Shown here in pieces: positions 1 to 64,000 of a stretch of 64,000 bases of DNA. The stretch comes from Nitrosopumilus sp. (GTDB lineage Archaea > Thermoproteota > Nitrososphaeria > Nitrososphaerales > Nitrosopumilaceae). Position numbers and translations under genes: made by a program. Below the pieces are notes generated by a model. The model was given only the letters and a program-made list of their open reading frames with translations. It did no database searches and was not told the DNA's origin. Where the stretch lies: assembly GCA_965205215.1 (NCBI GenBank), contig OZ242041.1, forward strand, positions 1,472,001 to 1,536,000, written 5' to 3'. Each line of letters begins with the position of its first letter. Position 1 is the first letter of the stretch.

Positions 1-2173
1 CCCTTTGCAATACCTCTATCAGAAGCCGAGTCGCGTCGTACGCGTGGTACGAGTAGATGTTTGCGCCCGGAGCCTCGGAAGCTATGCGCGCGTTTAGCGC
101 GTTGGGTTCATGCTTGACGGTCACCGACGTGTATCCGACCCTCTCGATCCATTGTGTGATGCCTGCGTTGTCGGCCTGCGACCTGATGTTAATCCCGTAC
201 CACCTGCCTTCCTGCAGGCGTGGGTCGGATGCGGCGGACCTGACTATGTCGTCTTCCTCCCCAAAGGACAACAACATCACCGCCGTGCTGGGCGCGTCCC
301 CTGCGCCCGCAGCGCCAAGCGCGTCGGCGAGGCGGTCCGTCACTGTAGAATAGTCAGCGGTACCGGGCGCGTACGCGACGCCGTCAATCAGCGCGATGCC
401 GGTACGCTCTGCAACGATGTCGTACATGGACGCGCTGGTTATCCTGCCCCATGCGTCGTCCCTGTGCACGACTATGAGGTTCTCGATTCCGTCTTGTGCC
501 ATTATCTCTGCGTATACCTTTGAGGTGGCCGTGTTGTCTGGCAGTACGCGGAATATGTTGTCGTCCGGGGTGCTGAACTCGGGTGAGCCCGACCCATAGC
601 TTACGGCTATGATGTTGCCGCTGCTGAGCGCCGCTATGCTCCCGACTCCCCCGCTGTACGCGGGCCCGACTATCGCGTTTGAGCCGAGTGCCTCGAGGGC
701 TCTTGCCTGCTGTGCGGTGCGTGACGGATCGGTGCCGTCGTCGCGCTTTATCAGGTCTATCCTGTAGTCGGTCCCGGCCCTGAACTGCTCTATGTTAAAG
801 TCGGACACGGCGAGGCTTATGGCGGCGCTTGCGGGCTCCATCACCCATGCAAGCTCTCCGGTCTCCGACACGATTGCGCCAAGCTTCCGCCTCTCCGGCT
901 CCGAGAACGGGGCGAGCTCAGTTATGCCGTGGTGGTCTGGATCATACTCTTGCGTGATGACGAATTTGCCGTTTCTTATCTCCGATATGTGGACGTCCCT
1001 CTCTGCAGCGTCGCCGTACTCATCGAAATTCGCGTCTATGCCGCGCGCAGACACGGGCGAATAGTCCTGGGCGGCCCGATCCATGTTCTGCCTTATGGTG
1101 GCCGTGTCAGTGGCCGAGCCTGCGCTGTCGATGGCCCTTCCTAGTATCTGGACTGTAGAGTACGCGTCGTACGTCAGGGCCGCCAAGGCATGGCCCAGCA
1201 GGCTGTCGAGGCGTATGTTAAGCTCGTTTTCGTGTATGCCCGTCTCGATTCCCCTGTAGCCGGTCTTTTCCATGAACTGCAGCACCCTTTTGCTGCCTTC
1301 GATGCCGGGCTGCAGTGTTCCGGTTCCGTAGAACGTGGTCTTGCCTATGGCCGAGTCGTCCCTCGTGTCCAGGCCTGCCATTATCCCGAGTACCCCCGCG
1401 CTGGAGGGAATCCCGGTGACAAAGATTCCGACGTTCTCGTGGTTGTCGGTACTTTGGAGTATCTGGATCATCTCGCCCCGTATCCTCCCGGCGTCGCCTG
1501 CTATGCTGTTGCCAAACTTGATAGAACCCAGCATGGACATGCCGTCCACGTCCTCGATCATCCTGTATATTGTCGAGTTGAATGTCTGTCCCACCCGAAA
1601 GTCCAGGAACAGGTTGATGATCTCGGTCTTGCCGTCCTGCTGCATTACGTTTACGAACGCGTCTGCCACGTTGTTGTACGCGGAGGCCGTCCTGAATATG
1701 TTGTCGCGCAGGGAGAGATCCGGCAGTCCGGAGCTGGATGTGACTACTATCATGTTGTTCTGATGTATTGTGCGGTATGCGTCAGCGACCCCCGCGTCGC
1801 CTATGAATCCGGCCACCGCCTTTATCCCCTTTGCGTTCAGGCCGTTGATTGCACCCGTCGTGTCGCGGGCGTCACGTATCGTGACAAATTCTGCTGCCAG
1901 CCGCCAGTCTCGTCCATCTCTGGCCAGTTTCTTGTTAAAGTCCTCCAGCGCGATCTCGAATGTGAGCTCCATTCTCTCGGCTACGTCCGGATTGTCTTGG
2001 ATTACGATTATGCCGATTGTCCTGATCTCGGGCTGCTGCTCTTGTGCATGCGCCACCTGCTCTGCCACATGCGGCAGTGCTCCTGCCGCGGCCAGAATCA
2101 AGGCGGTTGCGGCAACTGCTGCCACGGCCGGCACCGCGTATCGGGGGTTGCTATGTTTCAAACCCACATCCAT
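1..2173 (-). CDS. Exported protein with at least two tandem type-1 periplasmic-binding (LivJ/ANF-receptor-like) domains; 3' end runs off the window
   Basis: Not in the ORF track; translated by hand from ATG 2173. MDVGLKHSNPRYAVPAVAAVAATALILAAAG signal peptide; domain 1 RTIGII..IALEDFN..DNIFRTAS..YDAYSTV; domain 2 KLGAIVSETG..LAVSDFN..AIVGPAYSG..DNIFRVLPD..RDDAWG..YHAYDA. Confidence 0.85.
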   Translation of the reverse strand, partial: MDVGLKHSNPRYAVPAVAAVAATALILAAAGALPHVAEQVAHAQEQQPEIRTIGIIVIQDNPDVAERMELTFEIALEDFNKKLARDGRDWRLAAEFVTIRDARDTTGAINGLNAKGIKAVAGFIGDAGVADAYRTIHQNNMIVVTSSSGLPDLSLRDNIFRTASAYNNVADAFVNVMQQDGKTEIINLFLDFRVGQTFNSTIYRMIEDVDGMSMLGSIKFGNSIAGDAGRIRGEMIQILQSTDNHENVGIFVTGIPSSAGVLGIMAGLDTRDDSAIGKTTFYGTGTLQPGIEGSKRVLQFMEKTGYRGIETGIHENELNIRLDSLLGHALAALTYDAYSTVQILGRAIDSAGSATDTATIRQNMDRAAQDYSPVSARGIDANFDEYGDAAERDVHISEIRNGKFVITQEYDPDHHGITELAPFSEPERRKLGAIVSETGELAWVMEPASAAISLAVSDFNIEQFRAGTDYRIDLIKRDDGTDPSRTAQQARALEALGSNAIVGPAYSGGVGSIAALSSGNIIAVSYGSGSPEFSTPDDNIFRVLPDNTATSKVYAEIMAQDGIENLIVVHRDDAWGRITSASMYDIVAERTGIALIDGVAYAPGTADYSTVTDRLADALGAAGAGDAPSTAVMLLSFGEEDDIVRSAASDPRLQEGRWYGINIRSQADNAGITQWIERVGYTSVTVKHEPNALNARIASEAPGANIYSYHAYDATRLLIEVLQR

Positions 2174-2434
2174 CTATGTGGCCCTGTCGGAATAGCCTAA
2201 TAGCATTTATTATCCTTCGGGTATGCGTTCGGGCCGACTGAAATTTTATACCCGTAGTTACGGTATGCACGATACTCGGGAGCTGATCTAGAATCGGCCT
2301 GTGTGTGCCCTTCCAGTTCTGCCTGGGTTCCCTAGCCGGACGGAGGTTCCGGCGGTGGTCTTGGGAGGGGCATTGGAGCTAGCTGCGGGGCTGTAGATGC
2401 ACACCATCTCATCTCGAGTCACCTCTGGATTACT

Positions 2435-3394
2435 TTGCCGCCGCTGCCGCCGCCGGTTCGGCAACGGTTTATGTGCGGCCCGCACGCGCGCGGCGTCGTG
2501 GATCTTCTTTCTTCTACCTCGGCGCTGGTACTGCTGTGGTCCGACGGCAGGGCGCACACGAGCGCTCCGGCCCAGAGGTTCCTCAGCATGCTGGACTTGG
2601 GCCTGGGCGAGGGCATCATGAGGGAGTGCGACCAGTTCTGGCCGCACTATCCGGAGGTGATAAAGAACAGAAAGTCATGCGTACTCGACCTCGCGCTGGA
2701 CTGCGTCGAAAACGACGGCACGCGGCAGGTGGTGATACTGGGGGCCGGCATGGACGCCCTGTCAATAGAGCTCTGTTCGCGACTCGACTGCGTGGTCTTT
2801 GACGTCGACTCTGCAGGCATGGGCCGCAAGGAGCAGCTTGCCGGCCCACTTGCGCGGGATCTGCGCGGCACCCTGAGGTGCGTCACCGCCGACGCGTCAA
2901 GGCGCGCGTCCGTGATGTCCGGACTGGCCGGGGCTGGGTGGATCCGGGACGAGCCGTCGCTGCTGGTGGTGGAGGGGCTGTCGTATTATCTGACTGCCGG
3001 GGATCTCTGGGGGCTTGCATCGGGATTCGCCACCGCGCACCGCGGCAACAGGATGATCCTGGAATATCTTCTTCCCACCTCCGACATACCCGAGGATCTC
3101 AGGCCGGTGGCGAGCCGCCCGTTTGACCTCATTGTAAAGGAGGCGTACGAGTCGGTCATACCTCTGGCCGCGTTTCCGATGCCGCACCATCCGCCCGGCC
3201 TGACGGCCGAAGACTCGCTGTGGGCCTTTACGACGCGGTACGGCCCCGGTGACATCGAGGCGCGCGCGGCCGGACTGGGTGGGGCCATTTTGTCGCGCCA
3301 CGATATGAGATCGATGGAGATGAGGAGGACCGGGAACAACGCGGTATTTGGCGAGCGGAGCGGGTGGATAGAGGTCTGCAAGATCGCCCTGTGA
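2435..3394 (+). CDS. Class I SAM-dependent methyltransferase, leucine carboxyl methyltransferase (LCM)-like
   Basis: QVVILGAGMD, VFDVD, VTADA, VVEGLSYYL motifs; start uncertain (2435 or ATG 2471). Confidence 0.8.
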   Translation: MPPLPPPVRQRFMCGPHARGVVDLLSSTSALVLLWSDGRAHTSAPAQRFLSMLDLGLGEGIMRECDQFWPHYPEVIKNRKSCVLDLALDCVENDGTRQVVILGAGMDALSIELCSRLDCVVFDVDSAGMGRKEQLAGPLARDLRGTLRCVTADASRRASVMSGLAGAGWIRDEPSLLVVEGLSYYLTAGDLWGLASGFATAHRGNRMILEYLLPTSDIPEDLRPVASRPFDLIVKEAYESVIPLAAFPMPHHPPGLTAEDSLWAFTTRYGPGDIEARAAGLGGAILSRHDMRSMEMRRTGNNAVFGERSGWIEVCKIAL

Positions 3395-3733
3395 CGCGGG
3401 GCTCCATACGCGCAACCTGTGATTTTGCGCCGCGTGTGTCGTCGGTTATGTGGGGATCTCGCGCCCTAGGGGCCGGCAGTCTATGCGACTCTTGCTTGGA
3501 TTCTTTTTCAACCGATGTGCGCGCCCTGCCGCAACCGGCATGTCACCTGCTCGATATCCGCCTTTTTCGAACCGCCACCGCGTTGCATTGCCGGTACCGT
3601 GCTGCAGGTGCGGGGGAGTGTGGGGGGGGGGGACGGACATCGTTTTGGAGGAAAATCTAGAGGCGCAAACCTGCCCAATACCACCAAACCCCCGGTCAGG
3701 CCACTTTAAATCGCCGGGCGTCCCCGTACGCGT

Positions 3734-3958
3734 GTGACCGGCCCTTTCCCCGTCAGGGATCAGATACGCAAAGGCTGCAGGGTAGGAATCGAGACAAAGG
3801 CCGATCAGGGCACCGGCCGGCTGATGGATGGGACAGTAAGGGAGATCCTGACGTCCTCAAAATTCCACCCCCATGGCATCAAAGTCAGGCTGGAAGACGG
3901 CCGCGTCGGGAGGGTCAAAGAACTGAGGACGTCTGGGATTCCCGATACAAGTGACTAA
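3734..3958 (+). CDS. YwbE family (DUF2196) small protein
   Basis: K.DQ.TG.L..G.V.EILT.S..HPHGIKVRLEDGRVGRVK signature; TTTAAA about 25 nt upstream. Confidence 0.9.
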   Translation: MTGPFPVRDQIRKGCRVGIETKADQGTGRLMDGTVREILTSSKFHPHGIKVRLEDGRVGRVKELRTSGIPDTSD

Positions 3959-4184
3959 TTGCCGGTCGGCACCAAAAAAAAAGGAGCAAGGAATATGTTG
4001 CAAGAGAGATTGTTGGCGTATTCTCTAGTGCCGGCAGTAAGTAGGTTCTTGGTCCTCGTGCGTTGATATGGGGCTTGGTTGTCTTGCAGAAATTACAATG
4101 CATATCTGAGGAGACTAAACCCGCTAGGGATGCCCAATAGATATGACCGAATAAAAAAGTTGGAATTGCCAGTTCTTGCCACAT
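3915..4184 (-). CDS. Hypothetical small protein with CxxC
   Basis: ATG 4 nt after the stop of the YCII-like gene; HCNFCK; 3' end overlaps the YwbE gene, so length is doubtful. Confidence 0.35.
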   Translation of the reverse strand: MWQELAIPTFLFGHIYWASLAGLVSSDMHCNFCKTTKPHINARGPRTYLLPALENTPTISLATYSLLLFFWCRPAISHLYRESQTSSVL

Positions 4185-4187
4185 TGA

Positions 4188-4502
4188 CTAATACAGATCC
4201 TGCCTTGCCATGACAGAAAGAATTGGCATCGCGTCCCACCTGTACATCTCAGACACAAGGAATCCAGAACAGATATTTTTCCACTGTTGAAACAATTCCT
4301 GCGCTTCTTTTGTGCTTGCCGCAACGACTGTCATCGATGATGTTTTGTTGTCAAACGGGCCTGACAGCATTATTCTGCCCTTGGAGTGCCAGTCGTCCAC
4401 AAGCGACGTAATTCTGGATATGATGGTCGGAATCTCGTCGGCCTTTGCGTCCTGATCCATGTTGCTGACCATGACCCAAAGATGGGTCACTTCGCCACTC
4501 AT
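4188..4502 (-). CDS. YCII/YciI-related dimeric alpha-beta barrel protein
   Basis: GRIMLSGPF...SSMTVVAASTKEA pattern; 104 aa. Confidence 0.65.
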   Translation of the reverse strand: MSGEVTHLWVMVSNMDQDAKADEIPTIISRITSLVDDWHSKGRIMLSGPFDNKTSSMTVVAASTKEAQELFQQWKNICSGFLVSEMYRWDAMPILSVMARQDLY

Positions 4503-4861
4503 GTTATGTCAAATCTGTAATTGTCTTTTAAAGGTGGTGAGTGTCTTACGGTTATGTTGCGACAACATGATTTATGATTTTGGTTTATGATACTATACTT
4601 CAGCTCACGGCGCCGTATCCAGAACGCAAGATGACTTGATCAGACGTCTCCAAGTCCCGCCTGTTTGGTGCGTGGATAGTCAAAAGGCTTGGCCTTCTGG
4701 TCATACGCGCGGTACTCTGCGGCATGTAAGGTGCGCGTGCCAATACACGTGATGTCGGGGTGGCCTGTGGTGACCGGGGCGCGTTGCTGCCGGTGGTGGT
4801 GGTGGCACCGCGTGTGCGACATGACGTGATGGTGCCGGCCCGTCCGCCATCTGCCCGTCGG

Positions 4862-7246
4862 TCAGGCCCTGCCGCCGGCGCCTGCCTGCGAGCCGTCGGT
4901 CCCTCTTGCCTGCCTTCTTGACTGCCTCATGGCCGCAATCGCCCTCTCCCTTCTGGGCCTGACTATCAGTATGTATACGGACGCAACCATGTATACGCCG
5001 AGCAGAACGACCTGCCCTATCACCGTCTCAAGGGTCGGGTATATGCCGGTCATAGTGGCCATGTTGATGTCGAGGCGCGGTATTGTTCCAATCATGCTTG
5101 TGTACGGCACGATGTCGAGCACCTGCAGCTCCCTTATCGCGTTTCCCAAGAAGGCGATTGAGAGGTACGCGCCTATTCCCATCGTAAGCCCGAACAGCAC
5201 GCGCAGCGGGAGCCGCTTGCCCATCATCCTCATTACAAAGTATATGGCAAGAAGGGATCCAATGCCCAGGACGAACCCGAGCCCGACGTACATCTCCATA
5301 TACTTGGCAAAGCCGAACATCGCCTGGTAGAACAGCACCGTCTCAAAGCCCTCCCTGTACACGGTGAAGAAGGAGAGCATTACGAAGACCATCACGCTGC
5401 CCGTGGTGGTGGCCTGCCAGACCTTTGCCTTTACAAACTCCATCCATTTTTTATGCTCTATCTTGTTGAGTATCCAGAAGCTGACATAGAACAGTACGGC
5501 GGTGGCCGACAGCGCAGCAATGGCCTCTATCAGCTCGCGGCTGGCCCCCGATATCTCTATCACGTACGACGCCACAAACCACGTGGCCGCGGTCGCCCCG
5601 ATTGCGGCGACCACGCCGTAGTGTACGTAGGGTTTGAAGCGGCTGTTGCGCGACGCTTCCAGATAGGTCATTATGGCCCCCAGTATCAGGACCGCCTCCA
5701 GCCCTTCGCGGAATATTATGGCAAACGACGCGGAGAACGCAATCAGCGGGGCGACTTGTCCCGTGCCCGTCACGAGCCTTTCGGACTCGTCGAGGTTGCG
5801 GTCTATCTGCGCGACAAGCGAGCGCACCTCGTGGACGGGCGCCTCCTTCTTTATGGCGCTGCGCAGCTCGGCAAACAGGTACTCTACCTCTAGCGTAAAG
5901 TCCGGGGCTATGGGCCGTAGCGGTATCTCGACGTACTCGTAGCTGTCAAGGTATGCCGTGCGGGCGGTCGCATACGCCGACTCGTAGTCACCCGACTCGT
6001 AGAGTATGATCATGTCCTGCAGGCTGTCCCTGATAAAGTCGATCTCGGTGCGGACCTCGGACTGCTCGGACTCTGTGGTGTCTCCCATCGCCCTTAGCTC
6101 CATGCCCGTGTCTGCCAGCGCGACTCCTGACTGGGCCGCGGCTGACTGCTCACCCAGGTACTCGATGGCAATGGACTCGCCCTGGTCCAGCTTTGGCAGT
6201 ATCGTGCCGTCGAGAAGCTCCAGTATGTCCTCTGCCGGCTCTTCTTCGCGTATCATGTCGCGAAGATCCTCGCGCATCTCTATCTCGAGCGCGTACATAA
6301 ACTCGGCATCGGCGGCCTCCAGGGTGGGCTCGAGATACTCAAAGTTCTCCAGGTATGCCTCTATGGCGTACTCTTGGGCCGCATCGTAGTCGCCCTCGCC
6401 AAGGGAGGCGCGCATGTCCGCATACAGGTTGCGTATGTTCTCAAAGTATATCGCGTGGTCGCGCGCCTCTGTGGTTTCTGTCCCGAGCAGGTCGCGCTGT
6501 ATCGCGCTGACTATGGTGCCCACCGTCACAAAGCTGTCCCTTTCATCCACGGCCCTGACCAGGTCGCGAAAGAAGGACTGCTGCTCCAAGTCGAGCATGA
6601 CAGTCGTATCCGCGTCGCGCGCAAACATCTCAGAGGACTGCCTGAACAGGATCTGAGATATCATGTATGCGGCCTCGTTTTCCCGTGCGCCCTCGCCGGC
6701 CTCGAGGTACTGCTCCTCGGCGACGGTGAGCATATAGATGACTGACGCTCGTGGATCGGCCGCTCCCTGCATGTCAAACTGTTCAAGATCGTCTATCGTC
6801 TTGGATATGACGCCGGCGCTCTGCTCGGCCGGGGCGTCGCTTATGGTTGCCCCTATGTCGAGCAGCGCGACGTGCACTTCGTCAGCCGCGTCGCGGTCTA
6901 TGCTCCGGAACGATTCAAGGCCCCGGGCAAACTGTCCCGATGCAAGCTGCGCCGCATGCGCAGCCCCTTCCAAGTCCCCCGCGCCAAGCAGCTCGTGTGC
7001 GACGTCGAGTCCGGCGTCCACCGTATAAAACGCGGCGGGCGTTGGCTGCGCGACGGCTCCGATGTCGGCAACAGCCGAGTCGAGGTCCGTGGCATACACC
7101 TGTGTCCAGAAGTGGGTGGGATCCGCGGAGTCGCTGGATATGGCCGCAATAGGCGTGATAACAAGCAAAAGCGGCAGGGCCAAAAGCACAGGCGTCGGAG
7201 AGAATCGGACCGCAATCTTACGCTTGTCACGTCCTGAGCGCATCAA
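4862..7246 (-). CDS. FTR1 family iron permease with large extracytoplasmic helical N-terminal region
   Basis: Two REGxE motifs (IFREGLEA, VYREGFET); about 7 C-terminal TM helices; repeated AYLxxxEYxE helical units. Confidence 0.92.
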   Translation of the reverse strand: MMRSGRDKRKIAVRFSPTPVLLALPLLLVITPIAAISSDSADPTHFWTQVYATDLDSAVADIGAVAQPTPAAFYTVDAGLDVAHELLGAGDLEGAAHAAQLASGQFARGLESFRSIDRDAADEVHVALLDIGATISDAPAEQSAGVISKTIDDLEQFDMQGAADPRASVIYMLTVAEEQYLEAGEGARENEAAYMISQILFRQSSEMFARDADTTVMLDLEQQSFFRDLVRAVDERDSFVTVGTIVSAIQRDLLGTETTEARDHAIYFENIRNLYADMRASLGEGDYDAAQEYAIEAYLENFEYLEPTLEAADAEFMYALEIEMREDLRDMIREEEPAEDILELLDGTILPKLDQGESIAIEYLGEQSAAAQSGVALADTGMELRAMGDTTESEQSEVRTEIDFIRDSLQDMIILYESGDYESAYATARTAYLDSYEYVEIPLRPIAPDFTLEVEYLFAELRSAIKKEAPVHEVRSLVAQIDRNLDESERLVTGTGQVAPLIAFSASFAIIFREGLEAVLILGAIMTYLEASRNSRFKPYVHYGVVAAIGATAATWFVASYVIEISGASRELIEAIAALSATAVLFYVSFWILNKIEHKKWMEFVKAKVWQATTTGSVMVFVMLSFFTVYREGFETVLFYQAMFGFAKYMEMYVGLGFVLGIGSLLAIYFVMRMMGKRLPLRVLFGLTMGIGAYLSIAFLGNAIRELQVLDIVPYTSMIGTIPRLDINMATMTGIYPTLETVIGQVVLLGVYMVASVYILIVRPRRERAIAAMRQSRRQARGTDGSQAGAGGRA

Positions 7247-7467
7247 CGCACGCTATTCCCGTCAGATCAATTTAAACCCGAATCTCATTCTAAGACTATA
7301 GAAATTGAGACATCGCATGATTATGTAACTGTCACACCGTCGTACCGGGATTGTTCTGGGATAGTCTGGTATGGAGTGGTGGTGGTGGTGATGGGCAGCA
7401 TGTGAAGCCGTCGATGCGCTTGACCGCATACATAATCTAAAATAAAGAAATAAAGAATTTGGATGCT

Positions 7468-9249
7468 CTATACGGTTCGCGTCGGTAGTGTTGAGATGCT
7501 TGCAAAGCGGCGACTGCGCATGGAAAAGACCATCACCAGTGCAACTGCTGCTGCAAATACGACAGATGCCATGACCCCAAACTCTGGGACGACCACTGCC
7601 ACTGCCTCCATCTCTATCAGTATCGCGTCTATCTGGTCACTGACCTCTGATGCGGGAGCGCCCTGCTTTATCATGTTGCGCAGCTCTTCTCGCATCATCA
7701 CCTCGACCCTTTCCATAAGCTCCCTCTCGCCTGCCTCTATGAGCGGAGCCTCTAGAAACTCATAGTTGTTCAGGTACGCCTTTGTGACGTGGCTCAGGGC
7801 CAGATCAGAGTTGCCTGCATTGTACTCTTTGCGTGCCTCCTCAAGTAGCATGTTGATGTTGTTCACATACGTCAGAAGCGTGTCTTCCTCGCCGCCTGTT
7901 ACGCCGAGAATTTCGTTTATCTCTGCAAGCAGGTAGCTGGTGCGCTCGTCGATCTCCGACGGGTCGAGCCTGTCGTCGTACGCCTCGTTTATCTCGCCTA
8001 ACACCTCGACGAGCTCCTCGTAGCCGTCTCCGCTCAGATCATCCTCCGCCGTGCGCAGGATCTGCTCGGCCCGCCACACGAATGCGGATCCGTCCTGGAA
8101 CTCTGCCATTTCGGTTATCCTTCCGTCTGACACGGCCTCGCCGTACTCGGCAATGGACGTCTCAAGCAGGGTCGTCATGAGCATCAGCTTGAATCCGTAG
8201 TAGGAGCTGAGTTCCGCGCCGATAACGGCCATGCGGGCCTCCTCAACTGCCTCCTTTGCGTCGTCGATTGTGGACTGCGCCGCGCTCCGGCTCATCTCTG
8301 TACTTGCCTTGTCCCTTAGCTCGCCAAGCATGGTTCCGAACTTTCGGTCAAGCGCGGGATCGGCCGCGGCCAGCGTTGGTTTCATCGAGTCGTACAGTTC
8401 GGCCACCGGGTGCGTTGCATGCGTCATGGCAAGCTCTGTGTTGCCGGCGTCCAGGTTCTGCTCGAGCGCCCTGAAGTGCCCCAGCGTCTCCTCGAGTGCG
8501 GCTCCGAATTCGAGCCTTTCTGCAAGCTGCTCGTCAACTGCAACCTCGACCTGTCCGAGTACCGCGTCCGTAAGTCCGGACACCTCGGAGGGATCAAGCC
8601 TTGCGTCATACGCATCCCAGAGGCTTCCATATGACAGCTTCAGGTATCCATACGTCTCAGAGTCAAGTTCGGATTCCATGGTCTGCAGTATCTGCTGCGA
8701 GCGCCACACGAATGCGGATCCGTCCTGGAACTCTGCCATTTCGGTTATCCTTCCGTCTGACACGGCCTCGCCGTACTCGGCAATGGACGTCTCAAGCAGG
8801 GTCACCATGAGATTTAGCTTGAATGCGGGGTCGGAGCTGAGTTCCGCGCCGATAACGGCCATGCGGGCCTCCTCAACTGCCTCCTTTGCGTCGTCGATTG
8901 CGGACTGCGCCGCGCTCCGGCTCATCTCTGTACTTGCCTTGTCCCTTAGCTCGCCAAGCATGGTTCCGAACTTTCGGTCAAGCGCGGGATCGGCCGCGGC
9001 CAGCGTTGGTTTCATCGAGTCGTACAGTTCGGCCACCGGGTGCGTTGCATGCGTCATGGCAAGCTCTGTGTTGCCGGCGTCCAGGTTCTGCTCGAGCGCC
9101 CTGAAGTGCCCCAGCGTCTCCTCGAGTGCGGCTCCGAATTCGAGCTTTTCTGGCACACCAATCTCTGCGTATGCAATATTCGGGGACGCGGCGGCGAGCG
9201 CCACGGCCACTGTCAATATGGATGTCATTATTGCTGTTCTTCTAATCAT
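7468..9249 (-). CDS. PEFG-CTERM surface-anchored helical (putative iron-binding) protein with duplicated domain
   Basis: C-terminal VVPEFG + TM + basic tail; signal peptide from ATG 9249; EExxGH/HATHP/EFQD motifs twice; upstream of FTR1 on the same strand. Confidence 0.85.
   Translation of the reverse strand: MIRRTAIMTSILTVAVALAAASPNIAYAEIGVPEKLEFGAALEETLGHFRALEQNLDAGNTELAMTHATHPVAELYDSMKPTLAAADPALDRKFGTMLGELRDKASTEMSRSAAQSAIDDAKEAVEEARMAVIGAELSSDPAFKLNLMVTLLETSIAEYGEAVSDGRITEMAEFQDGSAFVWRSQQILQTMESELDSETYGYLKLSYGSLWDAYDARLDPSEVSGLTDAVLGQVEVAVDEQLAERLEFGAALEETLGHFRALEQNLDAGNTELAMTHATHPVAELYDSMKPTLAAADPALDRKFGTMLGELRDKASTEMSRSAAQSTIDDAKEAVEEARMAVIGAELSSYYGFKLMLMTTLLETSIAEYGEAVSDGRITEMAEFQDGSAFVWRAEQILRTAEDDLSGDGYEELVEVLGEINEAYDDRLDPSEIDERTSYLLAEINEILGVTGGEEDTLLTYVNNINMLLEEARKEYNAGNSDLALSHVTKAYLNNYEFLEAPLIEAGERELMERVEVMMREELRNMIKQGAPASEVSDQIDAILIEMEAVAVVVPEFGVMASVVFAAAVALVMVFSMRSRRFASISTLPTRTV
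8072..9145. repeat. Near-identical intragenic direct repeat (8072-8515 and 8702-9145, 630 bp offset)
   Basis: Two blocks of about 444 bp differing at only a few positions. Confidence 0.95.
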
Positions 9250-9774
9250 TAAACCCGACACGGGATGTTTTGTTATAAACAGTCCGTATACTTTATGGGT
9301 TTGATTTAGATTTCTAGAATTGGCCTTTATCGTTGCCAATGCCAATGATCCGAGTGTGGTGGTGACAGTGACAATCATCATCATCATGATGATGGTGATG
9401 ATGATAATGATGATGGAAGTGGTAGCGGTGACTATGCGCGACATGCGGCGCGCCTGTTCATACTCTGGACGCCCTAATTACTTTTTGAATACTTATAATG
9501 AACACTGGTCGCAATGCGGTGTGCTGTCATTGTTGCCGTCATATGATCTTGCATCCACGCGCGTGTCGGATGGTGCATTCTATTTGCACTATATGCACGA
9601 GTTTGAGAATAGCCTGAATTCTGAATGTGTGACTCATCACGTTGTAAGCGTGGGTCACATCCGTCTTTTTAGCGGTGATGCCTGCCCAACCCTGACCGTG
9701 ACACATACCACCACAATTCCAATCGTGGTGGCGGGAACTATGATGGAGAATGCAGAGGCATAAATGGTGATGGC

Positions 9775-12159
9775 ATGAGCAGCAGCAGCAACCGCGGCGA
9801 CGAAGCCCACATGCACGGCGACAACGACACCGACAAAAACACGGATGGCAGTAACAGCGAGGATCTCGGCAGCGCCGCCTGCCGCCGACGCGTCCGTATT
9901 GGCATAGATGTGGGGGGCACGTTCACAAAGGCTGTCGCAATAGACTCTGCCACAGGGGACATCGTCTCGGTATCTACGGTGCCGACCACGCACGATGCCC
10001 GGCGTGGCGTGTCGGATGGAATACTTGATGCGTTTACGCGCGTGGTGCATGATTCGGACACGATGCTCGGCGACATAGATCTGGTCGCGCACAGCACCAC
10101 GCAGGCCATAAACGCTCTGCTTGAGGGCGACACGTACCCTGTCGGGATCGTGGCAATGGGCGTCGGCCCGACAAAAAAGGACGTCATTAAAAGAACCCGG
10201 CTAGATGAAGGCAGCTCAATACTTCAAAGCCATAAGGGCAGTTCAAACAAGAACCTGCACACGTACCACGAATTCCTAGACACGTCACACCTGATAACAG
10301 AGCAAGAGGTCTCAGGCGTGATAGCGCGCATGCGCGACTCGGGCGCCAAGTGCATAGTCGCCACTGAGATGTTCGGGGTAGACGATCCCGCAAACGAGGA
10401 GTTTGTCGCAGAGCAGGCGGCAGCAGCTGGACTGCCATGCACCGCGTCGCATGAGATATCGGGCACGTACGGGCTTGAGATTCGCACGCTGACTGCGGCC
10501 GTGAACGCAAGCATAATGCCAAAGACGCTTCAGGTCGCCGACTTTGTCGAGGGGGCCATGTCAGAGGCCGGCGTCACCTCCCCCCTGCTGATAATGCGCG
10601 GCGACGGGGGGGTCACCAGCATGTCGACGTTCCGCTCGAGGCCCATCCTTACGGTGCTGTCCGGCCCCGCCGCCAGCGTGGCGGGCGCGCTCTTGCACCT
10701 GCGCGTCACAAACGGGATATTCATAGAGGTGGGTGGCACCTCGACTAACATCTGCATAATAAAGGATGGCAGGCCCGAGATACGCTACGTTACTATACGC
10801 GACCACCCCACGTGCATACGCTCTATGGATGTCCGGATAGTGGGGGTGGCAGGGGGCAGCATGGTTGTGGTGCGCAAGAAGCGCGTACACCGCGTCGGGC
10901 CGAGGAGCGCCCACATTGCGGGGCTGCGATACGCATGCTATGCAGAGGACGCATCGGATATAGAGTCGGGGCAGCTTGTCATGATAAGCCCCCGGCCAAA
11001 CGACGAGCCCGAATATGCGGCAATAAGGTGCAGCGACGGCACTACCTACGCAATAACGAACACGTGCGCCGCAAATGCGCTCGGGCGCATACCGAGCGGC
11101 GATTATTCCGAGTGCGGCAGCAGCGGTGGCGGCAGCGAGGCTGCCGCAAAAGCCGCCCTGCGCAAGCTCGGTGACGCCATGGGGGTCTCGTATTCGGAGG
11201 CCGCGATGTCGGTAATCCTAACGTCCGCCCAGGAGATTACAAAGACAGTGAGCCGGGTCCTAAAAGAGTACCAGATGGAGGCCCGGACAACAAAGGTGAT
11301 AGGGGGTGGCGGAGGGGCGTCCGTGCTCGTCCCGGAGGTGGCAAAAAACATGGGCATGGCATACGAGAAGGCCCCGCATGCGGAGGTCATATCGTCAATA
11401 GGCGTTGCGTCATCCATGCTGCAGGAGGAGCTTGAGGTTGCAATGTCTGATCCGACGCCGGAGATGATATCTGCGGCCCACAAGGATGCGCGCACCGGCC
11501 TGATCAAGAAGGGAGCCGTCCCGGAGTCCGTCAGGATAGACAGCCGGCACATATCGGACAAGGGAATACTGCGCATTACGGCAATCGGCAGCGTTGCAAT
11601 GGAGGAGGCCTCTGCCGGCCTGCATGGGACGGGTGCAGGCGGGACGGGATCTGGTCGCGGCAGCAATGGCGGCGGCCAAGACGACAGGGTCGCAGCGGCG
11701 GCGCCGACTGCAGCGGCTGCGCCGTCCGGTGCCGGGGTGCTTGCCGCATTCGGCCCCGATGAGGCGCTCAAAAGGGCGTCTGAGATAATGCAGGTGGACG
11801 CCGGCCTGATAAACCTGGAGTTTGAGTCGGATCACTTCATGGCGATGGTCGGACCAGCGGCGCGGCGGCGCCTGTTTGGCAAGAATGACAGGCGGCGAGT
11901 CTTGGTGCTTGACAGATTTGGCAGGTCAAAGTTGGACGTTGCATGCGGCGTGATCTTTCACGGCGACAAGCATGCCGTAACCGAGAAGCTTGATGACTAC
12001 ATGAAGTCCAGACACTCCGGGATAGCCCCGCCCGTCCATCTGATAGACGACGTCAGAATGCTGGACTATTCCGGGCTGACATCGCCGTCTCACGTGCTGA
12101 GCGCCGTACATGACGAGCTGGCCGAGGATGCAAGAGCGGCCATAATAATAGAGACATGA
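9775..12159 (+). CDS. Hydantoinase/oxoprolinase family protein
   Basis: IGIDVGGTFTK, HSTTQAINALLE, SGPAAS, EVGGTSTN, VAGGS motifs. Confidence 0.9.
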   Translation: MSSSSNRGDEAHMHGDNDTDKNTDGSNSEDLGSAACRRRVRIGIDVGGTFTKAVAIDSATGDIVSVSTVPTTHDARRGVSDGILDAFTRVVHDSDTMLGDIDLVAHSTTQAINALLEGDTYPVGIVAMGVGPTKKDVIKRTRLDEGSSILQSHKGSSNKNLHTYHEFLDTSHLITEQEVSGVIARMRDSGAKCIVATEMFGVDDPANEEFVAEQAAAAGLPCTASHEISGTYGLEIRTLTAAVNASIMPKTLQVADFVEGAMSEAGVTSPLLIMRGDGGVTSMSTFRSRPILTVLSGPAASVAGALLHLRVTNGIFIEVGGTSTNICIIKDGRPEIRYVTIRDHPTCIRSMDVRIVGVAGGSMVVVRKKRVHRVGPRSAHIAGLRYACYAEDASDIESGQLVMISPRPNDEPEYAAIRCSDGTTYAITNTCAANALGRIPSGDYSECGSSGGGSEAAAKAALRKLGDAMGVSYSEAAMSVILTSAQEITKTVSRVLKEYQMEARTTKVIGGGGGASVLVPEVAKNMGMAYEKAPHAEVISSIGVASSMLQEELEVAMSDPTPEMISAAHKDARTGLIKKGAVPESVRIDSRHISDKGILRITAIGSVAMEEASAGLHGTGAGGTGSGRGSNGGGQDDRVAAAAPTAAAAPSGAGVLAAFGPDEALKRASEIMQVDAGLINLEFESDHFMAMVGPAARRRLFGKNDRRRVLVLDRFGRSKLDVACGVIFHGDKHAVTEKLDDYMKSRHSGIAPPVHLIDDVRMLDYSGLTSPSHVLSAVHDELAEDARAAIIIET

Positions 12160-12265
12160 CGAAGAGGCTCTGCCGCCCTTACGTCTGCCGCAATGCATCT
12201 GCCGCCAAGCCGGCCCCCGTTGGTCTATGCTGCGGGCGCGTTTGGGACAGAACGGCCGCGGCCGG

Positions 12266-12517
12266 TCACGTATGGCCTTTGCCGGCCTTTTTGCGTTCTT
12301 GCGTAATCTCTACCTCTACTGCCTCAAGCGGCTCGTCCACCTGGTTGCGGCGTATTGAGAGCAGCTTTGGCTTCTCAAAGTCGGCCGTGCAGTCGGGGCA
12401 CGCATACACCAGCACCCTGTGTTCGTTTGGCGCCTTTGGGTTTGAGAGGCGCGGATAATACACGAGCCTCGCCCCGCAGTCCACGCAGTATCTGTTGGCC
12501 CTCCTGGTCCTAGGCAA
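12266..12517 (-). CDS. Small zinc-ribbon protein
   Basis: TTG start; YCVDCG...YACPDC. Confidence 0.75.
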   Translation of the reverse strand: MPRTRRANRYCVDCGARLVYYPRLSNPKAPNEHRVLVYACPDCTADFEKPKLLSIRRNQVDEPLEAVEVEITQERKKAGKGHT

Positions 12518-12675
12518 CCGCGTACAGCCCCATGACACTGGATGGCCGGCCCGGTATTTACCGTATGCGGTACGGGGCCGGCGCGCAGGAGCCTGCATGG
12601 CGTGCGGGCGGGTTGCGGCAGTGGTGCGACGGCGATGCGGGCGGCAATGACGGTGGCGGGGTGAAGAAGGTGTGA

Positions 12676-12752
12676 TGGCGCCGCCCATCAGACTTGAACT
12701 GACGACCGTCCGATTAACAGTCGGATGCTCTACCACGCTGAGCTAGGGCGGC
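12676..12752 (-). tRNA. tRNA-Asn(GTT), CCA encoded
   Basis: GCCGCCCTAGCTCAGCGTGGTAGAGCATCCGACTGTTAATCGGACGGTCGTCAGTTCAAGTCTGATGGGCGGCGCCA folds as a cloverleaf; TATA-like GTTAAAT about 28 nt upstream. Confidence 0.97.
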
Positions 12753-12799
12753 CCTTGGGTAGCGTCCGGGCATTTGTGATTTAACCCTTGCGTCCTGCA

Positions 12800-14547
12800 T
12801 AGCGTGTTGCATAATTCCCCAAGCTGCCCCGCTCGAAGGGTGCGGCTCTGCAGCATGGTGCAGGCCGCTCGGCTGCCCCGCAAACCGAACAGGACGTACT
12901 GCGTGCCTCCGCGCCATGGTGCCGGTACGGTTCCCCGGCAACAGGCGGCAAGCAAGCCGCGCTTCCAGGCCTGCGGAGAGTACGGGCAAGGCACGGCGCG
13001 TTACGCGCCTTGACGCCCTGCGGGTACCGACACGTATTGTCCGGGGCCGTATTTAACGGGCCGTGCCGCGGGTGCGGCTTCAGCTGACAGGCGCGGGTGG
13101 TTAAATATGCACGATGCGAGATCCCACCGGCTAACTAATGATGGGATCAACGCACATGCAACTGCATGTCACGGGGCGCGAATTTAACGGCAGCTGCGCG
13201 CTGCGGCATCCCCCGGGGCCGGGTGCGGCGGGTGCGGCGTGAGCGGGGACGCGGACGGGAGCAAGGCGGGAAGGGCGAGGCCCGGCAGGAAAAGGCCGAG
13301 GCAGGAATCCTGGCGCAGGACCAACGCCAGGTACGTGGGACGGGCAAGGCACCTTTTCGGGGTGCTGCGCCAGCTGGCCGATCTCCGCCGGAACGACGCC
13401 GAGCTGGCCGCCATGAACCACAAAAAGCGCGGCCGCCCCTACAAGTACACGCACAGCATGGTGGCGGCCATATCGTTCCTGCGCGACAGGCTGCAGCTCG
13501 ACTTTAGGGGGTGCGAGGGCATGGCGGCCGCGTTCGCGGACGGCGGGGGCCCCGAGTTCACCACCATATTCAGGAGGATCAGCTCCCAGGACGCGCCCAT
13601 AGGGGGGAGCCTCTCAGGCGTCACATGCGAGGACGTCGCGATAGACCTTGTCCCGGACGGTACCGGTATGACGCCCGCCGTGCGCAGCGAGTACCTGCGC
13701 GTCACGCACAGGCTGAAGCGCGGCTTTTTCAGGCTTACGATAATGATCAACAAGAAGACGCTGGAGATCGTCGCGTTCGAGCTCACGGACGACTCGGTAG
13801 GCGAGCCCACCGTGTTCAGGCCGCTCCTGGAAAACGCCCTGGCAAACATGGGGGTGGATCCTGACGGGAGGCGCAAGGCGGTCTCGGGGCAGAAAAACAG
13901 CCGCGGCAGGACGTACGCCGCCATCACGCTGATGGCCGACGGCGGGTACGACAGCAGGGAGATCTTTTCGGAGTGCAGGAGGCTGGGCATCCGGACGCGC
14001 ATACGCGTCCGCAAGAACGCCAACTGCAGGGCGGACGGAACGGACAGGGCGCGGGCCGAGGCGGTGCTCGAGCAGCTCGGGGGAGGATCCGGCGTTACGG
14101 CCGAGGAGTACGCCGCCATGGACGAGGCGGAGCGCGAAAGGAACCGCAAAGAGTGGAAGAAGCTAGTCGGCTACGGGACCCGGTGGCTTGTAGAGATTGT
14201 CATATCGGCGTTCAAGAGGACGTACGGCGGCTCCGTAATGGCAAGGAAGCTGGGGTACATACGCCAGGAGATCCGGCTGAAGATCCGCACGTACAACACG
14301 ATGCTACGGGTCGGCAGGGAGGCGGCCGCGGAGGCCTGACCGGCCCAGGCCGATCGCCGCCTGCCTCCCGCCGCATGCCATGCGCATGCGGGCAGCCTGC
14401 AGCCGACGAACCTCGTCCAGAAACAAGACGTTGCGGCGGGGGCCCTGCAATGCGGTCGGCACACCTGGCGCGCGCCACAGCAACCCTGTGATCGTCAAGC
14501 GAGGATGGCATTTTGCCAAGGAGGTCGACGAATTATGCAACACGCTA
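12800..14547 (+). mobile_element. IS5-family insertion sequence (IS903/ISH1-like), intact
   Basis: Perfect 18-bp TIRs TAGCGTGTTGCATAATTC (12800-12817) and GAATTATGCAACACGCTA (14530-14547); flanking direct repeat GTCCTGCA at 12792-12799 and 14548-14555. Confidence 0.95.
13239..14339 (+). CDS. IS5-family DDE transposase
   Basis: RGRPYKY, PDGTG, ADGGYDS, GYGTRWLVEIVISAFKR. Confidence 0.93.
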   Translation: MSGDADGSKAGRARPGRKRPRQESWRRTNARYVGRARHLFGVLRQLADLRRNDAELAAMNHKKRGRPYKYTHSMVAAISFLRDRLQLDFRGCEGMAAAFADGGGPEFTTIFRRISSQDAPIGGSLSGVTCEDVAIDLVPDGTGMTPAVRSEYLRVTHRLKRGFFRLTIMINKKTLEIVAFELTDDSVGEPTVFRPLLENALANMGVDPDGRRKAVSGQKNSRGRTYAAITLMADGGYDSREIFSECRRLGIRTRIRVRKNANCRADGTDRARAEAVLEQLGGGSGVTAEEYAAMDEAERERNRKEWKKLVGYGTRWLVEIVISAFKRTYGGSVMARKLGYIRQEIRLKIRTYNTMLRVGREAAAEA

Positions 14548-14636
14548 GTCCTGCATGTCGTGTTGCCGGCGGGCTCTGGGTGCTCGATGGATCATCTGCT
14601 GTTACTGCAGCGGGCAGTATGCGTGCGGCCCGCCTA

Positions 14637-17600
14637 TCATCTGCACACATTTTTGAAGGCGCCACCAAAACCCGGACCGGACGGGGGCGTGGCAAGGATG
14701 TCCGACGTATAGTATCCGGCCCCGAATATCAGGCCGTCAAACATGACGAGCCACGAGCGCTTGGTCTCCGCCTCGCCGGTCACGGGGTTGGTGTGCGGGT
14801 AGCTGACCCACGTGCCGGTTCCCCTGCTTATCACGTCTATAATGTCTCGTGACAGGTGCGCCGAGGTAATGGCGCCCCAGTCGGTGACGTAGCCTATCGC
14901 GTCGGGATCCACGTTCTGCGCCACCGTGTTCCCGGTTTCTGGGTCGACCACAAAGGCGTACGTGGTGAACGGCGCATCGGGGATCGAATTGATGGAGGCG
15001 ATGGCGGCGTCCCTGCCGTCGCGCTCGTACTCTAGTATGCGGCTGTGCGACGCCGACTGCACGCTAGAATCCAGTATGTAGTATCCGGACCCGAACACCA
15101 GCCCGTCGTGCAGCTGGAGGTACGAGCGCTTGAACTGTTCGACATCCGTGGCGGGGTTGTGGAAAATGTACGTCACCCACAGGCTTCCCTTCTCCTCGAG
15201 CTCTGCAAGCACGTCCCCGGGTGTTCTTGCAGACGTGTCGAGTATGGTCTCCGGCTGCCCGACCCGGGCGGGCACGACGCCGTCTGCCAGCCTGGTCCAG
15301 GTGGCCGCGTCTATCACGAACGGGTAGAGCGCGTCAGTCGTGATGGGCGCATCCGGCGTTATGATGTCGATCCACGCGTCGTCTGCCTGGTTAGTCTCGT
15401 AGATGCGTATCGCGTTGCTGACTGCAAACCTGACGTCTAATGCTGGTATGTCTGACGTATAGTATCCGGCCCCGAATATCAGGTCGTCGAACATGACGAG
15501 CCACGAGCGCTTTGTCTCTTCTTGGCCGGTTACGGGGTTGGTGTGCGGGTAGCTGACCCATGTGCCGGTTCCCTTGTCTGTCGCGGCCCTGATGTCATCA
15601 GCTCGGTGCACGGCCACGATGGCATCCCAGTCGGAGACTCCTATTAGTCTTGGATCGGCGTTTTGCGCCACCGTGGACCCCGTCGAAGAATGTACGGCAA
15701 AGACGTACGTGGATACGGGACTTTCGGGGATCGTGTTGATGGAGGCAAGGGCGGCGTCCCTGCCGTCGCGCTCGTACTCTAGTATGCGGCTGTGCGACGC
15801 CGACTGCACGTTGGACTCCAGCACATAGTAGCCGGACCCGAACACCAGCCCCTTGTGCAGCTGGAGGTACGAGCGCTTGAGCTGCTCCACGCCCGTGGCG
15901 GGGTTGTGGAATATGTAAGTCACCCACAGGCTTCCCTTCTCCCTGAGCTCTGCAAGCACGTCCCCGGGTGTTCGTGCAGACGTGTCGAGTATGGTCTCGG
16001 GCTGATTGACCCGGGCGGGCACGACGCCGTCTGCCACCCTAGTCCAGTCGCTAGCGCGTATCACAAACGGATATAGCGCGTCAGTCGTGATGGGCGCGTC
16101 CGGAGTTATGATGTCGATCCACGCGTCGTCTGCCTGGTTGGTCTCGTAGATGCGTATCGCGTTGCTGACTGCAAACCTGACGTCTGACTCGGGTATGTCC
16201 GACGTATAGTATCCGGCCCCGAATATCAGGCCGTCATGCATGGCAAGCCACGCGCGCTTGGTCTCCGTCTCGCCGGTCACGGGGTTGGTGTGCGGATAGC
16301 TGACCCACATGCCGGCTCCTTGGCCCGTGGCGTCGATGATCTCTTGCGCCGACAGCACGCCTGTGATGGCGTCCCAGTCGGTGACGGAGCCTATCGCGCC
16401 GGGATCCACGTTCTGCGCCACCGTCTCCCCGGTTCGTGGGTCGACCACAAAGGCGTACGTGGTGAACGGCGCGCTGGGGATCGTGTTGATGGAGGCGATG
16501 GCAGCATTCCTGCCGTCGTTCGAGTACTCTAGCATCCTGCTTTGCGTTACTCCCTGGACGTGGGAGTCGAGCAGATAGTAGCCGGATCCAAAGACTATGC
16601 CGTCGTGCAGCTGGAGGTACGAGCGCTTGAGCTGCTCCACGCCCGTGTCTGGATTGTGGAACGTGTACGTCACCCACGTCCTGCCGTTGGCCCTCAGGTC
16701 GGCAAGCACGTCCTCGACTGATCTTGCAGACGTGTCGAGTATAGTCTCCGGCTGCCCGACCCGGGCGGGCACGACGCCGTCCGCCAGTCTGGTCCAGGTG
16801 GACGCGTTTATCACGAACGGGTATAGCGCGTCTGTCCTGATGGGCGCGTCCGGCGTTATGATGTCGATCCACGCGTCGTTCTCCCGGTTGGATTCGTAAA
16901 TGAACCTCGCATAGTCGGTGACCGACTGTGCGTCTGCATCTGAAACGATATACGTCGCCCCGAACAGATAGGAGTCATAAAACATCCAAAAGGTGCGCTG
17001 GATCTGCTCTGTGCCGGTAAGCGGGTTGACAAATGAAAATTGTGACCACAGCGATCCCCCGCTTCTTATGAGCGCCTCTCTCGCATCTGCAAAATTCCTT
17101 AATCCCTCCACTTGGGGCGACGTCCCGATCAGGCCGGGCACTGCACCGTGCGCAACTATGTGCGTCGCGTTTCTGACTACTGGAAAGACGTCTATCCTGT
17201 TGAGGGCCCCGGAGTTTATCGTCTCGAAGCCGGTCTGGGGGTTGTTCCTGTATGTGAATATTGCGTCGTCGACCACTGACTGCAGCCTGATATCGGGCAG
17301 TGAGTAGCCGGCGCCAAAGATGTACCCATCGTGCAGGGATAAGTAGGTGTGGGTAAGCTGGTCTGTCTGGGTGGCAGGGTTTCGGGCCATGTGCCATATC
17401 CAGATGCCTTTCTCGGCGTCCAGTCTTTCGTTGATGCGCTTCAGGGATATGTCTGCCGACGCAAGGTGCGTATCAGTCGTGCCCACCAGCCCGGGGGATC
17501 TGCCATGGGCCTCTATTCTCAGGGTATCAGCATCAAGCACAAAAGTAGACCGCGTTGAGAACGGATCCGGCTCATTCGGCGTTATGAGGTTAAACGCCCT

Positions 17601-18566
17601 ATCCCCGCGCGCCGTATACAGGATTATGGCCGCATCCACCAGTGACTGGGCCGTGGAGTCGTGCGGATAGTATCCGGATCCAAACACATAGCCGTCATGC
17701 AGGTAGAGCCACGTTCGCTTGAGCTGCTCTATGTCCGTGGCCGGATTGTGAAACGTATACGTCACCCACGTACCCTCGTTTGCACTGAGATCCAGACGGA
17801 CGCCGTCGACGGACCTGCTGGAGGTGTCAAGGATGGTATCTGTCCGCCCCACCCTATCAGGCACCACCTCGTCTGCCACCCGCATCCAAGACGAGTATTC
17901 TATCACAAACAGGTACAGCTCGTCCGTCAGGACGGGACTGTTGGGAGTAATACTGTTAAAAAAGGCCTGCGCATTACCGTGCGATTCGTACTGCCTTACC
18001 TTTTCCTCTATGAACAGCTGGACCTCGGAGTCTGCGAGGTAGTGGCCGGCGGCAAATATGTAGCGGATGCCGTCGTCGCCGACGTGCAGTTGCAGCAGGG
18101 TCCGCTTTGCCTGGTTCTGGCCGTTGGCCGGGTTTATGCCGATGTGCTCTATCCACGTCTCGCCATTCTGCGCCAATTCGGCGCGAATCTGAGGGAGGGG
18201 CTTGTCTGCCCTGGCCAGACCGTGTGCAGTTTGGCCGACAAAATTTGGAACCGCCCCGTGCGCCACGATCTGTAAGTTGTCGGCCCTTACGACAAACGGA
18301 GTTATCTTGTTTACGTTTGACACTCTTTCGGGCGTGATAGTATTGAATGCCTCCTCGCCCTGCGCGACGTACAGATTCACTGCCCGTGTTACCTCTGCCT
18401 GAACCCGCGACTCTATGCTCCCAAGATCATATGCGGTGCGCACTTGGGCCTCTGCGTCGGTTACAAGTGCAGGGATGGCGCACAGTGCAAACGCGATCAG
18501 CGCAATTGTAATGGATGAGGTCGCATTCGTCTTGATCGGGCGCAGGGCATCAAGTATCATACTCAT
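14637..18566 (-). CDS. Exported protein with 10 tandem single-Cache (sCache_2-like) domains
   Basis: Signal peptide (..AIPALVTDAEAQ); ten units of about 120 aa with YxFV..A(H/D/Q)x..WVxY..NP.TG..K..HDG..FGxGYY; no TM, kinase or MCP domain; start probably 18566 or 18560. Confidence 0.85.
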   Translation of the reverse strand: MSMILDALRPIKTNATSSITIALIAFALCAIPALVTDAEAQVRTAYDLGSIESRVQAEVTRAVNLYVAQGEEAFNTITPERVSNVNKITPFVVRADNLQIVAHGAVPNFVGQTAHGLARADKPLPQIRAELAQNGETWIEHIGINPANGQNQAKRTLLQLHVGDDGIRYIFAAGHYLADSEVQLFIEEKVRQYESHGNAQAFFNSITPNSPVLTDELYLFVIEYSSWMRVADEVVPDRVGRTDTILDTSSRSVDGVRLDLSANEGTWVTYTFHNPATDIEQLKRTWLYLHDGYVFGSGYYPHDSTAQSLVDAAIILYTARGDRAFNLITPNEPDPFSTRSTFVLDADTLRIEAHGRSPGLVGTTDTHLASADISLKRINERLDAEKGIWIWHMARNPATQTDQLTHTYLSLHDGYIFGAGYSLPDIRLQSVVDDAIFTYRNNPQTGFETINSGALNRIDVFPVVRNATHIVAHGAVPGLIGTSPQVEGLRNFADAREALIRSGGSLWSQFSFVNPLTGTEQIQRTFWMFYDSYLFGATYIVSDADAQSVTDYARFIYESNRENDAWIDIITPDAPIRTDALYPFVINASTWTRLADGVVPARVGQPETILDTSARSVEDVLADLRANGRTWVTYTFHNPDTGVEQLKRSYLQLHDGIVFGSGYYLLDSHVQGVTQSRMLEYSNDGRNAAIASINTIPSAPFTTYAFVVDPRTGETVAQNVDPGAIGSVTDWDAITGVLSAQEIIDATGQGAGMWVSYPHTNPVTGETETKRAWLAMHDGLIFGAGYYTSDIPESDVRFAVSNAIRIYETNQADDAWIDIITPDAPITTDALYPFVIRASDWTRVADGVVPARVNQPETILDTSARTPGDVLAELREKGSLWVTYIFHNPATGVEQLKRSYLQLHKGLVFGSGYYVLESNVQSASHSRILEYERDGRDAALASINTIPESPVSTYVFAVHSSTGSTVAQNADPRLIGVSDWDAIVAVHRADDIRAATDKGTGTWVSYPHTNPVTGQEETKRSWLVMFDDLIFGAGYYTSDIPALDVRFAVSNAIRIYETNQADDAWIDIITPDAPITTDALYPFVIDAATWTRLADGVVPARVGQPETILDTSARTPGDVLAELEEKGSLWVTYIFHNPATDVEQFKRSYLQLHDGLVFGSGYYILDSSVQSASHSRILEYERDGRDAAIASINSIPDAPFTTYAFVVDPETGNTVAQNVDPDAIGYVTDWGAITSAHLSRDIIDVISRGTGTWVSYPHTNPVTGEAETKRSWLVMFDGLIFGAGYYTSDILATPPSGPGFGGAFKNVCR

Positions 18567-18656
18567 CTCTAATAAAAATGGGGGCATGAGTGTCCAAATA
18601 AATGCGTCGGTTTCGCGCTCTTGCAAATTCGGGGGCTGATGCATTGGCACATCTGG

Positions 18657-18740
18657 CAAACACCATTATTAAAACCGGCCCTGTGCCAAACCCAATTGTT
18701 ATTAAAACCGGCCCCTGTACCAAACCCACTTATTATTAAT
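18657..18740. repeat. About 33-bp tandem repeat upstream of the poly-Cache gene
   Basis: TTATTAAAACCGGCCC at 18666 and 18699; CAAAC(C/A)C three times. Confidence 0.8.
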
Positions 18741-18884
18741 ATTGGCACGCATGTCAAGCGTCATAGTAATGTTCCAAGACATATTGTCATAATGCATGCG
18801 CAATAAGCGGTTCTGTCGTCTGGCTGGTCCCGAACTCGCAAGAGCCCGGCTTCGGCGCCGCTGCCCTGTCGACGCTTCGCGGGG

Positions 18885-19190
18885 TCAGTTGAACCTCAAG
18901 AACGCGTCGCGTATGGAGTCGGAGCGCTTCTCCACGATGCTGGCAATCTCTGCATGCTCCTGCGCTGTGGGTTCCCGTCCGTATCTGGACTGCAGCGCGG
19001 ATGTGGCCGCACCGATCATCTCCCCTACAAAGAAGCCACACATAAAGTCCCCCACGTTCTGGCACCCCCACACGTCGGCGGTCCTGGGTGCGGGCCGCGC
19101 CATTCTGTGGATGTCCAGCATCTGCCCCACGTAGCCGTCAAGCCAGTCTGCAAACTCGGGGGCTAGTCCGCCGCCGTCCTTTTCGGCCAT
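18885..19190 (-). CDS. Hypothetical protein
   Basis: 101 aa; follows rpl6 on the same strand; DFMCGFFVGEMIG. Confidence 0.75.
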   Translation of the reverse strand: MAEKDGGGLAPEFADWLDGYVGQMLDIHRMARPAPRTADVWGCQNVGDFMCGFFVGEMIGAATSALQSRYGREPTAQEHAEIASIVEKRSDSIRDAFLRFN

Positions 19191-19211
19191 ACGCGCACCT
19201 AGTCCATGCGG

Positions 19212-19772
19212 CTACTTTTCGGCAATGCCCTTTGACTTTTCATACGCGTATATCCCGTCAAGGAAGACGCGGTGGTCCTTGCCCTTCACCCTGGTGGCGA
19301 GCTCTATGTTCGCGGCAGTCTGCGTCACGTCGGTCCACACGGCGCCAGTTATTACAACGTCGTCTCCCTTTGACACCACCTTCGTGGCGGGGCCCACTAT
19401 CCTGGTGCGGCGCGCGGCGCGCTCGCCCTGGAAGTTCTCTATTATGACCTCGCTGCCCTCGGCCTTTACCGTAATCGGAAAGTGGGCGAACACCACCTTC
19501 ATCTTTATGGTGTACCCGCTGACAAGCCCCTCGCAGATGTTTCTTATGATGGAGCGCGCCGTGTGCAGTATCGCGTAGTCCCGCTTGCGCGGGCCCGCCG
19601 CCTTCAGGGTTATGCGGCCGTCGGCCACCTCTATCCCTACGGGTATGCTCCTAAAGCTCTGGAACGTCTTACCCAGCGGGCCCTCGAATCCGAGCATGTG
19701 CTTTTTCTTTGTGACCGTGACGCCGTCGGGGACCTCCACCACGTCCTGCATCTTTTCGGGCCTAGTATACAT
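19212..19772 (-). CDS. rpl6: 50S ribosomal protein uL6
   Basis: VFAHFPI, NFQGER, DHRVFLDGIY. Confidence 0.97.
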   Translation of the reverse strand: MYTRPEKMQDVVEVPDGVTVTKKKHMLGFEGPLGKTFQSFRSIPVGIEVADGRITLKAAGPRKRDYAILHTARSIIRNICEGLVSGYTIKMKVVFAHFPITVKAEGSEVIIENFQGERAARRTRIVGPATKVVSKGDDVVITGAVWTDVTQTAANIELATRVKGKDHRVFLDGIYAYEKSKGIAEK

Positions 19773-20154
19773 ATCCGATCAGAAACCCCCCTATTCCCTT
19801 CTGCAGCGCCTCGCGGTGCGACATGACGCCCTGGTTTGTAGTGACAAGCAGCATGCCCCTGTCGTACGCCGGCAGGTACTGCTGCTCCCACTTTCCGAAC
19901 TCGTCGTTGCGCACCTTGAACCTGGGCGAGATTGCGCCGCACTTGTTTATCTTTGCAAGCAGCGTGATCTTGAACTTGCCGCCCCGCCTGTCGTCCACGT
20001 GCTCGAAGCTGCCGATGTACTCTTCGCGCTCCAGCGTCTTTAGCACCTCGACGGCGAGGTTCGAGGTGGGCAGTATGGTGCACTCGCGCTTGCGGCGCGC
20101 CTCGTTGTTGTATAAAGTGACAAACAGGTTTGCGAGTATGTTAGTTGCCGGCAT
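19762..20154 (-). CDS. rps8: 30S ribosomal protein uS8
   Basis: INKCGAISPRF, VTTNQGVMSH, GIGGFLIGYVY. Confidence 0.97.
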   Translation of the reverse strand: MPATNILANLFVTLYNNEARRKRECTILPTSNLAVEVLKTLEREEYIGSFEHVDDRRGGKFKITLLAKINKCGAISPRFKVRNDEFGKWEQQYLPAYDRGMLLVTTNQGVMSHREALQKGIGGFLIGYVY

Positions 20155-20159
20155 CCGTC

Positions 20160-20339
20160 TCACCTGTTCTTCCTGAATCCCAGGGAGGGCGCAACCTCCC
20201 TAAAGCACCGCCGGCATATCATGAGGTTGTACTTTTGAATCACCGCGGTATAGTCGCCGCACCGCTTGCACCACCTTGAGCCGCGCCCAAAGTCGTGCTT
20301 TTTTCTCCCGGTAAACTCGTATGAACGGTCTTTTGCCAT
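20160..20339 (-). CDS. rps14: 30S ribosomal protein uS14 (zinc-binding)
   Basis: Hand translation: MAKDRSYEFTGRKKHDFGRGSRWCKRCGDYTAVIQKYNLMICRRCFREVAPSLGFRKNR. Confidence 0.97.
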   Translation of the reverse strand: MAKDRSYEFTGRKKHDFGRGSRWCKRCGDYTAVIQKYNLMICRRCFREVAPSLGFRKNR

Positions 20340-20344
20340 TGCTG

Positions 20345-20950
20345 CTACACCACCTGCACTCCGAACTCGGACGCCACGAACTCCTGCGCCTCTGCGCTCG
20401 TGATTGCGTGGGCGCGCCCGACGCTCGCCTTGTGCTTGCTGCGCTTGCGTATGGAGTATCCGGGGCGGGCGAGGGCGACTGAGACGCCGAGCCCGAGTAT
20501 GCCTATCTGCGGTTCGTACTTTACGCCCGGAATGTCGATGTGCTCCCCTATCCCAAAGGAGTAGTTTCCAAAGTTGTCAAAGGAGCGCCCGTTCACCGCG
20601 TTGCCCTTTGCCTCCAGCAGCCTCTTGAGCAGAGCCCTTGCCTCCTCGCCGCGGATCGTGACGGATACGCCTATGGGCTCGCCCTTGCGGACGCCCCAGT
20701 CGCGCTGGCTGCCCCTCGCGTCGCGCTGGCAGGGCTTGCGCCCCCCGGTGATCTGCTCGAGCGCCTTTTTTGCGATGTTGATGGCGTCCCCGGAGCGGCC
20801 CATGCCCATGTTGAGCACGACCTTTTCAAGGTATACGCGCCTCATCGGGTTCTTCGGCGCGGGGGCGGCAGCGGCAGTAGCGCCGCCGGCAGGCAGTTCG
20901 CGGTCTTGTTCCCCCCCCTCTATCGTCTCTGCCTGCTGTACCGACATCAT
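20345..20950 (-). CDS. rpl5: 50S ribosomal protein uL5 (N-terminal extension)
   Basis: NPMRR..LEKVVLNMG, WGVRKGEPIG, FDNFGNYSFGI. Confidence 0.97.
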   Translation of the reverse strand: MMSVQQAETIEGGEQDRELPAGGATAAAAPAPKNPMRRVYLEKVVLNMGMGRSGDAINIAKKALEQITGGRKPCQRDARGSQRDWGVRKGEPIGVSVTIRGEEARALLKRLLEAKGNAVNGRSFDNFGNYSFGIGEHIDIPGVKYEPQIGILGLGVSVALARPGYSIRKRSKHKASVGRAHAITSAEAQEFVASEFGVQVV

Positions 20951-20954
20951 GTCA

Positions 20955-21674
20955 TCACCTTATCGCAATAACGGGCTTGTCCCGTCCTATGGGCATTATT
21001 ATGTCCGCGGGGATCTCGATCTTGCGCTCCTCTAGGGCAAGCAGCACCCTCTTTGGCAGTATGAACGTGCCGGGCTCTATCGCCTCGATCTTACCCGTGC
21101 GGCCCGCGTTTATCCCCCTGGTCACCAGGGCCTGGCAGCCCTCCTCGAGCCTCAGGACCTCGAGTATCTTCTGCTCCGGCACCTGCAGCAGGCACGCGTC
21201 GCCCACGCTGAGATCGGTATTGGTGATGAGGGAGCGGCCGTCGTGGAACCCTACCTGGGTGCGGCCGCCGGAGATCGTGGTCTTGCTCTTTACCCTTGCA
21301 AGCTTCTTGGTGGTCTCCTTCCCGTCTGTAATCGTGATTGGCGCAAGCAGCCGCCCGTCGGTTGGCACCATCCTGTACGCGTCGGGCATGCCGTCAAGCT
21401 CCACCACGTCCATCAGCCCGATGGGGTGGTGCAGCGACTTTCTGACCACGCCGTCGACCCTTACCTTGCCGGCGTATATGGTGGACTTTGCCTCGCGCAG
21501 GCTGGTGACTATTTTGAGCATGTCGCGCAGAAAGACCGCCGTGGGAACCGCCACGTGCCTGCCGTGTGGTCCGGGCCTCGTGGTGACTACAAACCTCTTG
21601 TCCTTGCGCGTGATTCCCCAAAACAGCGGGGCCATCTGCCGCTTTAGCTTTTTGCTTCCGGATATGCTCACCAT
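20955..21674 (-). CDS. rps4e: 30S ribosomal protein eS4
   Basis: LKRQMAP..W, PGPH, PIGLMDV, FHDGR. Confidence 0.97.
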   Translation of the reverse strand: MVSISGSKKLKRQMAPLFWGITRKDKRFVVTTRPGPHGRHVAVPTAVFLRDMLKIVTSLREAKSTIYAGKVRVDGVVRKSLHHPIGLMDVVELDGMPDAYRMVPTDGRLLAPITITDGKETTKKLARVKSKTTISGGRTQVGFHDGRSLITNTDLSVGDACLLQVPEQKILEVLRLEEGCQALVTRGINAGRTGKIEAIEPGTFILPKRVLLALEERKIEIPADIIMPIGRDKPVIAIR

Positions 21675-22387
21675 TATACCTCATCTCCCGGGCGATTCTG
21701 CTTGGTTTTATCTGCTTGCCCGCCGTATTCGTTATCCTCCACATCGCTATCCCTGACGCCGTCAGCGTCGTTACCCGCATCGACACCCCTGTCCGCATCC
21801 TGGTCGCCGTCCTGGCCGTCATCTGCCTGCATGTCCTCGTCAGTCTCATCCGTGGTGGCCTGCGCGCCGTCTTGGGGCTCTGCGCCTGCCTCGGCGCCCC
21901 CCGGCGTTCCTGCTTGGAGGCGCTCGCCGCCAGTGGTCGCGGCGTCATCTGTAGCAGCAGCCGCAGCAGCCGCAGCAGCCGCAGCAGCGCCATCACCGGC
22001 CCCGGGGCCGTCCACGGTCTCGTCAGTCTCGTACTCGCCGGTCGCCCCGATCTTGTCACGGCGCCGCTGGTCACTCAGGTTCAGCCCGGTCACAAGGACG
22101 TTGGATGCGTGTATCATAACGTCAAACTTGTCCCCCTTTGCCTTTTCCTTCTTGACTCCCGCAACCGAGATGCGCCCAGACTCGACGTCGATCTTTTCCA
22201 CCTTGCCCGGCACGTCCGCGTACTCTCCGCGCTTTATCATCACCGTGTCGCCCTCCACGACCCTGATGCTGCGCCTGCCGTACTTTGAGCGGAGCCCGTT
22301 TGAGAGGTTTGCAGACACCTGCTTGCTTCGCAGGGTTTGGGACGCCCTGTAGATCTGCCTGTTTCTCATCTTCGTCGGCTTTACCAT
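21674..22387 (-). CDS. rpl24: 50S ribosomal protein uL24 with long acidic/poly-Ala tail
   Basis: [24 protein letters not shown]. Confidence 0.95.
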
Positions 22388-22810
22388 TTACACCACCATC
22401 GACGCTAGGTTGGCCACCCTGGGCCACTTTTCAGAGGCTTCGGCCGCGACGGGGCCCTTTATGTCGGTGCCCTTCGTCTCGCCCTCCGGCGTGATCAGCA
22501 CCGCGGCGTTGTCCTCAAAGCAGACCCTGACGCCGTTGAGCCTGCGAACCGCGTACTTTTGGCGCACTATCACGGCCCCGTACACCTGCTTGCGGAGCTC
22601 GGCGGGTCCCTTCTTGACCACCACGTTGCAAAAGTCTCCCACCGCGGCGGCGGGAAGCCTGGACGCGCGCGTCTTGTGCCGCGGCACGTTTATCACCTCT
22701 AGTATCTTTGCGCCCGAGTTGTCGGCGCATACTATGTTGGCGCCCACCGGTATCGACCTTGTCACGTATGGGCGGAACTCCTCTACCCCCTTGCCGGCCT
22801 GCTTTGCCAT
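22388..22810 (-). CDS. rpl14: 50S ribosomal protein uL14
   Basis: CADNSGAK, FEDNAAV, IKGPVA. Confidence 0.97.
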   Translation of the reverse strand: MAKQAGKGVEEFRPYVTRSIPVGANIVCADNSGAKILEVINVPRHKTRASRLPAAAVGDFCNVVVKKGPAELRKQVYGAVIVRQKYAVRRLNGVRVCFEDNAAVLITPEGETKGTDIKGPVAAEASEKWPRVANLASMVV

Positions 22811-23175
22811 TACTTGCGCACCTCCACCACCACGTACGAGACCGACTTTGAGATCGGCCTGCACTCTGCTGCAAGGACGCTGTCGCCGTCCTGTACCTTG
22901 ATGCATCCGGGGACGTGCGCGTGTATGGTGCTCTTGTCCCTTGCGTACCTCTTGAACTTTGCAAAGTATACCGGGACGTCCTTTTGGAGCGTGGCAGTCT
23001 GCCTCGCCTTTGCGCCCGTCACGCGCCCGTCAAAGAGCTTCCCCCTGACTGACAGTCCCCCGTGGTACGGGCAGTTCCTGTCGCCGCACGGCTGCCCCGG
23101 CGCGCGTCCGGAGCCTACCCCGATGTTCCTGGCGCTGTCGCGTCCCTCGCTGCCGTTCTGATCCTTTTCTGACAT
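22810..23175 (-). CDS. rps17: 30S ribosomal protein uS17
   Basis: CGDRNCPYHG, ECRPISK; AGGAGG upstream. Confidence 0.95.
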   Translation of the reverse strand: MSEKDQNGSEGRDSARNIGVGSGRAPGQPCGDRNCPYHGGLSVRGKLFDGRVTGAKARQTATLQKDVPVYFAKFKRYARDKSTIHAHVPGCIKVQDGDSVLAAECRPISKSVSYVVVEVRK

Positions 23176-23191
23176 CCTGCACATCCTCCTC

Positions 23192-23584
23192 CTATGCCGC
23201 CGTCCTCTCAAACGGCCTCTTTAGCATGGCGTCCCCGCTTGCCTCGCCTATGCGCGCCCCGTTCCGCGAGAACTCTAGGACGGCCCCCCTCTTTGGGATC
23301 CCCTTTGGAGCGTCGCGGCAGAGCGGCCCCTCGCTGTGGTGAGGCGGCCGTCGGCCGGCGCGATCCCCGGCGTGCGCGCGCCGGTCTCCTCCCTCTGCAA
23401 TTGCAATCATCGACTTTGTCTCGTACTGGATCCTGCCGCTCAGGCCCACCAGCGACCGGTTCGGCGCGCCGAGTACCCTGACGTCCAGCCCGACAATCTC
23501 GTGGAACGGCACGTCTTCGGCAGATATGGCTGCGCGGTGCGCCGCATCCTTGGCGGCCAGGACCGGCATGGGCGTTACGGTCAC
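23192..23584 (-). CDS. rnp1: RNase P protein subunit p29 (Rpp29/POP4)
   Basis: HEIVGL.V, G.SG.I..ETK, IPK, RPFER; canonical position between rpl29 and rps17. Confidence 0.88.
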   Translation of the reverse strand: MTVTPMPVLAAKDAAHRAAISAEDVPFHEIVGLDVRVLGAPNRSLVGLSGRIQYETKSMIAIAEGGDRRAHAGDRAGRRPPHHSEGPLCRDAPKGIPKRGAVLEFSRNGARIGEASGDAMLKRPFERTAA

Positions 23585-23826
23585 TAGTCACCGCCCCCTC
23601 CGGACTCGAGTGACTGCGCGTACTCTTCCATCCTGATCTCGCTGAGGCGGGTCTCCATGCGGGCGATGTCGCGGCGTATGGGCCTCAGCCTGCCGCTGTC
23701 CTTTTTCAGCGTGCCCTTTGTTGCAACGACCCTCAGCTTTGCAAGCTCTCCCCTGGTTTCGCGTATCTTTCCCTCCAGTTCCTTCCTGTCGTATTCCCGT
23801 ATCACTGCCATGCTCCTCCTTCTCAT
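23584..23826 (-). CDS. rpl29: 50S ribosomal protein uL29
   Basis: [10 protein letters not shown]; operon position. Confidence 0.93.
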
Positions 23827-24647
23827 CTCATTGCGGCCTCCTCTTCTTCCATGGTGTCGAGCTCCTTTATGCGCTCCCCCTCTATCTTGATGTGCTCGGA
23901 CTCGGTGGCCGGGCTGCCGTCGCTTGGCGCGTCGGCATCCTTCGCCCCGCCGTCCGCTGCATTGCCGCCATCGCCACTCCCATCATCTTTATCATTATCG
24001 TCATCATCGACTCCGGCCTCCTCCCTTGCAATCTTTTTGGCCTTGGCAAGGTCTTCTGCCGATCTCATCTCGAACTCCGGAGGCCTCCGCTCCTTGTGCG
24101 CTATCCTTATCCGGACCCCGATGAGCCCCATCGGCGTGTTGACATGGGCTACGTCCTCGTCGACTATGACCTCCGCATGGTGCCCTGCGCGCGGCAGGAC
24201 GCCGGCGGTGTGCTTTTCAAAGGCCGAGCGGTCGCCCCTCAGTTTGCCGGAGACCGTAATCTGGACCCCCATGGCCCCGTTCTCCATGACCTGGTTGAGC
24301 GTCCACATGGTGGCCCTCCTGAACGCAGTACCGCGCTCCAGGTGTGCGGCCATCCTGTTGCACATCACGCTTGGCGAGAGCTCGGGCACCTCGATCTCGG
24401 TGACGGAGACCTGCGGGTTCTTCAGGCCAAAGTTGTGCTCGAGGCGCTCCGTCAGTTCGCGTATGCCCGTCCCCTTGCGCCCGATCACGATGCCCGGGCG
24501 CGTCACGTGCAGCGCGATGCGCGTACCCGTGGGGGTCTTTGATATCTCGGCGTGCGAGAAGCCGGCCTCCTTTATTGCCTGCTTGAGGTAGTCGTGCAGG
24601 AGCATCATATTGTAGTTGTCCTTTATGACGTTCTTTACGGCGGACAT
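23823..24647 (-). CDS. rps3: 30S ribosomal protein uS3 with acidic tail
   Basis: [24 protein letters not shown]. Confidence 0.97.
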
Positions 24648-24648
24648 C

Positions 24649-25107
24649 TCATATCTCCCTTGCCACCAGTTCCAGGTGCGTCATTACGTTGTTCTTTGGG
24701 GTCGCCCTTCCCTGCGCCCTCGGTATGATGCGCTTTATCACGACGCCCTTGTGGACTGTCGCGTTGACTATCTTCAGCCTGTCCACGTCGAAGCCCTGGT
24801 ACCCGGCGTTCGCCTCCAAGTTGTCGAGGGCCCTTATGAACTCGTGCGCGGTCTTCTGGGGATAGCGGCCCGCCATCATGCCGGGATCCGAGCGGTGGCC
24901 GACCTGGCCCTTGTATCTTCCAAACGGTATGGCCCTCTCCTTGTTTGTCACGGCGGTAAGGTAGTCGCGCGCCTTTTCCAGGCTGAGCCCCGATATGGCC
25001 TTTGCGACCTCGCGGGCGTGCTTGTGCGACATGTCCTTATCCCGCACCGAGGCGCGGACGTGCTGCGTGGAGTCGAATCCCTGAAACGCATATCCGTACC
25101 GTGTCAT
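24649..25107 (-). CDS. rpl22: 50S ribosomal protein uL22
   Basis: [21 protein letters not shown]. Confidence 0.97.
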
Positions 25108-25112
25108 AACAA

Positions 25113-25508
25113 TCACTTCAGCGGGACATAGAGGCTTGACCTCGAGGCCCCGACGCCCGGCGCGCCGTGGGAGACCTTTTTGTTAGTAATCACGTACTCG
25201 CCCAGGTAGTGGCCGATCATCTCCGGCCTCAGCAGGACGGGCGCAAACTCCTTGCCAGAAAACACGTTTACCGTAACGCCCATCATACTGGGCAGGATGA
25301 TGAGGTCGCGCAGGTGCGTCTTTATTGGGTTCGTAAGGGTTCCAGCCTTGGCCGCCTTTATCTCCTCTATGAGCTTGCGCTTTGAGTCGGTTATGCCCCT
25401 GGTAAGCGAGCGCCGCTGCCTGGAGTTCAGCAGCGAGAATACCTTCTCAAGGGACAACGACTCCAGTTCGGCAATCGGTATTCCGCGATAGTTGAACTCT
25501 TTTACCAT
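25113..25508 (-). CDS. rps19: 30S ribosomal protein uS19
   Basis: KTHLRD, MIGHYLGE, HGAPGVGASRSS. Confidence 0.97.
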   Translation of the reverse strand: MVKEFNYRGIPIAELESLSLEKVFSLLNSRQRRSLTRGITDSKRKLIEEIKAAKAGTLTNPIKTHLRDLIILPSMMGVTVNVFSGKEFAPVLLRPEMIGHYLGEYVITNKKVSHGAPGVGASRSSLYVPLK

Positions 25509-25786
25509 CTGTATGGCACCCCTCTGGTTTGCCCGGACCTGATGGCGGCCGCGCCGGCTGCTGCCGCGGCGTCCGTCATGCGTGATGCACCTGCAGTCAT
25601 TATGCGGGCCGTGCGTGGCAGGCGGTTATTATATGTGATGAAATTATTATCTGTCCGCGTCCGACATGCGATGCGGGCTGCCGGCGCCTTGGCGGGCATG
25701 CGTGTTGCCGTGGGTATGGTTGCCGTCATCTTCGCGCCCCTTGTCACCGTCGTCATCATCATCATCATTGTCCTTGCCACTCTCAG

Positions 25787-26089
25787 TCACAGCATTCCAA
25801 TGTCCGTCGCAAGATCCCTTGCCATCTCCGCGTTCTCAAACTGCACAAACGCCTTCTTGCCGTATATGGTCCGGGCCGTGTTGACACCGCGCGCCGTCTT
25901 TCCGTACAGCACCTTTATGGCGTCCGCAATCTCGTGCTTTGTCGCCGTGCGGCTTACGATAAAGCAGATCTTCGCCTCCGACTCTACCATCTCAAAGGTG
26001 CGTTCCGTCACGTAGGGCCTGATCATGATGCGCGCGGCGGTGTCGGCGTCCATCTCCCTTGCCTTGCCGCTGCCGCTGCCACTGCTCAT
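25787..26089 (-). CDS. rpl23: 50S ribosomal protein uL23
   Basis: PYVTE, VNT, GKKAFV. Confidence 0.95.
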   Translation of the reverse strand: MSSGSGSGKAREMDADTAARIMIRPYVTERTFEMVESEAKICFIVSRTATKHEIADAIKVLYGKTARGVNTARTIYGKKAFVQFENAEMARDLATDIGML

Positions 26090-27027
26090 TTCAGTTCTGC
26101 CTCCCTCGGTTTGTCGTCACCTGCGGGCTCGCCGCCGGGCATCATGCCCATCACGTCCAGGTGGGCGGATCTTACGCGCCCGAGCTGCTCGACTGCGGAC
26201 CTCGTAAACACAGTAAGCCTTATCGGATCCGAGCCCGGCGCCAAGTCAAGCACGCTCAGCTCGGAGACCCCGCGCGCCTCGACCCCCGGAAGGGACCCTA
26301 CGGCGCTCTTCAGCGGGACGTTGCCGTCGCCGGCCACCACAAACAGCACGCTCTTGCCCCTCTTCTTTGAGCGGCCCCTGAGCGAGGGGCGTCCGGAGCG
26401 GGCCTTGCGACTCCTGAGCCGCTCCACGTCGTCGCCGAGCCCGAGCTTTTCGACGAGCGCCAGCACCTCGCGGGTCGTTGCATGCTGTCCTATGTCGTCC
26501 TCTATTACAATTGGAAATACTCCCTTCATCCCGTCCGCGTACCCCGCGACCTTGTGCCCCCTCGACTCGACAATCCTCCTGGACGCCGTGGCCGCGACCG
26601 CGGAGCAGAACGCCAGCCTGCCCTCCTTCTTGTTGAGTTTCTTGTAGATGGCCTTTTCTGCAGCCGGCGGGTGGGCCTGCCTGCCTCCCCGGGTCGACGC
26701 GACCTCCGCGCCCTCGCCGCGGCGCCTCCCGCCGCCCCCGCGGGCCCTTGCAATGCGCGCAATGCCCCTTCCTGTGGGCGGATCGTTGGTGTCGGCCACC
26801 ACGTCCATGCCGGCCGTGGGATGCCTTCCCTGCGGCTGGAAGGAGTGCGAGGACAGGTGCACGAACGCCTTGTGTATCAGGTCGGGCCTGAACGGCGTCT
26901 GAAATATCGGCGGCAGCGGCAGCGCGTGGCCGGAAGAACCGTTATCGTCACCTGCAGGAGGCACCTCGCCGCTGGCTGGGATCACGGAGACTACTGCAGC
27001 TGCCGCGTTTGTATTGTTCCGGGCCAC
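26086..27027 (-). CDS. rpl4: 50S ribosomal protein uL4
   Basis: FRPDLI, TGRGIARI, RGGRQAHPP, LAPG; GTG start overlaps the rpl3 stop. Confidence 0.95.
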   Translation of the reverse strand: MARNNTNAAAAVVSVIPASGEVPPAGDDNGSSGHALPLPPIFQTPFRPDLIHKAFVHLSSHSFQPQGRHPTAGMDVVADTNDPPTGRGIARIARARGGGGRRRGEGAEVASTRGGRQAHPPAAEKAIYKKLNKKEGRLAFCSAVAATASRRIVESRGHKVAGYADGMKGVFPIVIEDDIGQHATTREVLALVEKLGLGDDVERLRSRKARSGRPSLRGRSKKRGKSVLFVVAGDGNVPLKSAVGSLPGVEARGVSELSVLDLAPGSDPIRLTVFTRSAVEQLGRVRSAHLDVMGMMPGGEPAGDDKPREAELK

Positions 27028-28154
27028 TATACCACGACCTCCAGTATGTTCGGCTTTGAGACCTTGGCGGGCTTGTTTCTGACCTGGCTTCGCAGCTTGA
27101 CAAGCCTCCTGTACGTTCCGGGAACCGAGCCCTTCAGGATTACGTACTCGCCCTTTACCAGCCCAAAGTGCTTGTAGCCCCCGGCCGGGTTGATGCCCCT
27201 GTTCTGCTGCTGCAGCTGCTGCGCGGATTGGGAGCCGGCGCCTCTGCGCCTTTTTACGCCGTCGGACTTCTTCGAGCCCGCGGCAGCGGCGGCGGACTGC
27301 GCCTCCATCTCCTGCCGCCTCTGCTCCTCCTCTGCCGTCGCGTCGCCCACTATCATTATCCTCTTGTTGTATTCGGTCCTCTGGTGGAAGCCGAACTGTC
27401 CGGCCCTCGGAACCGTATACATGACGCTCTGCGGCGATATGGGCCCAAGCGATCCGACCTCGCGCACGGTCTTTCTTGACTTGTGCTGCTTCTTCTTTAC
27501 GTTCCACCGCTTCAGGACGCCCTGCCATCCCTTGCCTTTTGTGATGGCCGCCACGTCAACGCTGGAGCCGGCCTCAAATGTGTCCGATATGCTGACCTGC
27601 TTGCCGAGCATCCCGCTCAAATACTCAAACTGTTGCGCGATGGTGCCGCCGCCCACCATGCCCTCAAATATGTAGGGGTTCTTCTGCTCCAGTCCCGCCT
27701 GCCTCGGCGAGACTGCCAGTATCGCGTACAGCTCGCTTATGCGGCCGAGTGACGCCTCCGCATTCTTGAGGGCGTTCTCGTCCCCGTTCTTTAGCTTGAT
27801 CACCTTTGCCATCTCGCGCGGCATGTCCTCCGCGTACACGTCGAATGCCGCGTACAGCCCGCGCGCGGCGTCCCTTGCATAGCCGCGAATACCCAGTATC
27901 AGCACCGGCGGGGTCGCAAGGACGGTTCCCAAGCTCACAAGCTGTTTGCCGGCGTTGGGCACCTTCTCCCTGTCGTCGATGCTTACTATCTGCACGCAGC
28001 CGGCCTTGAAGCCGCAGTGCGCAAGTATGCGGGGCTCCTGTGTCTCGTCAACCTCGGGCCACGCCCTTATGCGGGCCTCCATGCTCTTGGCCCTTGCGCG
28101 CGGCGAGTATGCCAGGCTTCCGCGCCGTGGCGAGTGTCTCTTTCTTGCACCCAT
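27027..28154 (-). CDS. rpl3: 50S ribosomal protein uL3 with internal low-complexity insertion
   Basis: PRRGSL..PR.RA, ITKGKGWQG, RAGQFGFHQRTEYNKR, KGSVPG. Confidence 0.97.
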   Translation of the reverse strand: MGARKRHSPRRGSLAYSPRARAKSMEARIRAWPEVDETQEPRILAHCGFKAGCVQIVSIDDREKVPNAGKQLVSLGTVLATPPVLILGIRGYARDAARGLYAAFDVYAEDMPREMAKVIKLKNGDENALKNAEASLGRISELYAILAVSPRQAGLEQKNPYIFEGMVGGGTIAQQFEYLSGMLGKQVSISDTFEAGSSVDVAAITKGKGWQGVLKRWNVKKKQHKSRKTVREVGSLGPISPQSVMYTVPRAGQFGFHQRTEYNKRIMIVGDATAEEEQRRQEMEAQSAAAAAGSKKSDGVKRRRGAGSQSAQQLQQQNRGINPAGGYKHFGLVKGEYVILKGSVPGTYRRLVKLRSQVRNKPAKVSKPNILEVVV

Positions 28155-28921
28155 GCTTGGGGCGTGAAATTTCCGCCTCTTTTAAACCCTTTTGCAGAGT
28201 GGTTAACCTTGTCGTGAGAGATATTAGCTATTTGTAACGGTGGGGCTTTCGTCTACGCTGCGGTTGTGGCTGCTGCTGCTGCTGCTGCTGCGGCTGTTGT
28301 TGTTGTTGCCGGATGGGTAAAAAGAAGCATGATCGACGGGCCTTGCATGCGCGTAAAGGTCTTGGAGCCTTGAGATGCCGCCTGCGCCTACTTGCCAACT
28401 TTGCTCAAGGCTGCCGGGCAGCTCCTGCAAATTCATTCTTGAAGGGAGGATCTATGCCTGTGGATTTGAATTCGGCATCGACCCTCGCCGTAGCGCAATC
28501 AATATATGAATCCGATGCCGTTACAAGTTGATCTTGGGAATGCCGCACGCAGCGCAACGCACTGGCAGCAGACTAACTTGTAGCCTTCCGACGGCTTGCG
28601 TACGCCGGAGTCTTGTAGCAGCACACAGAATGGCGCGTGCGCGCGATACCGGCATGTCCGGACGGGATAGATTGTTGTGACAGTTATGAAAGATGATAAG
28701 GGCGTGTCAGGTACGGGTGCGGCGGCATCTGGGGCGGCAGCAGCAGGTACGACGGTGTTGGAGCAATAGATGGACGCCGCCATAGTTCCCCCTGACACCT
28801 CCGTCATGATTTACAGAGCCGCAGCACGGGCCTTGCTCCGCGCCGCTTCACGCGGCATGCACGCGCCGTTGCAGAGGCGCACTGCGGCGGGATCCACGGC
28901 AGTCCAGGGAGGCGCCGCCGC

Positions 28922-30226
28922 ATGGTAGACATCTGGGTCGAGGCCGCCGCGCTCGCGGCGCTCTTGGGGCTGTCCGGATTCTTCAGCGGGCTCGAGGTGG
29001 CCCTGGTGGGCGTCCGCATGTCTGCCGTGGAGCAGATGCTCTCGGAGGGCAAGAAGGGCTCAAGGGCGCTGCACCGGCTAAAGTCCAACCCGGGATGGAT
29101 GATGTCAAGCGTCAACCTTGGAAACAACCTGGTCAACGTGGGCGCCTCGGCCCTTGCCACCAGCGTCGCAATCAGGCTGTTTGGAAACGAGGGGCTCGGG
29201 ATCGCCATCGGGGTGATGACCTTCCTCATACTGATATTCGGCGAGATCACGCCAAAGACGTACTGCAACGCGAACGCGGCAAAGATAGCGCTCCGGTACG
29301 CGCCAGTCCTGCTCGGGTTCAGCTATGCGCTGTACCCCGTGGTAAAGTTCTTTGAGATAGTGACGAGGCGCGTGGTGCGCCTGACGGGCAGCAGCGACTC
29401 CCCTCCCCCCATAACCGAGGAGGAGATACGGGGCGTGATAGAGCAGGGCCGCAAGGAGAAGGCCCTGGAAAAGGAGGAGGTCGACATGCTCCACGGGGCC
29501 CTGAGCTTTGACGACACCGTGATACGCGCCGTGATGACGCCGCGCACGAAGATGTTCGCGCTAAACGCGAGGATGATGCTCTTCGAGGCGCTCCCGGAGA
29601 TCAACCGCAGCGGCCACTCTAGGATACCGATATACGGCGACTCCGCGGACGACATCGTGGGTTTCATCCACGTCAGGGACGTGCTCAGGGAACTGGAGCG
29701 CGACAACAAGATGACCCGGCTCGACAAGATATCGCGCGAGGCCGTGTTCGCATCGCAGGAGAAGACGATAAGCGCCCTTTTGCGCGAGATGCAGGGGCGG
29801 CAGACGCACATGGCCATAGTGGTGGACGAGCACGGCGGCGTGGAGGGACTGGTGACGCTCGAGGACCTGCTGGAGGAGATCGTCGGCGAGATAGAGGACG
29901 AGACGGACGCCGCGCGGCGCGCAAAGTACACGCGCGTCGACGCGGACACCATAATCGCGGACGGGGACATCGAGATCGATGCGGTGAACGAGGCGCTCGG
30001 GGCAAGCGTCCCGATGGGCGACGACTATGCGTCGCTCAGCGGGCTGCTGCATGAGAAGCTGCAGGACATACCGCAGGCCGGCGACAAGGTGGAGGTCGGG
30101 GGGCTGCGCATCATAGTCGAGAAGACCTCGAGGAACGTCCCGCAAAAGGTCCGGATAGAGAGGACCGCGGAGGCGGCGGCAGGCGGCGCCGCGTCAAGAA
30201 ACGGCGGCAGCGGCAGCGGCGCATGA
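28922..30226 (+). CDS. CNNM/HlyC/CorC family transporter (DUF21 + 2 CBS + CorC)
   Basis: SGFFSGLEVAL, FGEITPK, SGHSRIP, VDEHGG..G.VTLEDLLEEIVGEI. Confidence 0.93.
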   Translation: MVDIWVEAAALAALLGLSGFFSGLEVALVGVRMSAVEQMLSEGKKGSRALHRLKSNPGWMMSSVNLGNNLVNVGASALATSVAIRLFGNEGLGIAIGVMTFLILIFGEITPKTYCNANAAKIALRYAPVLLGFSYALYPVVKFFEIVTRRVVRLTGSSDSPPPITEEEIRGVIEQGRKEKALEKEEVDMLHGALSFDDTVIRAVMTPRTKMFALNARMMLFEALPEINRSGHSRIPIYGDSADDIVGFIHVRDVLRELERDNKMTRLDKISREAVFASQEKTISALLREMQGRQTHMAIVVDEHGGVEGLVTLEDLLEEIVGEIEDETDAARRAKYTRVDADTIIADGDIEIDAVNEALGASVPMGDDYASLSGLLHEKLQDIPQAGDKVEVGGLRIIVEKTSRNVPQKVRIERTAEAAAGGAASRNGGSGSGA

Positions 30227-30253
30227 CGCGCCCCGTGCCAGATCCGCGCCGGA

Positions 30254-31345
30254 CTATGCAAACGTCTCCTGCAGGATGCGCTTCTTTTCTGCCATGTGGA
30301 ACACCCTCTCCGTGTGGGCCGCGGCCTCCTCGTAGGGCCGGCCCATCGCCATGGCCTGCAGCAGCATGTGGTTCTCCGGGATCACGATGCCGGTCTGGTC
30401 GTCCGAGTACATCACCTGTATGGTGTCGCCGTGCACCTCCGTCATGTTTGCGTGCACGTGCACGAGGTTTGTGTCCACAAAGCTGAATCCCATCTTCCTC
30501 GCGCACTCCCGTATCTCGGCCGTGCCCTTCGCCCCGTGCAGTATGGCGATCCCGGGCTCCCGCCCCAGAAGTCCGTGCAGCTCTGCCGCGTCCGGCACGG
30601 CGCCCGACTCGGCCGCCTCGCGGGAGAAGCGTATGTCCATTATGTGCAGGTGCATCTGCCGCGTGGGCACCTTCACGGCCCTGACGTGCAGTGGGGGCGG
30701 CAGGTCGGCCTTTCCGCTGCCTCCGCCTGTCCCAAACGCCGCCATGACGTCGCGGCCGTGGTGTGGTGCCTCGGTCATCTCTATCGTGTCGGGAACCTCC
30801 TTGTCTGCCTGCTCGATGTCGGCCCACCTCCGGATCAGCGTCACGTCGATGCGGCTTATGCCGTTTCCGTACGCGTTGCGCAGGGGCATCAGCATGCGCC
30901 CCATCCCGGTCACGTTGCAGCTCCCCTGCATGACGTGTTTCGCGTTTATCGCCCTGTCGTAATTGGTCCGGGAGTTGAACAGCAGGTCCGACACGGCCTC
31001 GGGCCCCTCGACCGACTCCCCGCCCTGGTATATTGCAGGTATGCCGCCCGGCTCGTAGAGGTGCGTCTTGTTTGCGTACCCGCACCCGCCCGGCGACGCG
31101 TCTATCACGATGTCGGACTTTGCAATGGCCGATTTTATGGTGCCCCTCACGCCGCCGTACCCCTCAAAGTCCGGCAGCTTGGATTCGGGCACGTACACGT
31201 CGATGCCCTTCGAGGCGGCCTCTGCCACCTTGGGGTCCGGAGACTGCTTGCCCACCCCGGTGACCTCCAGTTCCGGGTCGTCTAGCAGGAACGACGCCAG
31301 CCTGCTCCCTATCGAGCCGTACCCGTTTACAAAGACCCGTTTCAT
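30254..31345 (-). CDS. gap: Type II (archaeal) glyceraldehyde-3-phosphate dehydrogenase
   Basis: VNGYGSIG, YQGGE, SCNVTG, IVIPEN. Confidence 0.92.
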   Translation of the reverse strand: MKRVFVNGYGSIGSRLASFLLDDPELEVTGVGKQSPDPKVAEAASKGIDVYVPESKLPDFEGYGGVRGTIKSAIAKSDIVIDASPGGCGYANKTHLYEPGGIPAIYQGGESVEGPEAVSDLLFNSRTNYDRAINAKHVMQGSCNVTGMGRMLMPLRNAYGNGISRIDVTLIRRWADIEQADKEVPDTIEMTEAPHHGRDVMAAFGTGGGSGKADLPPPLHVRAVKVPTRQMHLHIMDIRFSREAAESGAVPDAAELHGLLGREPGIAILHGAKGTAEIRECARKMGFSFVDTNLVHVHANMTEVHGDTIQVMYSDDQTGIVIPENHMLLQAMAMGRPYEEAAAHTERVFHMAEKKRILQETFA

Positions 31346-31459
31346 GCCGATGAACCGGGGCGTGGGATATTTAGTCTGTTTGCCCGCGCCCGGATGCGCC
31401 CGCGCCCGGAGGGCGGCAGTGCCGCGCGGGGAATCCCGGGCGGGGACTTGCGCAGGTCG

Positions 31460-32797
31460 TCAGCCGGGCCTGATCAACCCGGCCTCGATCAGATGCGACA
31501 GGGCCGCCATGGCGTCGTCGTCGCTGACATCGCCGGACTCCCACCACATGAGAAGGGTTGCGACCCAGTCCGGTATGGACGGCCCCGCCTGCTCGTCCGG
31601 GGGCAGGGGTTCTGGCAGCAGCGAGTGCTCGGACAGCAGCAGCAGCGATGTGTACGCCGCACTGTCCGGGGCGGCTCCGGACGCCCACGCCCACATGTCC
31701 TGCCGTATGTAGTCGGCCAGCAGGGCAGGCAGTGTCTCGCCCCGCTCAAAGCCGCGTATCGTAAAGACGTCCTGGGAGTGGCCGCGCACGTCAAATGAGA
31801 CGTGCCACAGCCCCATGTCGTCTGCGCGCTGCGTATGGTTGATGGACTCGCCGTTCCTGTACACCTCAAACGACTCGTCGCGCGTGACGGGAGGTATCTC
31901 CACCGTTGCAAACGTCTCAAAGGGGTAGCTGTTGGTGCTCTGTATCTCGACGCTGAGTCCGTCCTCTGCAAAGACGGGCCTGTAAAGCCAGGCCCCCGAC
32001 TCGTACCGCATCAGGTACTTTTGGTCGCCGCGCTGCGCCGTCAGGGGGTGCACGGAGTCCGAGGAGGGGGCAAAGCAGCTATAGTACGAGACCCCCGAGA
32101 TCGAGGGGTCCGCGCGCATCTCAAACGGCACGATCTGCCCCGGCGCGACCGACCCGAGGGGCTCGCTGCGGGCCGCGTCAAGCACCGAGGCGTCGCCGTG
32201 GACGACGGCCCACAGCACCGGGTCCTCCAGCGTGCTGCTGCCGGAGTTCACCGCAAGTCCGGACAGGTGACCGCCGGGGTGCACCACCAGGGTGTGGTCG
32301 TACAGCACGTCAAGCGTGGCCGTACGCGCGACGCCGGCTGCGGGCTCCATGTCGTATCCGGACAGCCCGGCGTGCGGCGACGCGTCCGGCACCTTTACCT
32401 TGAACGGGAGCTCCCCTCCGGATGGTATCGCGCCGTACGGCACCTCTATCTCGTACGAGCGGGGCCCGTCTGAGACGTGCAGGAACAGTAGCGGCCTTGC
32501 ATCCCACGGGTATCCGTTCTTTACGTTGCCCGTTATGGTGTAGACGCCGTTTGCGTCAACGTACGTGGCAAGCTCTCCCGACAGCATCACCAGCTGCCGG
32601 GGCACGTCGTCAGCGGACGCGTCGTTCTGGTCCGACCCATAATTGTAATAATAATCGCCCTCATAAGCTGACGCAGCGCCGGCATGCGACACGGCCGCTG
32701 CAGCTATTGCAAGGGAGGCGGCAAGCAGCGTAATATGGCGACGGCGGCACGTTCCGACCACACATCCGCGCAGAAAAGCGCCGGCCCCGCAGCTCAT
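31460..32797 (-). CDS. Exported protein with Ig-like domains and a thaumarchaeal IPxW..WW C-terminal domain
   Basis: Signal peptide; GNVKN Ig-like unit; IPDWV..WWESGDVSDDD..LIEAGLI. Confidence 0.75.
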   Translation of the reverse strand: MSCGAGAFLRGCVVGTCRRRHITLLAASLAIAAAAVSHAGAASAYEGDYYYNYGSDQNDASADDVPRQLVMLSGELATYVDANGVYTITGNVKNGYPWDARPLLFLHVSDGPRSYEIEVPYGAIPSGGELPFKVKVPDASPHAGLSGYDMEPAAGVARTATLDVLYDHTLVVHPGGHLSGLAVNSGSSTLEDPVLWAVVHGDASVLDAARSEPLGSVAPGQIVPFEMRADPSISGVSYYSCFAPSSDSVHPLTAQRGDQKYLMRYESGAWLYRPVFAEDGLSVEIQSTNSYPFETFATVEIPPVTRDESFEVYRNGESINHTQRADDMGLWHVSFDVRGHSQDVFTIRGFERGETLPALLADYIRQDMWAWASGAAPDSAAYTSLLLLSEHSLLPEPLPPDEQAGPSIPDWVATLLMWWESGDVSDDDAMAALSHLIEAGLIRPG

Positions 32798-32933
32798 GCG
32801 CTGTATGGGACTGTGGGCAATATACAGTTTTGATCATGGAATCCGGTTCGGGCCGGGCGTCACCTGCAAACTCGGTTGGGTTTGCGGTTCTGTCCAAGTC
32901 AACGTCTAAATTTACCGCGCGCCGCGCCCTTGG

Positions 32934-33695
32934 TTGTTGATCCACGGACCGTCCATCGGAATAGGCGCGGGCATAACGGCCGCAGTTACGGTGGCGGTGT
33001 TTCTGGCCCTGCAAGGGGCGGTGGAGGATGGCGGCGGCGAAGACAACGTACTCGTCATGATTCCATCCGACGCGGACAAGGTGATGCAGCCGCAGCAGCA
33101 GCAGCAGCAGGATGAAACCCCCACTGTTGCATCAATGCTTCTTGAGAACGGCTCGCCCATACTGGGAAGCACGTCTGCTCCAATAACGCTCGTCGAGTTC
33201 GGGGACTACCAGTGTCACTTTTGCAACGTCTTCTATCACGAGACGGAGGGCAGGATACTGGAGGACTATGTGGATGCGGGCAAGGTGCGCATCATATTCA
33301 AGGACTACCACATCATAGGGCCCGACTCGGTGGAGGCCTCGCACGGGGCTCACTGCGCCGGGGGCCAGGGACTGTTCTGGGAGTACCACGATGTCCTGTA
33401 CGAGAACTGGACGGGGGAGAACAACGGGTGGGCGTCTTATGGGAACCTCGAGGGGTTTGCATCAGAGATGCCGGGGCTGGACCTTGGCGAGTGGGTGCAG
33501 TGCATGCAGGACAAGCCGTATTCCGCGGCCATACTTGCAAGCAACCGGGACGCAAAGGCGCTCGGGCTCTCCGCCACTCCGTCGTTCTTTGTGATAGGGC
33601 CCGACGGCGAGGCCAGCCGGGTGGTGGGGGCGCAGCCGTATGAATTCTTTGCAGACATATTCGATGCCAAGCTTGCAGGCGCGGGTCTGCAGTAG
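32934..33695 (+). CDS. DsbA family thiol-disulfide oxidoreductase
   Basis: EFGDYQCHFC, ATPSF, GAQPY. Confidence 0.93.
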   Translation: MLIHGPSIGIGAGITAAVTVAVFLALQGAVEDGGGEDNVLVMIPSDADKVMQPQQQQQQDETPTVASMLLENGSPILGSTSAPITLVEFGDYQCHFCNVFYHETEGRILEDYVDAGKVRIIFKDYHIIGPDSVEASHGAHCAGGQGLFWEYHDVLYENWTGENNGWASYGNLEGFASEMPGLDLGEWVQCMQDKPYSAAILASNRDAKALGLSATPSFFVIGPDGEASRVVGAQPYEFFADIFDAKLAGAGLQ

Positions 33696-34072
33696 GCGCG
33701 GATGGCAAGGCGGGCGGAGGCTCCCGTCGACCAAGTACCGCTTGCGGCCGCAAAAAACCCGCGCCATTCGCACACCCCCTTCGACTTTCGCAGGTGGGAA
33801 AAAGGCGCACGCGGCAGGATGTTGCAGACAGGTGCCGCGACCTCCGCATTGGTGCGCTCGAATCTGCCGCAATGCCGCGCCGCCGATCAACTGTGGCCAA
33901 CGCGCCGCGCAACCCCTTTGTGCAACACATGTTTGGCGCGCGCAAAAATAAACAAACAAAGACAAACCCCGCGCCAATAATACGGTAATTATATGCGGTA
34001 TTCCACGCCGCACCCGAACACCGCGCGGGCAAGTCGCAAAGCCTTATTAGTAAATCCGAACGAATCAGGCGC

Positions 34073-35467
34073 ATGGCCGCAGGCATAGACGACATTGCAA
34101 TATACATTCCGAGGTTGTATCTGGACGCGTCGGACTTTGCATCGGCGCGCGGACTCGACCCCGTAAAGCTGGAGAAGGGACTGGGCGTCTCGCAGATGGC
34201 GATGGTCGACGCGGACCAGGATCCGGCATGCCTCGCGGCAAACGCGTGCCTTAAGATAATGCAGAGGAACAACCTCTCGCCGTCGGACATCGGCAGGCTG
34301 TACGTCTCCACGGAGTCGTCGTTTGACGAGTCGAAGGCCATGAACTCGTACGTGGTGGGCATGCTGGAGCAGGTGTACGGGCCCGGCACCTTTGAGCACT
34401 GCGGCGGCGTCGAGACAAAGTTTGCGTGCGTGAGCGGCTCATACGCGCTGTACGACAACACGAACTGGATACGCGCAGGCGAGTCCGAGGACCAGTACGC
34501 CATGGTGGTGGTGTCGGACATTGCAAAGTATGACCTAGAGTCCGGTGGCGAGATGACCCAGGGGGCGGGGGCGGTGGTAATGCTGCTCTCCGACGAGCCC
34601 CGGCTGCTCTCCTTTGACCCGCGCGTCACGGCCACGTCGATAAAGGACGAATACGACTTTTACAGGCCGTTTGGCAAGGAGACGCCAATCGTCCACGGCG
34701 AGTACTCCAACATGCTGTACATGATGCAGGTGAAAAAGGCGCTCGAGACGTACAAGAAAAAGGTCAGGACCGCGGGGCTGATCGACGTGGGCCCCGAAGG
34801 CACCATACTTGACCACATGGACTACATCAATATGCACCTGCCATACAGCAAGATGGGCAAAAAGGCGCTCGCGTACCTGGTGCGGCACGAGTGGCGCCAC
34901 CTGCCTAGGTGGAGGGATGTGCTGCGGGACATCGGCATGGAGGAGCCCGTGCCCAAGGATCCGCGCGGCACGATAGAGTCGGTGCTGGCCGACAGGGACT
35001 TTATGCAGAGGGACAAGGAGTTTACGAGGCGGTTCACAGAGACTGCGCAGTACCGGGAGGTCTACGAGTCAAAGCTCGCAAGCTCCCTGGTCGCGTCCAG
35101 AATGATAGGCAACCTGTACACGGCGTCGCTGTACCTGGGGTTCCGCAGCTGCCTGGAGTTCGAGTACAAAAAGGGCGTTGACCTTGAGGGCAGGCGCATC
35201 GGGTTTGGCTCGTACGGGAGCGGAAGCAGCGCCATGGTGTTCAGCGGCGTGGTGCAGCGCGGATACGAGGAGATTGTAAAGGAGATGGACCTGGAGTCCG
35301 AGATTGGCAGCCGCCGCAAGCTCACGTGGGACGAGTACGTGCAGCTGCACGAGAACCAGCTGCGCCCGGAGGAGTCCCTGGCAGACGGCAGGGGGGAGTT
35401 CGTCCTGGTGGGGATAAACACGGACAAGGAGTCAAGCGGCGAGCGCCACTACAGGTACAACGGGTGA
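34073..35467 (+). CDS. Hydroxymethylglutaryl-CoA synthase
   Basis: STES..D.SK, KFACVSG, GEMTQGAGAV, HLPY, GNLYTASL, SYGSG. Confidence 0.93.
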   Translation: MAAGIDDIAIYIPRLYLDASDFASARGLDPVKLEKGLGVSQMAMVDADQDPACLAANACLKIMQRNNLSPSDIGRLYVSTESSFDESKAMNSYVVGMLEQVYGPGTFEHCGGVETKFACVSGSYALYDNTNWIRAGESEDQYAMVVVSDIAKYDLESGGEMTQGAGAVVMLLSDEPRLLSFDPRVTATSIKDEYDFYRPFGKETPIVHGEYSNMLYMMQVKKALETYKKKVRTAGLIDVGPEGTILDHMDYINMHLPYSKMGKKALAYLVRHEWRHLPRWRDVLRDIGMEEPVPKDPRGTIESVLADRDFMQRDKEFTRRFTETAQYREVYESKLASSLVASRMIGNLYTASLYLGFRSCLEFEYKKGVDLEGRRIGFGSYGSGSSAMVFSGVVQRGYEEIVKEMDLESEIGSRRKLTWDEYVQLHENQLRPEESLADGRGEFVLVGINTDKESSGERHYRYNG

Positions 35468-36135
35468 CGGCTGCCGCAATGCCTGGACGCGGGGATGCAC
35501 ACGCGGCGCGCGACGGCGACGGCGATGAATTAGCATCAGATAACGGCACACCGGACGACGAGGCCGCAGACCGCGTAAAGGCCGTCCTGTTTGAGCACAT
35601 ACAAGAGTCAGACGCCGTGCCGCGCCTGGTCGCGGCAGGCCGCCCCGGCATGGCCGCGCAGGATATGGTGCGCGCGTGCCACGATAAAGTCGCGGGGCTC
35701 TGCGGAACCCCCGGCATGGCGCACGGGGTGCTTGCAACCGGCATCATGCACTACGTGCTGACCCGGATGCTCGTAAGAAGCCAGAGGGGCATACGCCACG
35801 GCGGCGAGGATCTCGACATTGTGATGCCCGACGCGAAAACGCTTGCAGAGGATCCCGGCAGGGCGCTCGTGATATGCGTGCCGAAGACCGCGGACGCCCC
35901 TGCCATACGCGGCGCGCTGCGCGGGGCCCGAAGGGCGCAGCCGGAGCCGGGCAACGTGTGGCTGGTGCTCTCCGAGGAGGCCGCAAAGGGCGGCCCGTAC
36001 GGCGCAAAGAGCTTTGTCATGACAGGGGACGGCGGCAGCTTTGCGCGCATCTTTGCAGATATTCGGGAGTTTCTTGACCGCACTAGCACGGAGGGGGCCG
36101 GCTCAAAGAGGCTCCGCATACTCGGCGGGGCATGA
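35464..36135 (+). CDS. Hypothetical protein (possible degenerate PD-(D/E)xK fold)
   Basis: GTG overlaps the HMGS stop; DLDIVMPD..ALVICVPK. Confidence 0.65.
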   Translation: MTAAAMPGRGDAHAARDGDGDELASDNGTPDDEAADRVKAVLFEHIQESDAVPRLVAAGRPGMAAQDMVRACHDKVAGLCGTPGMAHGVLATGIMHYVLTRMLVRSQRGIRHGGEDLDIVMPDAKTLAEDPGRALVICVPKTADAPAIRGALRGARRAQPEPGNVWLVLSEEAAKGGPYGAKSFVMTGDGGSFARIFADIREFLDRTSTEGAGSKRLRILGGA

Positions 36136-36138
36136 CGG

Positions 36139-36861
36139 CTATGCCCCTGCAATCTGGGACACGTCAAGCAGCCTTCCCACCGCCTGGGACGTGGTCTGCC
36201 TTGCTCCCGCCGCTGCCTCCCCTGCAGCGGCCTCCGGCATCGGGGGGACGAACCCCAGTATGTTAAAGCCGCACAGCTCCTCCAGGTCCTGCTCAAGCAC
36301 GTGCCTGTCATACCTGTCAGAGTCCGGGCGCCCCGCCCCGCCGTTGATTACAATTCCGCGCACCGTAACGTTTGAGCGGCGGCATGCGTCGACCGTCATT
36401 ATGGTGTGGTTTATGGCCCCCAGCACGTTGGGGCAGACCACTACGGCGGGTATCCCCATGTCGGCAATCAGGTCCGCCACAGAGTAGCTGCGCAGTATGG
36501 GGGTCATCACGCCCCCAATGCCCTCAACTACCACCACGTCGTGCATACCCTCTATCTCCTCGTAGCACTCGAGGACGCGGTTTATGTCCGGCTTGGGCTC
36601 GCCCCCGCGCATCCACGCGGTGTATGGGGAGGCGGCCATCGTATACCTGTGCGGGCAGACCAGGTGGGGAGGGTCGTCGCCGGAGCCTGCCGCGTCCCCG
36701 AGTACGGCCGCGTCCCCGTCGACGTCCCCCGGGGCGCCGGCGGCAAACGGCTTCATGACTCCGACTGAGGCGCCCCGGCGGCGCAGGGCGGCCGCAATGC
36801 CTGCCGCAACGTACGTCTTGCCGACGCCCGTGTCGGTGCCGGTCACAAATACGGATTCCAT
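36139..36861 (-). CDS. bioD: Dethiobiotin synthase
   Basis: FVTGTDTGVGKT, MKP, VEGIGG, LGAINHT. Confidence 0.95.
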   Translation of the reverse strand: MESVFVTGTDTGVGKTYVAAGIAAALRRRGASVGVMKPFAAGAPGDVDGDAAVLGDAAGSGDDPPHLVCPHRYTMAASPYTAWMRGGEPKPDINRVLECYEEIEGMHDVVVVEGIGGVMTPILRSYSVADLIADMGIPAVVVCPNVLGAINHTIMTVDACRRSNVTVRGIVINGGAGRPDSDRYDRHVLEQDLEELCGFNILGFVPPMPEAAAGEAAAGARQTTSQAVGRLLDVSQIAGA

Positions 36862-37688
36862 GTCGCTGTCACTACGGGTGCAGCCTGATTAATGACTCAA
36901 TCGGTAGGCACTGCGCCGTCCGGACCGCCACGCCACGCACGGCCCTGCAAGCGGCCGGACTCGCGTTACACTTGGACAGACAGAGACTAACTCGCGCGCG
37001 ACAATCCCGAAACGATCGGGGGCCGCCTGACGGCGGCCCTCCACCCCCCCACGTACAGACGGGCCCTGCGGCCCGACCGTCCCGCAAAAAGCATGCCTGG
37101 CCGGCAGCGCGCCGGCAGTTATCACATCCAACCCTCCCGCGATATCCCGACTCCCGGAGCGGACGAAAAGATTTGGAGCGCGTATTAGAAAACCGGCAAC
37201 CGGCGCGACGCATCACACAATCGCCACACACTAGGGGATCTGAGCGGATCCGGATACCTCCCCCCTCCCCTCCAACTAGCAGATTCCAGGCACGGGTGTC
37301 GTCAATGTCTTCGACTTTGTAGACTTTGTAGACTTTGGCAGGAGCCAGGCACAGGCACCCGCGGCCATACCCACGTAGGGGCTCTGACCCAGCATTCGCA
37401 GCCAGCCCATGGCTACGCCGTGCCGGGAGGGAGGGAGGGGGGGAGGGGGGGAAAGTGGTGTATGGCGCCGATACAAATGCGCGGCGCGTAAATTACCGGC
37501 AAGTGCGACAGTAGCGCGCTCCCGTAAAACCTCACAAAAAGAAAAGGCTCTGCTCTCACCTTGCTCCATCCGCATACATTCTACCCTCGAGAGAGGGGGA
37601 AGGCGCAACAGGGGCGACTTTCGAAATCTCAGACCCGTCCAAGGTGTGCTCCTACGCGCGGCAGTGGGTGGCAGGTGTGGCGCTGCGG

Positions 37689-38468
37689 CTACCTGCATAC
37701 CCGGGGCGGTTGCGGCGGCGGGGGCGTCACGGGCGGCGTGCCGGTGCCGGTGCCGGTGGTGGTGGTGACCGAAACCGTATCTGAGGGTTCCGACTGGCCT
37801 CCGGGCCCCAGGGCGGCCACGGCAAACTCGTACGTGGTGCCGGGCGCCAGGCCCCGTACGGTGTATGAGGCGGCGGCCGAACCGGTGTCCGGCACCAGTA
37901 CGGCCAGCCCGGGCCGGACCTCCGGGATCCCGTACAGTATCGCGTAGCCGGTTATGGCGGCGTCGCCGGGGTCGTCCCAGGCAAGGGTCACGGAGGAGGC
38001 GTTGGCGCCAAGGGCCGCAAGGTTTGCGGGCGCGGCGGGGGGCGGGGGCGCGCCGGGGAGGCGCTCGGAGAGCAGCACGGCCCCCTCAAAGCCCGACGAT
38101 ACGGGGGCCGAGGCCGCGTCAGTCGCCACCAGTATTGTCCCGGGGCCGAAGAATGCGGCGCCGACCGGGGCCGTAGGCGAGGCCGGGATGTCCAGCGTGT
38201 GGGACGGGGCGGCGGGGGCCGTGGACAGGTCGAAGGGGGTGGACAGCGGGTACGACAGTATGAGGCCGCCGCCCGATGCCGTGAGCGGGGCCGTCGTTAC
38301 AAGCATGGTGGCGCCGTCGGCAGAAAAGTCCATGTCGGACAGGACGCCGTGGCGGGGCTGCACGAAGAACGAAAAGGAGGCGGCCGCCGTGGACGGGTCG
38401 AACGGGGTGGACAGCGAGTAGGAGTGTATGAAGCCGCCGCCCGCGGGGGCGGAGAGGGCCACGTACAT
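37689..38468 (-). pseudogene. 5'-truncated fragment of a beta-propeller-repeat + fibronectin type III surface protein
   Basis: FSADG.SMYV / YxLSTPFD repeats, then FN3 (VTLAWDDP..ITGY..GLAPGTTYEF.V.A); begins mid-repeat, in-frame stop about 16 codons upstream, no signal peptide. Confidence 0.7.
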
Positions 38469-38545
38469 GGAGGAGCCGTCCGCCGAGAATGCGGCAGCGG
38501 GGCAAAATTCTGTTTATATTGGAAGGGCGGGCCTGTCCGTCCATC

Positions 38546-39907
38546 ATGAATGCGGGGGAGTCAAACGTGTGGCATCCAAACACGCAGATGTCCGAGTGGG
38601 ACGCGTTTGACTCGATATCCCGGGGCGACGGGGTCTGGCTCACGGACTCAAAGGGCTTTAGGATGATAGACGGGGTCGCCTCCATGTGGTGCAACGTGTG
38701 GGGGCACTCCAACGGGGAGATGGTGCGCGCCATTTCAAGGCAGGCCGCAAGGCTGCAGCACTCGCCCCTGTTCAACCTGACCCACGAGCCGGCAGAAAAA
38801 CTGGCCCGCGGCCTGGTGGGCATGTCGCCGGGAATGCACCGCGTGCTGTACTCTGAGAACGGCTCGTCGGCGGTGGAGACGGCGATAAAGGTGGCGTTTC
38901 AGTACTGGACAAACGAGGGGGATGCGGGGCGCACTGCAATCGCGTCGCTTGAGCGCGGATACCACGGCGACACGCTGGGGGCCATGTCGGCGGGGCACGT
39001 GCCGGAGTTCTTTGAGAGGTACAGGCAGCACATGTTTGACGCAGTGGAGCTGCCGGTTCCGGTGCAGGGCGGCGCGAATTCCGGCGGTAGCGGCGGCGGG
39101 GAGGCGGCAGCGGCACCCGAGACGCTGCAGCGCTGCATAGAGGACATATCCGACGTTCTGTCCGCCCGGAGGGGCGAGATTGCCGCCGTAATAATGGAGA
39201 GCGGGGCCCAGATGGCCGGCGGCGTCCGGATCTTCGAGCCGTCGTTCCAAGAGCAGGTCAGCGGCATCTGCAGGGAAAACGACATACTGCTGATCGTCGA
39301 CGAGATAGCCACGGGGTTTGGCAGGCTGGGGCCCATGTGCGTGTACTCGGCCGAGCGCTCAAAGCCGGACATTGCGGTGTACGGAAAGATGCTGACGGGG
39401 GGATACCTCCCGCTTGCGGCCACCCTGGCCACGAGAAGGGTGTACGAGTCGTTCCTCGGCGCGTACGACGAGCAGCGCCACCTGTTTCACGGCCACACGT
39501 TTGCGGGAAACCCGATTGCGGCGGCGGCGGCAAACAAGAACCTCTCGATGTACAAGAAATACGACATGGTGTCACACGTGTCAAAGGCCTCAAAAACGCT
39601 GGCAGACCGTATTGCCGAGCACATGTCGGGCATGGAGGAAGTCGGCGAGATCAGGTGCAGGGGGCTGGTGGCAGGAATCGAGCTGGCCGCCGGCGGGAGC
39701 ACAGCCGATGCGGCGCCCCCTGGGGCGTCGGCCAACCGTACCATATACGAGGCGGGCAGAAGGAACGGCGTGTACCTGCGCACACTTGGGAACGTCGTAA
39801 TGCTGGTGCCCCCGCTTGCGATAACCGCGCCCGAGATCGGCATGCTGGTGGAAAGGACGGCAAAGACCATCAGGGACGCGGCCCCCTCCCTTCCCAGGGG
39901 TGCGTGA
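38546..39907 (+). CDS. bioA: Adenosylmethionine-8-amino-7-oxononanoate aminotransferase
   Basis: VWHPNTQM, GYHGDT, DEIATGFGR, GKMLTGGY, HGHTF.GNP; TTTATA upstream. Confidence 0.95.
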   Translation: MNAGESNVWHPNTQMSEWDAFDSISRGDGVWLTDSKGFRMIDGVASMWCNVWGHSNGEMVRAISRQAARLQHSPLFNLTHEPAEKLARGLVGMSPGMHRVLYSENGSSAVETAIKVAFQYWTNEGDAGRTAIASLERGYHGDTLGAMSAGHVPEFFERYRQHMFDAVELPVPVQGGANSGGSGGGEAAAAPETLQRCIEDISDVLSARRGEIAAVIMESGAQMAGGVRIFEPSFQEQVSGICRENDILLIVDEIATGFGRLGPMCVYSAERSKPDIAVYGKMLTGGYLPLAATLATRRVYESFLGAYDEQRHLFHGHTFAGNPIAAAAANKNLSMYKKYDMVSHVSKASKTLADRIAEHMSGMEEVGEIRCRGLVAGIELAAGGSTADAAPPGASANRTIYEAGRRNGVYLRTLGNVVMLVPPLAITAPEIGMLVERTAKTIRDAAPSLPRGA

Positions 39908-39950
39908 CGGCCGCGGCCAAGGCAGCGATCGACGCACTCGCCAAAGTCGT

Positions 39951-40463
39951 TCAGGAAGTCTGGGCCATAAACCGGATTGCATGCTTTATCTTGATGCGCT
40001 CCGTATCGGACTTGGCAAGGCGCCCAATTTCGTCCCAGTTGATCCTGGGCCCGCAGCGAATTGCCAGCCTCCTCAGATCCTCCAGATCCTGGTCGCGTCC
40101 CGCCCTGAACTTTGCAACTGCCAGTCCTTCCAAGGAGATGGCGTTGACGGTTGTCCCTTTCTTGCCTACCCGAATCGCCTCCGCCGTCTCGATTATGTCC
40201 TGCAGCGGAATGCCGTTCAAGTCCCGCCCGTGGTACACGTCGATCTTGTATCCCCTCGGCGTGAATTTATCGTCATTCCGCGGATCGATTGTATATCCCT
40301 TGGCCAAAAACTCGTCGACCGTTATCTGCGCGGCAACGACAAAATCCAGATCCATTGATTGCCGCTGCTCGCCGGTATGTAGCATGACTGCGACTGCCCC
40401 GACAAACGTGGCGTGCTCAAAATCCCGCGAGATGAGAACGGCCTCCCTAACGATCGGCATCAT
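39951..40463 (-). CDS. AbiEii/DUF6036-like nucleotidyltransferase (putative type IV toxin)
   Basis: FVGAVAV, RQSMDLDF, KIDV, LAVAK, RDQDLEDL. Confidence 0.75.
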   Translation of the reverse strand: MMPIVREAVLISRDFEHATFVGAVAVMLHTGEQRQSMDLDFVVAAQITVDEFLAKGYTIDPRNDDKFTPRGYKIDVYHGRDLNGIPLQDIIETAEAIRVGKKGTTVNAISLEGLAVAKFRAGRDQDLEDLRRLAIRCGPRINWDEIGRLAKSDTERIKIKHAIRFMAQTS

Positions 40464-41133
40464 TTGCGGGCAGGCCCCCCTGAACCTGCAGTATGGTGTC
40501 CCCTGCGAACCTGACCCTGGTCTTTATCGAGTTCCCGTGGGTCAGCATGATTGCCGCGGCGTCAAGAAAGCTTCTTCCGCCGTTTGCTACGCAGTCTAGA
40601 AAGATCCTCTCGATCCGGTTTTCAAAGGAGCCGATCCTCGGAAGAAGCACGACGCTCCCCCTTTTGCCTTCCCTGAACCCGTGTCTCTTCAGGAGCTGGG
40701 AGACGCCTTCCACGTCGTCGACGTAGACGTGGAAGTCTAGCGGGGTCTGAAACCCCGTCAGGTCGTAGGCCCCGTGGTCAAGCGTTACGATCGAGTCTTC
40801 CGGAAGGAGCCGCCTCACAAAGCTGGCGTCAGTCGGCTTGTAGTGCCTCCCAAACCTTCTGGCTTTCTTGAGTGACATGAGCGAAGAGGCGATGCTTTGC
40901 AAAACCGGGTATGGTTGGGACACGACCTCCCTCTTTATGGTGAATTTGCCGCGGACGTACTCTGCCAGCCCCAGCTCCGCCAGGCGGATCAGCCTCCTTC
41001 GGATGGTCCTGCCAGACGGGCCGACCCTGCCCAGGCTCCTCAGATCGTAGATCGGACTGGGGGGCAGCTCCTGCGCGAATACGATCGCGCTCTTCGCCTT
41101 TGCAATCTTCGACGTCCATTCGTTCGTGTTCAT
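40447..41133 (-). CDS. AbiEi-like antitoxin/regulator (N-terminal wHTH)
   Basis: RTIRRRLIRLAELGL wHTH; TLDHGAY..LDFHVYV..IFLDC; overlaps the NTase start. Confidence 0.6.
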   Translation of the reverse strand: MNTNEWTSKIAKAKSAIVFAQELPPSPIYDLRSLGRVGPSGRTIRRRLIRLAELGLAEYVRGKFTIKREVVSQPYPVLQSIASSLMSLKKARRFGRHYKPTDASFVRRLLPEDSIVTLDHGAYDLTGFQTPLDFHVYVDDVEGVSQLLKRHGFREGKRGSVVLLPRIGSFENRIERIFLDCVANGGRSFLDAAAIMLTHGNSIKTRVRFAGDTILQVQGGLPANDADR

Positions 41134-41279
41134 GTTGTATTAGTAGTATGTGCAATATATTTAAGTTCTGGACAAAAGTATCTCTTTACATATAAAATAA
41201 CACAAAAAAGCGGAACCCCAAGGGACAGTCCCGCAGCGCGCGCAGGATACGACTTCCCGGATTTTCCTCCAAGAGATCT

Positions 41280-41633
41280 GCCGCCATGTACGCCCCGGCG
41301 GCCGACGCAGAAGGCCTCGGCCCTGGCGGGGCAGACCGTGCGCATCGCGTTGCGGAACCGCCTCCCCGTGGGCATCCTTTTCGAGGCCCCGAGGTTCCTG
41401 GCCGCGGCCTCGGCAGTCGTGCTCCTGCTGCACATCTCGATCAGGATTGCCGTCCACTCCGGCAGCCCGTACCGCGTCCTGCGTTTTGTCGAAAAAGACA
41501 CGCCAGACACGGCCGGCAGGCCGGACAAGATGTTAACGATCCTCGAGCCCGCACCTTCGCGGCGCGCCTGCCCGCCCTTTTGCCTATGCACCATGGGGCG
41601 GGCAAGGACGTCGTCATATGGATCCGGTGGCAT
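41280..41633 (-). pseudogene. Probable truncated transposase N-terminus (ISH3/IS4-like)
   Basis: RYGLPEWTAILIEMC...AEAAAR...MPTGRRFRN resembles the pre-DDE region; no catalytic residues follow. Confidence 0.4.
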
Positions 41634-41790
41634 CTGAGCACGTCATAAGGGCAGTCTGGGCATTATGGCGCAGCTGGGCAATGCACGAATCCGATACCAC
41701 TGGAACCGGACGTGTCCTGCTTCAGTTCCGTCTACTGGCGTGGCCCCAAATGCATTATAAGAGGTTTTGAGTGATTTCAAGGCGTAAACC

Positions 41791-42813
41791 ATGACGCGGC
41801 GCTTTGGCGAACCATACGGCAACGGGCAGGCAGGCGGCCCGCGCGCCCTCGTATCATCCTGCCTCGAGGACGTCTTTGCGGGCATGGGGATATCCTCCGA
41901 GTCGGCCGCCGCCCTGTTCAACGTGCCGGACTCGGAGCTCGGGGCGCTTGCCGATGCCGCAAACGAGATAACGCGCGACCTTGGCGGCAGGTCCGTGGAC
42001 GTGGAGCAGCTGGCAAACATAAAGAAGAACGCCTGCAGCGAGGACTGCTCGTTCTGCGCCCAGTCGGCCCTGTTTGACACGGGAATAGACACGTACGCGC
42101 TTCCCCCTGCCGAAGAGATCGTAGAGTCCGCGAGGCGCGCAAGGGACGAGGGGGCCGACTCGTACTGCCTGGTGGCGGCGTGGCGGCAGCCCTCAAGAAA
42201 GGACTTTGAGGACGTGTGCCGCATCATACGGCGCATAAACCTGGAGGTCGGGATACCCGTCGAGTGCAGCCTGGGATTCCTTACCGCGCAGCAGGCCCGG
42301 GAGCTGAAGGGGCTGGGCGTGCGCAGGTACAACCACAACCTGGAGACCTCCCGCTCAAAATTCCCCGAGATATGCACCACCCACACGTACCAGGACAGGC
42401 TCGACACCCTGGAGATTGCAAGGGAGGCCGGGCTGGAACTCTGCACCGGCGGGATAATCGGGATGGGGGAGACCCGGGATCAGAGGCTGGAGCTGGTCAT
42501 GGAGCTTGCGCGCATACGCCCCGAGGAGGTCACGATAAACATGCTGGTGCCCATGCCCGGCACCCCGCTTGAGCTTCAGACGAAACTGCCAGAGTCCGAG
42601 ATTGTCAGGGTGTTTGCGGTGCTGCGGTTCGTCCTGCCGGAATCCATCATAAAGATATCCGGGGGCCGCGAGGAGACGCTTGACGACGACGGAAAGAGGC
42701 TGCTGCTCGGGGGCGCCAACGGCATCATCACGGGGGGGTACCTGACCAGACCCGGCAACGACGCGGGCAGGGACAAGACGATGATCGAGGAGATCGGCCT
42801 CCGGCAGCAATGA
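41791..42813 (+). CDS. bioB: Biotin synthase
   Basis: CSEDCSFCAQS, YNHNLETS, LCTGGIIGMGE, PMPGTP. Confidence 0.96.
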   Translation: MTRRFGEPYGNGQAGGPRALVSSCLEDVFAGMGISSESAAALFNVPDSELGALADAANEITRDLGGRSVDVEQLANIKKNACSEDCSFCAQSALFDTGIDTYALPPAEEIVESARRARDEGADSYCLVAAWRQPSRKDFEDVCRIIRRINLEVGIPVECSLGFLTAQQARELKGLGVRRYNHNLETSRSKFPEICTTHTYQDRLDTLEIAREAGLELCTGGIIGMGETRDQRLELVMELARIRPEEVTINMLVPMPGTPLELQTKLPESEIVRVFAVLRFVLPESIIKISGGREETLDDDGKRLLLGGANGIITGGYLTRPGNDAGRDKTMIEEIGLRQQ

Positions 42814-42849
42814 CCGGCCGGGGTTGACGAGGGGGACGGGCGGCGCAAA

Positions 42850-44235
42850 ATGGCATCGCACCTGTCCTCAACGCCGGCCGCGGACGGTCCGGAGCACGAA
42901 GGGGCGAAGGGGGCGGCGCGTCCGCCATCGTCACCACCGTCACCACCCCCACCACCGACAAGACGGGCCACCTCCTTTGCAGCAGAGATACTCCGGGCGG
43001 CAAGGGGGGACGGACTGTACCGCAGGCTGCGACACGGACAGACCAGCGGACAGTACATTACAATCGACGGGCACTCCCTGATCAACCTGTGCTCAAACGA
43101 CTACCTCGGGATGGGGGGACAGCAGGGAGGGGAGGCGGCATCAGGCGGCGCGCGCAGCGGCAGTGGCGGCGACGGCACCCCGGACGGCACCGGCCAAGAC
43201 GGCACCGGCCAAGACGGCACCGGACCGGGGGAGCCGGCGCAAATCCCTGCAAGCTCGCGACTGCTTTCTGGCGGCGACGCATCCCACATGATACTCGAGG
43301 AGGCGCTTGCCGAGTCAAAATCGTACGAGGCCGCGCTCGTCTACCCGACGGGGTACATGGCCAACATAGGGGCCATACAGGTACTCGGAGTGTCGGGGGA
43401 TGCAGAGAAGGGCGCCGCCGCAGGCAGCGTCATATTCAGCGACGAGCTCAACCACGCGAGCATAATAGACGGGTGCAGGCTTGCAGGCGGCTCGCGAACC
43501 GTCACGTATGCGCACAACGACGTGGCCGACCTGGAGCGCAAGATCTCCGCGCACTCCGGCGACGGACGCGGGCGCGTCGTCATAATCACGGAGGGGGTCT
43601 TCAGCATGGACGGGGATGTCGCGCCGCTGGGGCCGCTGCGGGACGTGGCAGACAGGCATGGCGCCGTCATGATGGTGGATGACGCCCACGGCGACTTTGT
43701 GCTGGGGGAGACGGGCGGCGGAACCCCTGAGCACTTGGGGATCTCCCCGCGCGACGGGCGGGGGCCCCACATCTATACGAGCAGCCTCAGCAAGGGGCTC
43801 GGCTCGTTCGGAGGATACGTGGCATCGGACAGCGACGTTGTAGACCTGTGCGTCAACCGTTCGAGGGCGTTCATATACACGTCGGCCCTCCCGTCATACT
43901 TTGCAGAGCATGCATACCGCAGGATGCTCGCGCCAGACGTGATGCGCAGTCGCAGGGCCAGGCTGGCGCGCAACGTAAAGAGACTGGCCGGGGCGCTTGA
44001 AGAGGCGGGACACCCCACCGAGTCCCGCACGCACATCATGCCGGTGATGATCGGAGACGAGCGGCGCGCCGCGGACGTTTCAGAGCGCCTGTACGGGGCC
44101 GGCGTGTACGCCCCCGCGATCAGGTACCCGACGGTACCACGCGGCGAGGCCCGGATCAGGATGTCGGCCACTGCCTGGCTTGAGGACGAGGACATAGATG
44201 CCGTGGGAGAGGCTCTGGAATCAGCTTTGGCATGA
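42850..44235 (+). CDS. bioF: 8-amino-7-oxononanoate synthase
   Basis: CSNDYLG, SDELNHASIIDG, FSMDGD, DDAHG, SLSKG, IRYPTVP. Confidence 0.93.
   Translation: MASHLSSTPAADGPEHEGAKGAARPPSSPPSPPPPPTRRATSFAAEILRAARGDGLYRRLRHGQTSGQYITIDGHSLINLCSNDYLGMGGQQGGEAASGGARSGSGGDGTPDGTGQDGTGQDGTGPGEPAQIPASSRLLSGGDASHMILEEALAESKSYEAALVYPTGYMANIGAIQVLGVSGDAEKGAAAGSVIFSDELNHASIIDGCRLAGGSRTVTYAHNDVADLERKISAHSGDGRGRVVIITEGVFSMDGDVAPLGPLRDVADRHGAVMMVDDAHGDFVLGETGGGTPEHLGISPRDGRGPHIYTSSLSKGLGSFGGYVASDSDVVDLCVNRSRAFIYTSALPSYFAEHAYRRMLAPDVMRSRRARLARNVKRLAGALEEAGHPTESRTHIMPVMIGDERRAADVSERLYGAGVYAPAIRYPTVPRGEARIRMSATAWLEDEDIDAVGEALESALA
43183..43226. repeat. 15-bp tandem repeat (GACGGCACCGGCCAA) encoding DGTGQ in bioF
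   Basis: Two full copies plus partial copies read directly. Confidence 0.9.
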
Positions 44236-44272
44236 CGCCGCGCGGCGCCGCATGTCGGGGGAGATGGCCGAA

Positions 44273-44377
44273 TCAGCGCATCATGTCAAACCCGCCAAGC
44301 GCAGGCGAACCCACTATCACGGCAATGGTGATTATCACGCCCAGTGCTATGCCGACTATGACAAACCTCTTGTTCAT
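44273..44377 (-). CDS. Small membrane protein (34 aa)
   Basis: MNKRFVIVGIALGVIITIAVIVGSPALGGFDMMR; TATA-like TTTTTAT about 25 nt upstream. Confidence 0.65.
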   Translation of the reverse strand: MNKRFVIVGIALGVIITIAVIVGSPALGGFDMMR

Positions 44378-44570
44378 GGGGCCCCGTGCGTGATCTCAGA
44401 TAAAAAGCAAATGGTCGAGGGACTGCCCCCCTCCAGCTGTCGGTGACTGTAGAAGCCCGCCGCCCCGGGCGCGTACGGCCGGCAGGGCGGACAAGGCCGC
44501 CGCCGACGGCTGACAAGAGGCGGCAGAATCTGGAACAACTCTTTAATGCATTTTTGCCGCTTTCATACAC

Positions 44571-45335
44571 ATGACGGAGCTCAACCTTGCCATAGCGGCC
44601 CTTGCGGGGATGGGATCCTTTGCGGCCCCATGCATACTCCCAATGATTCCGGCGTTTCTGGCGTACATATCGGGCACCACCATTTCGGATCTCACGCAGA
44701 GCGGTGGTGGTGGTGGTGGTGGATCCCAGTCCGGCGCCTCCAGGACTGTGTCGATAAATCGCGCCAGCATCGTGCTGAACTCCGTCTTCTTCGTTCTGGG
44801 CTTTTCCGTGGTGTTCTCCGTGCTCGGCGTGCTCATCAACAGCGTCCTGTCGCAGTATACGGGGGAGCTGGTCGAGGGGCTCAACCAGGTCGGCGGGGCC
44901 ATAATAATCTCGTTTGGCGTGTTCCTCCTGCTCTCGACTTGGATAAGGCGGATCAACGTGGAGCGCAAGTTCGTCCCAAGGGGGGCAAAGGCCGGATACC
45001 CGATGTCGTTCGTGTTCGGGCTCGCCTTTGCAGTTGGGTGGACGCCGTGCGTTGGCCCCATACTCGGCACCATACTTACGCTTGCCGCAACCACGCCGTC
45101 CGCGGCGTTCAACCTGCTACTGGTCTACTCGCTGGGGCTTGGAATCCCGTTCATACTGATCGGCGTGTTCTATTCCAGGGCCACCCGCATGATACGCGCA
45201 ATGTCAAGGCACCTAAAGTACTACAACCCCATACTCGGGGGGTTCATCATACTGCTCGGTGTCCTCGTCCTTACAAACCAGCTTGCGCAGATTGCAAACT
45301 TTCCGCTGCTCAACGAGCTACTGTTCCTAGGGTGA
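44571..45335 (+). CDS. ccdA: Cytochrome c biogenesis CcdA/DsbD-beta family protein
   Basis: SFAAPCILPMIP, GWTPCVGPILG. Confidence 0.93.
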   Translation: MTELNLAIAALAGMGSFAAPCILPMIPAFLAYISGTTISDLTQSGGGGGGGSQSGASRTVSINRASIVLNSVFFVLGFSVVFSVLGVLINSVLSQYTGELVEGLNQVGGAIIISFGVFLLLSTWIRRINVERKFVPRGAKAGYPMSFVFGLAFAVGWTPCVGPILGTILTLAATTPSAAFNLLLVYSLGLGIPFILIGVFYSRATRMIRAMSRHLKYYNPILGGFIILLGVLVLTNQLAQIANFPLLNELLFLG

Positions 45336-45339
45336 TGCA

Positions 45340-46470
45340 ATGAGACAAGAGGTAAGGACAGCAATAGTACTCGGGGGCGTCATTGCAGTGGGGCTCGCCG
45401 TTGCAAGCATCGCGTTCACGGCGCTCGACTCGGAACCGGCTCCCACGGTGGCGGCAGGCGGGGACCCAGACGCGCAGCAGTCCGCACCGGCAGTCGACAA
45501 GTCCCGCTTCAAGATGGCGCCCGACTTGGTGGGCATAGCGCACTATCTGAACACCACGCCCGAGGAGCTGGAGGCCAGGATCGGCGACAGCGTCGTACTG
45601 TACGACATATGGACGTACAGCTGCATAAACTGCCTGCGGACCCTGCCGCACATCACGGCGTGGGACGAAAAGTATGCGGACCAGGGGCTGCTGATAATAG
45701 GCGTGCACTCGCCGGAGTTCGAGTTTGAAAAGGACATCGACAACGTCAGAAGGGCAGTTGAAAAGCACGGCATCGGATATCCCGTTGTGCTCGACAACGA
45801 CTGGGAGACGTGGGACGCGTTTGAGAACAGGTACTGGCCACGCAAGTACGTGGCCGACCACGAGGGGTACGTCAGGTATGACAGGATAGGCGAGGGCGGA
45901 TACCAGGAGACGGAGCGCGTCATACAGAAACTGCTCGCCGAGCGCGCCGCGGCCCTCGGAATGCAGGCCGCCGCGGCCGAGCCGCTCGTGGACATTGACG
46001 AGTTCCAGCACACGGCATTCAGGACGCCGGAGCTGTACTTTGGGTACTATTTCGCCCAGAACCGCAACAACCTTGGCAGCAGCGAGGGGTTCAATCCGGG
46101 CCAGACTATAGAGTACGAGCGCCCGGACGGCGTGGAGCACAACAAGTTCTACATGGTCGGAACGTGGACCAACGGGCGCGACGGCATGAGTCTCCCGGAC
46201 GGGGAGGACGGGAGCGTGCTGCTGAAGTACAGCGCGAAGGAGGTCAACATTGTGACGGCCGGGGCCGGCGTGATACGGGTGCTGGTCGACGGCGCCCCGA
46301 TCAGTCCGGACATTGCGGGGCACGACGTCGATCCCGGCACGGGGCTGATCACGACTGACGAGCCGCGCCTGTACAACGTGGTAAGCACCGAGTCCAGCTC
46401 CACGCACGAGATCGAGCTGCAGATAGACAACGGGGGCGGCTTTGAGATATTCACGTTCACGTTCGGATGA
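45340..46470 (+). CDS. Redoxin (DipZ-like thioredoxin plus C-terminal domain)
   Basis: WTYSCINC, GVHSPEF, NRYWP, TPELY, FTFG. Confidence 0.92.
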   Translation: MRQEVRTAIVLGGVIAVGLAVASIAFTALDSEPAPTVAAGGDPDAQQSAPAVDKSRFKMAPDLVGIAHYLNTTPEELEARIGDSVVLYDIWTYSCINCLRTLPHITAWDEKYADQGLLIIGVHSPEFEFEKDIDNVRRAVEKHGIGYPVVLDNDWETWDAFENRYWPRKYVADHEGYVRYDRIGEGGYQETERVIQKLLAERAAALGMQAAAAEPLVDIDEFQHTAFRTPELYFGYYFAQNRNNLGSSEGFNPGQTIEYERPDGVEHNKFYMVGTWTNGRDGMSLPDGEDGSVLLKYSAKEVNIVTAGAGVIRVLVDGAPISPDIAGHDVDPGTGLITTDEPRLYNVVSTESSSTHEIELQIDNGGGFEIFTFTFG

Positions 46471-46631
46471 CGCCGTCCGGGCCGCGTCCCGCGCCGCATG
46501 CCGGCTTCGCCGTACCCTCTCCTCCCACTCCACCCCCTCCCCCCATACCATTAACCGCGCGTACGTGTAACCACGGTTACAGTGGGCGCGGTGACAGCCA
46601 CGCTTTTAACGTACTTTGTAAAGCAGATCAA

Positions 46632-47549
46632 ATGCTAAGGGACTCCTGGGACAACGCAGGCCGCAAGAGCATCTCAAAGAGGATGTTTGACAAGGTAAAG
46701 AACGAAGAGCCGCTTACAAAGAGGATTGCCGGCGCCCAGCGCGAATTCGACATACAGATTGCAAAGCTCGACGTGGCCCGCGGCAAGATGCAAAAGATAC
46801 ACGACACGATATTCCAAAAGGTGATGCATGCGCAGCGCAGGAACCAGATACGGTACGCGAGGGCGTATGCGCAGGAACTGGGCCAGGTACGCAAGATGCT
46901 CACGATGGTCAACAGCGCAAAACTCTCCCTTGAGCAGGTAAAGATAAGGCTCGACACGGTAACCGAATTCGGCGACGTGGTGGTCACGCTAAGCCCGTGC
47001 ATGTCATTGATACGTGGGCTGGCGCCGTCCCTGAGCGGCATAATGCCGCAGGCAAGCTCCTCCATGAACGACCTCTCAGAGATGCTCGGGGATGTGATTG
47101 ACGGATCGTCCATGGGCGCGATGTGTGCCGGCGTGGAGGTGGGAGCGGGCAGCGAGGAGGCCCGCGCCATACTGGAGGAGGCACACAACGTTATGGTCGG
47201 GAATGCACAGACCGCGTTTCCGGACGTTCCGGCGGAGTTTCAGAGCGGCAAGGCAGGAGTGGCAGCAGCAGCAGCTGCCTCTGCCAGTGACATGCTGCAG
47301 TCGGTTCCGAACATAGAGATGGATGCGGCGGAAGGTCCGAACGTCTTGCCGCCGCAGCCGCAGCCGCAGCCGCCGCGGCAACAACAGGTATCTCAGATAC
47401 GGCCCCCGCCTCAACAGCAGCCTACTCAGTTCAGCATTCAGCAGCAGCAACCCGCATCACCGCCGCCGCCACCGCCGCAGCAGCGGCAACCCGCACCTCG
47501 TGCCGCCGCCGAGCAGCAGAGCAAAAAGAAAGAGATTATCCCGATGTGA
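46632..47549 (+). CDS. CdvB/ESCRT-III (Snf7) paralog with Pro/Gln-rich tail
   Basis: YAQEL.QVRK..KLSLEQ..IRL.TV.EFGDVVVTLSP; EEARAILEEA. Confidence 0.88.
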   Translation: MLRDSWDNAGRKSISKRMFDKVKNEEPLTKRIAGAQREFDIQIAKLDVARGKMQKIHDTIFQKVMHAQRRNQIRYARAYAQELGQVRKMLTMVNSAKLSLEQVKIRLDTVTEFGDVVVTLSPCMSLIRGLAPSLSGIMPQASSSMNDLSEMLGDVIDGSSMGAMCAGVEVGAGSEEARAILEEAHNVMVGNAQTAFPDVPAEFQSGKAGVAAAAAASASDMLQSVPNIEMDAAEGPNVLPPQPQPQPPRQQQVSQIRPPPQQQPTQFSIQQQQPASPPPPPPQQRQPAPRAAAEQQSKKKEIIPM

Positions 47550-47609
47550 TCGCCCGGCGCATCCAAAGCCACGCGTGCAATAGGATGCAGTGGCAGATCG
47601 CAGACTGTC

Positions 47610-47948
47610 CTACTTTGCCGGCTCGCCCGCCTTCTCTACAAGCAGCTTCTTGATCCTGGATATGCTCGGATAGCTGTACCCCTTTCTCCGATACTCGGCA
47701 ATCATAGTCTTCCAGTTTGCAAGCCTCCAGCGGGCCTGCTCAGAGGACACGGAATGCACCTCCTCGCGTATCAGGCTCTTGCGGCCCACCTTTAGCTGCC
47801 CCGCGTCCTTGGCGGCCCACCTGCTGTGGGCAAACCGCAGCCCCGACAGCACGCTGTCTGCGGGCATCAGCGCCATCAGGCGCCGGATCTCGTCTACCTG
47901 GGACTCGGTCGCGTCCGGAGGCGGCCGTATGCTGTCGTCAGGCGCCAT
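47610..47948 (-). CDS. Hypothetical protein
   Basis: 112 aa; GRKS...EYRRKGYSYPSISRIK; TATA upstream. Confidence 0.75.
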   Translation of the reverse strand: MAPDDSIRPPPDATESQVDEIRRLMALMPADSVLSGLRFAHSRWAAKDAGQLKVGRKSLIREEVHSVSSEQARWRLANWKTMIAEYRRKGYSYPSISRIKKLLVEKAGEPAK

Positions 47949-47980
47949 GACAGCGCGCCGCGCCCGCCCCATATAATGTG

Positions 47981-48100
47981 CTAGCAGGAGAGAGGAATGT
48001 TGGAGTTCTTGCACAGGGTCATGTACATTCCAAACCCGAGTATTACGGAGGCGAACACCCCGAGCGGTATGAGCAAAAAGATCTTTGTCTTGAGGCCCAT
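47981..48100 (-). CDS. Small membrane protein (39 aa)
   Basis: MGLKTKIFLLIPLGVFASVILGFGMYMTLCKNSNIPLSC; TTTTATA about 25 nt upstream. Confidence 0.65.
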   Translation of the reverse strand: MGLKTKIFLLIPLGVFASVILGFGMYMTLCKNSNIPLSC

Positions 48101-48132
48101 GGCATGGCGGGGCCGCCCGAGTATAAAACCCA

Positions 48133-48546
48133 TCACGTCTCGATCGAGAACACTCCGCGCGCGCCGGGATCCCGGAGCAGGCGCACCATGTCGCGCGGAA
48201 CGTCATCAGAGGCCTTGTCAAACCCCACCGCAAGCGTGCGCGGGCACACAAACCTGCTCTTCCGGACTACAATGTCTGATGCGTGCGTCAGCGTGAGGCC
48301 CTTGTGCCCCACACCCCCAGCTTCAAACCTGAGGCCCCCCACCTCTATTGCGATTCGCACCGGCCTGCCGGGATCGCGGAGCCTGCTCTTGAGCTCGTCA
48401 GGCAGATCGGCGCACGCCGACTCGGCACCGACGCCCACTATGCAGTCGCCGCGCGGCGTCAGCGCCGTCTCCCTTGTAATCTCGATCGTCTTCTTGTGAG
48501 TCGAGAGTACGTTCGGGTGGCCGCGGAAGCCCACTTCAAACCGCAT
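48133..48546 (-). CDS. DUF371 family protein
   Basis: GHPNV..TH..TIEIT....LTPRGDCIVGV, DIVVRKS.F. Confidence 0.92.
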   Translation of the reverse strand: MRFEVGFRGHPNVLSTHKKTIEITRETALTPRGDCIVGVGAESACADLPDELKSRLRDPGRPVRIAIEVGGLRFEAGGVGHKGLTLTHASDIVVRKSRFVCPRTLAVGFDKASDDVPRDMVRLLRDPGARGVFSIET

Positions 48547-48826
48547 AAACGGACGCGGCCAGTGTGTGGAATTAAACCTTGATGGGGAGGGGGAGGGGAG
48601 GGGGAGTGGAGGGAACAAGGAAAGGAAGGACTCGCGGCATCCCGACTCCTGCAATCTTTTTTTAGGCCGCGAACCCGTCACGCACACATGGACTGTGCCG
48701 GCTGGGACGCTCGCGGCATGAGGCCCGCAGAAGGCCCCGACAGGCCAGCGGCGCGCAACTGCAGGATGCGGACGGGGGAGGACCGGCGTGGGTGATGCAG
48801 CGGCCGACGCGCCGGAGGACAGCAGA

Positions 48827-49006
48827 ATGGACCATGCGCGTCAAGGGGGGCAGTGGATCTGTTCCTTGTGCGGCCAGCGCCTCCCCGCGGACTTTGTGCA
48901 GGATGCCAGAAAGCGCCGCCACGAGGAGAGGCACACGAGATACGGGCACAACAACATAACTGCCAAGCCGTCCCAGATGAGCTGGCGGCTTGCTCGCGAG
49001 GAATAG
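48827..49006 (+). CDS. Putative small C2H2-type zinc-finger protein
   Basis: WICSLCG...RHEERH. Confidence 0.45.
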   Translation: MDHARQGGQWICSLCGQRLPADFVQDARKRRHEERHTRYGHNNITAKPSQMSWRLAREE

Positions 49007-49238
49007 CAGCAGCCGCCGGCAGGTAGTGCCGGCGGAGGGCGGGTGGGCGCCGAATACGCCGGACGGTATGAGCGGTGGAGGAGAAGCAGAGTGGGAGGGG
49101 GAGACAAGGTCCAGACCCTCAATCGCGTATGGACACCTGCCCCATGCAGTAACGACAGCCGCGCGACGCGCCGCCGCAGGCGGTTCCCGCCGTGCCAAAG
49201 CTATGGCTTAAATTGACGAGATCCCCCAGTCCGCGTGT

Positions 49239-49988
49239 ATGCTTCCGGCACAGCAGGGTTATGACAGGGCCATAACGATATTCTCCCCAGACGGCCGCCT
49301 GTACCAGGTCGAATACGCCATCGAGACCGTACGGCGCGGAACCGTTGCGCTTGGGATCAAATGCAAGGACGGAATCGTCATTGCAGTGGAGGAGAGGACA
49401 AAGAAACTCCAGATATCGCCGTCCGCCCAAAAGATATTCCAAGTTGACGACCATGTGGGGATCGCGGCGGCGGGATACATACCGGATGCGAGAAGCCAGG
49501 TGGACAACGCCCGCTTCTTCTCCCAGAGTAACCGCATCATATACGACGAGCCCGTGATGGTCGAGACCATTGCAAAGCACCTTGCAGACCAGTCCCAGCA
49601 GTACACGCAGTACGGGGGCGTGCGGCCGTTCGGGGTCGCGCTCATACTGGGCGGCGTCGTCAATTCGACCCCGCAGCTCTTCCTTACCGACCCGAGCGGC
49701 ACGTACATCGCGTACGACGCGGTCGCGATAGGCTCGGGCTCCGACAAGGTGACGGAGTTTCTGGAAAAGAACTACTCGTACGACCTGACCATGGAAGAGG
49801 CGTCAGTGTTGGCCGCAGGTGGCATCTACACCGCAAGCGAGGACAAGGAGGGCACTGATCACATACGCATGGCCCGCATAAGCACGTCGGCGGCCACCTT
49901 TGAGAACGTCGCGGCAGAGTCGGTCTTGGAGTACGCCGCGGCCGCAAAGTCAAAGTACCAGCCACCCGAGAGCGGTGGCGGCGAGTAA
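49239..49988 (+). CDS. psmA: Proteasome subunit alpha
   Basis: YDRAITIFSPDGRLYQVEYA, RPFGV, TDPSG. Confidence 0.97.
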   Translation: MLPAQQGYDRAITIFSPDGRLYQVEYAIETVRRGTVALGIKCKDGIVIAVEERTKKLQISPSAQKIFQVDDHVGIAAAGYIPDARSQVDNARFFSQSNRIIYDEPVMVETIAKHLADQSQQYTQYGGVRPFGVALILGGVVNSTPQLFLTDPSGTYIAYDAVAIGSGSDKVTEFLEKNYSYDLTMEEASVLAAGGIYTASEDKEGTDHIRMARISTSAATFENVAAESVLEYAAAAKSKYQPPESGGGE

Positions 49989-49994
49989 TCACGC

Positions 49995-50903
49995 TTGAAC
50001 ATATCCGTCGCGATTCCAGAGACGTCCCTTTCCGACGAGTCCCAAAAGTCCGCAAAGACCCGCAAGGCGTCGGTGATTGCAAGGGCGTGCGCGATATTCG
50101 GGGTTGAGACCATCTACGTGTATGGCGAGGGGGGCGGCAAGGGCGCCAAAAGTACCAGAAACAGCGGCGGCAAGTCAGACGCGGACCTTCTCATCACGTC
50201 CCTGAGGTACTTGGAGACGCCGCAGTTCCTCCGACGACACCTGTTTGCCCGCACAGACGATCTAAAGTTTGCAGGCGTGATGCTCCCACTGCGCATACCC
50301 AGCCATGCCACTTCCAGAAGGCTCGAGGCGGGACAGGTGCGCGAAGGTGTCATAGTCCCCTCGGGGGGACGGAAGGGGAGAAGGGAGGGCGGCGGGCACG
50401 GCGGCGGGAAATTCATAGATGTGGGGGCAAGCAGGCCCCTCAGGTACACGGGCAGGGCCCCTCCGGGAAGACGCGTGACTGTCCGCATAAAGAGCGCGGG
50501 GCCGGACGCCTCGTATGCTGAGATCGACAGGGAGCAGGCGGACTCGTACTGGGGCTACTCGGTAAGGGGCCGCGCATCCCTCCAGTCACTGCTTGCGGAG
50601 TGGAAGGGGCAGATCATAATAACGTCAAGAAAGGGCAGGCCCGTGCGGGGGGCTCCCGCTGGCGGTGGAAGGAAAGGCGGCGGTGCAAGCACGCCCCCAT
50701 CGTCCATACTAAGGGATCGCTCCGACCTGCTGGTCGTGTTCGGCTCGCCTGAGCGCGGGGTCCACGAGATACTCGGGGGAGGTGCAGGGGCCATGAGCAG
50801 CGCCCGCATACTGGACTTTTTTCCGGGGCAGCAGACTGCCACCGTAAGGCTGGAGGAGGCCATCATGGGTGCGCTTGCAATAATAAACGTAGAAGCAGCA
50901 TAG
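49995..50903 (+). CDS. Putative RNA uridine N3 methyltransferase (DUF171, SPOUT)
   Basis: ARACAIFGV, YLETPQFLR, YWGY, FGSPERG, QQTATVRLEEA. Confidence 0.9.
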   Translation: MNISVAIPETSLSDESQKSAKTRKASVIARACAIFGVETIYVYGEGGGKGAKSTRNSGGKSDADLLITSLRYLETPQFLRRHLFARTDDLKFAGVMLPLRIPSHATSRRLEAGQVREGVIVPSGGRKGRREGGGHGGGKFIDVGASRPLRYTGRAPPGRRVTVRIKSAGPDASYAEIDREQADSYWGYSVRGRASLQSLLAEWKGQIIITSRKGRPVRGAPAGGGRKGGGASTPPSSILRDRSDLLVVFGSPERGVHEILGGGAGAMSSARILDFFPGQQTATVRLEEAIMGALAIINVEAA

Positions 50904-51027
50904 TCGCCCTCAAGATAGGCTGTCAGAAGGCGCTCCTTCTGGCCGCCACCGGCACTTTTCAGTCGTCCCTCCCCCTGCCGCGGCCGGGACGATAGCGATA
51001 ATAGGCCGCCGTAGGAGCCAGAAGCGG

Positions 51028-51138
51028 ATGGCCGAGCGAAAAAGCTTCCTTCTGGTGGCGATGGCAGTCGGCGCCGCGGGGATTGCCGCTGGCGCGTACG
51101 TCATGTGGGAGATGCTCGTGCGCGTGACCGGCCCCTGA
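51028..51138 (+). CDS. Small membrane protein (36 aa)
   Basis: MAERKSFLLVAMAVGAAGIAAGAYVMWEMLVRVTGP. Confidence 0.55.
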   Translation: MAERKSFLLVAMAVGAAGIAAGAYVMWEMLVRVTGP

Positions 51139-51164
51139 GCCCCCGCGCGGGCCCGCACCGGCCC

Positions 51165-52511
51165 CTACCTCTTTGGCGGTATCGCAAAGCGGTTGGCCGG
51201 ATCCTGATGATACTTGACGGGCAGCATCGCGTCCTTTTGCCGGCCCGTAAGGATCCCCACCACGACGTCGTCGCGCTTTATCACCTCCTGCCTTACGAGT
51301 TTTCTGATTCCGGCAACGGTGGCCCCGGACGCCATCTCGCAGTCGAACCCGTTGAGCCCCACCACCGACATGCCGTCAAGCATCTCTGCGTCGGACACGG
51401 TGGTGACAACCCCGTCGGTCAGCTCCAGGGCTCTGAGCCCTTTTAGTATGTTGGCGGGCCTCCCAATCTGTATGGCGGTGGCCTTTGTGCGCGGCCTCTC
51501 TCCGCGCCCGTCAAGGTCTGCATAGTATCTTTCGATGGCGTCCTCGTCGGGCAGCCCGGCGTTCCACCGCAGCTCCGTGCCCTCAAATGCCCCGTTGTAC
51601 AGATCCGACAGCGTGCGCGCCCCCTCCGCGTTTATCACGGCTATCCTCGGCATCTTTTTTATCCAGCCCCACCCGTACAGCTCCATCAGGGCCTTGCCGC
51701 AGCTTGACGTGTTTCCGAGCGCTCCACCGGGATACACGATCCAGTCCGGGACCGCCCAGTTCAGGTACTCGAGCGCCCTGAACGGTATGGTCTTCTGCCC
51801 CTCTATCCGGAACGGGTTTATCGAGTTGACCGTATAGCCTCCCCCGGTTCGGGCGTCTGTCAGCGACTGCTGCAGAGCGTCGTCAAAGTTTCCGTCGACC
51901 TCTATTATCTGGGCTCCGAACTGGTACGCCTGGCTGAGCTTGCCGGGGGCAATCTGCCCGGCCGGGATGTACACGTCGCAGGACATGCCCTCGTTTGCGG
52001 CAAACATTCCGGCCGACGCGGACGTGTTGCCGGTCGACGCGCACACGATGCGGTCTGCGCCGGTCAACCTGGCGTGCGTGACGGCGGTGGTCATCCCGTT
52101 GTCCTTGAACGAGCCGCTCGGGTTGTAGCCCTCCGGTTGGAGCCACAGCCCGCCGCTTGCGATGCCGGCAAACTCGGCCGCCTTGGACATGTGGTACGGC
52201 TTTGCCTGCCTGCCCTCGGCCCCGTCAAGGGACACCAGCACGGACGCGCATGCCTGCGCGTCCTCCGTGTCAATCTGGCAAAAGTTGAGCAGTTCCCGGA
52301 ACCGCCAGACCCCGCTCTCGTCAAATATGTTCCCCTGCGAGTTGCGGCGCCTGTAAAAAACATCCTTTGTGCGCACGTGGGGCCCCCGGTCGTACGTCAC
52401 GTCGAGGAGGTGCCCCCTCTCACACTCGACTCTGGCCTCTCCAATCTCGTAGCGGAGGGGGCACTTGGGGTGTATGCACTCAAGATGCGCGCCAGCCTTT
52501 GGACCGTCCAT
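51165..52511 (-). CDS. thrC: Threonine synthase
   Basis: NPSGSFKDNG, CASTGNTSAS, NSINPFRIEGQKT. Confidence 0.93.
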   Translation of the reverse strand: MDGPKAGAHLECIHPKCPLRYEIGEARVECERGHLLDVTYDRGPHVRTKDVFYRRRNSQGNIFDESGVWRFRELLNFCQIDTEDAQACASVLVSLDGAEGRQAKPYHMSKAAEFAGIASGGLWLQPEGYNPSGSFKDNGMTTAVTHARLTGADRIVCASTGNTSASAGMFAANEGMSCDVYIPAGQIAPGKLSQAYQFGAQIIEVDGNFDDALQQSLTDARTGGGYTVNSINPFRIEGQKTIPFRALEYLNWAVPDWIVYPGGALGNTSSCGKALMELYGWGWIKKMPRIAVINAEGARTLSDLYNGAFEGTELRWNAGLPDEDAIERYYADLDGRGERPRTKATAIQIGRPANILKGLRALELTDGVVTTVSDAEMLDGMSVVGLNGFDCEMASGATVAGIRKLVRQEVIKRDDVVVGILTGRQKDAMLPVKYHQDPANRFAIPPKR

Positions 52512-52852
52512 ACTAAGAGGCCGAGGCGTGTTTTTTTAAGCATTTGTAATCAAAACCCCGGCTGCTGGACGCGGCATGCCGAGTGCAACACACCCGGCGC
52601 GCCGGATCCCCCCGCTACAGTATGTCCCGCCCCTCCGTGCATTTCATTCCGGGGGCAGTGGCAGCCGCAGGCGCGCGGTCCCTTTTGGACAAGGGACTTT
52701 CGTGCCGGGCGGCCCTGCACCCGCTCGACGCCGTCCGACGTGGCGGCCGATCCGACGGGTCCCGGGCACGCCCGCGACCGGCACGCCCACTCTGCGTCCG
52801 AGCCGACGCAGGCGTGAGCAATATTTAGATTAAGAATGCGCCGCGTAACGGC

Positions 52853-53227
52853 ATGGTCACATATTCGGGGCACTTGAAGAGGGTGCTGCTCCAGGTACTC
52901 GAGTCGCACGGCGTGCTTGCCGACATCAAGAACACCCCGCTAGACATTGACGGGATAAAGAGGGAGATGCTCCGGATAAACGGATCGCTCAAGGCGGTGC
53001 TCTCAAGCGTTCCCGAGTCAAGCATCACGCACTCGGACTACAAGGCGCTGCGGGCAAAGTTTGCCGCATACCTCGACTCGTACGACTTTGAGGGCGAGCT
53101 TGATGCAATGTACATGCTGTACGCCGAAGACATGATGCGCATAAACAACGTCAGGGCCAAGATATTAGAGGCGCTCGAGGACAAGGGGATGATGAAATCC
53201 ACGATGGAGATGGCAGAACAGCTATGA
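52853..53227 (+). CDS. Hypothetical protein
   Basis: 124 aa helical ORF with upstream AT-rich promoter. Confidence 0.75.
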   Translation: MVTYSGHLKRVLLQVLESHGVLADIKNTPLDIDGIKREMLRINGSLKAVLSSVPESSITHSDYKALRAKFAAYLDSYDFEGELDAMYMLYAEDMMRINNVRAKILEALEDKGMMKSTMEMAEQL

Positions 53228-53364
53228 CGCGCGGCGAGTCCGGAGGCGGCGGCCGGAACGGGGACGACAGGAGGTGCGTACTATGCGGATGTAGGGACCA
53301 CAGGGTGTTCGGGTGCGCAAGGCATGTGGCTGGCAGGTGCTCGTGCAAAAACAAGGAGGCCTGA
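53224..53364 (+). CDS. Cys/His-rich microprotein (46 aa)
   Basis: ATGA overlap with the upstream stop; CVLCGCRDH..GCARH...CSC. Confidence 0.55.
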   Translation: MTRGESGGGGRNGDDRRCVLCGCRDHRVFGCARHVAGRCSCKNKEA

Positions 53365-53369
53365 AGTCG

Positions 53370-53489
53370 TCAGCCCCGCCTTCCGGGGCCCGATCTTATG
53401 TGAAAGTTGAGGCAGCACCCGCATTCCTTCTCGATGCACTCATCCTCGTGGTGGTGCCCGCATATGCCACACTCGCAGCTCCTTGCCAT
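53370..53489 (-). CDS. Metallothionein-like microprotein (39 aa)
   Basis: MARSCECGICGHHHEDECIEKECGCCLNFHIRSGPGRRG; TTATAT about 25 nt upstream. Confidence 0.7.
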   Translation of the reverse strand: MARSCECGICGHHHEDECIEKECGCCLNFHIRSGPGRRG

Positions 53490-53577
53490 CACATATGATA
53501 TGCGGGATCAGCATATAATAGATGCTGCAGGGGCGGCGCCTTGCCCGGCACGCCGCAGGATCCGCCGCGCCGGCCAG

Positions 53578-53913
53578 TCACCGTCTTCGCGCCTGGTTCC
53601 GGCTCTTTCGGCGGCTGCTTGCCGGCGCCTGCTTTTCGTTAAGCTCGTTCTCCCTGGCCTCGGCCTTGCTGTCCACGGCCCTTATCACCTCTTGAATCAT
53701 GCCGTCAAGATCGCTGTCGTCCACGGGCGGCTCCACCCCAGATGCGATCTCGTGGATCGTCTCAGATATCTCCGCGCTCAGATCCTCAAAACTCTCCGGA
53801 TCCTCGTATGCGGCTCCATACAGGTTGCGCAGCGTGTTGACGTGCTCGACGACCTGATCGGTCAGCATGATTCTGTAGTCCGTTCCGTTTATGCTGAACT
53901 CCCTTGAACTCAC
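53578..53913 (-). CDS. Hypothetical protein
   Basis: GTG start; acidic helical core with basic tail. Confidence 0.7.
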   Translation of the reverse strand: MSSREFSINGTDYRIMLTDQVVEHVNTLRNLYGAAYEDPESFEDLSAEISETIHEIASGVEPPVDDSDLDGMIQEVIRAVDSKAEARENELNEKQAPASSRRKSRNQARRR

Positions 53914-54095
53914 AATGGGCCTCTGAGAGGTGTGCTTATAACTTTTAACGAAAAAAGATCCCGGTTCCGGCAGGAGGTGGCGCATCCTGCGGCGGACGGG
54001 GAGTGGCTTCTGCCACACAAGCCGCGCATGCAAGGACGATCATGACTCGAATGGTACATCCGGAGGACAGCGGCGCGTACGCCGCATGCACGAGC

Positions 54096-54548
54096 TCAGA
54101 ATACGATATAGTCAAGCGCCGACGCGTCGCTGATCAGCCTGGTGTGCCTAACCCCGAGCACGTATCCGTTCTTGATGTCGGCGGTGGGAATCCACCTGTT
54201 TGTGGACGTGTAGTGCCGTTTTTCGGCAAGCTCCCTCTCGATTGCCTCTATGTCAAACTCCGCCTCCTCTACCTCCTGGGTGGTCAGGTGCTTTATCGTA
54301 ACCAGTATCTTTGTCACCTTGACGCGGTCGCCAAACTTCCACCGGGACGAGGGGACCTCGTCGGAGACCTCCAGCACCTTTATCTTCATCTGCTTTGTCC
54401 GAAAAACGTCGTAGCTGGTGAGCATCCGCTCGTCGGTAAACTCCTCAAAGCTGGTGCGCGAGCCCGTCTCGGTGTCGGACACCGTGTCGAGCAGGGACTT
54501 TGTCTCAGTGGTGGCCGGCTCCTCCACGTCAAAGTTGCCCGACGACAT
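54096..54548 (-). CDS. Hypothetical protein
   Basis: WKFGDRVKV..KRHYTSTNRWIP..IKNGYV. Confidence 0.8.
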   Translation of the reverse strand: MSSGNFDVEEPATTETKSLLDTVSDTETGSRTSFEEFTDERMLTSYDVFRTKQMKIKVLEVSDEVPSSRWKFGDRVKVTKILVTIKHLTTQEVEEAEFDIEAIERELAEKRHYTSTNRWIPTADIKNGYVLGVRHTRLISDASALDYIVF

Positions 54549-54570
54549 CGCAGATCGTACGCCCCCACTA

Positions 54571-55248
54571 CTAAAAAATGATTCGCGCGCCGCGGACAGC
54601 CTCTGCGGGCTGCCGCGTCTCAAACGGCATGACGCACTCGGCGCCCCGGACCGGCACCCTGTAGTCGCTGTCGAGCCCCTCTCGCCTTGTATAGAATCTT
54701 CCGTCGTACGTGCATATGCACTCGGTCGTCTTCGACCTGTGCCCCCTGACCTTGTAAAACTCGTGTAGCTCCCTTGGGCGGTACTCGGCCGTCCCTATGC
54801 GCCTCTTTGAGATGAACTTGTAGGCAAGTATGACATGGCGCTTCTTGAACGCCGAGAACGTGTCGGCCCATACCCGGCAGCGCTCCACCTGCTCGGCCGG
54901 AACCGACAGCGCGGTGCCCGAACCGGACTTTGCCTCAATTACGACCAGGTGCCCCTTCTTCGGGTTCACGGCCAGTATGTCCGGTAGCCCCGTACTGGGG
55001 GAGCCGAGCCGGAAGGCCCTCCATCCCTCGCTCGAGTTGAACCGCTTTACCAGCGTGTCCTCCCACTGGTAGCCTCGCTGGCGGCGGGTGCGCGCTGCGG
55101 CCCTGTTGCCGCTGCTGTTGCCGCCGCGTTCGTGCTTTGTACGACCCTGGCGCCGCCCAGCGGCAGAACCGCGGCCGCGCACGTCGCCGGCCTGCCCCGG
55201 ATCGGGGGCGCCGTGCGCGGGTGGACCCGCCCGGCGTGCCATAGTCAT
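54571..55248 (-). CDS. Hjc-like PD-(D/E)xK nuclease/resolvase
   Basis: RGYQWE..LV, LPDILAV, VIEAKS. Confidence 0.8.
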   Translation of the reverse strand: MTMARRAGPPAHGAPDPGQAGDVRGRGSAAGRRQGRTKHERGGNSSGNRAAARTRRQRGYQWEDTLVKRFNSSEGWRAFRLGSPSTGLPDILAVNPKKGHLVVIEAKSGSGTALSVPAEQVERCRVWADTFSAFKKRHVILAYKFISKRRIGTAEYRPRELHEFYKVRGHRSKTTECICTYDGRFYTRREGLDSDYRVPVRGAECVMPFETRQPAEAVRGARIIF

Positions 55249-55388
55249 GCCAGCCGCTCCCCGCCCGGCGGTTATATCTTGTGCTGATTGCGGAACGGAC
55301 GGCATCGGATCCGGGTTCCCGCGCAATCCGGCTGCGGGCATTCCAGAGGGAGATCCGATGGACAAATTTGAAGCTGCGCCTACGAAAG

Positions 55389-56171
55389 ATGGTTATACCG
55401 CGCGCGCCCATACATGCCGTGGCCCTCAAGCGCATCTGCGACGGCACGTGCAAAAACTACGGCGTAAAGAAGCCTGCGGCCGGGGGAAGGTACGTGGCAG
55501 GACAGGCAAGGTGCCAGACGTGCGACATGTGGATAGACCACCAGGGGGCGCACCTATTTGGTGGCAGGCCCGCCACGGCGGGCTCGAAGGGATGGTTCTG
55601 CAACTGCTGCAACTACAGGGTCAGGCGCAATCCAAGGAACATAGTGTACAAGTCAAAGCTGCGGAGCAACGCTTATGACGCAGGCTCCATGACCGCCACG
55701 GACGAGCTCGGGATGAGGGGGGCAGGCAGGGACCCCAGAGGCGCGTCCTTGGGGGTGGGAGGTGACGAGGAGGAGGAGGAGGAGCATCCGCGCATAGACC
55801 TGTCTTACTTTAACAAAAAACGTGCCATGATGCTCAGGGAGCTCGGCGCGCTCATGGCCCGCATGGGCCATGATCCCGAAAATCTGGCCGAGGGCTTTCC
55901 CCTGCGACACGGGTGGACCGTATCGGACATCGCGACGGAGTTTGACGCAGGGTTTGGCGAGGTGGTGAGGCACGCCGTCGGCAGCGAGCCCAACAAGATA
56001 TCGCTGATAGCGGACTTTGAGATGGCAAGGGACAAGGCGGGCAGGGTTCCGACGCCGCAGGACATGCAGGAGCACTCGCGGTTTGCCATATCGGACTACA
56101 AAAGAGAGTTCAAGTCGTGGGAGCATTTTCTCGATAGGCTCGGGTACGATCCGTGGTATCGCGGTAACTAG
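55389..56171 (+). CDS. Cys-rich zinc-finger fused to homing-endonuclease-associated repeat
   Basis: CDGTC..RCQTC..FCNCCNYR; C-terminal GRVPT.....F....Y...F.SW. Confidence 0.7.
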   Translation: MVIPRAPIHAVALKRICDGTCKNYGVKKPAAGGRYVAGQARCQTCDMWIDHQGAHLFGGRPATAGSKGWFCNCCNYRVRRNPRNIVYKSKLRSNAYDAGSMTATDELGMRGAGRDPRGASLGVGGDEEEEEEHPRIDLSYFNKKRAMMLRELGALMARMGHDPENLAEGFPLRHGWTVSDIATEFDAGFGEVVRHAVGSEPNKISLIADFEMARDKAGRVPTPQDMQEHSRFAISDYKREFKSWEHFLDRLGYDPWYRGN

Positions 56172-56289
56172 CTGCGGCGGCGGCCGGACTGCAGTACGGC
56201 GCCCGCGCCAAAAAGGAAGCTGCGTTTGGGATGCAGGTTACAAAGCCTGGACGTCACAGGCGGCGCTGCCGCCGTAGCCGACTCGTGCC

Positions 56290-58902
56290 CTACGAGACGG
56301 TCTCGTTTACGATGCGCTCAATCTCGCCTTTGGACATGGCATCAAGCATCTTTTGCAGTATGCCGCCAAGCGTGTCGTCGCCTTCCGTGTATCCTACCGA
56401 CAGCGTGTACTCGTCTGCAATCGTACCTGCTTCTGCCAGGTTCTCGATGCCGTTACTGGCCGCAATGTATCTTGCAACTTCCCACACGTCCAAAAAGGCA
56501 TCGGCGCTGCCGTCAGATACCATGGTCAGCGCCGTCTGTGCGGAGTCGGCAGACTCGTACGCCACATCGGGCATGTTCTCATCCAGCCAGGTCTCCACGG
56601 CATAGCCGTCCACCGTCACCACCTCGTAGTCTGCAAGGTTCTCAGACGTTATGACGTCGGCGTTCTCCTCAAGCGTGATTATCGAGATCGGTATTGTTAT
56701 CCACGGCTCCGTAAAGTCCATGTACTCGTCCCTCTCCGCAGTGTTCTCGACTACAAACAGCACGTCGGCCGTTCCGTCTTTCATGCGGTCGAGCGCATCG
56801 TTCCAGGATTCAATTGCAGGATCCGCCTCCGCGAACTGGGAGCCGGTCATGCCCTCGAGCGCGTCTGCAATGGCTCCGGACACCCCCGCAAGGCTTCCCT
56901 CGTCATCCACGTACTCGTACGGGGGCCATGCAGGGTCATACGCGACCGTTATCACCGGATGATCCTCAAGCCAGGCCTGCTCCGCGTCGTCAAACGAGAC
57001 CTCCGCCACCGGTGGTTCGGATTCCATGTAGTAGCCGGCTGCGAATATGTAGCCGTCGTGCATCTCAAGCAGCGTGACCTTTTCGGCGTCCTCGCCGGTC
57101 TCGGGGTTCACAAACGTATAGGTCATCCACGTCTGGGCCCCGTCACCCGATAGCTCCTCCATTATTTGCTCCGCGTCCTTGTCCGGATCGGTTACTAGAT
57201 CAAACAGGTATCCCCCGATAATATCCGTGTCCGCGCCGTGCGCCGCGACTACAAGCATGTCGTCAAGCACGAACGGGTACGATGGATAGTCCGTGCTCAT
57301 CGCGTCTATGGCCGCAAACGTCGCGTCCATTCCAAGCTCCTTGTACATCTCGACCGCGGTGCCCACGGACCACATAACCTCCGTCTTCTTGGCATACTCA
57401 CCAGTCAGATAGAACCCGGCTCCGAATGTGTAGCCGTCATGCATGACAAACCATGCCTTTTTGGCCTGCTGCTCGCCGGTCTCGGGGTTCAGGAACACGT
57501 ACTTTCCGAACACCCCCTGTCCCTCGTCAAACGCGCCCTTGGAGTCCCGGATGGCCGCGCTCATCTGGTACGGCTCCCAGATCTTCTGGCCTGTCCGGTC
57601 GAGTATGGAGCCGTCTGCGACCTCCGTGTTTGCCGAGTCCATTACAAACGGATACCACTCTTTCTCGACGCTGAGGGCCGTGATCTCGGCAAAGGCGTCC
57701 TGCCCGCCCTCTGCATACATTGCAAGGGCGTTGTCTGTGGACATGATGGCGTTGATCTTTTTCGTCTGGAATTCGTCTGGGTAGAACCCCGCCCCGAACG
57801 CGTAGCCGTCGCGTATCACGAGCCAGGAGAGCTTTATCTCCTCTGCCTGGGTCTCAAAGTTCGTAAACGTGTATGTCACCCAGGCGCCGCCGTTGAGTTC
57901 GGACTCTGTCTGGATCAGTTCAATGGACTTGTTCGAGTCTGTAATAGCCACGGACACGTCGCCCACGCGTGACGCATCGGCACCGTGCGCCGCCACCACC
58001 TCGGCTTTAATGTCGACGACAAACGGATAGGTTCCTCCCGGCATATAGCCCTCGGCGGCATCAGTTATCATGTCAAATGAGTCGGTCCCGTGCTCATCGT
58101 ACAACCCCGCCGCCGAATTTGCAACCCACATTGCAACGATCATCTCGGCTTCAAGATTATTGAGGTAGAATCCGCTGGCAAATATGTGGCTGCCGTGCAG
58201 CGCGAGGTACGACTTTTTAGTCTGCATCTCCCCGGTTGCGGGGTTTGTAAACGGATACATGACCCAGGTCTCGCCGTTCTCGTCAAGCTCGGCCCTGATC
58301 TCGTCGTACGTCTTCTCGCCGTCGTCCAGCGCGCTCGACATGGTGCCGACCAGGGTTGCGTTGAATCCGTGCGCAAGTATGGTCAGCGTGTCATAATCGA
58401 TGACAAACACATACGGCGATTCTGCGTCGTACGTCTCTGCACCCGCGGTTATTGCATCAAGCGCGCCCTCGCCGTCCGACTCGTACGCTTCAACGGATTC
58501 GGTGACCAAGGTCCTGACATCCTCCTTCATATCGGCAAACCGGTCGCTAAACATGGTCATCGACACCACAAGGGCGGACTCCGGCTCCGTGACATCCTCA
58601 GAGGTCGCCGTCTCGCCGTCTTCGGGCTCCACCGCCTCCATGTCCGCTGAGGCAGCCTCAACTATGGTCGCAAATTCCATGGCGGTCAAGCGGTCCACCG
58701 ACGAAGAGAGTGCGCAGATCGGATCCCCGTTTGCCTTGAGCATCAGTACGCGCTCGCCGTTGCATGCGACGTCCTCTGGCGCCGTGCCTTTTGCAACCTG
58801 TTTTGCGGGCGATGGGTTGTCCATGTCGGCATACGCCGCCCCGGACGCCCCGGCAGCAATTAGAGAAAGTGCAAGTAACAAGAATAACGGGCGGCTGGCC
58901 AA
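56290..58902 (-). CDS. Exported protein: 4 sCache_2-like domains + type-2 solute-binding (SBP_bac_3) domain
   Basis: Signal peptide from TTG 58902; SPxKQ..C..PxC domain; four FxxGFY/YY-ended units; WLEDHP.ITV..DPAWPPYE..ERDEYMDFTEP. Confidence 0.85.
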   Translation of the reverse strand: MASRPLFLLLALSLIAAGASGAAYADMDNPSPAKQVAKGTAPEDVACNGERVLMLKANGDPICALSSSVDRLTAMEFATIVEAASADMEAVEPEDGETATSEDVTEPESALVVSMTMFSDRFADMKEDVRTLVTESVEAYESDGEGALDAITAGAETYDAESPYVFVIDYDTLTILAHGFNATLVGTMSSALDDGEKTYDEIRAELDENGETWVMYPFTNPATGEMQTKKSYLALHGSHIFASGFYLNNLEAEMIVAMWVANSAAGLYDEHGTDSFDMITDAAEGYMPGGTYPFVVDIKAEVVAAHGADASRVGDVSVAITDSNKSIELIQTESELNGGAWVTYTFTNFETQAEEIKLSWLVIRDGYAFGAGFYPDEFQTKKINAIMSTDNALAMYAEGGQDAFAEITALSVEKEWYPFVMDSANTEVADGSILDRTGQKIWEPYQMSAAIRDSKGAFDEGQGVFGKYVFLNPETGEQQAKKAWFVMHDGYTFGAGFYLTGEYAKKTEVMWSVGTAVEMYKELGMDATFAAIDAMSTDYPSYPFVLDDMLVVAAHGADTDIIGGYLFDLVTDPDKDAEQIMEELSGDGAQTWMTYTFVNPETGEDAEKVTLLEMHDGYIFAAGYYMESEPPVAEVSFDDAEQAWLEDHPVITVAYDPAWPPYEYVDDEGSLAGVSGAIADALEGMTGSQFAEADPAIESWNDALDRMKDGTADVLFVVENTAERDEYMDFTEPWITIPISIITLEENADVITSENLADYEVVTVDGYAVETWLDENMPDVAYESADSAQTALTMVSDGSADAFLDVWEVARYIAASNGIENLAEAGTIADEYTLSVGYTEGDDTLGGILQKMLDAMSKGEIERIVNETVS

Positions 58903-59041
58903 TGGTACAGGGTAGGAAAGAAGCAATATTAGCGTTATGTCAGATGTGGCGTACTGCGCGATTCCCCAATCCGCTCCGCCAAGGGGTGCGGCCCTGCTCA
59001 TGGCGCAGGCCGAGGCCGTCACATGCTGGGCGCCATACCTG

Positions 59042-59956
59042 TCAGATGACAGTCAGCCACTGCCTGAACCTGCTGTCCCTGCCCGCTACGACATCTGCAA
59101 ACGACTTTTGCAATCCTTTTGTAATTCGTCCCATGCGGCCTGTCCCGATTCTGGCCCTGTCTACCTGCGTGACCGACCTTATCTCTGCGACCGTGCCTGT
59201 CATGAACACCTCGTCCGCGACATACAGGTCGTCCCTGTACAAGTCGTACTCTGCGACATCCATCCCGTCGGCCTCTGCTATTCGCATCACGCTGTCCCTC
59301 GTGATGCCGTCCAGGCATCCAGTCGAGAGCGGCGGCGTCAGTATCGAGCCGTCCCTGCATACGAATATGTTCTCGACGCAGCCTTCTGCCACCCTGCCGT
59401 CTGTGTTCAGTATGATGGCCTCGTCGTACCCGTTCTCAGATGCCTCGATCCTTGCGAGTGTGGCACTAGAGTAGTTGGCGGCCACCTTTGCCTGTATGGG
59501 CTGGGCCCTAGGGTCTATCCTGACCCAGCTTGACACCATGCATCTTGCGCCGGAAAACTTGCCGGCCTTCGATTCGCCCATCTTCCAGGGCCAGCACGAT
59601 ATGGAGAGATCAACCTTGTTCCTTGTAGGCGTGAGGCCCATCTCGCCGTACCCGTAGTATGCCAGGGGGCGTATGTAGCCCTCCTTGAGCCCGCACGCGC
59701 GCACCGTATCGATTATGGCATCGAGGACCTGTCGCCTGGTGTATCTGAGCTTCATAGAGTATGTCTTGGCCGAGCGGAACAGCCTCTCTACGTGATCCTC
59801 AAGCCTGAATATTGCGGGGCCTTCGCGCGTATTGTAGTACCTGATGCCGTCAAATACCGCCGTGGAGTAGTGCAGTGCATGCGTCAAGACGTGCACCTTT
59901 GCATCCCGAAACGGCACCAGGCGGCCGTCCATCCATATCTTGCGGGATTCCTTCAT
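59042..59956 (-). CDS. ilvE: Branched-chain amino acid aminotransferase (fold IV), atypical active-site motifs
   Basis: THALHY, HVERLFRSA, YIRP, AKVAANY, GITRDSV, ADEVFMTGT. Confidence 0.88.
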   Translation of the reverse strand: MKESRKIWMDGRLVPFRDAKVHVLTHALHYSTAVFDGIRYYNTREGPAIFRLEDHVERLFRSAKTYSMKLRYTRRQVLDAIIDTVRACGLKEGYIRPLAYYGYGEMGLTPTRNKVDLSISCWPWKMGESKAGKFSGARCMVSSWVRIDPRAQPIQAKVAANYSSATLARIEASENGYDEAIILNTDGRVAEGCVENIFVCRDGSILTPPLSTGCLDGITRDSVMRIAEADGMDVAEYDLYRDDLYVADEVFMTGTVAEIRSVTQVDRARIGTGRMGRITKGLQKSFADVVAGRDSRFRQWLTVI

Positions 59957-60294
59957 GGTGGGCGTTACGGATGTGTTGTTTAAATAGGTGTTAATGTGTG
60001 GCTGCACACTAGTGACCGCGCTTCGCGTCGTCTTGTCGGCGCCTTTCTGTGCAGGTGCGGGCGCAAGCGTGTTGTTGCTGATCTTCCCCAAGCCCTGCCA
60101 GTAAAACGCGTACCGTGCCAAACGGACACAGGGCTGGCCCCCTATTGCAGATCACAGGCAGGATGCGCGGCATGTCCCAGCGGCAGCAGCAACAGCAACA
60201 GCAACGGCAAAACCTATCATCTGCATCACAGGACCGGCAGGCCCGGCCTCTGGCGGTGTCCTTTCGTCGAGGTTGCTCGGACGCGCGGCCGTCG

Positions 60295-61431
60295 CTAGTC
60301 TTGCTCTTCGCCAAGGACCTCGCGCGTGATCAGCAGCAGCTGCGCGTCGGTAATCCTCTCTCCCCGGTCGGCCGATGCCTTGACCCGGTCTAGGATCCGC
60401 CTCGACTGCCCCTCTGTCGGTCTGATGCCATAGTTTCCCAGGGCGGCGTTCAGTCCCAGGACTCCGGTGTGTTTCCCCACGTAGATCTGGTGCTTTCGCC
60501 CCACTAGTTCGGGACTGAACGGCTCGTATGTCATCTGATTGTCCAGCATGGCATCGGTGTGAATCTCATCCTCGTGGCTAAACGCATTGTCGCCTACGAC
60601 CGCCTTGTTCGGCTGCACCTGTATTCCCATAACTTTTGATATGAACCTTGACGTGTCATAGATCAGCTCGGACTTTATCCCCGTCTCGTACTTTTGATCA
60701 TACCGGAGGCACTTTAGCGCCATTGCAAGCTCCTCTAGCGACGCGTTCCCGGCCCTCTCCCCGATCCCGTTGATCGTCACCTGCGCGCAAAAGGCCCCGG
60801 CCCTGATTCCAGACAGCGTGTTTGCCACCGCCAGCCCAAAGTCGTTGTGACAGTGGACACTTACCGGGGTGCCGGCCGCGGCAGATACGGCGTCGCGCGT
60901 GAGTTCGGCCATGTACTCCGGGGTGGCGCATCCGGTAGTATCCGGAATGGTAACTGTATAGGCCCCTGCCTTTGCAACCTCGCCAAGTATGTCCCTCAAG
61001 AACCCCCTCTCGGTCCTTGTCGCGTCCACCGCCCCGAACTCCACCTTCAGCCCCCTGGACTTTGCATACTCGACTGCCTCGATTGCCTGTTCAATCGCAT
61101 GGGCCTTGGTCATTTCGCGGTTGTGTCTTAGGTGAATGTCCGAGGTCGCAACAAAGGTGTTGATGTAACTCAGCCCCGTGTCGGCGGCAACGTCGATGTC
61201 CCTTTTGTTGGCCCTTGTCATTCCGCAGATTTCAGACGACAGTCCTTCGCCGGTTATCATCCTTGCCGCCTGCCGCTCGCCCTCCGAGGTCGTCGGAAAG
61301 CCGGCCTCGATTACGTCCACACCCAGGGCGTCAAGTCTTTTTGCGATTTCGAGTTTTTGATCAGGGGTCAGTGATATCCCGACTGTCTGCTCCCCGTCTC
61401 GCAGCGTGGTGTCAAAGATTCGGATCCTCAT
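60295..61431 (-). CDS. 2-isopropylmalate synthase-like DRE-TIM enzyme lacking the regulatory domain
   Basis: [33 protein letters not shown]; only 378 aa. Confidence 0.88.
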
Positions 61432-61969
61432 GCCCTCACCATATCAAACTTGACCCGCTTAGTTTGCCGACAGATGCCGGACGGTTGGCCCGGGAGCTGC
61501 CCAAACCATGCGCCGCAAAAACAACGGCGTCGCGCCCTGTTCTGTCTACCGGCCAGCTCCAAGACCGACTTGTCATGTATGGTGCAACGGCGCTCCGCCG
61601 TGACATCCAAAAAGCCGTTCCCCCCACGCGGCCGTGGTTTGCGAACATCCCATACACCAGTGACAGCATCGCGTGGCACAAATTTAACTATAGCTGTGCA
61701 TTGAGGCTGGAAACTCTTGGCGACCCGCCCAGTGTTACTTTCGTCCTTGTGCTTTTTGCGAATAATCCCCTCTGTCTTTGGCGGGCCTAGCTTTCCCACT
61801 GCCCGGAATCTCGGATTTTTGACGTGACGTCACTTGGATAAACTCTGTTTTCTAATTTTTTCCTCTACCTCCACCCCCCCCCCCTCTCCCCCCCTCCCTC
61901 CCTCCCTCACCCACGCACGCACGCTCCCCGTACAGTGCGTTTATCAGCGCCTTTCCCTACGCATCTGCA

Positions 61970-62860
61970 GTGTACAGCGCAATCGCAGACGGCATTACGT
62001 CCGTAAAGAGGGAGATGTCCAAGAGTTACTCCGGAAGAGCTCACATACAGGAGGCGCTTCCCGTAAGACCGTCAAATGAGGCATTCCCAATCGAAGAGTC
62101 TCACCTGAGGGCCCTCCACGGGTTTGCCGCGTCCAACCCGATATACCACGGCTCGTTCCGGCAGGATCTGGCGGGCACGGAGTGCACCATATACGAGGGG
62201 GACATAAACGAGTACTGGCTTGGCAGCATAAAGCACGGGACAAGCTGCCAGCCGTTCTATCCCACGTGGCTGGCTTCTGCGTACGTCCTGGCCGCGGCCG
62301 CCAAGGGGTTTGGATGCACCGAACTTGTCGACATCGGGTCAGGCGACGGACGCATCGCGTTTTGCGCCGCCCTGCTTGGAATGAAGGCGTACAGCATAGA
62401 GATAGACGACTCGCTTGTCAAACTTCAAGAGGAGGTGGCGGCCTCGACGGGGACGGACTTCGGCCCCGTATGCATGGACGCGCTTGCGGCGGACTACGGC
62501 GGCATGGATATCTCGAGGCCCGCGTTTGCCGTGGGAGGACTGCCGCAGATGGGCGGGGAGATGCTGGTAGAGGGACTGCTTGAAAAGATCGAAGACTGTG
62601 GCGACTCCGTCATGTCGGAGGCCGTCGTGATACTTGCAGGCGAGGGGGACAGCAGCGGCCCCGCAGCAAGGAGGAGAAGAGAGGGAACGGGCGGCCTGGG
62701 AGGATGGGAGTCCACAATAGCAAAGTACGGACTGTCGGCAAGGCGCGTGATAAACCTTCCGACTGTCTGGACGTTTGATCAGGATAAAGAGACGCCCTAC
62801 ATATTCGCCGGGCTTGCGGGGTCCTCGGAGACACCTGGCGTGGAGACCTCGAATACGTAG
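61970..62860 (+). CDS. Putative class I SAM-dependent methyltransferase
   Basis: FYPTW, LVDIGSGDGRI, SIEID. Confidence 0.75.
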   Translation: MYSAIADGITSVKREMSKSYSGRAHIQEALPVRPSNEAFPIEESHLRALHGFAASNPIYHGSFRQDLAGTECTIYEGDINEYWLGSIKHGTSCQPFYPTWLASAYVLAAAAKGFGCTELVDIGSGDGRIAFCAALLGMKAYSIEIDDSLVKLQEEVAASTGTDFGPVCMDALAADYGGMDISRPAFAVGGLPQMGGEMLVEGLLEKIEDCGDSVMSEAVVILAGEGDSSGPAARRRREGTGGLGGWESTIAKYGLSARRVINLPTVWTFDQDKETPYIFAGLAGSSETPGVETSNT

Positions 62861-63240
62861 CCCGATCCGTTTGGGCCCATGCCACAGGAGCTCAGCACCA
62901 CCAAGTCGCCAGGCGCCGGCGGCGTGGGCGCCACAAGCCGTGCAATCAGCCGTATGCCGCACTCGAATGCAACCAGACAGAAGAACGAGCGCCTAACGCT
63001 GCTGTTGCCGGGGAGCCGCCCGACAGGCATTTCCATGCTGCACTCTACTATGCGGCCCCGCAGCCTCTTGCCGCCGTCGCCGTCGCCATCGCCGTATCCG
63101 GACCCAAGCCGGACCCCGCCAAGGCAGACACTGCAGAACTCTGACGGGGGCCATACGGCCGCGCCGCATTCTGTGCATTCGGGCACCCTGAACAGCCCGC
63201 GCCCAATGGCTTGCTCAAACTCAGAGAGTACCGCGCTCAT
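62797..63240 (-). CDS. DUF35 (zinc-ribbon + OB-fold) thiolase partner
   Basis: ECTECG..WPP..FCSVC; ATGA-coupled to the thiolase. Confidence 0.85.
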   Translation of the reverse strand: MSAVLSEFEQAIGRGLFRVPECTECGAAVWPPSEFCSVCLGGVRLGSGYGDGDGDGGKRLRGRIVECSMEMPVGRLPGNSSVRRSFFCLVAFECGIRLIARLVAPTPPAPGDLVVLSSCGMGPNGSGYVFEVSTPGVSEDPASPANM

Positions 63241-64000
63241 CGTACCATCACCAGTGCGGTAGACGAGGTGCCGGCGGCCGCCATGTTGTGGACCAGTCCG
63301 ACCTCGGGGTCGTCCGCCTGCCTGCCGCGGGCCTGGCGCCACAGCTGCCGTGCAACCTCGGCTGCCTGCGCAAGCCCAGTCGCCCCCAGCGGATGTCCCG
63401 AGCCGATCAGTCCCCCGCGAGGGTTTACCCGGCGGCTTGCAGTCTCGTACAGCTCCCGGCTGGCCGCGGCGCCCCTGCCAGGCTCCGCCATGCCGAGCGC
63501 CTCGAGTATCATCGGCTCGCACACCGAGAACGCATCGTGTATCTCCGCAACGTCCACATCTGATATCGACAGGGCCGCGCCGCCCCCGCGCGCCACGCCA
63601 CCGTTCCTGCTTCCGGCCATCCGCAGGGCGTCGCGGCACGCCATCCTGGCAGACTCGATGCGCGAAAGCTCAGGGTGCTTGGCAAACCCGGCCGACGTGA
63701 CGCTCTGTCCTACACCCGCTATCAACACGGGGTCGTCCGTGTATCTGCCGGCGGCGTCTTCGGATGCAATCAGTATCGACGCCCCTCCCGTGCAGGGCCG
63801 GGAGCAGTCAAGCAGCCTGAGGTCCCCGGTCAGGCGCCTTGAGCCGGCCACGTCCTTTGCCGTCGGAGTTGCTTCCGGCCGCAGCGCGTCCGGGTTTGAA
63901 CTCGCATTCGCGTATGCGCGCGCCGGCACTACGGCCAGATCGTCATCGGAGACTCCAAACGCCCTCTTGTAGCCGCTCGTGAGCAGGGACGCCCAGTATA
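63237..64000 (-). CDS. Thiolase (SCP2-type acetyl-CoA acetyltransferase), 5' partial
   Basis: AEIHDAF, NPRGGL..GHPLGATG, HNM. Confidence 0.92.
   Translation of the reverse strand, partial: YWASLLTSGYKRAFGVSDDDLAVVPARAYANASSNPDALRPEATPTAKDVAGSRRLTGDLRLLDCSRPCTGGASILIASEDAAGRYTDDPVLIAGVGQSVTSAGFAKHPELSRIESARMACRDALRMAGSRNGGVARGGGAALSISDVDVAEIHDAFSVCEPMILEALGMAEPGRGAAASRELYETASRRVNPRGGLIGSGHPLGATGLAQAAEVARQLWRQARGRQADDPEVGLVHNMAAAGTSSTALVMVR

Follow-up and report, generated by a model that had tools for sequence, protein, structure and literature searches.

Nitrosopumilus sp. carries, beside an ordinary full-length isopropylmalate synthase (IPMS; LeuA1), a shorter LeuA-type protein, LeuA2, that is changed where engineers mutate LeuA to alter its substrate. 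We consider, with moderate confidence, that LeuA2 is an active Claisen-condensing DRE-TIM enzyme of the LeuA/homocitrate-synthase group that escapes feedback control and whose preference among 2-oxoacids has shifted. The gene is conserved, under selection and restricted to a lineage. In the window (the whole stretch of 64,000 nucleotides that was analysed) it is found as follows:

60295..61431, minus strand: LeuA2, a 378-aa LeuA-type condensing enzyme with an HMGL-like TIM barrel and an HCS_D2 domain.

The HMGL-like domain spans residues 2-263 (E 1.2e-79) and HCS_D2 residues 278-357, and both pass the Pfam gathering thresholds (PF00682, 267.9 bits against a cut-off of 29; PF22617, 70.2 bits against 27). 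A Pfam search of the 378-aa protein did not find the LeuA_dimer domain (PF08502), and by alignment LeuA2 ends where the C-terminal domain starts in its 504-aa relatives and in E. coli LeuA. The first-pass annotation had placed the end of the protein at the start of the LeuA allosteric domain, and the loss of that domain is real. Taken alone it says little about LeuA2, since regulator-free forms are frequent in the LeuA family: NCBIfam holds models of 363-374 positions for short forms, and many of 150 family representatives are 380-410 aa long. None of the NCBIfam LeuA/IPMS models reaches its cut-off on LeuA2 (TIGR02090, 464.9 against 484.75; NF002085, 460.4 against 517; NF041069, 439.8 against 600; TIGR00973, 374.5 against 598.7; NF042434, 157.7 against 500). 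For comparison, the citramalate synthase model TIGR00977 scores 192 against 450.

LeuA2 retains the catalytic residues of the family. It reads RDGEQ (R11, D12, Q15), HCH (H193, H195), GERAGN and TYEP (Y302), so that the DRE, HxH, GERAGN and TYEP motifs reported earlier are all there, and the set R11, D12, Q15, T165, H193, H195, H291 and Y302 is invariant or nearly so in the LeuA2 clade. Aligned to the Brassica juncea MAM synthase (PDB 6e1j), R11, D12, Q15 and T165 correspond to R89, D90, Q93 and T257, and H193, H195, H291 and Y302 to H288, H290, H388 and Y399; the roles of these residues in MAM synthase are described in PMC11532901.

Around this catalytic set, every motif change listed in the first-pass annotation is present. 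LeuA2 reads GMTR for the GLAR of Nitrosopumilaceae LeuA, INTF for canonical IHTF, EFGAVD (FGAVD in the earlier list) for EFSAED, VTIPDT for IDIPDT in Nitrosopumilaceae LeuA and INIPDT in E. coli, HLRHNR for HLxxKL, and HEDEIH (H286-E-D-E-I-H291) for HESGIH. EFGAVD and HED.IH occur in 12/12 proteins of the clade and INTF in 11 (the remaining one has IVTF), all six intact genomic copies carry the changed motifs, and 50 of 50 canonical LeuAs from genomes of the family read EFSAED and HESGIHT. The changes are therefore neither chance nor sequencing noise. Canonical Nitrosopumilaceae IPMS (504-506 aa, including LeuA1) is 65-72% identical to LeuA2 over the catalytic and HCS_D2 domains and has the metal ligands and the catalytic His and Tyr in common with it. 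When the 12 LeuA2 sequences are set against 153 canonical ones, 194 of the 378 positions are conserved with the same residue in both sets, and only 24 are conserved with a different one. These 24 positions, which include 71, 91, 94, 104, 133, 135, 168, 285, 288, 293 and 300, take in pocket positions (71, 91 and 133), the Lys/Glu pair at 104/135 and the loop from 285 to 293.

Several of the changes map to the side-chain pocket. The first-pass annotation had assigned them from M. tuberculosis IPMS, whose L143, H167, S216 and N250 presumably match the first four changed positions. The assignment holds on the sequences of E. coli LeuA, in which L73, H97, S139, E141, N167 and P169 align with M71, N91, G133, V135, T161 and P163 of LeuA2, and of MAM synthase 6e1j, in which V182, G225, E227 and A253 align with N91, G133, V135 and T161. 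Substrate choice is known to depend on the changed positions in E. coli LeuA, where, as had also been claimed, S139G, N167A and H97A have been engineered and admit larger 2-oxoacids (PMC3370425), in MAM synthase (V182, E223, A253 and P255; PMC8468904) and in HphA (Table 1 of PMC12961565). The pocket signature of LeuA2, MNGTP, is found in none of the 150 family representatives; LHSNP is found in 71. The replacements of Leu by Met, His by Asn, Ser by Gly and Asp or Asn by Thr would give a roomier, uncharged pocket with two polar side chains, so LeuA2 probably prefers a larger substrate than 2-oxoisovalerate or one of another kind. Candidates would be 2-oxo-3-methylvalerate, 2-oxoisocaproate, 4-methylthio-2-oxobutanoate or a straight-chain C5-C6 2-oxoacid. 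The earlier proposal of a neofunctionalised enzyme for a bulkier or different 2-oxoacid thus stands as to the changes at substrate-choice positions, but the substrate is one that we infer, and a deregulated IPMS is the main rival. An AlphaFold2 monomer of LeuA2 has a mean pLDDT of 79.8; residues 272-314 (the HEDEIH loop and Y302) fall below 50, and hence the model is uninformative there.

The closest functional parallel is plant MAM synthase, which matches LeuA2 at E 5.9e-73 (PDB 6e1j). Like LeuA2 it is LeuA-derived and regulator-free, has Gly at the Ser139 equivalent and is altered at the His97- and Asn167-equivalent positions. The parallel with MAM synthases, drawn earlier from loss of the regulatory domain plus Ser-to-Gly, is seen again in the 6e1j alignment, and LeuA2 shares the wider feature set: a paralog beside a kept LeuA, no regulator, Ser-to-Gly and a predicted enlarged pocket. 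However, LeuA2 is of independent, archaeal origin, nested in Nitrosopumilaceae LeuA rather than sharing descent with MAM synthase, and no glucosinolate-type pathway is present in its organism. MAM synthase also keeps Glu227 and HESGIH and has Val and Ala where LeuA2 has Asn and Thr. Engineered E. coli LeuA (S139G, N167A, H97A and P169A with G462D) is altered at four pocket positions, of which LeuA2 is naturally changed at three, and has lost feedback control, as is predicted for LeuA2. In contrast to the engineered enzyme, LeuA2 has Asn and Thr instead of Ala or Gly, keeps P163 and additionally alters the Glu/Lys pair and the His loop. The short IPMS lineages (Sulfolobus-type NF041069 and Leptospira LeuA2, NF042434) have, like our LeuA2, about 370 aa and only the catalytic and HCS_D2 domains, but LeuA2 is a recent offshoot of long LeuA and falls outside both families.

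All 12 proteins of the LeuA2 clade have Val in place of Glu at position 135, and the partner position 104 has gone from Lys to Asn. The Glu-to-Val change had been put forward as a possible sign of a pseudo-enzyme, which is not borne out. Among the 150 representatives position 135 is Glu in 134, Met in 12 and Leu, Tyr or Val in one each, and the 104/135 pairs are K-E (128), R-E (5), Q-M (9), S-M (3) and, once each, S-L, Q-V, S-E and K-Y. The active-site Glu (E227 of MAM synthase, E141 of E. coli LeuA) is missing in 15 of the 150. Within this set positions 104 and 135 co-vary across the LeuA family, and loss of the Glu is evidently tolerated in nature: the family's 'catalytic' Glu varies with a Lys and looks dispensable in about a tenth of representatives. 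Because the paired loss reaches about 10% and some of these proteins (the Met-type P0276 and P0278) exceed the NCBIfam LeuA equivalog cut-offs, loss of Glu135 is no pointer to a pseudo-enzyme. EFSPMD is likewise read in a full-length protein with a LeuA pocket in four of five Bathyarchaeia genomes. In MAM synthase, E227A and E227D leave no detectable activity and E227Q lowers kcat 13-fold (PMC11532901); therefore V135 could be costly to LeuA2.

The Met-type relatives, including the regulator-free LeuA-IlvE fusions P0387 and P0502, resemble LeuA2 in their uncharged pair at 135/104, and the fusions also in lacking the regulator and in a physical tie to a branched-chain aminotransferase. They differ in combining Met with Gln or Ser, in a canonical L/H/S/N/P pocket and in the HESGIH loop, and share only 40-46% identity with LeuA2. 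Relatives that naturally lack the Glu still have Ser/Ala-Gly ahead of the catalytic His and give no precedent for the HED[E/K/R]IH loop, which matches 0 of the 150 representatives; Gly stands at the equivalent of position 289 in 146 of them, and Glu, Lys or Arg in the LeuA2 clade. The loop may be a new solution around the catalytic His. A speculative idea is that H291 is now tuned by D288, an invariant residue three positions ahead of it, in place of the lost E135.

Genome G000 has three HMGL-like genes: LeuA1, LeuA2 and a homocitrate-synthase-like gene that reads RFTVED. LeuA1, the second full-length leuA for which the first-pass annotation advised a search, reads FSAED and HESGIH and has leuB just downstream. 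It is also seen in four of the five other LeuA2-bearing genomes. LeuA1 was not found in G282, but there leuB lies 533 bp from the contig start, where the LeuA1 site would fall, and the genome is 89% complete, so we do not take this as absence. LeuA2 was found in six of 151 genomes of the genus. The LeuA2 clade (SH-aLRT 100, stem of 0.41 changes per site) nests within Nitrosopumilaceae LeuA in a tree rooted on Bathyarchaeia; the tree proposed earlier therefore places LeuA2 inside LeuA and not with homocitrate synthase. In the unconstrained tree the neighbours of LeuA2 are P0012, P0016 and P0019 rather than the LeuA1 of its own genome, but a clade of LeuA2 with its own LeuA1, a group named after the tree had been seen, is not rejected by the AU test (p 0.165). 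LeuA2 may have arisen by duplication in the lineage or by transfer from a related lineage.

Selection on LeuA2 is purifying. Its dN/dS is 0.084-0.166 over 10 unsaturated pairs from five genomes, far from the value near 1 that had been named as a mark of decay, and the gene is therefore not decaying; LeuA1 gives 0.032-0.101 in four of those five genomes. Six of the seven genomic copies are intact, including that of G278, which has a normal stop two codons early. The copy in G201 is broken by one stop and two frameshifts and is located elsewhere than the island site. Two degenerate clade-motif patterns were also scanned against JGI metagenome contigs and gave no further copies: the first had no match, and the two loci picked up by the second are unrelated proteins that match by chance.

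LeuA2 lies in an inserted block, with these features:

55366..61969: inserted block of about 6.7 kb with the HNH-repeat ORF, the Cache/SBP gene, ilvE2 and LeuA2.
54571-55365: Hjc-like gene flanking the block.
61970-62860: conserved 296-aa gene flanking the block.
55281..56171, plus strand: ORF encoding a homing-endonuclease-associated domain (HNH_repeat), situated at the block's far edge.
56290..59022, minus strand: protein of 910 aa, predicted to be extracytoplasmic, that carries Cache-type domains and, at its C-terminus, an amino-acid-type solute-binding domain (SBP_bac_3).
59042..59956, minus strand: ilvE2, a 304-aa branched-chain aminotransferase.
59957..60294: LeuA2-ilvE2 spacer of 338 bp, with a short GTT/GCT trinucleotide run near 60178-60212.
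61432..61969: non-coding stretch of 538 bp upstream of LeuA2, with a G-rich tract (minus strand) at about 61860-61925.

The Hjc-like and 296-aa genes adjoin in G110, G013 and G203, all of which lack LeuA2 (no match above 70%), and are about 1.8 kb apart in G201. The ilvE2 gene is a duplicate of ilvE1 (G000:C1:747213-748124), 80% identical to it, and shows only six mild conserved differences from ordinary IlvE. It starts with an ATG at 59956, with a TATTTAAA box at 59979-59986, and the Cache/SBP gene starts 19 bp past its stop. Independent contigs bridge the LeuA2-ilvE2 junction, and related contigs have insertions within the spacer. No Rfam match was obtained in 59900-62100 at E up to 1, and no tRNAs in 50000-64000.

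The link between LeuA2 and the transaminase is loose. The two genes adjoin in G000, G341 and G278, where ilvE2 has an internal stop, and are not side by side in G282, G342 and G201; in G282 the Cache/SBP gene adjoins LeuA2. Regulator-free LeuA domains are fused to Aminotran_4 in P0387 and in seven of the best 120 longer matches. These LeuA-IlvE fusions keep the canonical L/H/S/N pocket and may be ordinary leucine enzymes; in the open-access literature we found nothing on an isopropylmalate synthase-aminotransferase fusion protein in Legionella. No dedicated isomerase or dehydrogenase paralog lies near LeuA2, and the genome's complement of three aconitase-family and two Iso_dh loci is no larger than housekeeping pathways would explain.

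In our preferred reading, a Nitrosopumilaceae LeuA would have lost its leucine-binding C-terminal domain and then acquired a rebuilt 2-oxoacid pocket and catalytic-His loop, so that LeuA2 probably condenses a different 2-oxoacid with acetyl-CoA. The 2-oxoacid would be bound by R11, T165 and a divalent metal coordinated by D12, H193 and H195, and acetyl-CoA would be enolised by H291, stacked on Y302. We infer that the 2-alkylmalate product would pass to the housekeeping LeuCD-type isomerase and LeuB, while IlvE1, or IlvE2 in genomes that have it, would convert an amino acid into the 2-oxoacid and later aminate the elongated product. Such an enzyme would be a natural experiment in the recruitment of primary metabolism, parallel to the origin of plant MAM synthase.

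A bolder extension, which we regard as doubtful, is an archaeal amino-acid homologation that arose independently of MAM and HphA. An amino acid from outside the cell, perhaps from a host, would be captured by the extracytoplasmic Cache/SBP protein and deaminated by IlvE. LeuA2 would extend it by a carbon unit via acetyl-CoA, with an Asp288-His291 pair in place of the Glu-Tyr-His relay, and LeuCD and LeuB would complete the cycle. Either a homo-amino acid or an elongated 2-oxoacid would result, destined for a specialised metabolite. Ammonia-oxidising archaea are usually regarded as having a streamlined metabolism, and hardly any specialised metabolism is known from them. Should the substrate prove to be an amino acid that a host provides, the island would count as a candidate symbiosis trait.

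The main rival, possible though we hold it to be unlikely, is that LeuA2 is a deregulated IPMS isozyme that still condenses 2-oxoisovalerate with the leucine shut-off gone. It could then serve to overproduce leucine (e.g., for a host) or to turn valine into leucine, and the altered pocket would do no more than broaden or retune it. LeuA2 does come from the LeuA lineage and retains E131 and P163 in the pocket, short IPMS enzymes are recognised families (NF041069, NF042434), the regulator-free LeuA-IlvE fusions have a canonical pocket, and E. coli LeuA S139G variants still serve working leucine-type pathways (PMC3370425). A near-identical stretch also occurs in runs labelled sponge metagenome (no RNA run is listed among the 24). 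Supply of essential amino acids by a symbiont would suit a sponge setting; a search of the open-access literature found nothing on the isopropylmalate synthase of sponge Thaumarchaeota. However, the clade has fixed, at four pocket positions, a combination absent from all 150 representatives, LeuA2 falls below every NCBIfam LeuA/IPMS cut-off, and plain deregulation requires neither the long stem nor a new catalytic loop. Even a merely feedback-free IPMS would be a candidate route to leucine overproduction.

It is improbable that LeuA2 has little or no catalytic activity and serves as a subunit that joins LeuA1 in the domain-swapped dimer, altering the activity or leucine sensitivity of LeuA1. 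The lost E135, whose Ala and Asp replacements inactivate MAM synthase (PMC11532901), and the exchange of the near-universal G289 for Glu, Lys or Arg would fit such a role. The metal, substrate and catalytic-His residues are nevertheless all retained across the clade, which would be needless in a non-catalytic protein; the pocket residues are fixed and not drifting, and Glu135 loss is common in apparently ordinary LeuAs. We give similarly little credence to changed chemistry within the DRE-TIM fold, for example another acyl-CoA donor, release of an unhydrolysed CoA-thioester or an aldolase/lyase-type reaction. The unique changes do gather at the catalytic-His loop (S288D, G289E/K/R, G285S) and at 103-105, adjoining the lost Glu/Lys pair, and the loop residues are near in sequence to the catalytic His, close to which the CoA thiol lies in MAM synthase (PMC8468904). 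Yet R11, Q15, H291 and Y302, which position or enolise acetyl-CoA in MAM synthase (PMC11532901), are unchanged, and the nearest relatives of LeuA2 are all acetyl-CoA condensing enzymes.

A citramalate synthase (using pyruvate) or a homocitrate-type synthase (using 2-oxoglutarate or 2-oxoadipate) is very improbable. The best NCBIfam model for LeuA2 spans IPMS, citramalate and homocitrate synthases jointly, and G133 and T161 are shared by a second long LeuA-like protein of Bathyarchaeia (EFGPED, ITPPDT), which we take to resemble methanogen-type CimA. That protein, however, has Phe at 71 and 91, shrinking its pocket, whereas LeuA2, with M71, N91 and G133, has none of the bulky residues of citramalate-type narrowing. 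Homocitrate synthases have Arg in place of the Glu that LeuA2 retains as E131 (PMC12961565, Table 1) and, as the second half of this strand-5 basic/Thr pair for the distal carboxylate, Thr for the Ser that is G133 in LeuA2. A homocitrate-synthase-like gene is already in the genome, and LeuA2 itself is nested in LeuA.

The short LeuA-type paralog LeuA2 is genuine and conserved, evolves under purifying selection and represents a new sequence variant inside a well-known enzyme family. The gene and its neighbours are arranged as follows:

60295-61431, minus strand: LeuA2 ORF (378 aa)
59957-60294: LeuA2-ilvE2 spacer (338 bp), after LeuA2
59042-59956: ilvE2, a branched-chain aminotransferase gene, 3' of LeuA2 beyond the spacer
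56290-59022: Cache/SBP protein (910 aa), beginning 19 bp after ilvE2
54571-55365: Hjc-like gene
61970-62860: conserved gene (296 aa)

LeuA2 consists of HMGL-like (residues 2-263) and HCS_D2 (278-357) domains, and the Pfam search found no LeuA_dimer domain; the C-terminal regulatory domain is gone, as the first-pass annotation had claimed, and every motif change it named is present in the sequence. The top NCBIfam model is TIGR02090 (464.9 bits, slightly below the 484.75 cut-off), the scope of which is archaeal isopropylmalate, citramalate and homocitrate synthases. The NCBIfam LeuA, homocitrate and citramalate models all fall below their own cut-offs. The nearest solved structures are Neisseria meningitidis IPMS (3rmj; E 8.7e-81) and Brassica juncea MAM synthase (6e1j; E 5.9e-73).

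The search for a second, full-length leuA succeeded. The window's own genome, G000 (one 2.10-Mb contig), encodes three HMGL-like genes: LeuA1, LeuA2 and a homocitrate-synthase-like gene. LeuA1 is full-length, with VHTF, EFSAED, IDIPDT, HESGIH and the C-terminal domain, and leuB follows it directly. Among the best 120 of 8000 scored hits in a protein-collection search with LeuA2 were 12 short proteins (316-386 aa; 78-100% identity) and 108 canonical LeuAs (500-506 aa; at most 72% identity). All 12 short proteins carry EFGAVD, VTIPDT and HED[E/K/R]IH, with INTF in 11 and IVTF in one; EFSAED and HESGIHT occur in all 50 canonical LeuAs extracted. Across 151 genus genomes we found LeuA2 in G000 and, intact, in five others (identity 97% in G341, 94% in G294, 91% in G278, 90% in G282 and 78% in G342). 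A candidate internal TGA break in the G278 copy was rejected, as this TGA is its stop, two codons early. A sample of 200 other family genomes yielded no match above 70% (G093, G092 and G077, flagged as unpublished, were used for this tally only). LeuA1 is also present in four of the five other LeuA2 genomes; it was not found in G282 (89% complete), where a contig start is 533 bp away from leuB, in the place expected for LeuA1. A metagenome-assembled genome in the public species collection (locus L089, contig JAPPIP010000023.1) has a LeuA1 near-identical to that of G000 (tree distance ~0.01), and thus a very close relative was assembled independently.

In a tree rooted on Bathyarchaeia (an unrooted version was also made), the 12 LeuA2 proteins group together in a single clade (SH-aLRT 100; stem 0.41 changes/site) deep within Nitrosopumilaceae LeuA, adjoining the representatives P0012, P0016 and P0019. 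LeuA1 of G000 is placed elsewhere, away from this clade, and an AU test did not reject a LeuA2 plus LeuA1 clade (p 0.165), so that the paralog may have arisen by in-situ duplication or have been transferred from a relative. The dN/dS of LeuA2 is 0.084-0.166 (10 pairs from five GC-rich genomes; the five pairs with G342 are saturated) and that of LeuA1 0.032-0.101 (four of the same genomes). Thus, LeuA2 is not decaying but clearly subject to purifying selection, to a somewhat lesser degree than LeuA1.

Twelve LeuA2 sequences were compared with 153 canonical LeuA sequences over 378 positions (LeuA2 numbering). We found 194 positions conserved and identical in both groups and 24 conserved but different, including M71, N91, V94, N104, G133, V135, C168, S285, D288, D293 and M300. 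The changed positions are the barrel-strand ends lining the 2-oxoacid pocket and the loop bearing the catalytic His. Alignments place the altered motifs on known residue numbers: M71, N91, N104, G133, V135, T161 and P163 correspond to L73, H97, K110, S139, E141, N167 and P169 of E. coli LeuA, and N91, E131, G133, V135 and T161 to V182, E223, G225, E227 and A253 of 6e1j. The catalytic set aligns with 6e1j as H291=H388, Y302=Y399, R11/D12=R89/D90, Q15=Q93, T165=T257 and H193/H195=H288/H290. Passages of a review bear out the earlier remark that similar pocket changes were engineered into E. coli LeuA, where S139G admits 2-oxo-3-methylvalerate and N167A, H97A and P169A admit longer chains (PMC3370425). 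Excerpts of two further papers report that V182, E223, A253 and P255 set MAM synthase specificity (PMC8468904) and that the same pocket positions do so in HphA, HCS and IPMS (Table 1, PMC12961565). Among 150 wider-family representatives (36-64% identical), 71 have the five-residue pocket signature LHSNP and none has the LeuA2 signature, MNGTP.

The best-supported reading, at about an even chance, makes LeuA2 an acetyl-CoA:2-oxoacid condensing enzyme that is active and leucine-insensitive; its preference would have shifted from 2-oxoisovalerate, and it would use the housekeeping LeuCD, LeuB and IlvE; no dedicated isomerase or dehydrogenase accompanying LeuA2 was found in G000. A deregulated isopropylmalate synthase is a minority possibility, consistent with the missing regulatory domain; against it stands the altered pocket signature.

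Regulator-free LeuA domains occur elsewhere in fusions. The 684-aa protein P0387 (HMGL-like, HCS_D2, Aminotran_4) is an in-frame fusion of such a domain with a class-IV aminotransferase. Its architecture recurs in seven of the 120 best longer hits, and an eighth adds LeuA_dimer. Eight of the nine fusion proteins (P0387, P0425, P0431, P0446, P0461, P0479, P0491, P0502 and P0467; one named from Legionella feeleii) lack the regulatory domain, and each of the nine combines Met135/Gln104 with a canonical LeuA pocket. We found no paper on LeuA-branched-chain aminotransferase fusions in the open-access library searched. The fusions support a functional link of such LeuA-type enzymes with IlvE. Ordinary leucine synthesis fits them equally, since IlvE acts at both ends, converting valine to the LeuA substrate and completing the leucine pathway. 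We also observed fusions of LeuA-like domains to aconitase-family (LeuC-like) domains (~850-1000 aa) and to UbiA prenyltransferases (~830-890 aa), in P0272, P0403-P0419 and others, and in P0274, P0288, P0320, P0471 and P0495. The four UbiA fusions in the representative alignment (P0274, P0288, P0320 and P0330) read I-A-A/T-G at positions 71, 91, 133 and 161.

The first-pass annotation had suggested that the Glu-to-Val and HEDEIH changes could indicate changed chemistry or a pseudo-enzyme. According to excerpts of a MAM synthase study, E227 lies one shell outside the reaction centre and hydrogen-bonds Tyr399, the stacking partner of the general base His388; E227A and E227D are inactive, E227Q lowers kcat 13-fold, and the authors term the residue 'important, but not necessary' (PMC11532901). 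Position 135 carries Glu in 134 of the 150 representatives and Met in 12, while Leu, Tyr and Val occur once each; its covariation with position 104 is almost perfect (104-135 pairs: K-E 128, R-E 5, Q-M 9, S-M 3, S-L 1, Q-V 1, S-E 1, K-Y 1). The HLxYKL to HLRHNR and FSAED to FGAVD changes are thus two halves of a single paired change, and we infer from N104 with V135 that LeuA2 has lost an ion pair. In the LeuA family this Glu/Lys pair looks dispensable and co-evolving. The Glu-less P0276 and P0278 pass the NCBI LeuA equivalog cut-offs, and EFSPMD occurs in full-length, LeuA-pocket proteins of four of five Bathyarchaeia genomes (G239-G242; loci L147-L150), which removes the chief pseudo-enzyme argument. 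Other Glu-less representatives include P0248 and P0250. Glu-less proteins, full-length ones above the NCBI LeuA cut-offs among them, make up ~10% of LeuA-family representatives in all, and the Lys of H-L-x-x-K-L is nearly always Gln or Ser in them. A non-catalytic partner of LeuA1 is an unlikely reading. The Glu-less relatives do not account for the HED[E/K/R]IH loop. Changed chemistry is similarly unlikely; the changes in this loop speak for it and the retained catalytic residues against it. Asp288 is invariant in LeuA2 and occurs in none of the 150 representatives, 146 of which have Gly289; three residues ahead of H291, it might take over tuning of this His. The AlphaFold monomer has pLDDT <50 over residues 272-314. 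A citramalate or homocitrate synthase, within the scope of TIGR02090, is very improbable given the LeuA placement, and the homocitrate-synthase-like gene of G000 reads RFTVED and HKAGTH.

In G000, ~6.7 kb (HNH-repeat ORF, Cache/SBP, ilvE2 and LeuA2) is inserted between the Hjc-like and 296-aa genes, which abut directly in G110, G013 and G203, genomes without LeuA2. G341 shares this island. LeuA2 is followed by ilvE2 and the contig end in G278, and directly by the Cache/SBP gene, without ilvE2, in G282; it lies 250 bp from the contig start in G294, the downstream side being outside the contig, and stands alone in an unrelated context in G342 (GC 42%). These contexts make LeuA2 the element that came first and is self-sufficient; a single sub-lineage subsequently gained the ilvE duplicate, which has not been kept in every case. 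This duplicate is 80% identical to ilvE1 (at 747 kb; dN/dS 0.15), differs from ordinary IlvE by six mild conserved changes only, and is preceded by a TATTTAAA box of its own, 23-30 nt ahead of the ATG; 24 other genus genomes sampled have one such ilvE and a distant class-IV paralog. The G278 ilvE2 (L181 10763-11680) is interrupted by a stop codon (SISCWP*KMG) at a site encoding Trp in the other four copies, and the LeuA2 beside it is intact. In the 910-aa protein, several Cache-like repeats are combined with an SBP_bac_3 solute-binding domain at the C-terminus, and no output domain is recognisable; the G282 version, directly adjoining LeuA2, is 66% identical. Between threonine synthase and the island (52853-56171) lie three short, conserved ORFs that match no Pfam family (52853-53227, 53578-54033 and 54096-54623), the Hjc-like nuclease gene and the HNH-repeat ORF. 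All of these but the last keep their synteny in relatives; the HNH-repeat ORF was seen only with the ilvE2-bearing island (G000, G341).

A seventh LeuA2 copy, in G201 (93% identity; L106 6001-7137 and 7135-7992), is interrupted by a TAG at codon 141 and by two homopolymer-run frameshifts. It lies away from the 296-aa and Hjc-like genes, which are ~1.8 kb apart there. Compared with G000, its dN/dS is 0.10 and dS 0.5; the LeuA1 and ilvE genes of the two genomes are saturated (pS 0.89-0.96); its GC is 51% versus 41% for its locus. This copy looks like a recent transfer that was then broken and is decaying, or that bears (long-read) assembly errors. It is followed by ~650 bp of extremely low-complexity, codon-repeat sequence.

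The LeuA2-ilvE2 stretch is nearly whole (0.83-1.00 of sampled words) in five public runs from four studies; one is labelled sponge metagenome, and at least one of the five may be the window's own source. No RNA run is among the 24 runs listed for this stretch. Contig pieces from runs X3, X4 and X5 stop at 61856, and 61857-61930 was flagged as a skipped repeat in read placement. A long G-rich tract (minus strand; GGGA, GGGG and similar runs) occupies 61860-61925, between the LeuA2 upstream region and the 296-aa gene. Logan contigs of X5 bridge Cache/SBP to ilvE2 (1925 bp, 47 differences) and ilvE2 to LeuA2 (706 bp), and the listed indels that fall within both coding regions are in-frame or compensated; a further 37 indels lie outside this listing. 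The spacer contains a short GTT/GCT trinucleotide run (60178-60212), and related contigs have insertions of 13 nt at 60177 and 1 nt at 60251, so its length is variable.
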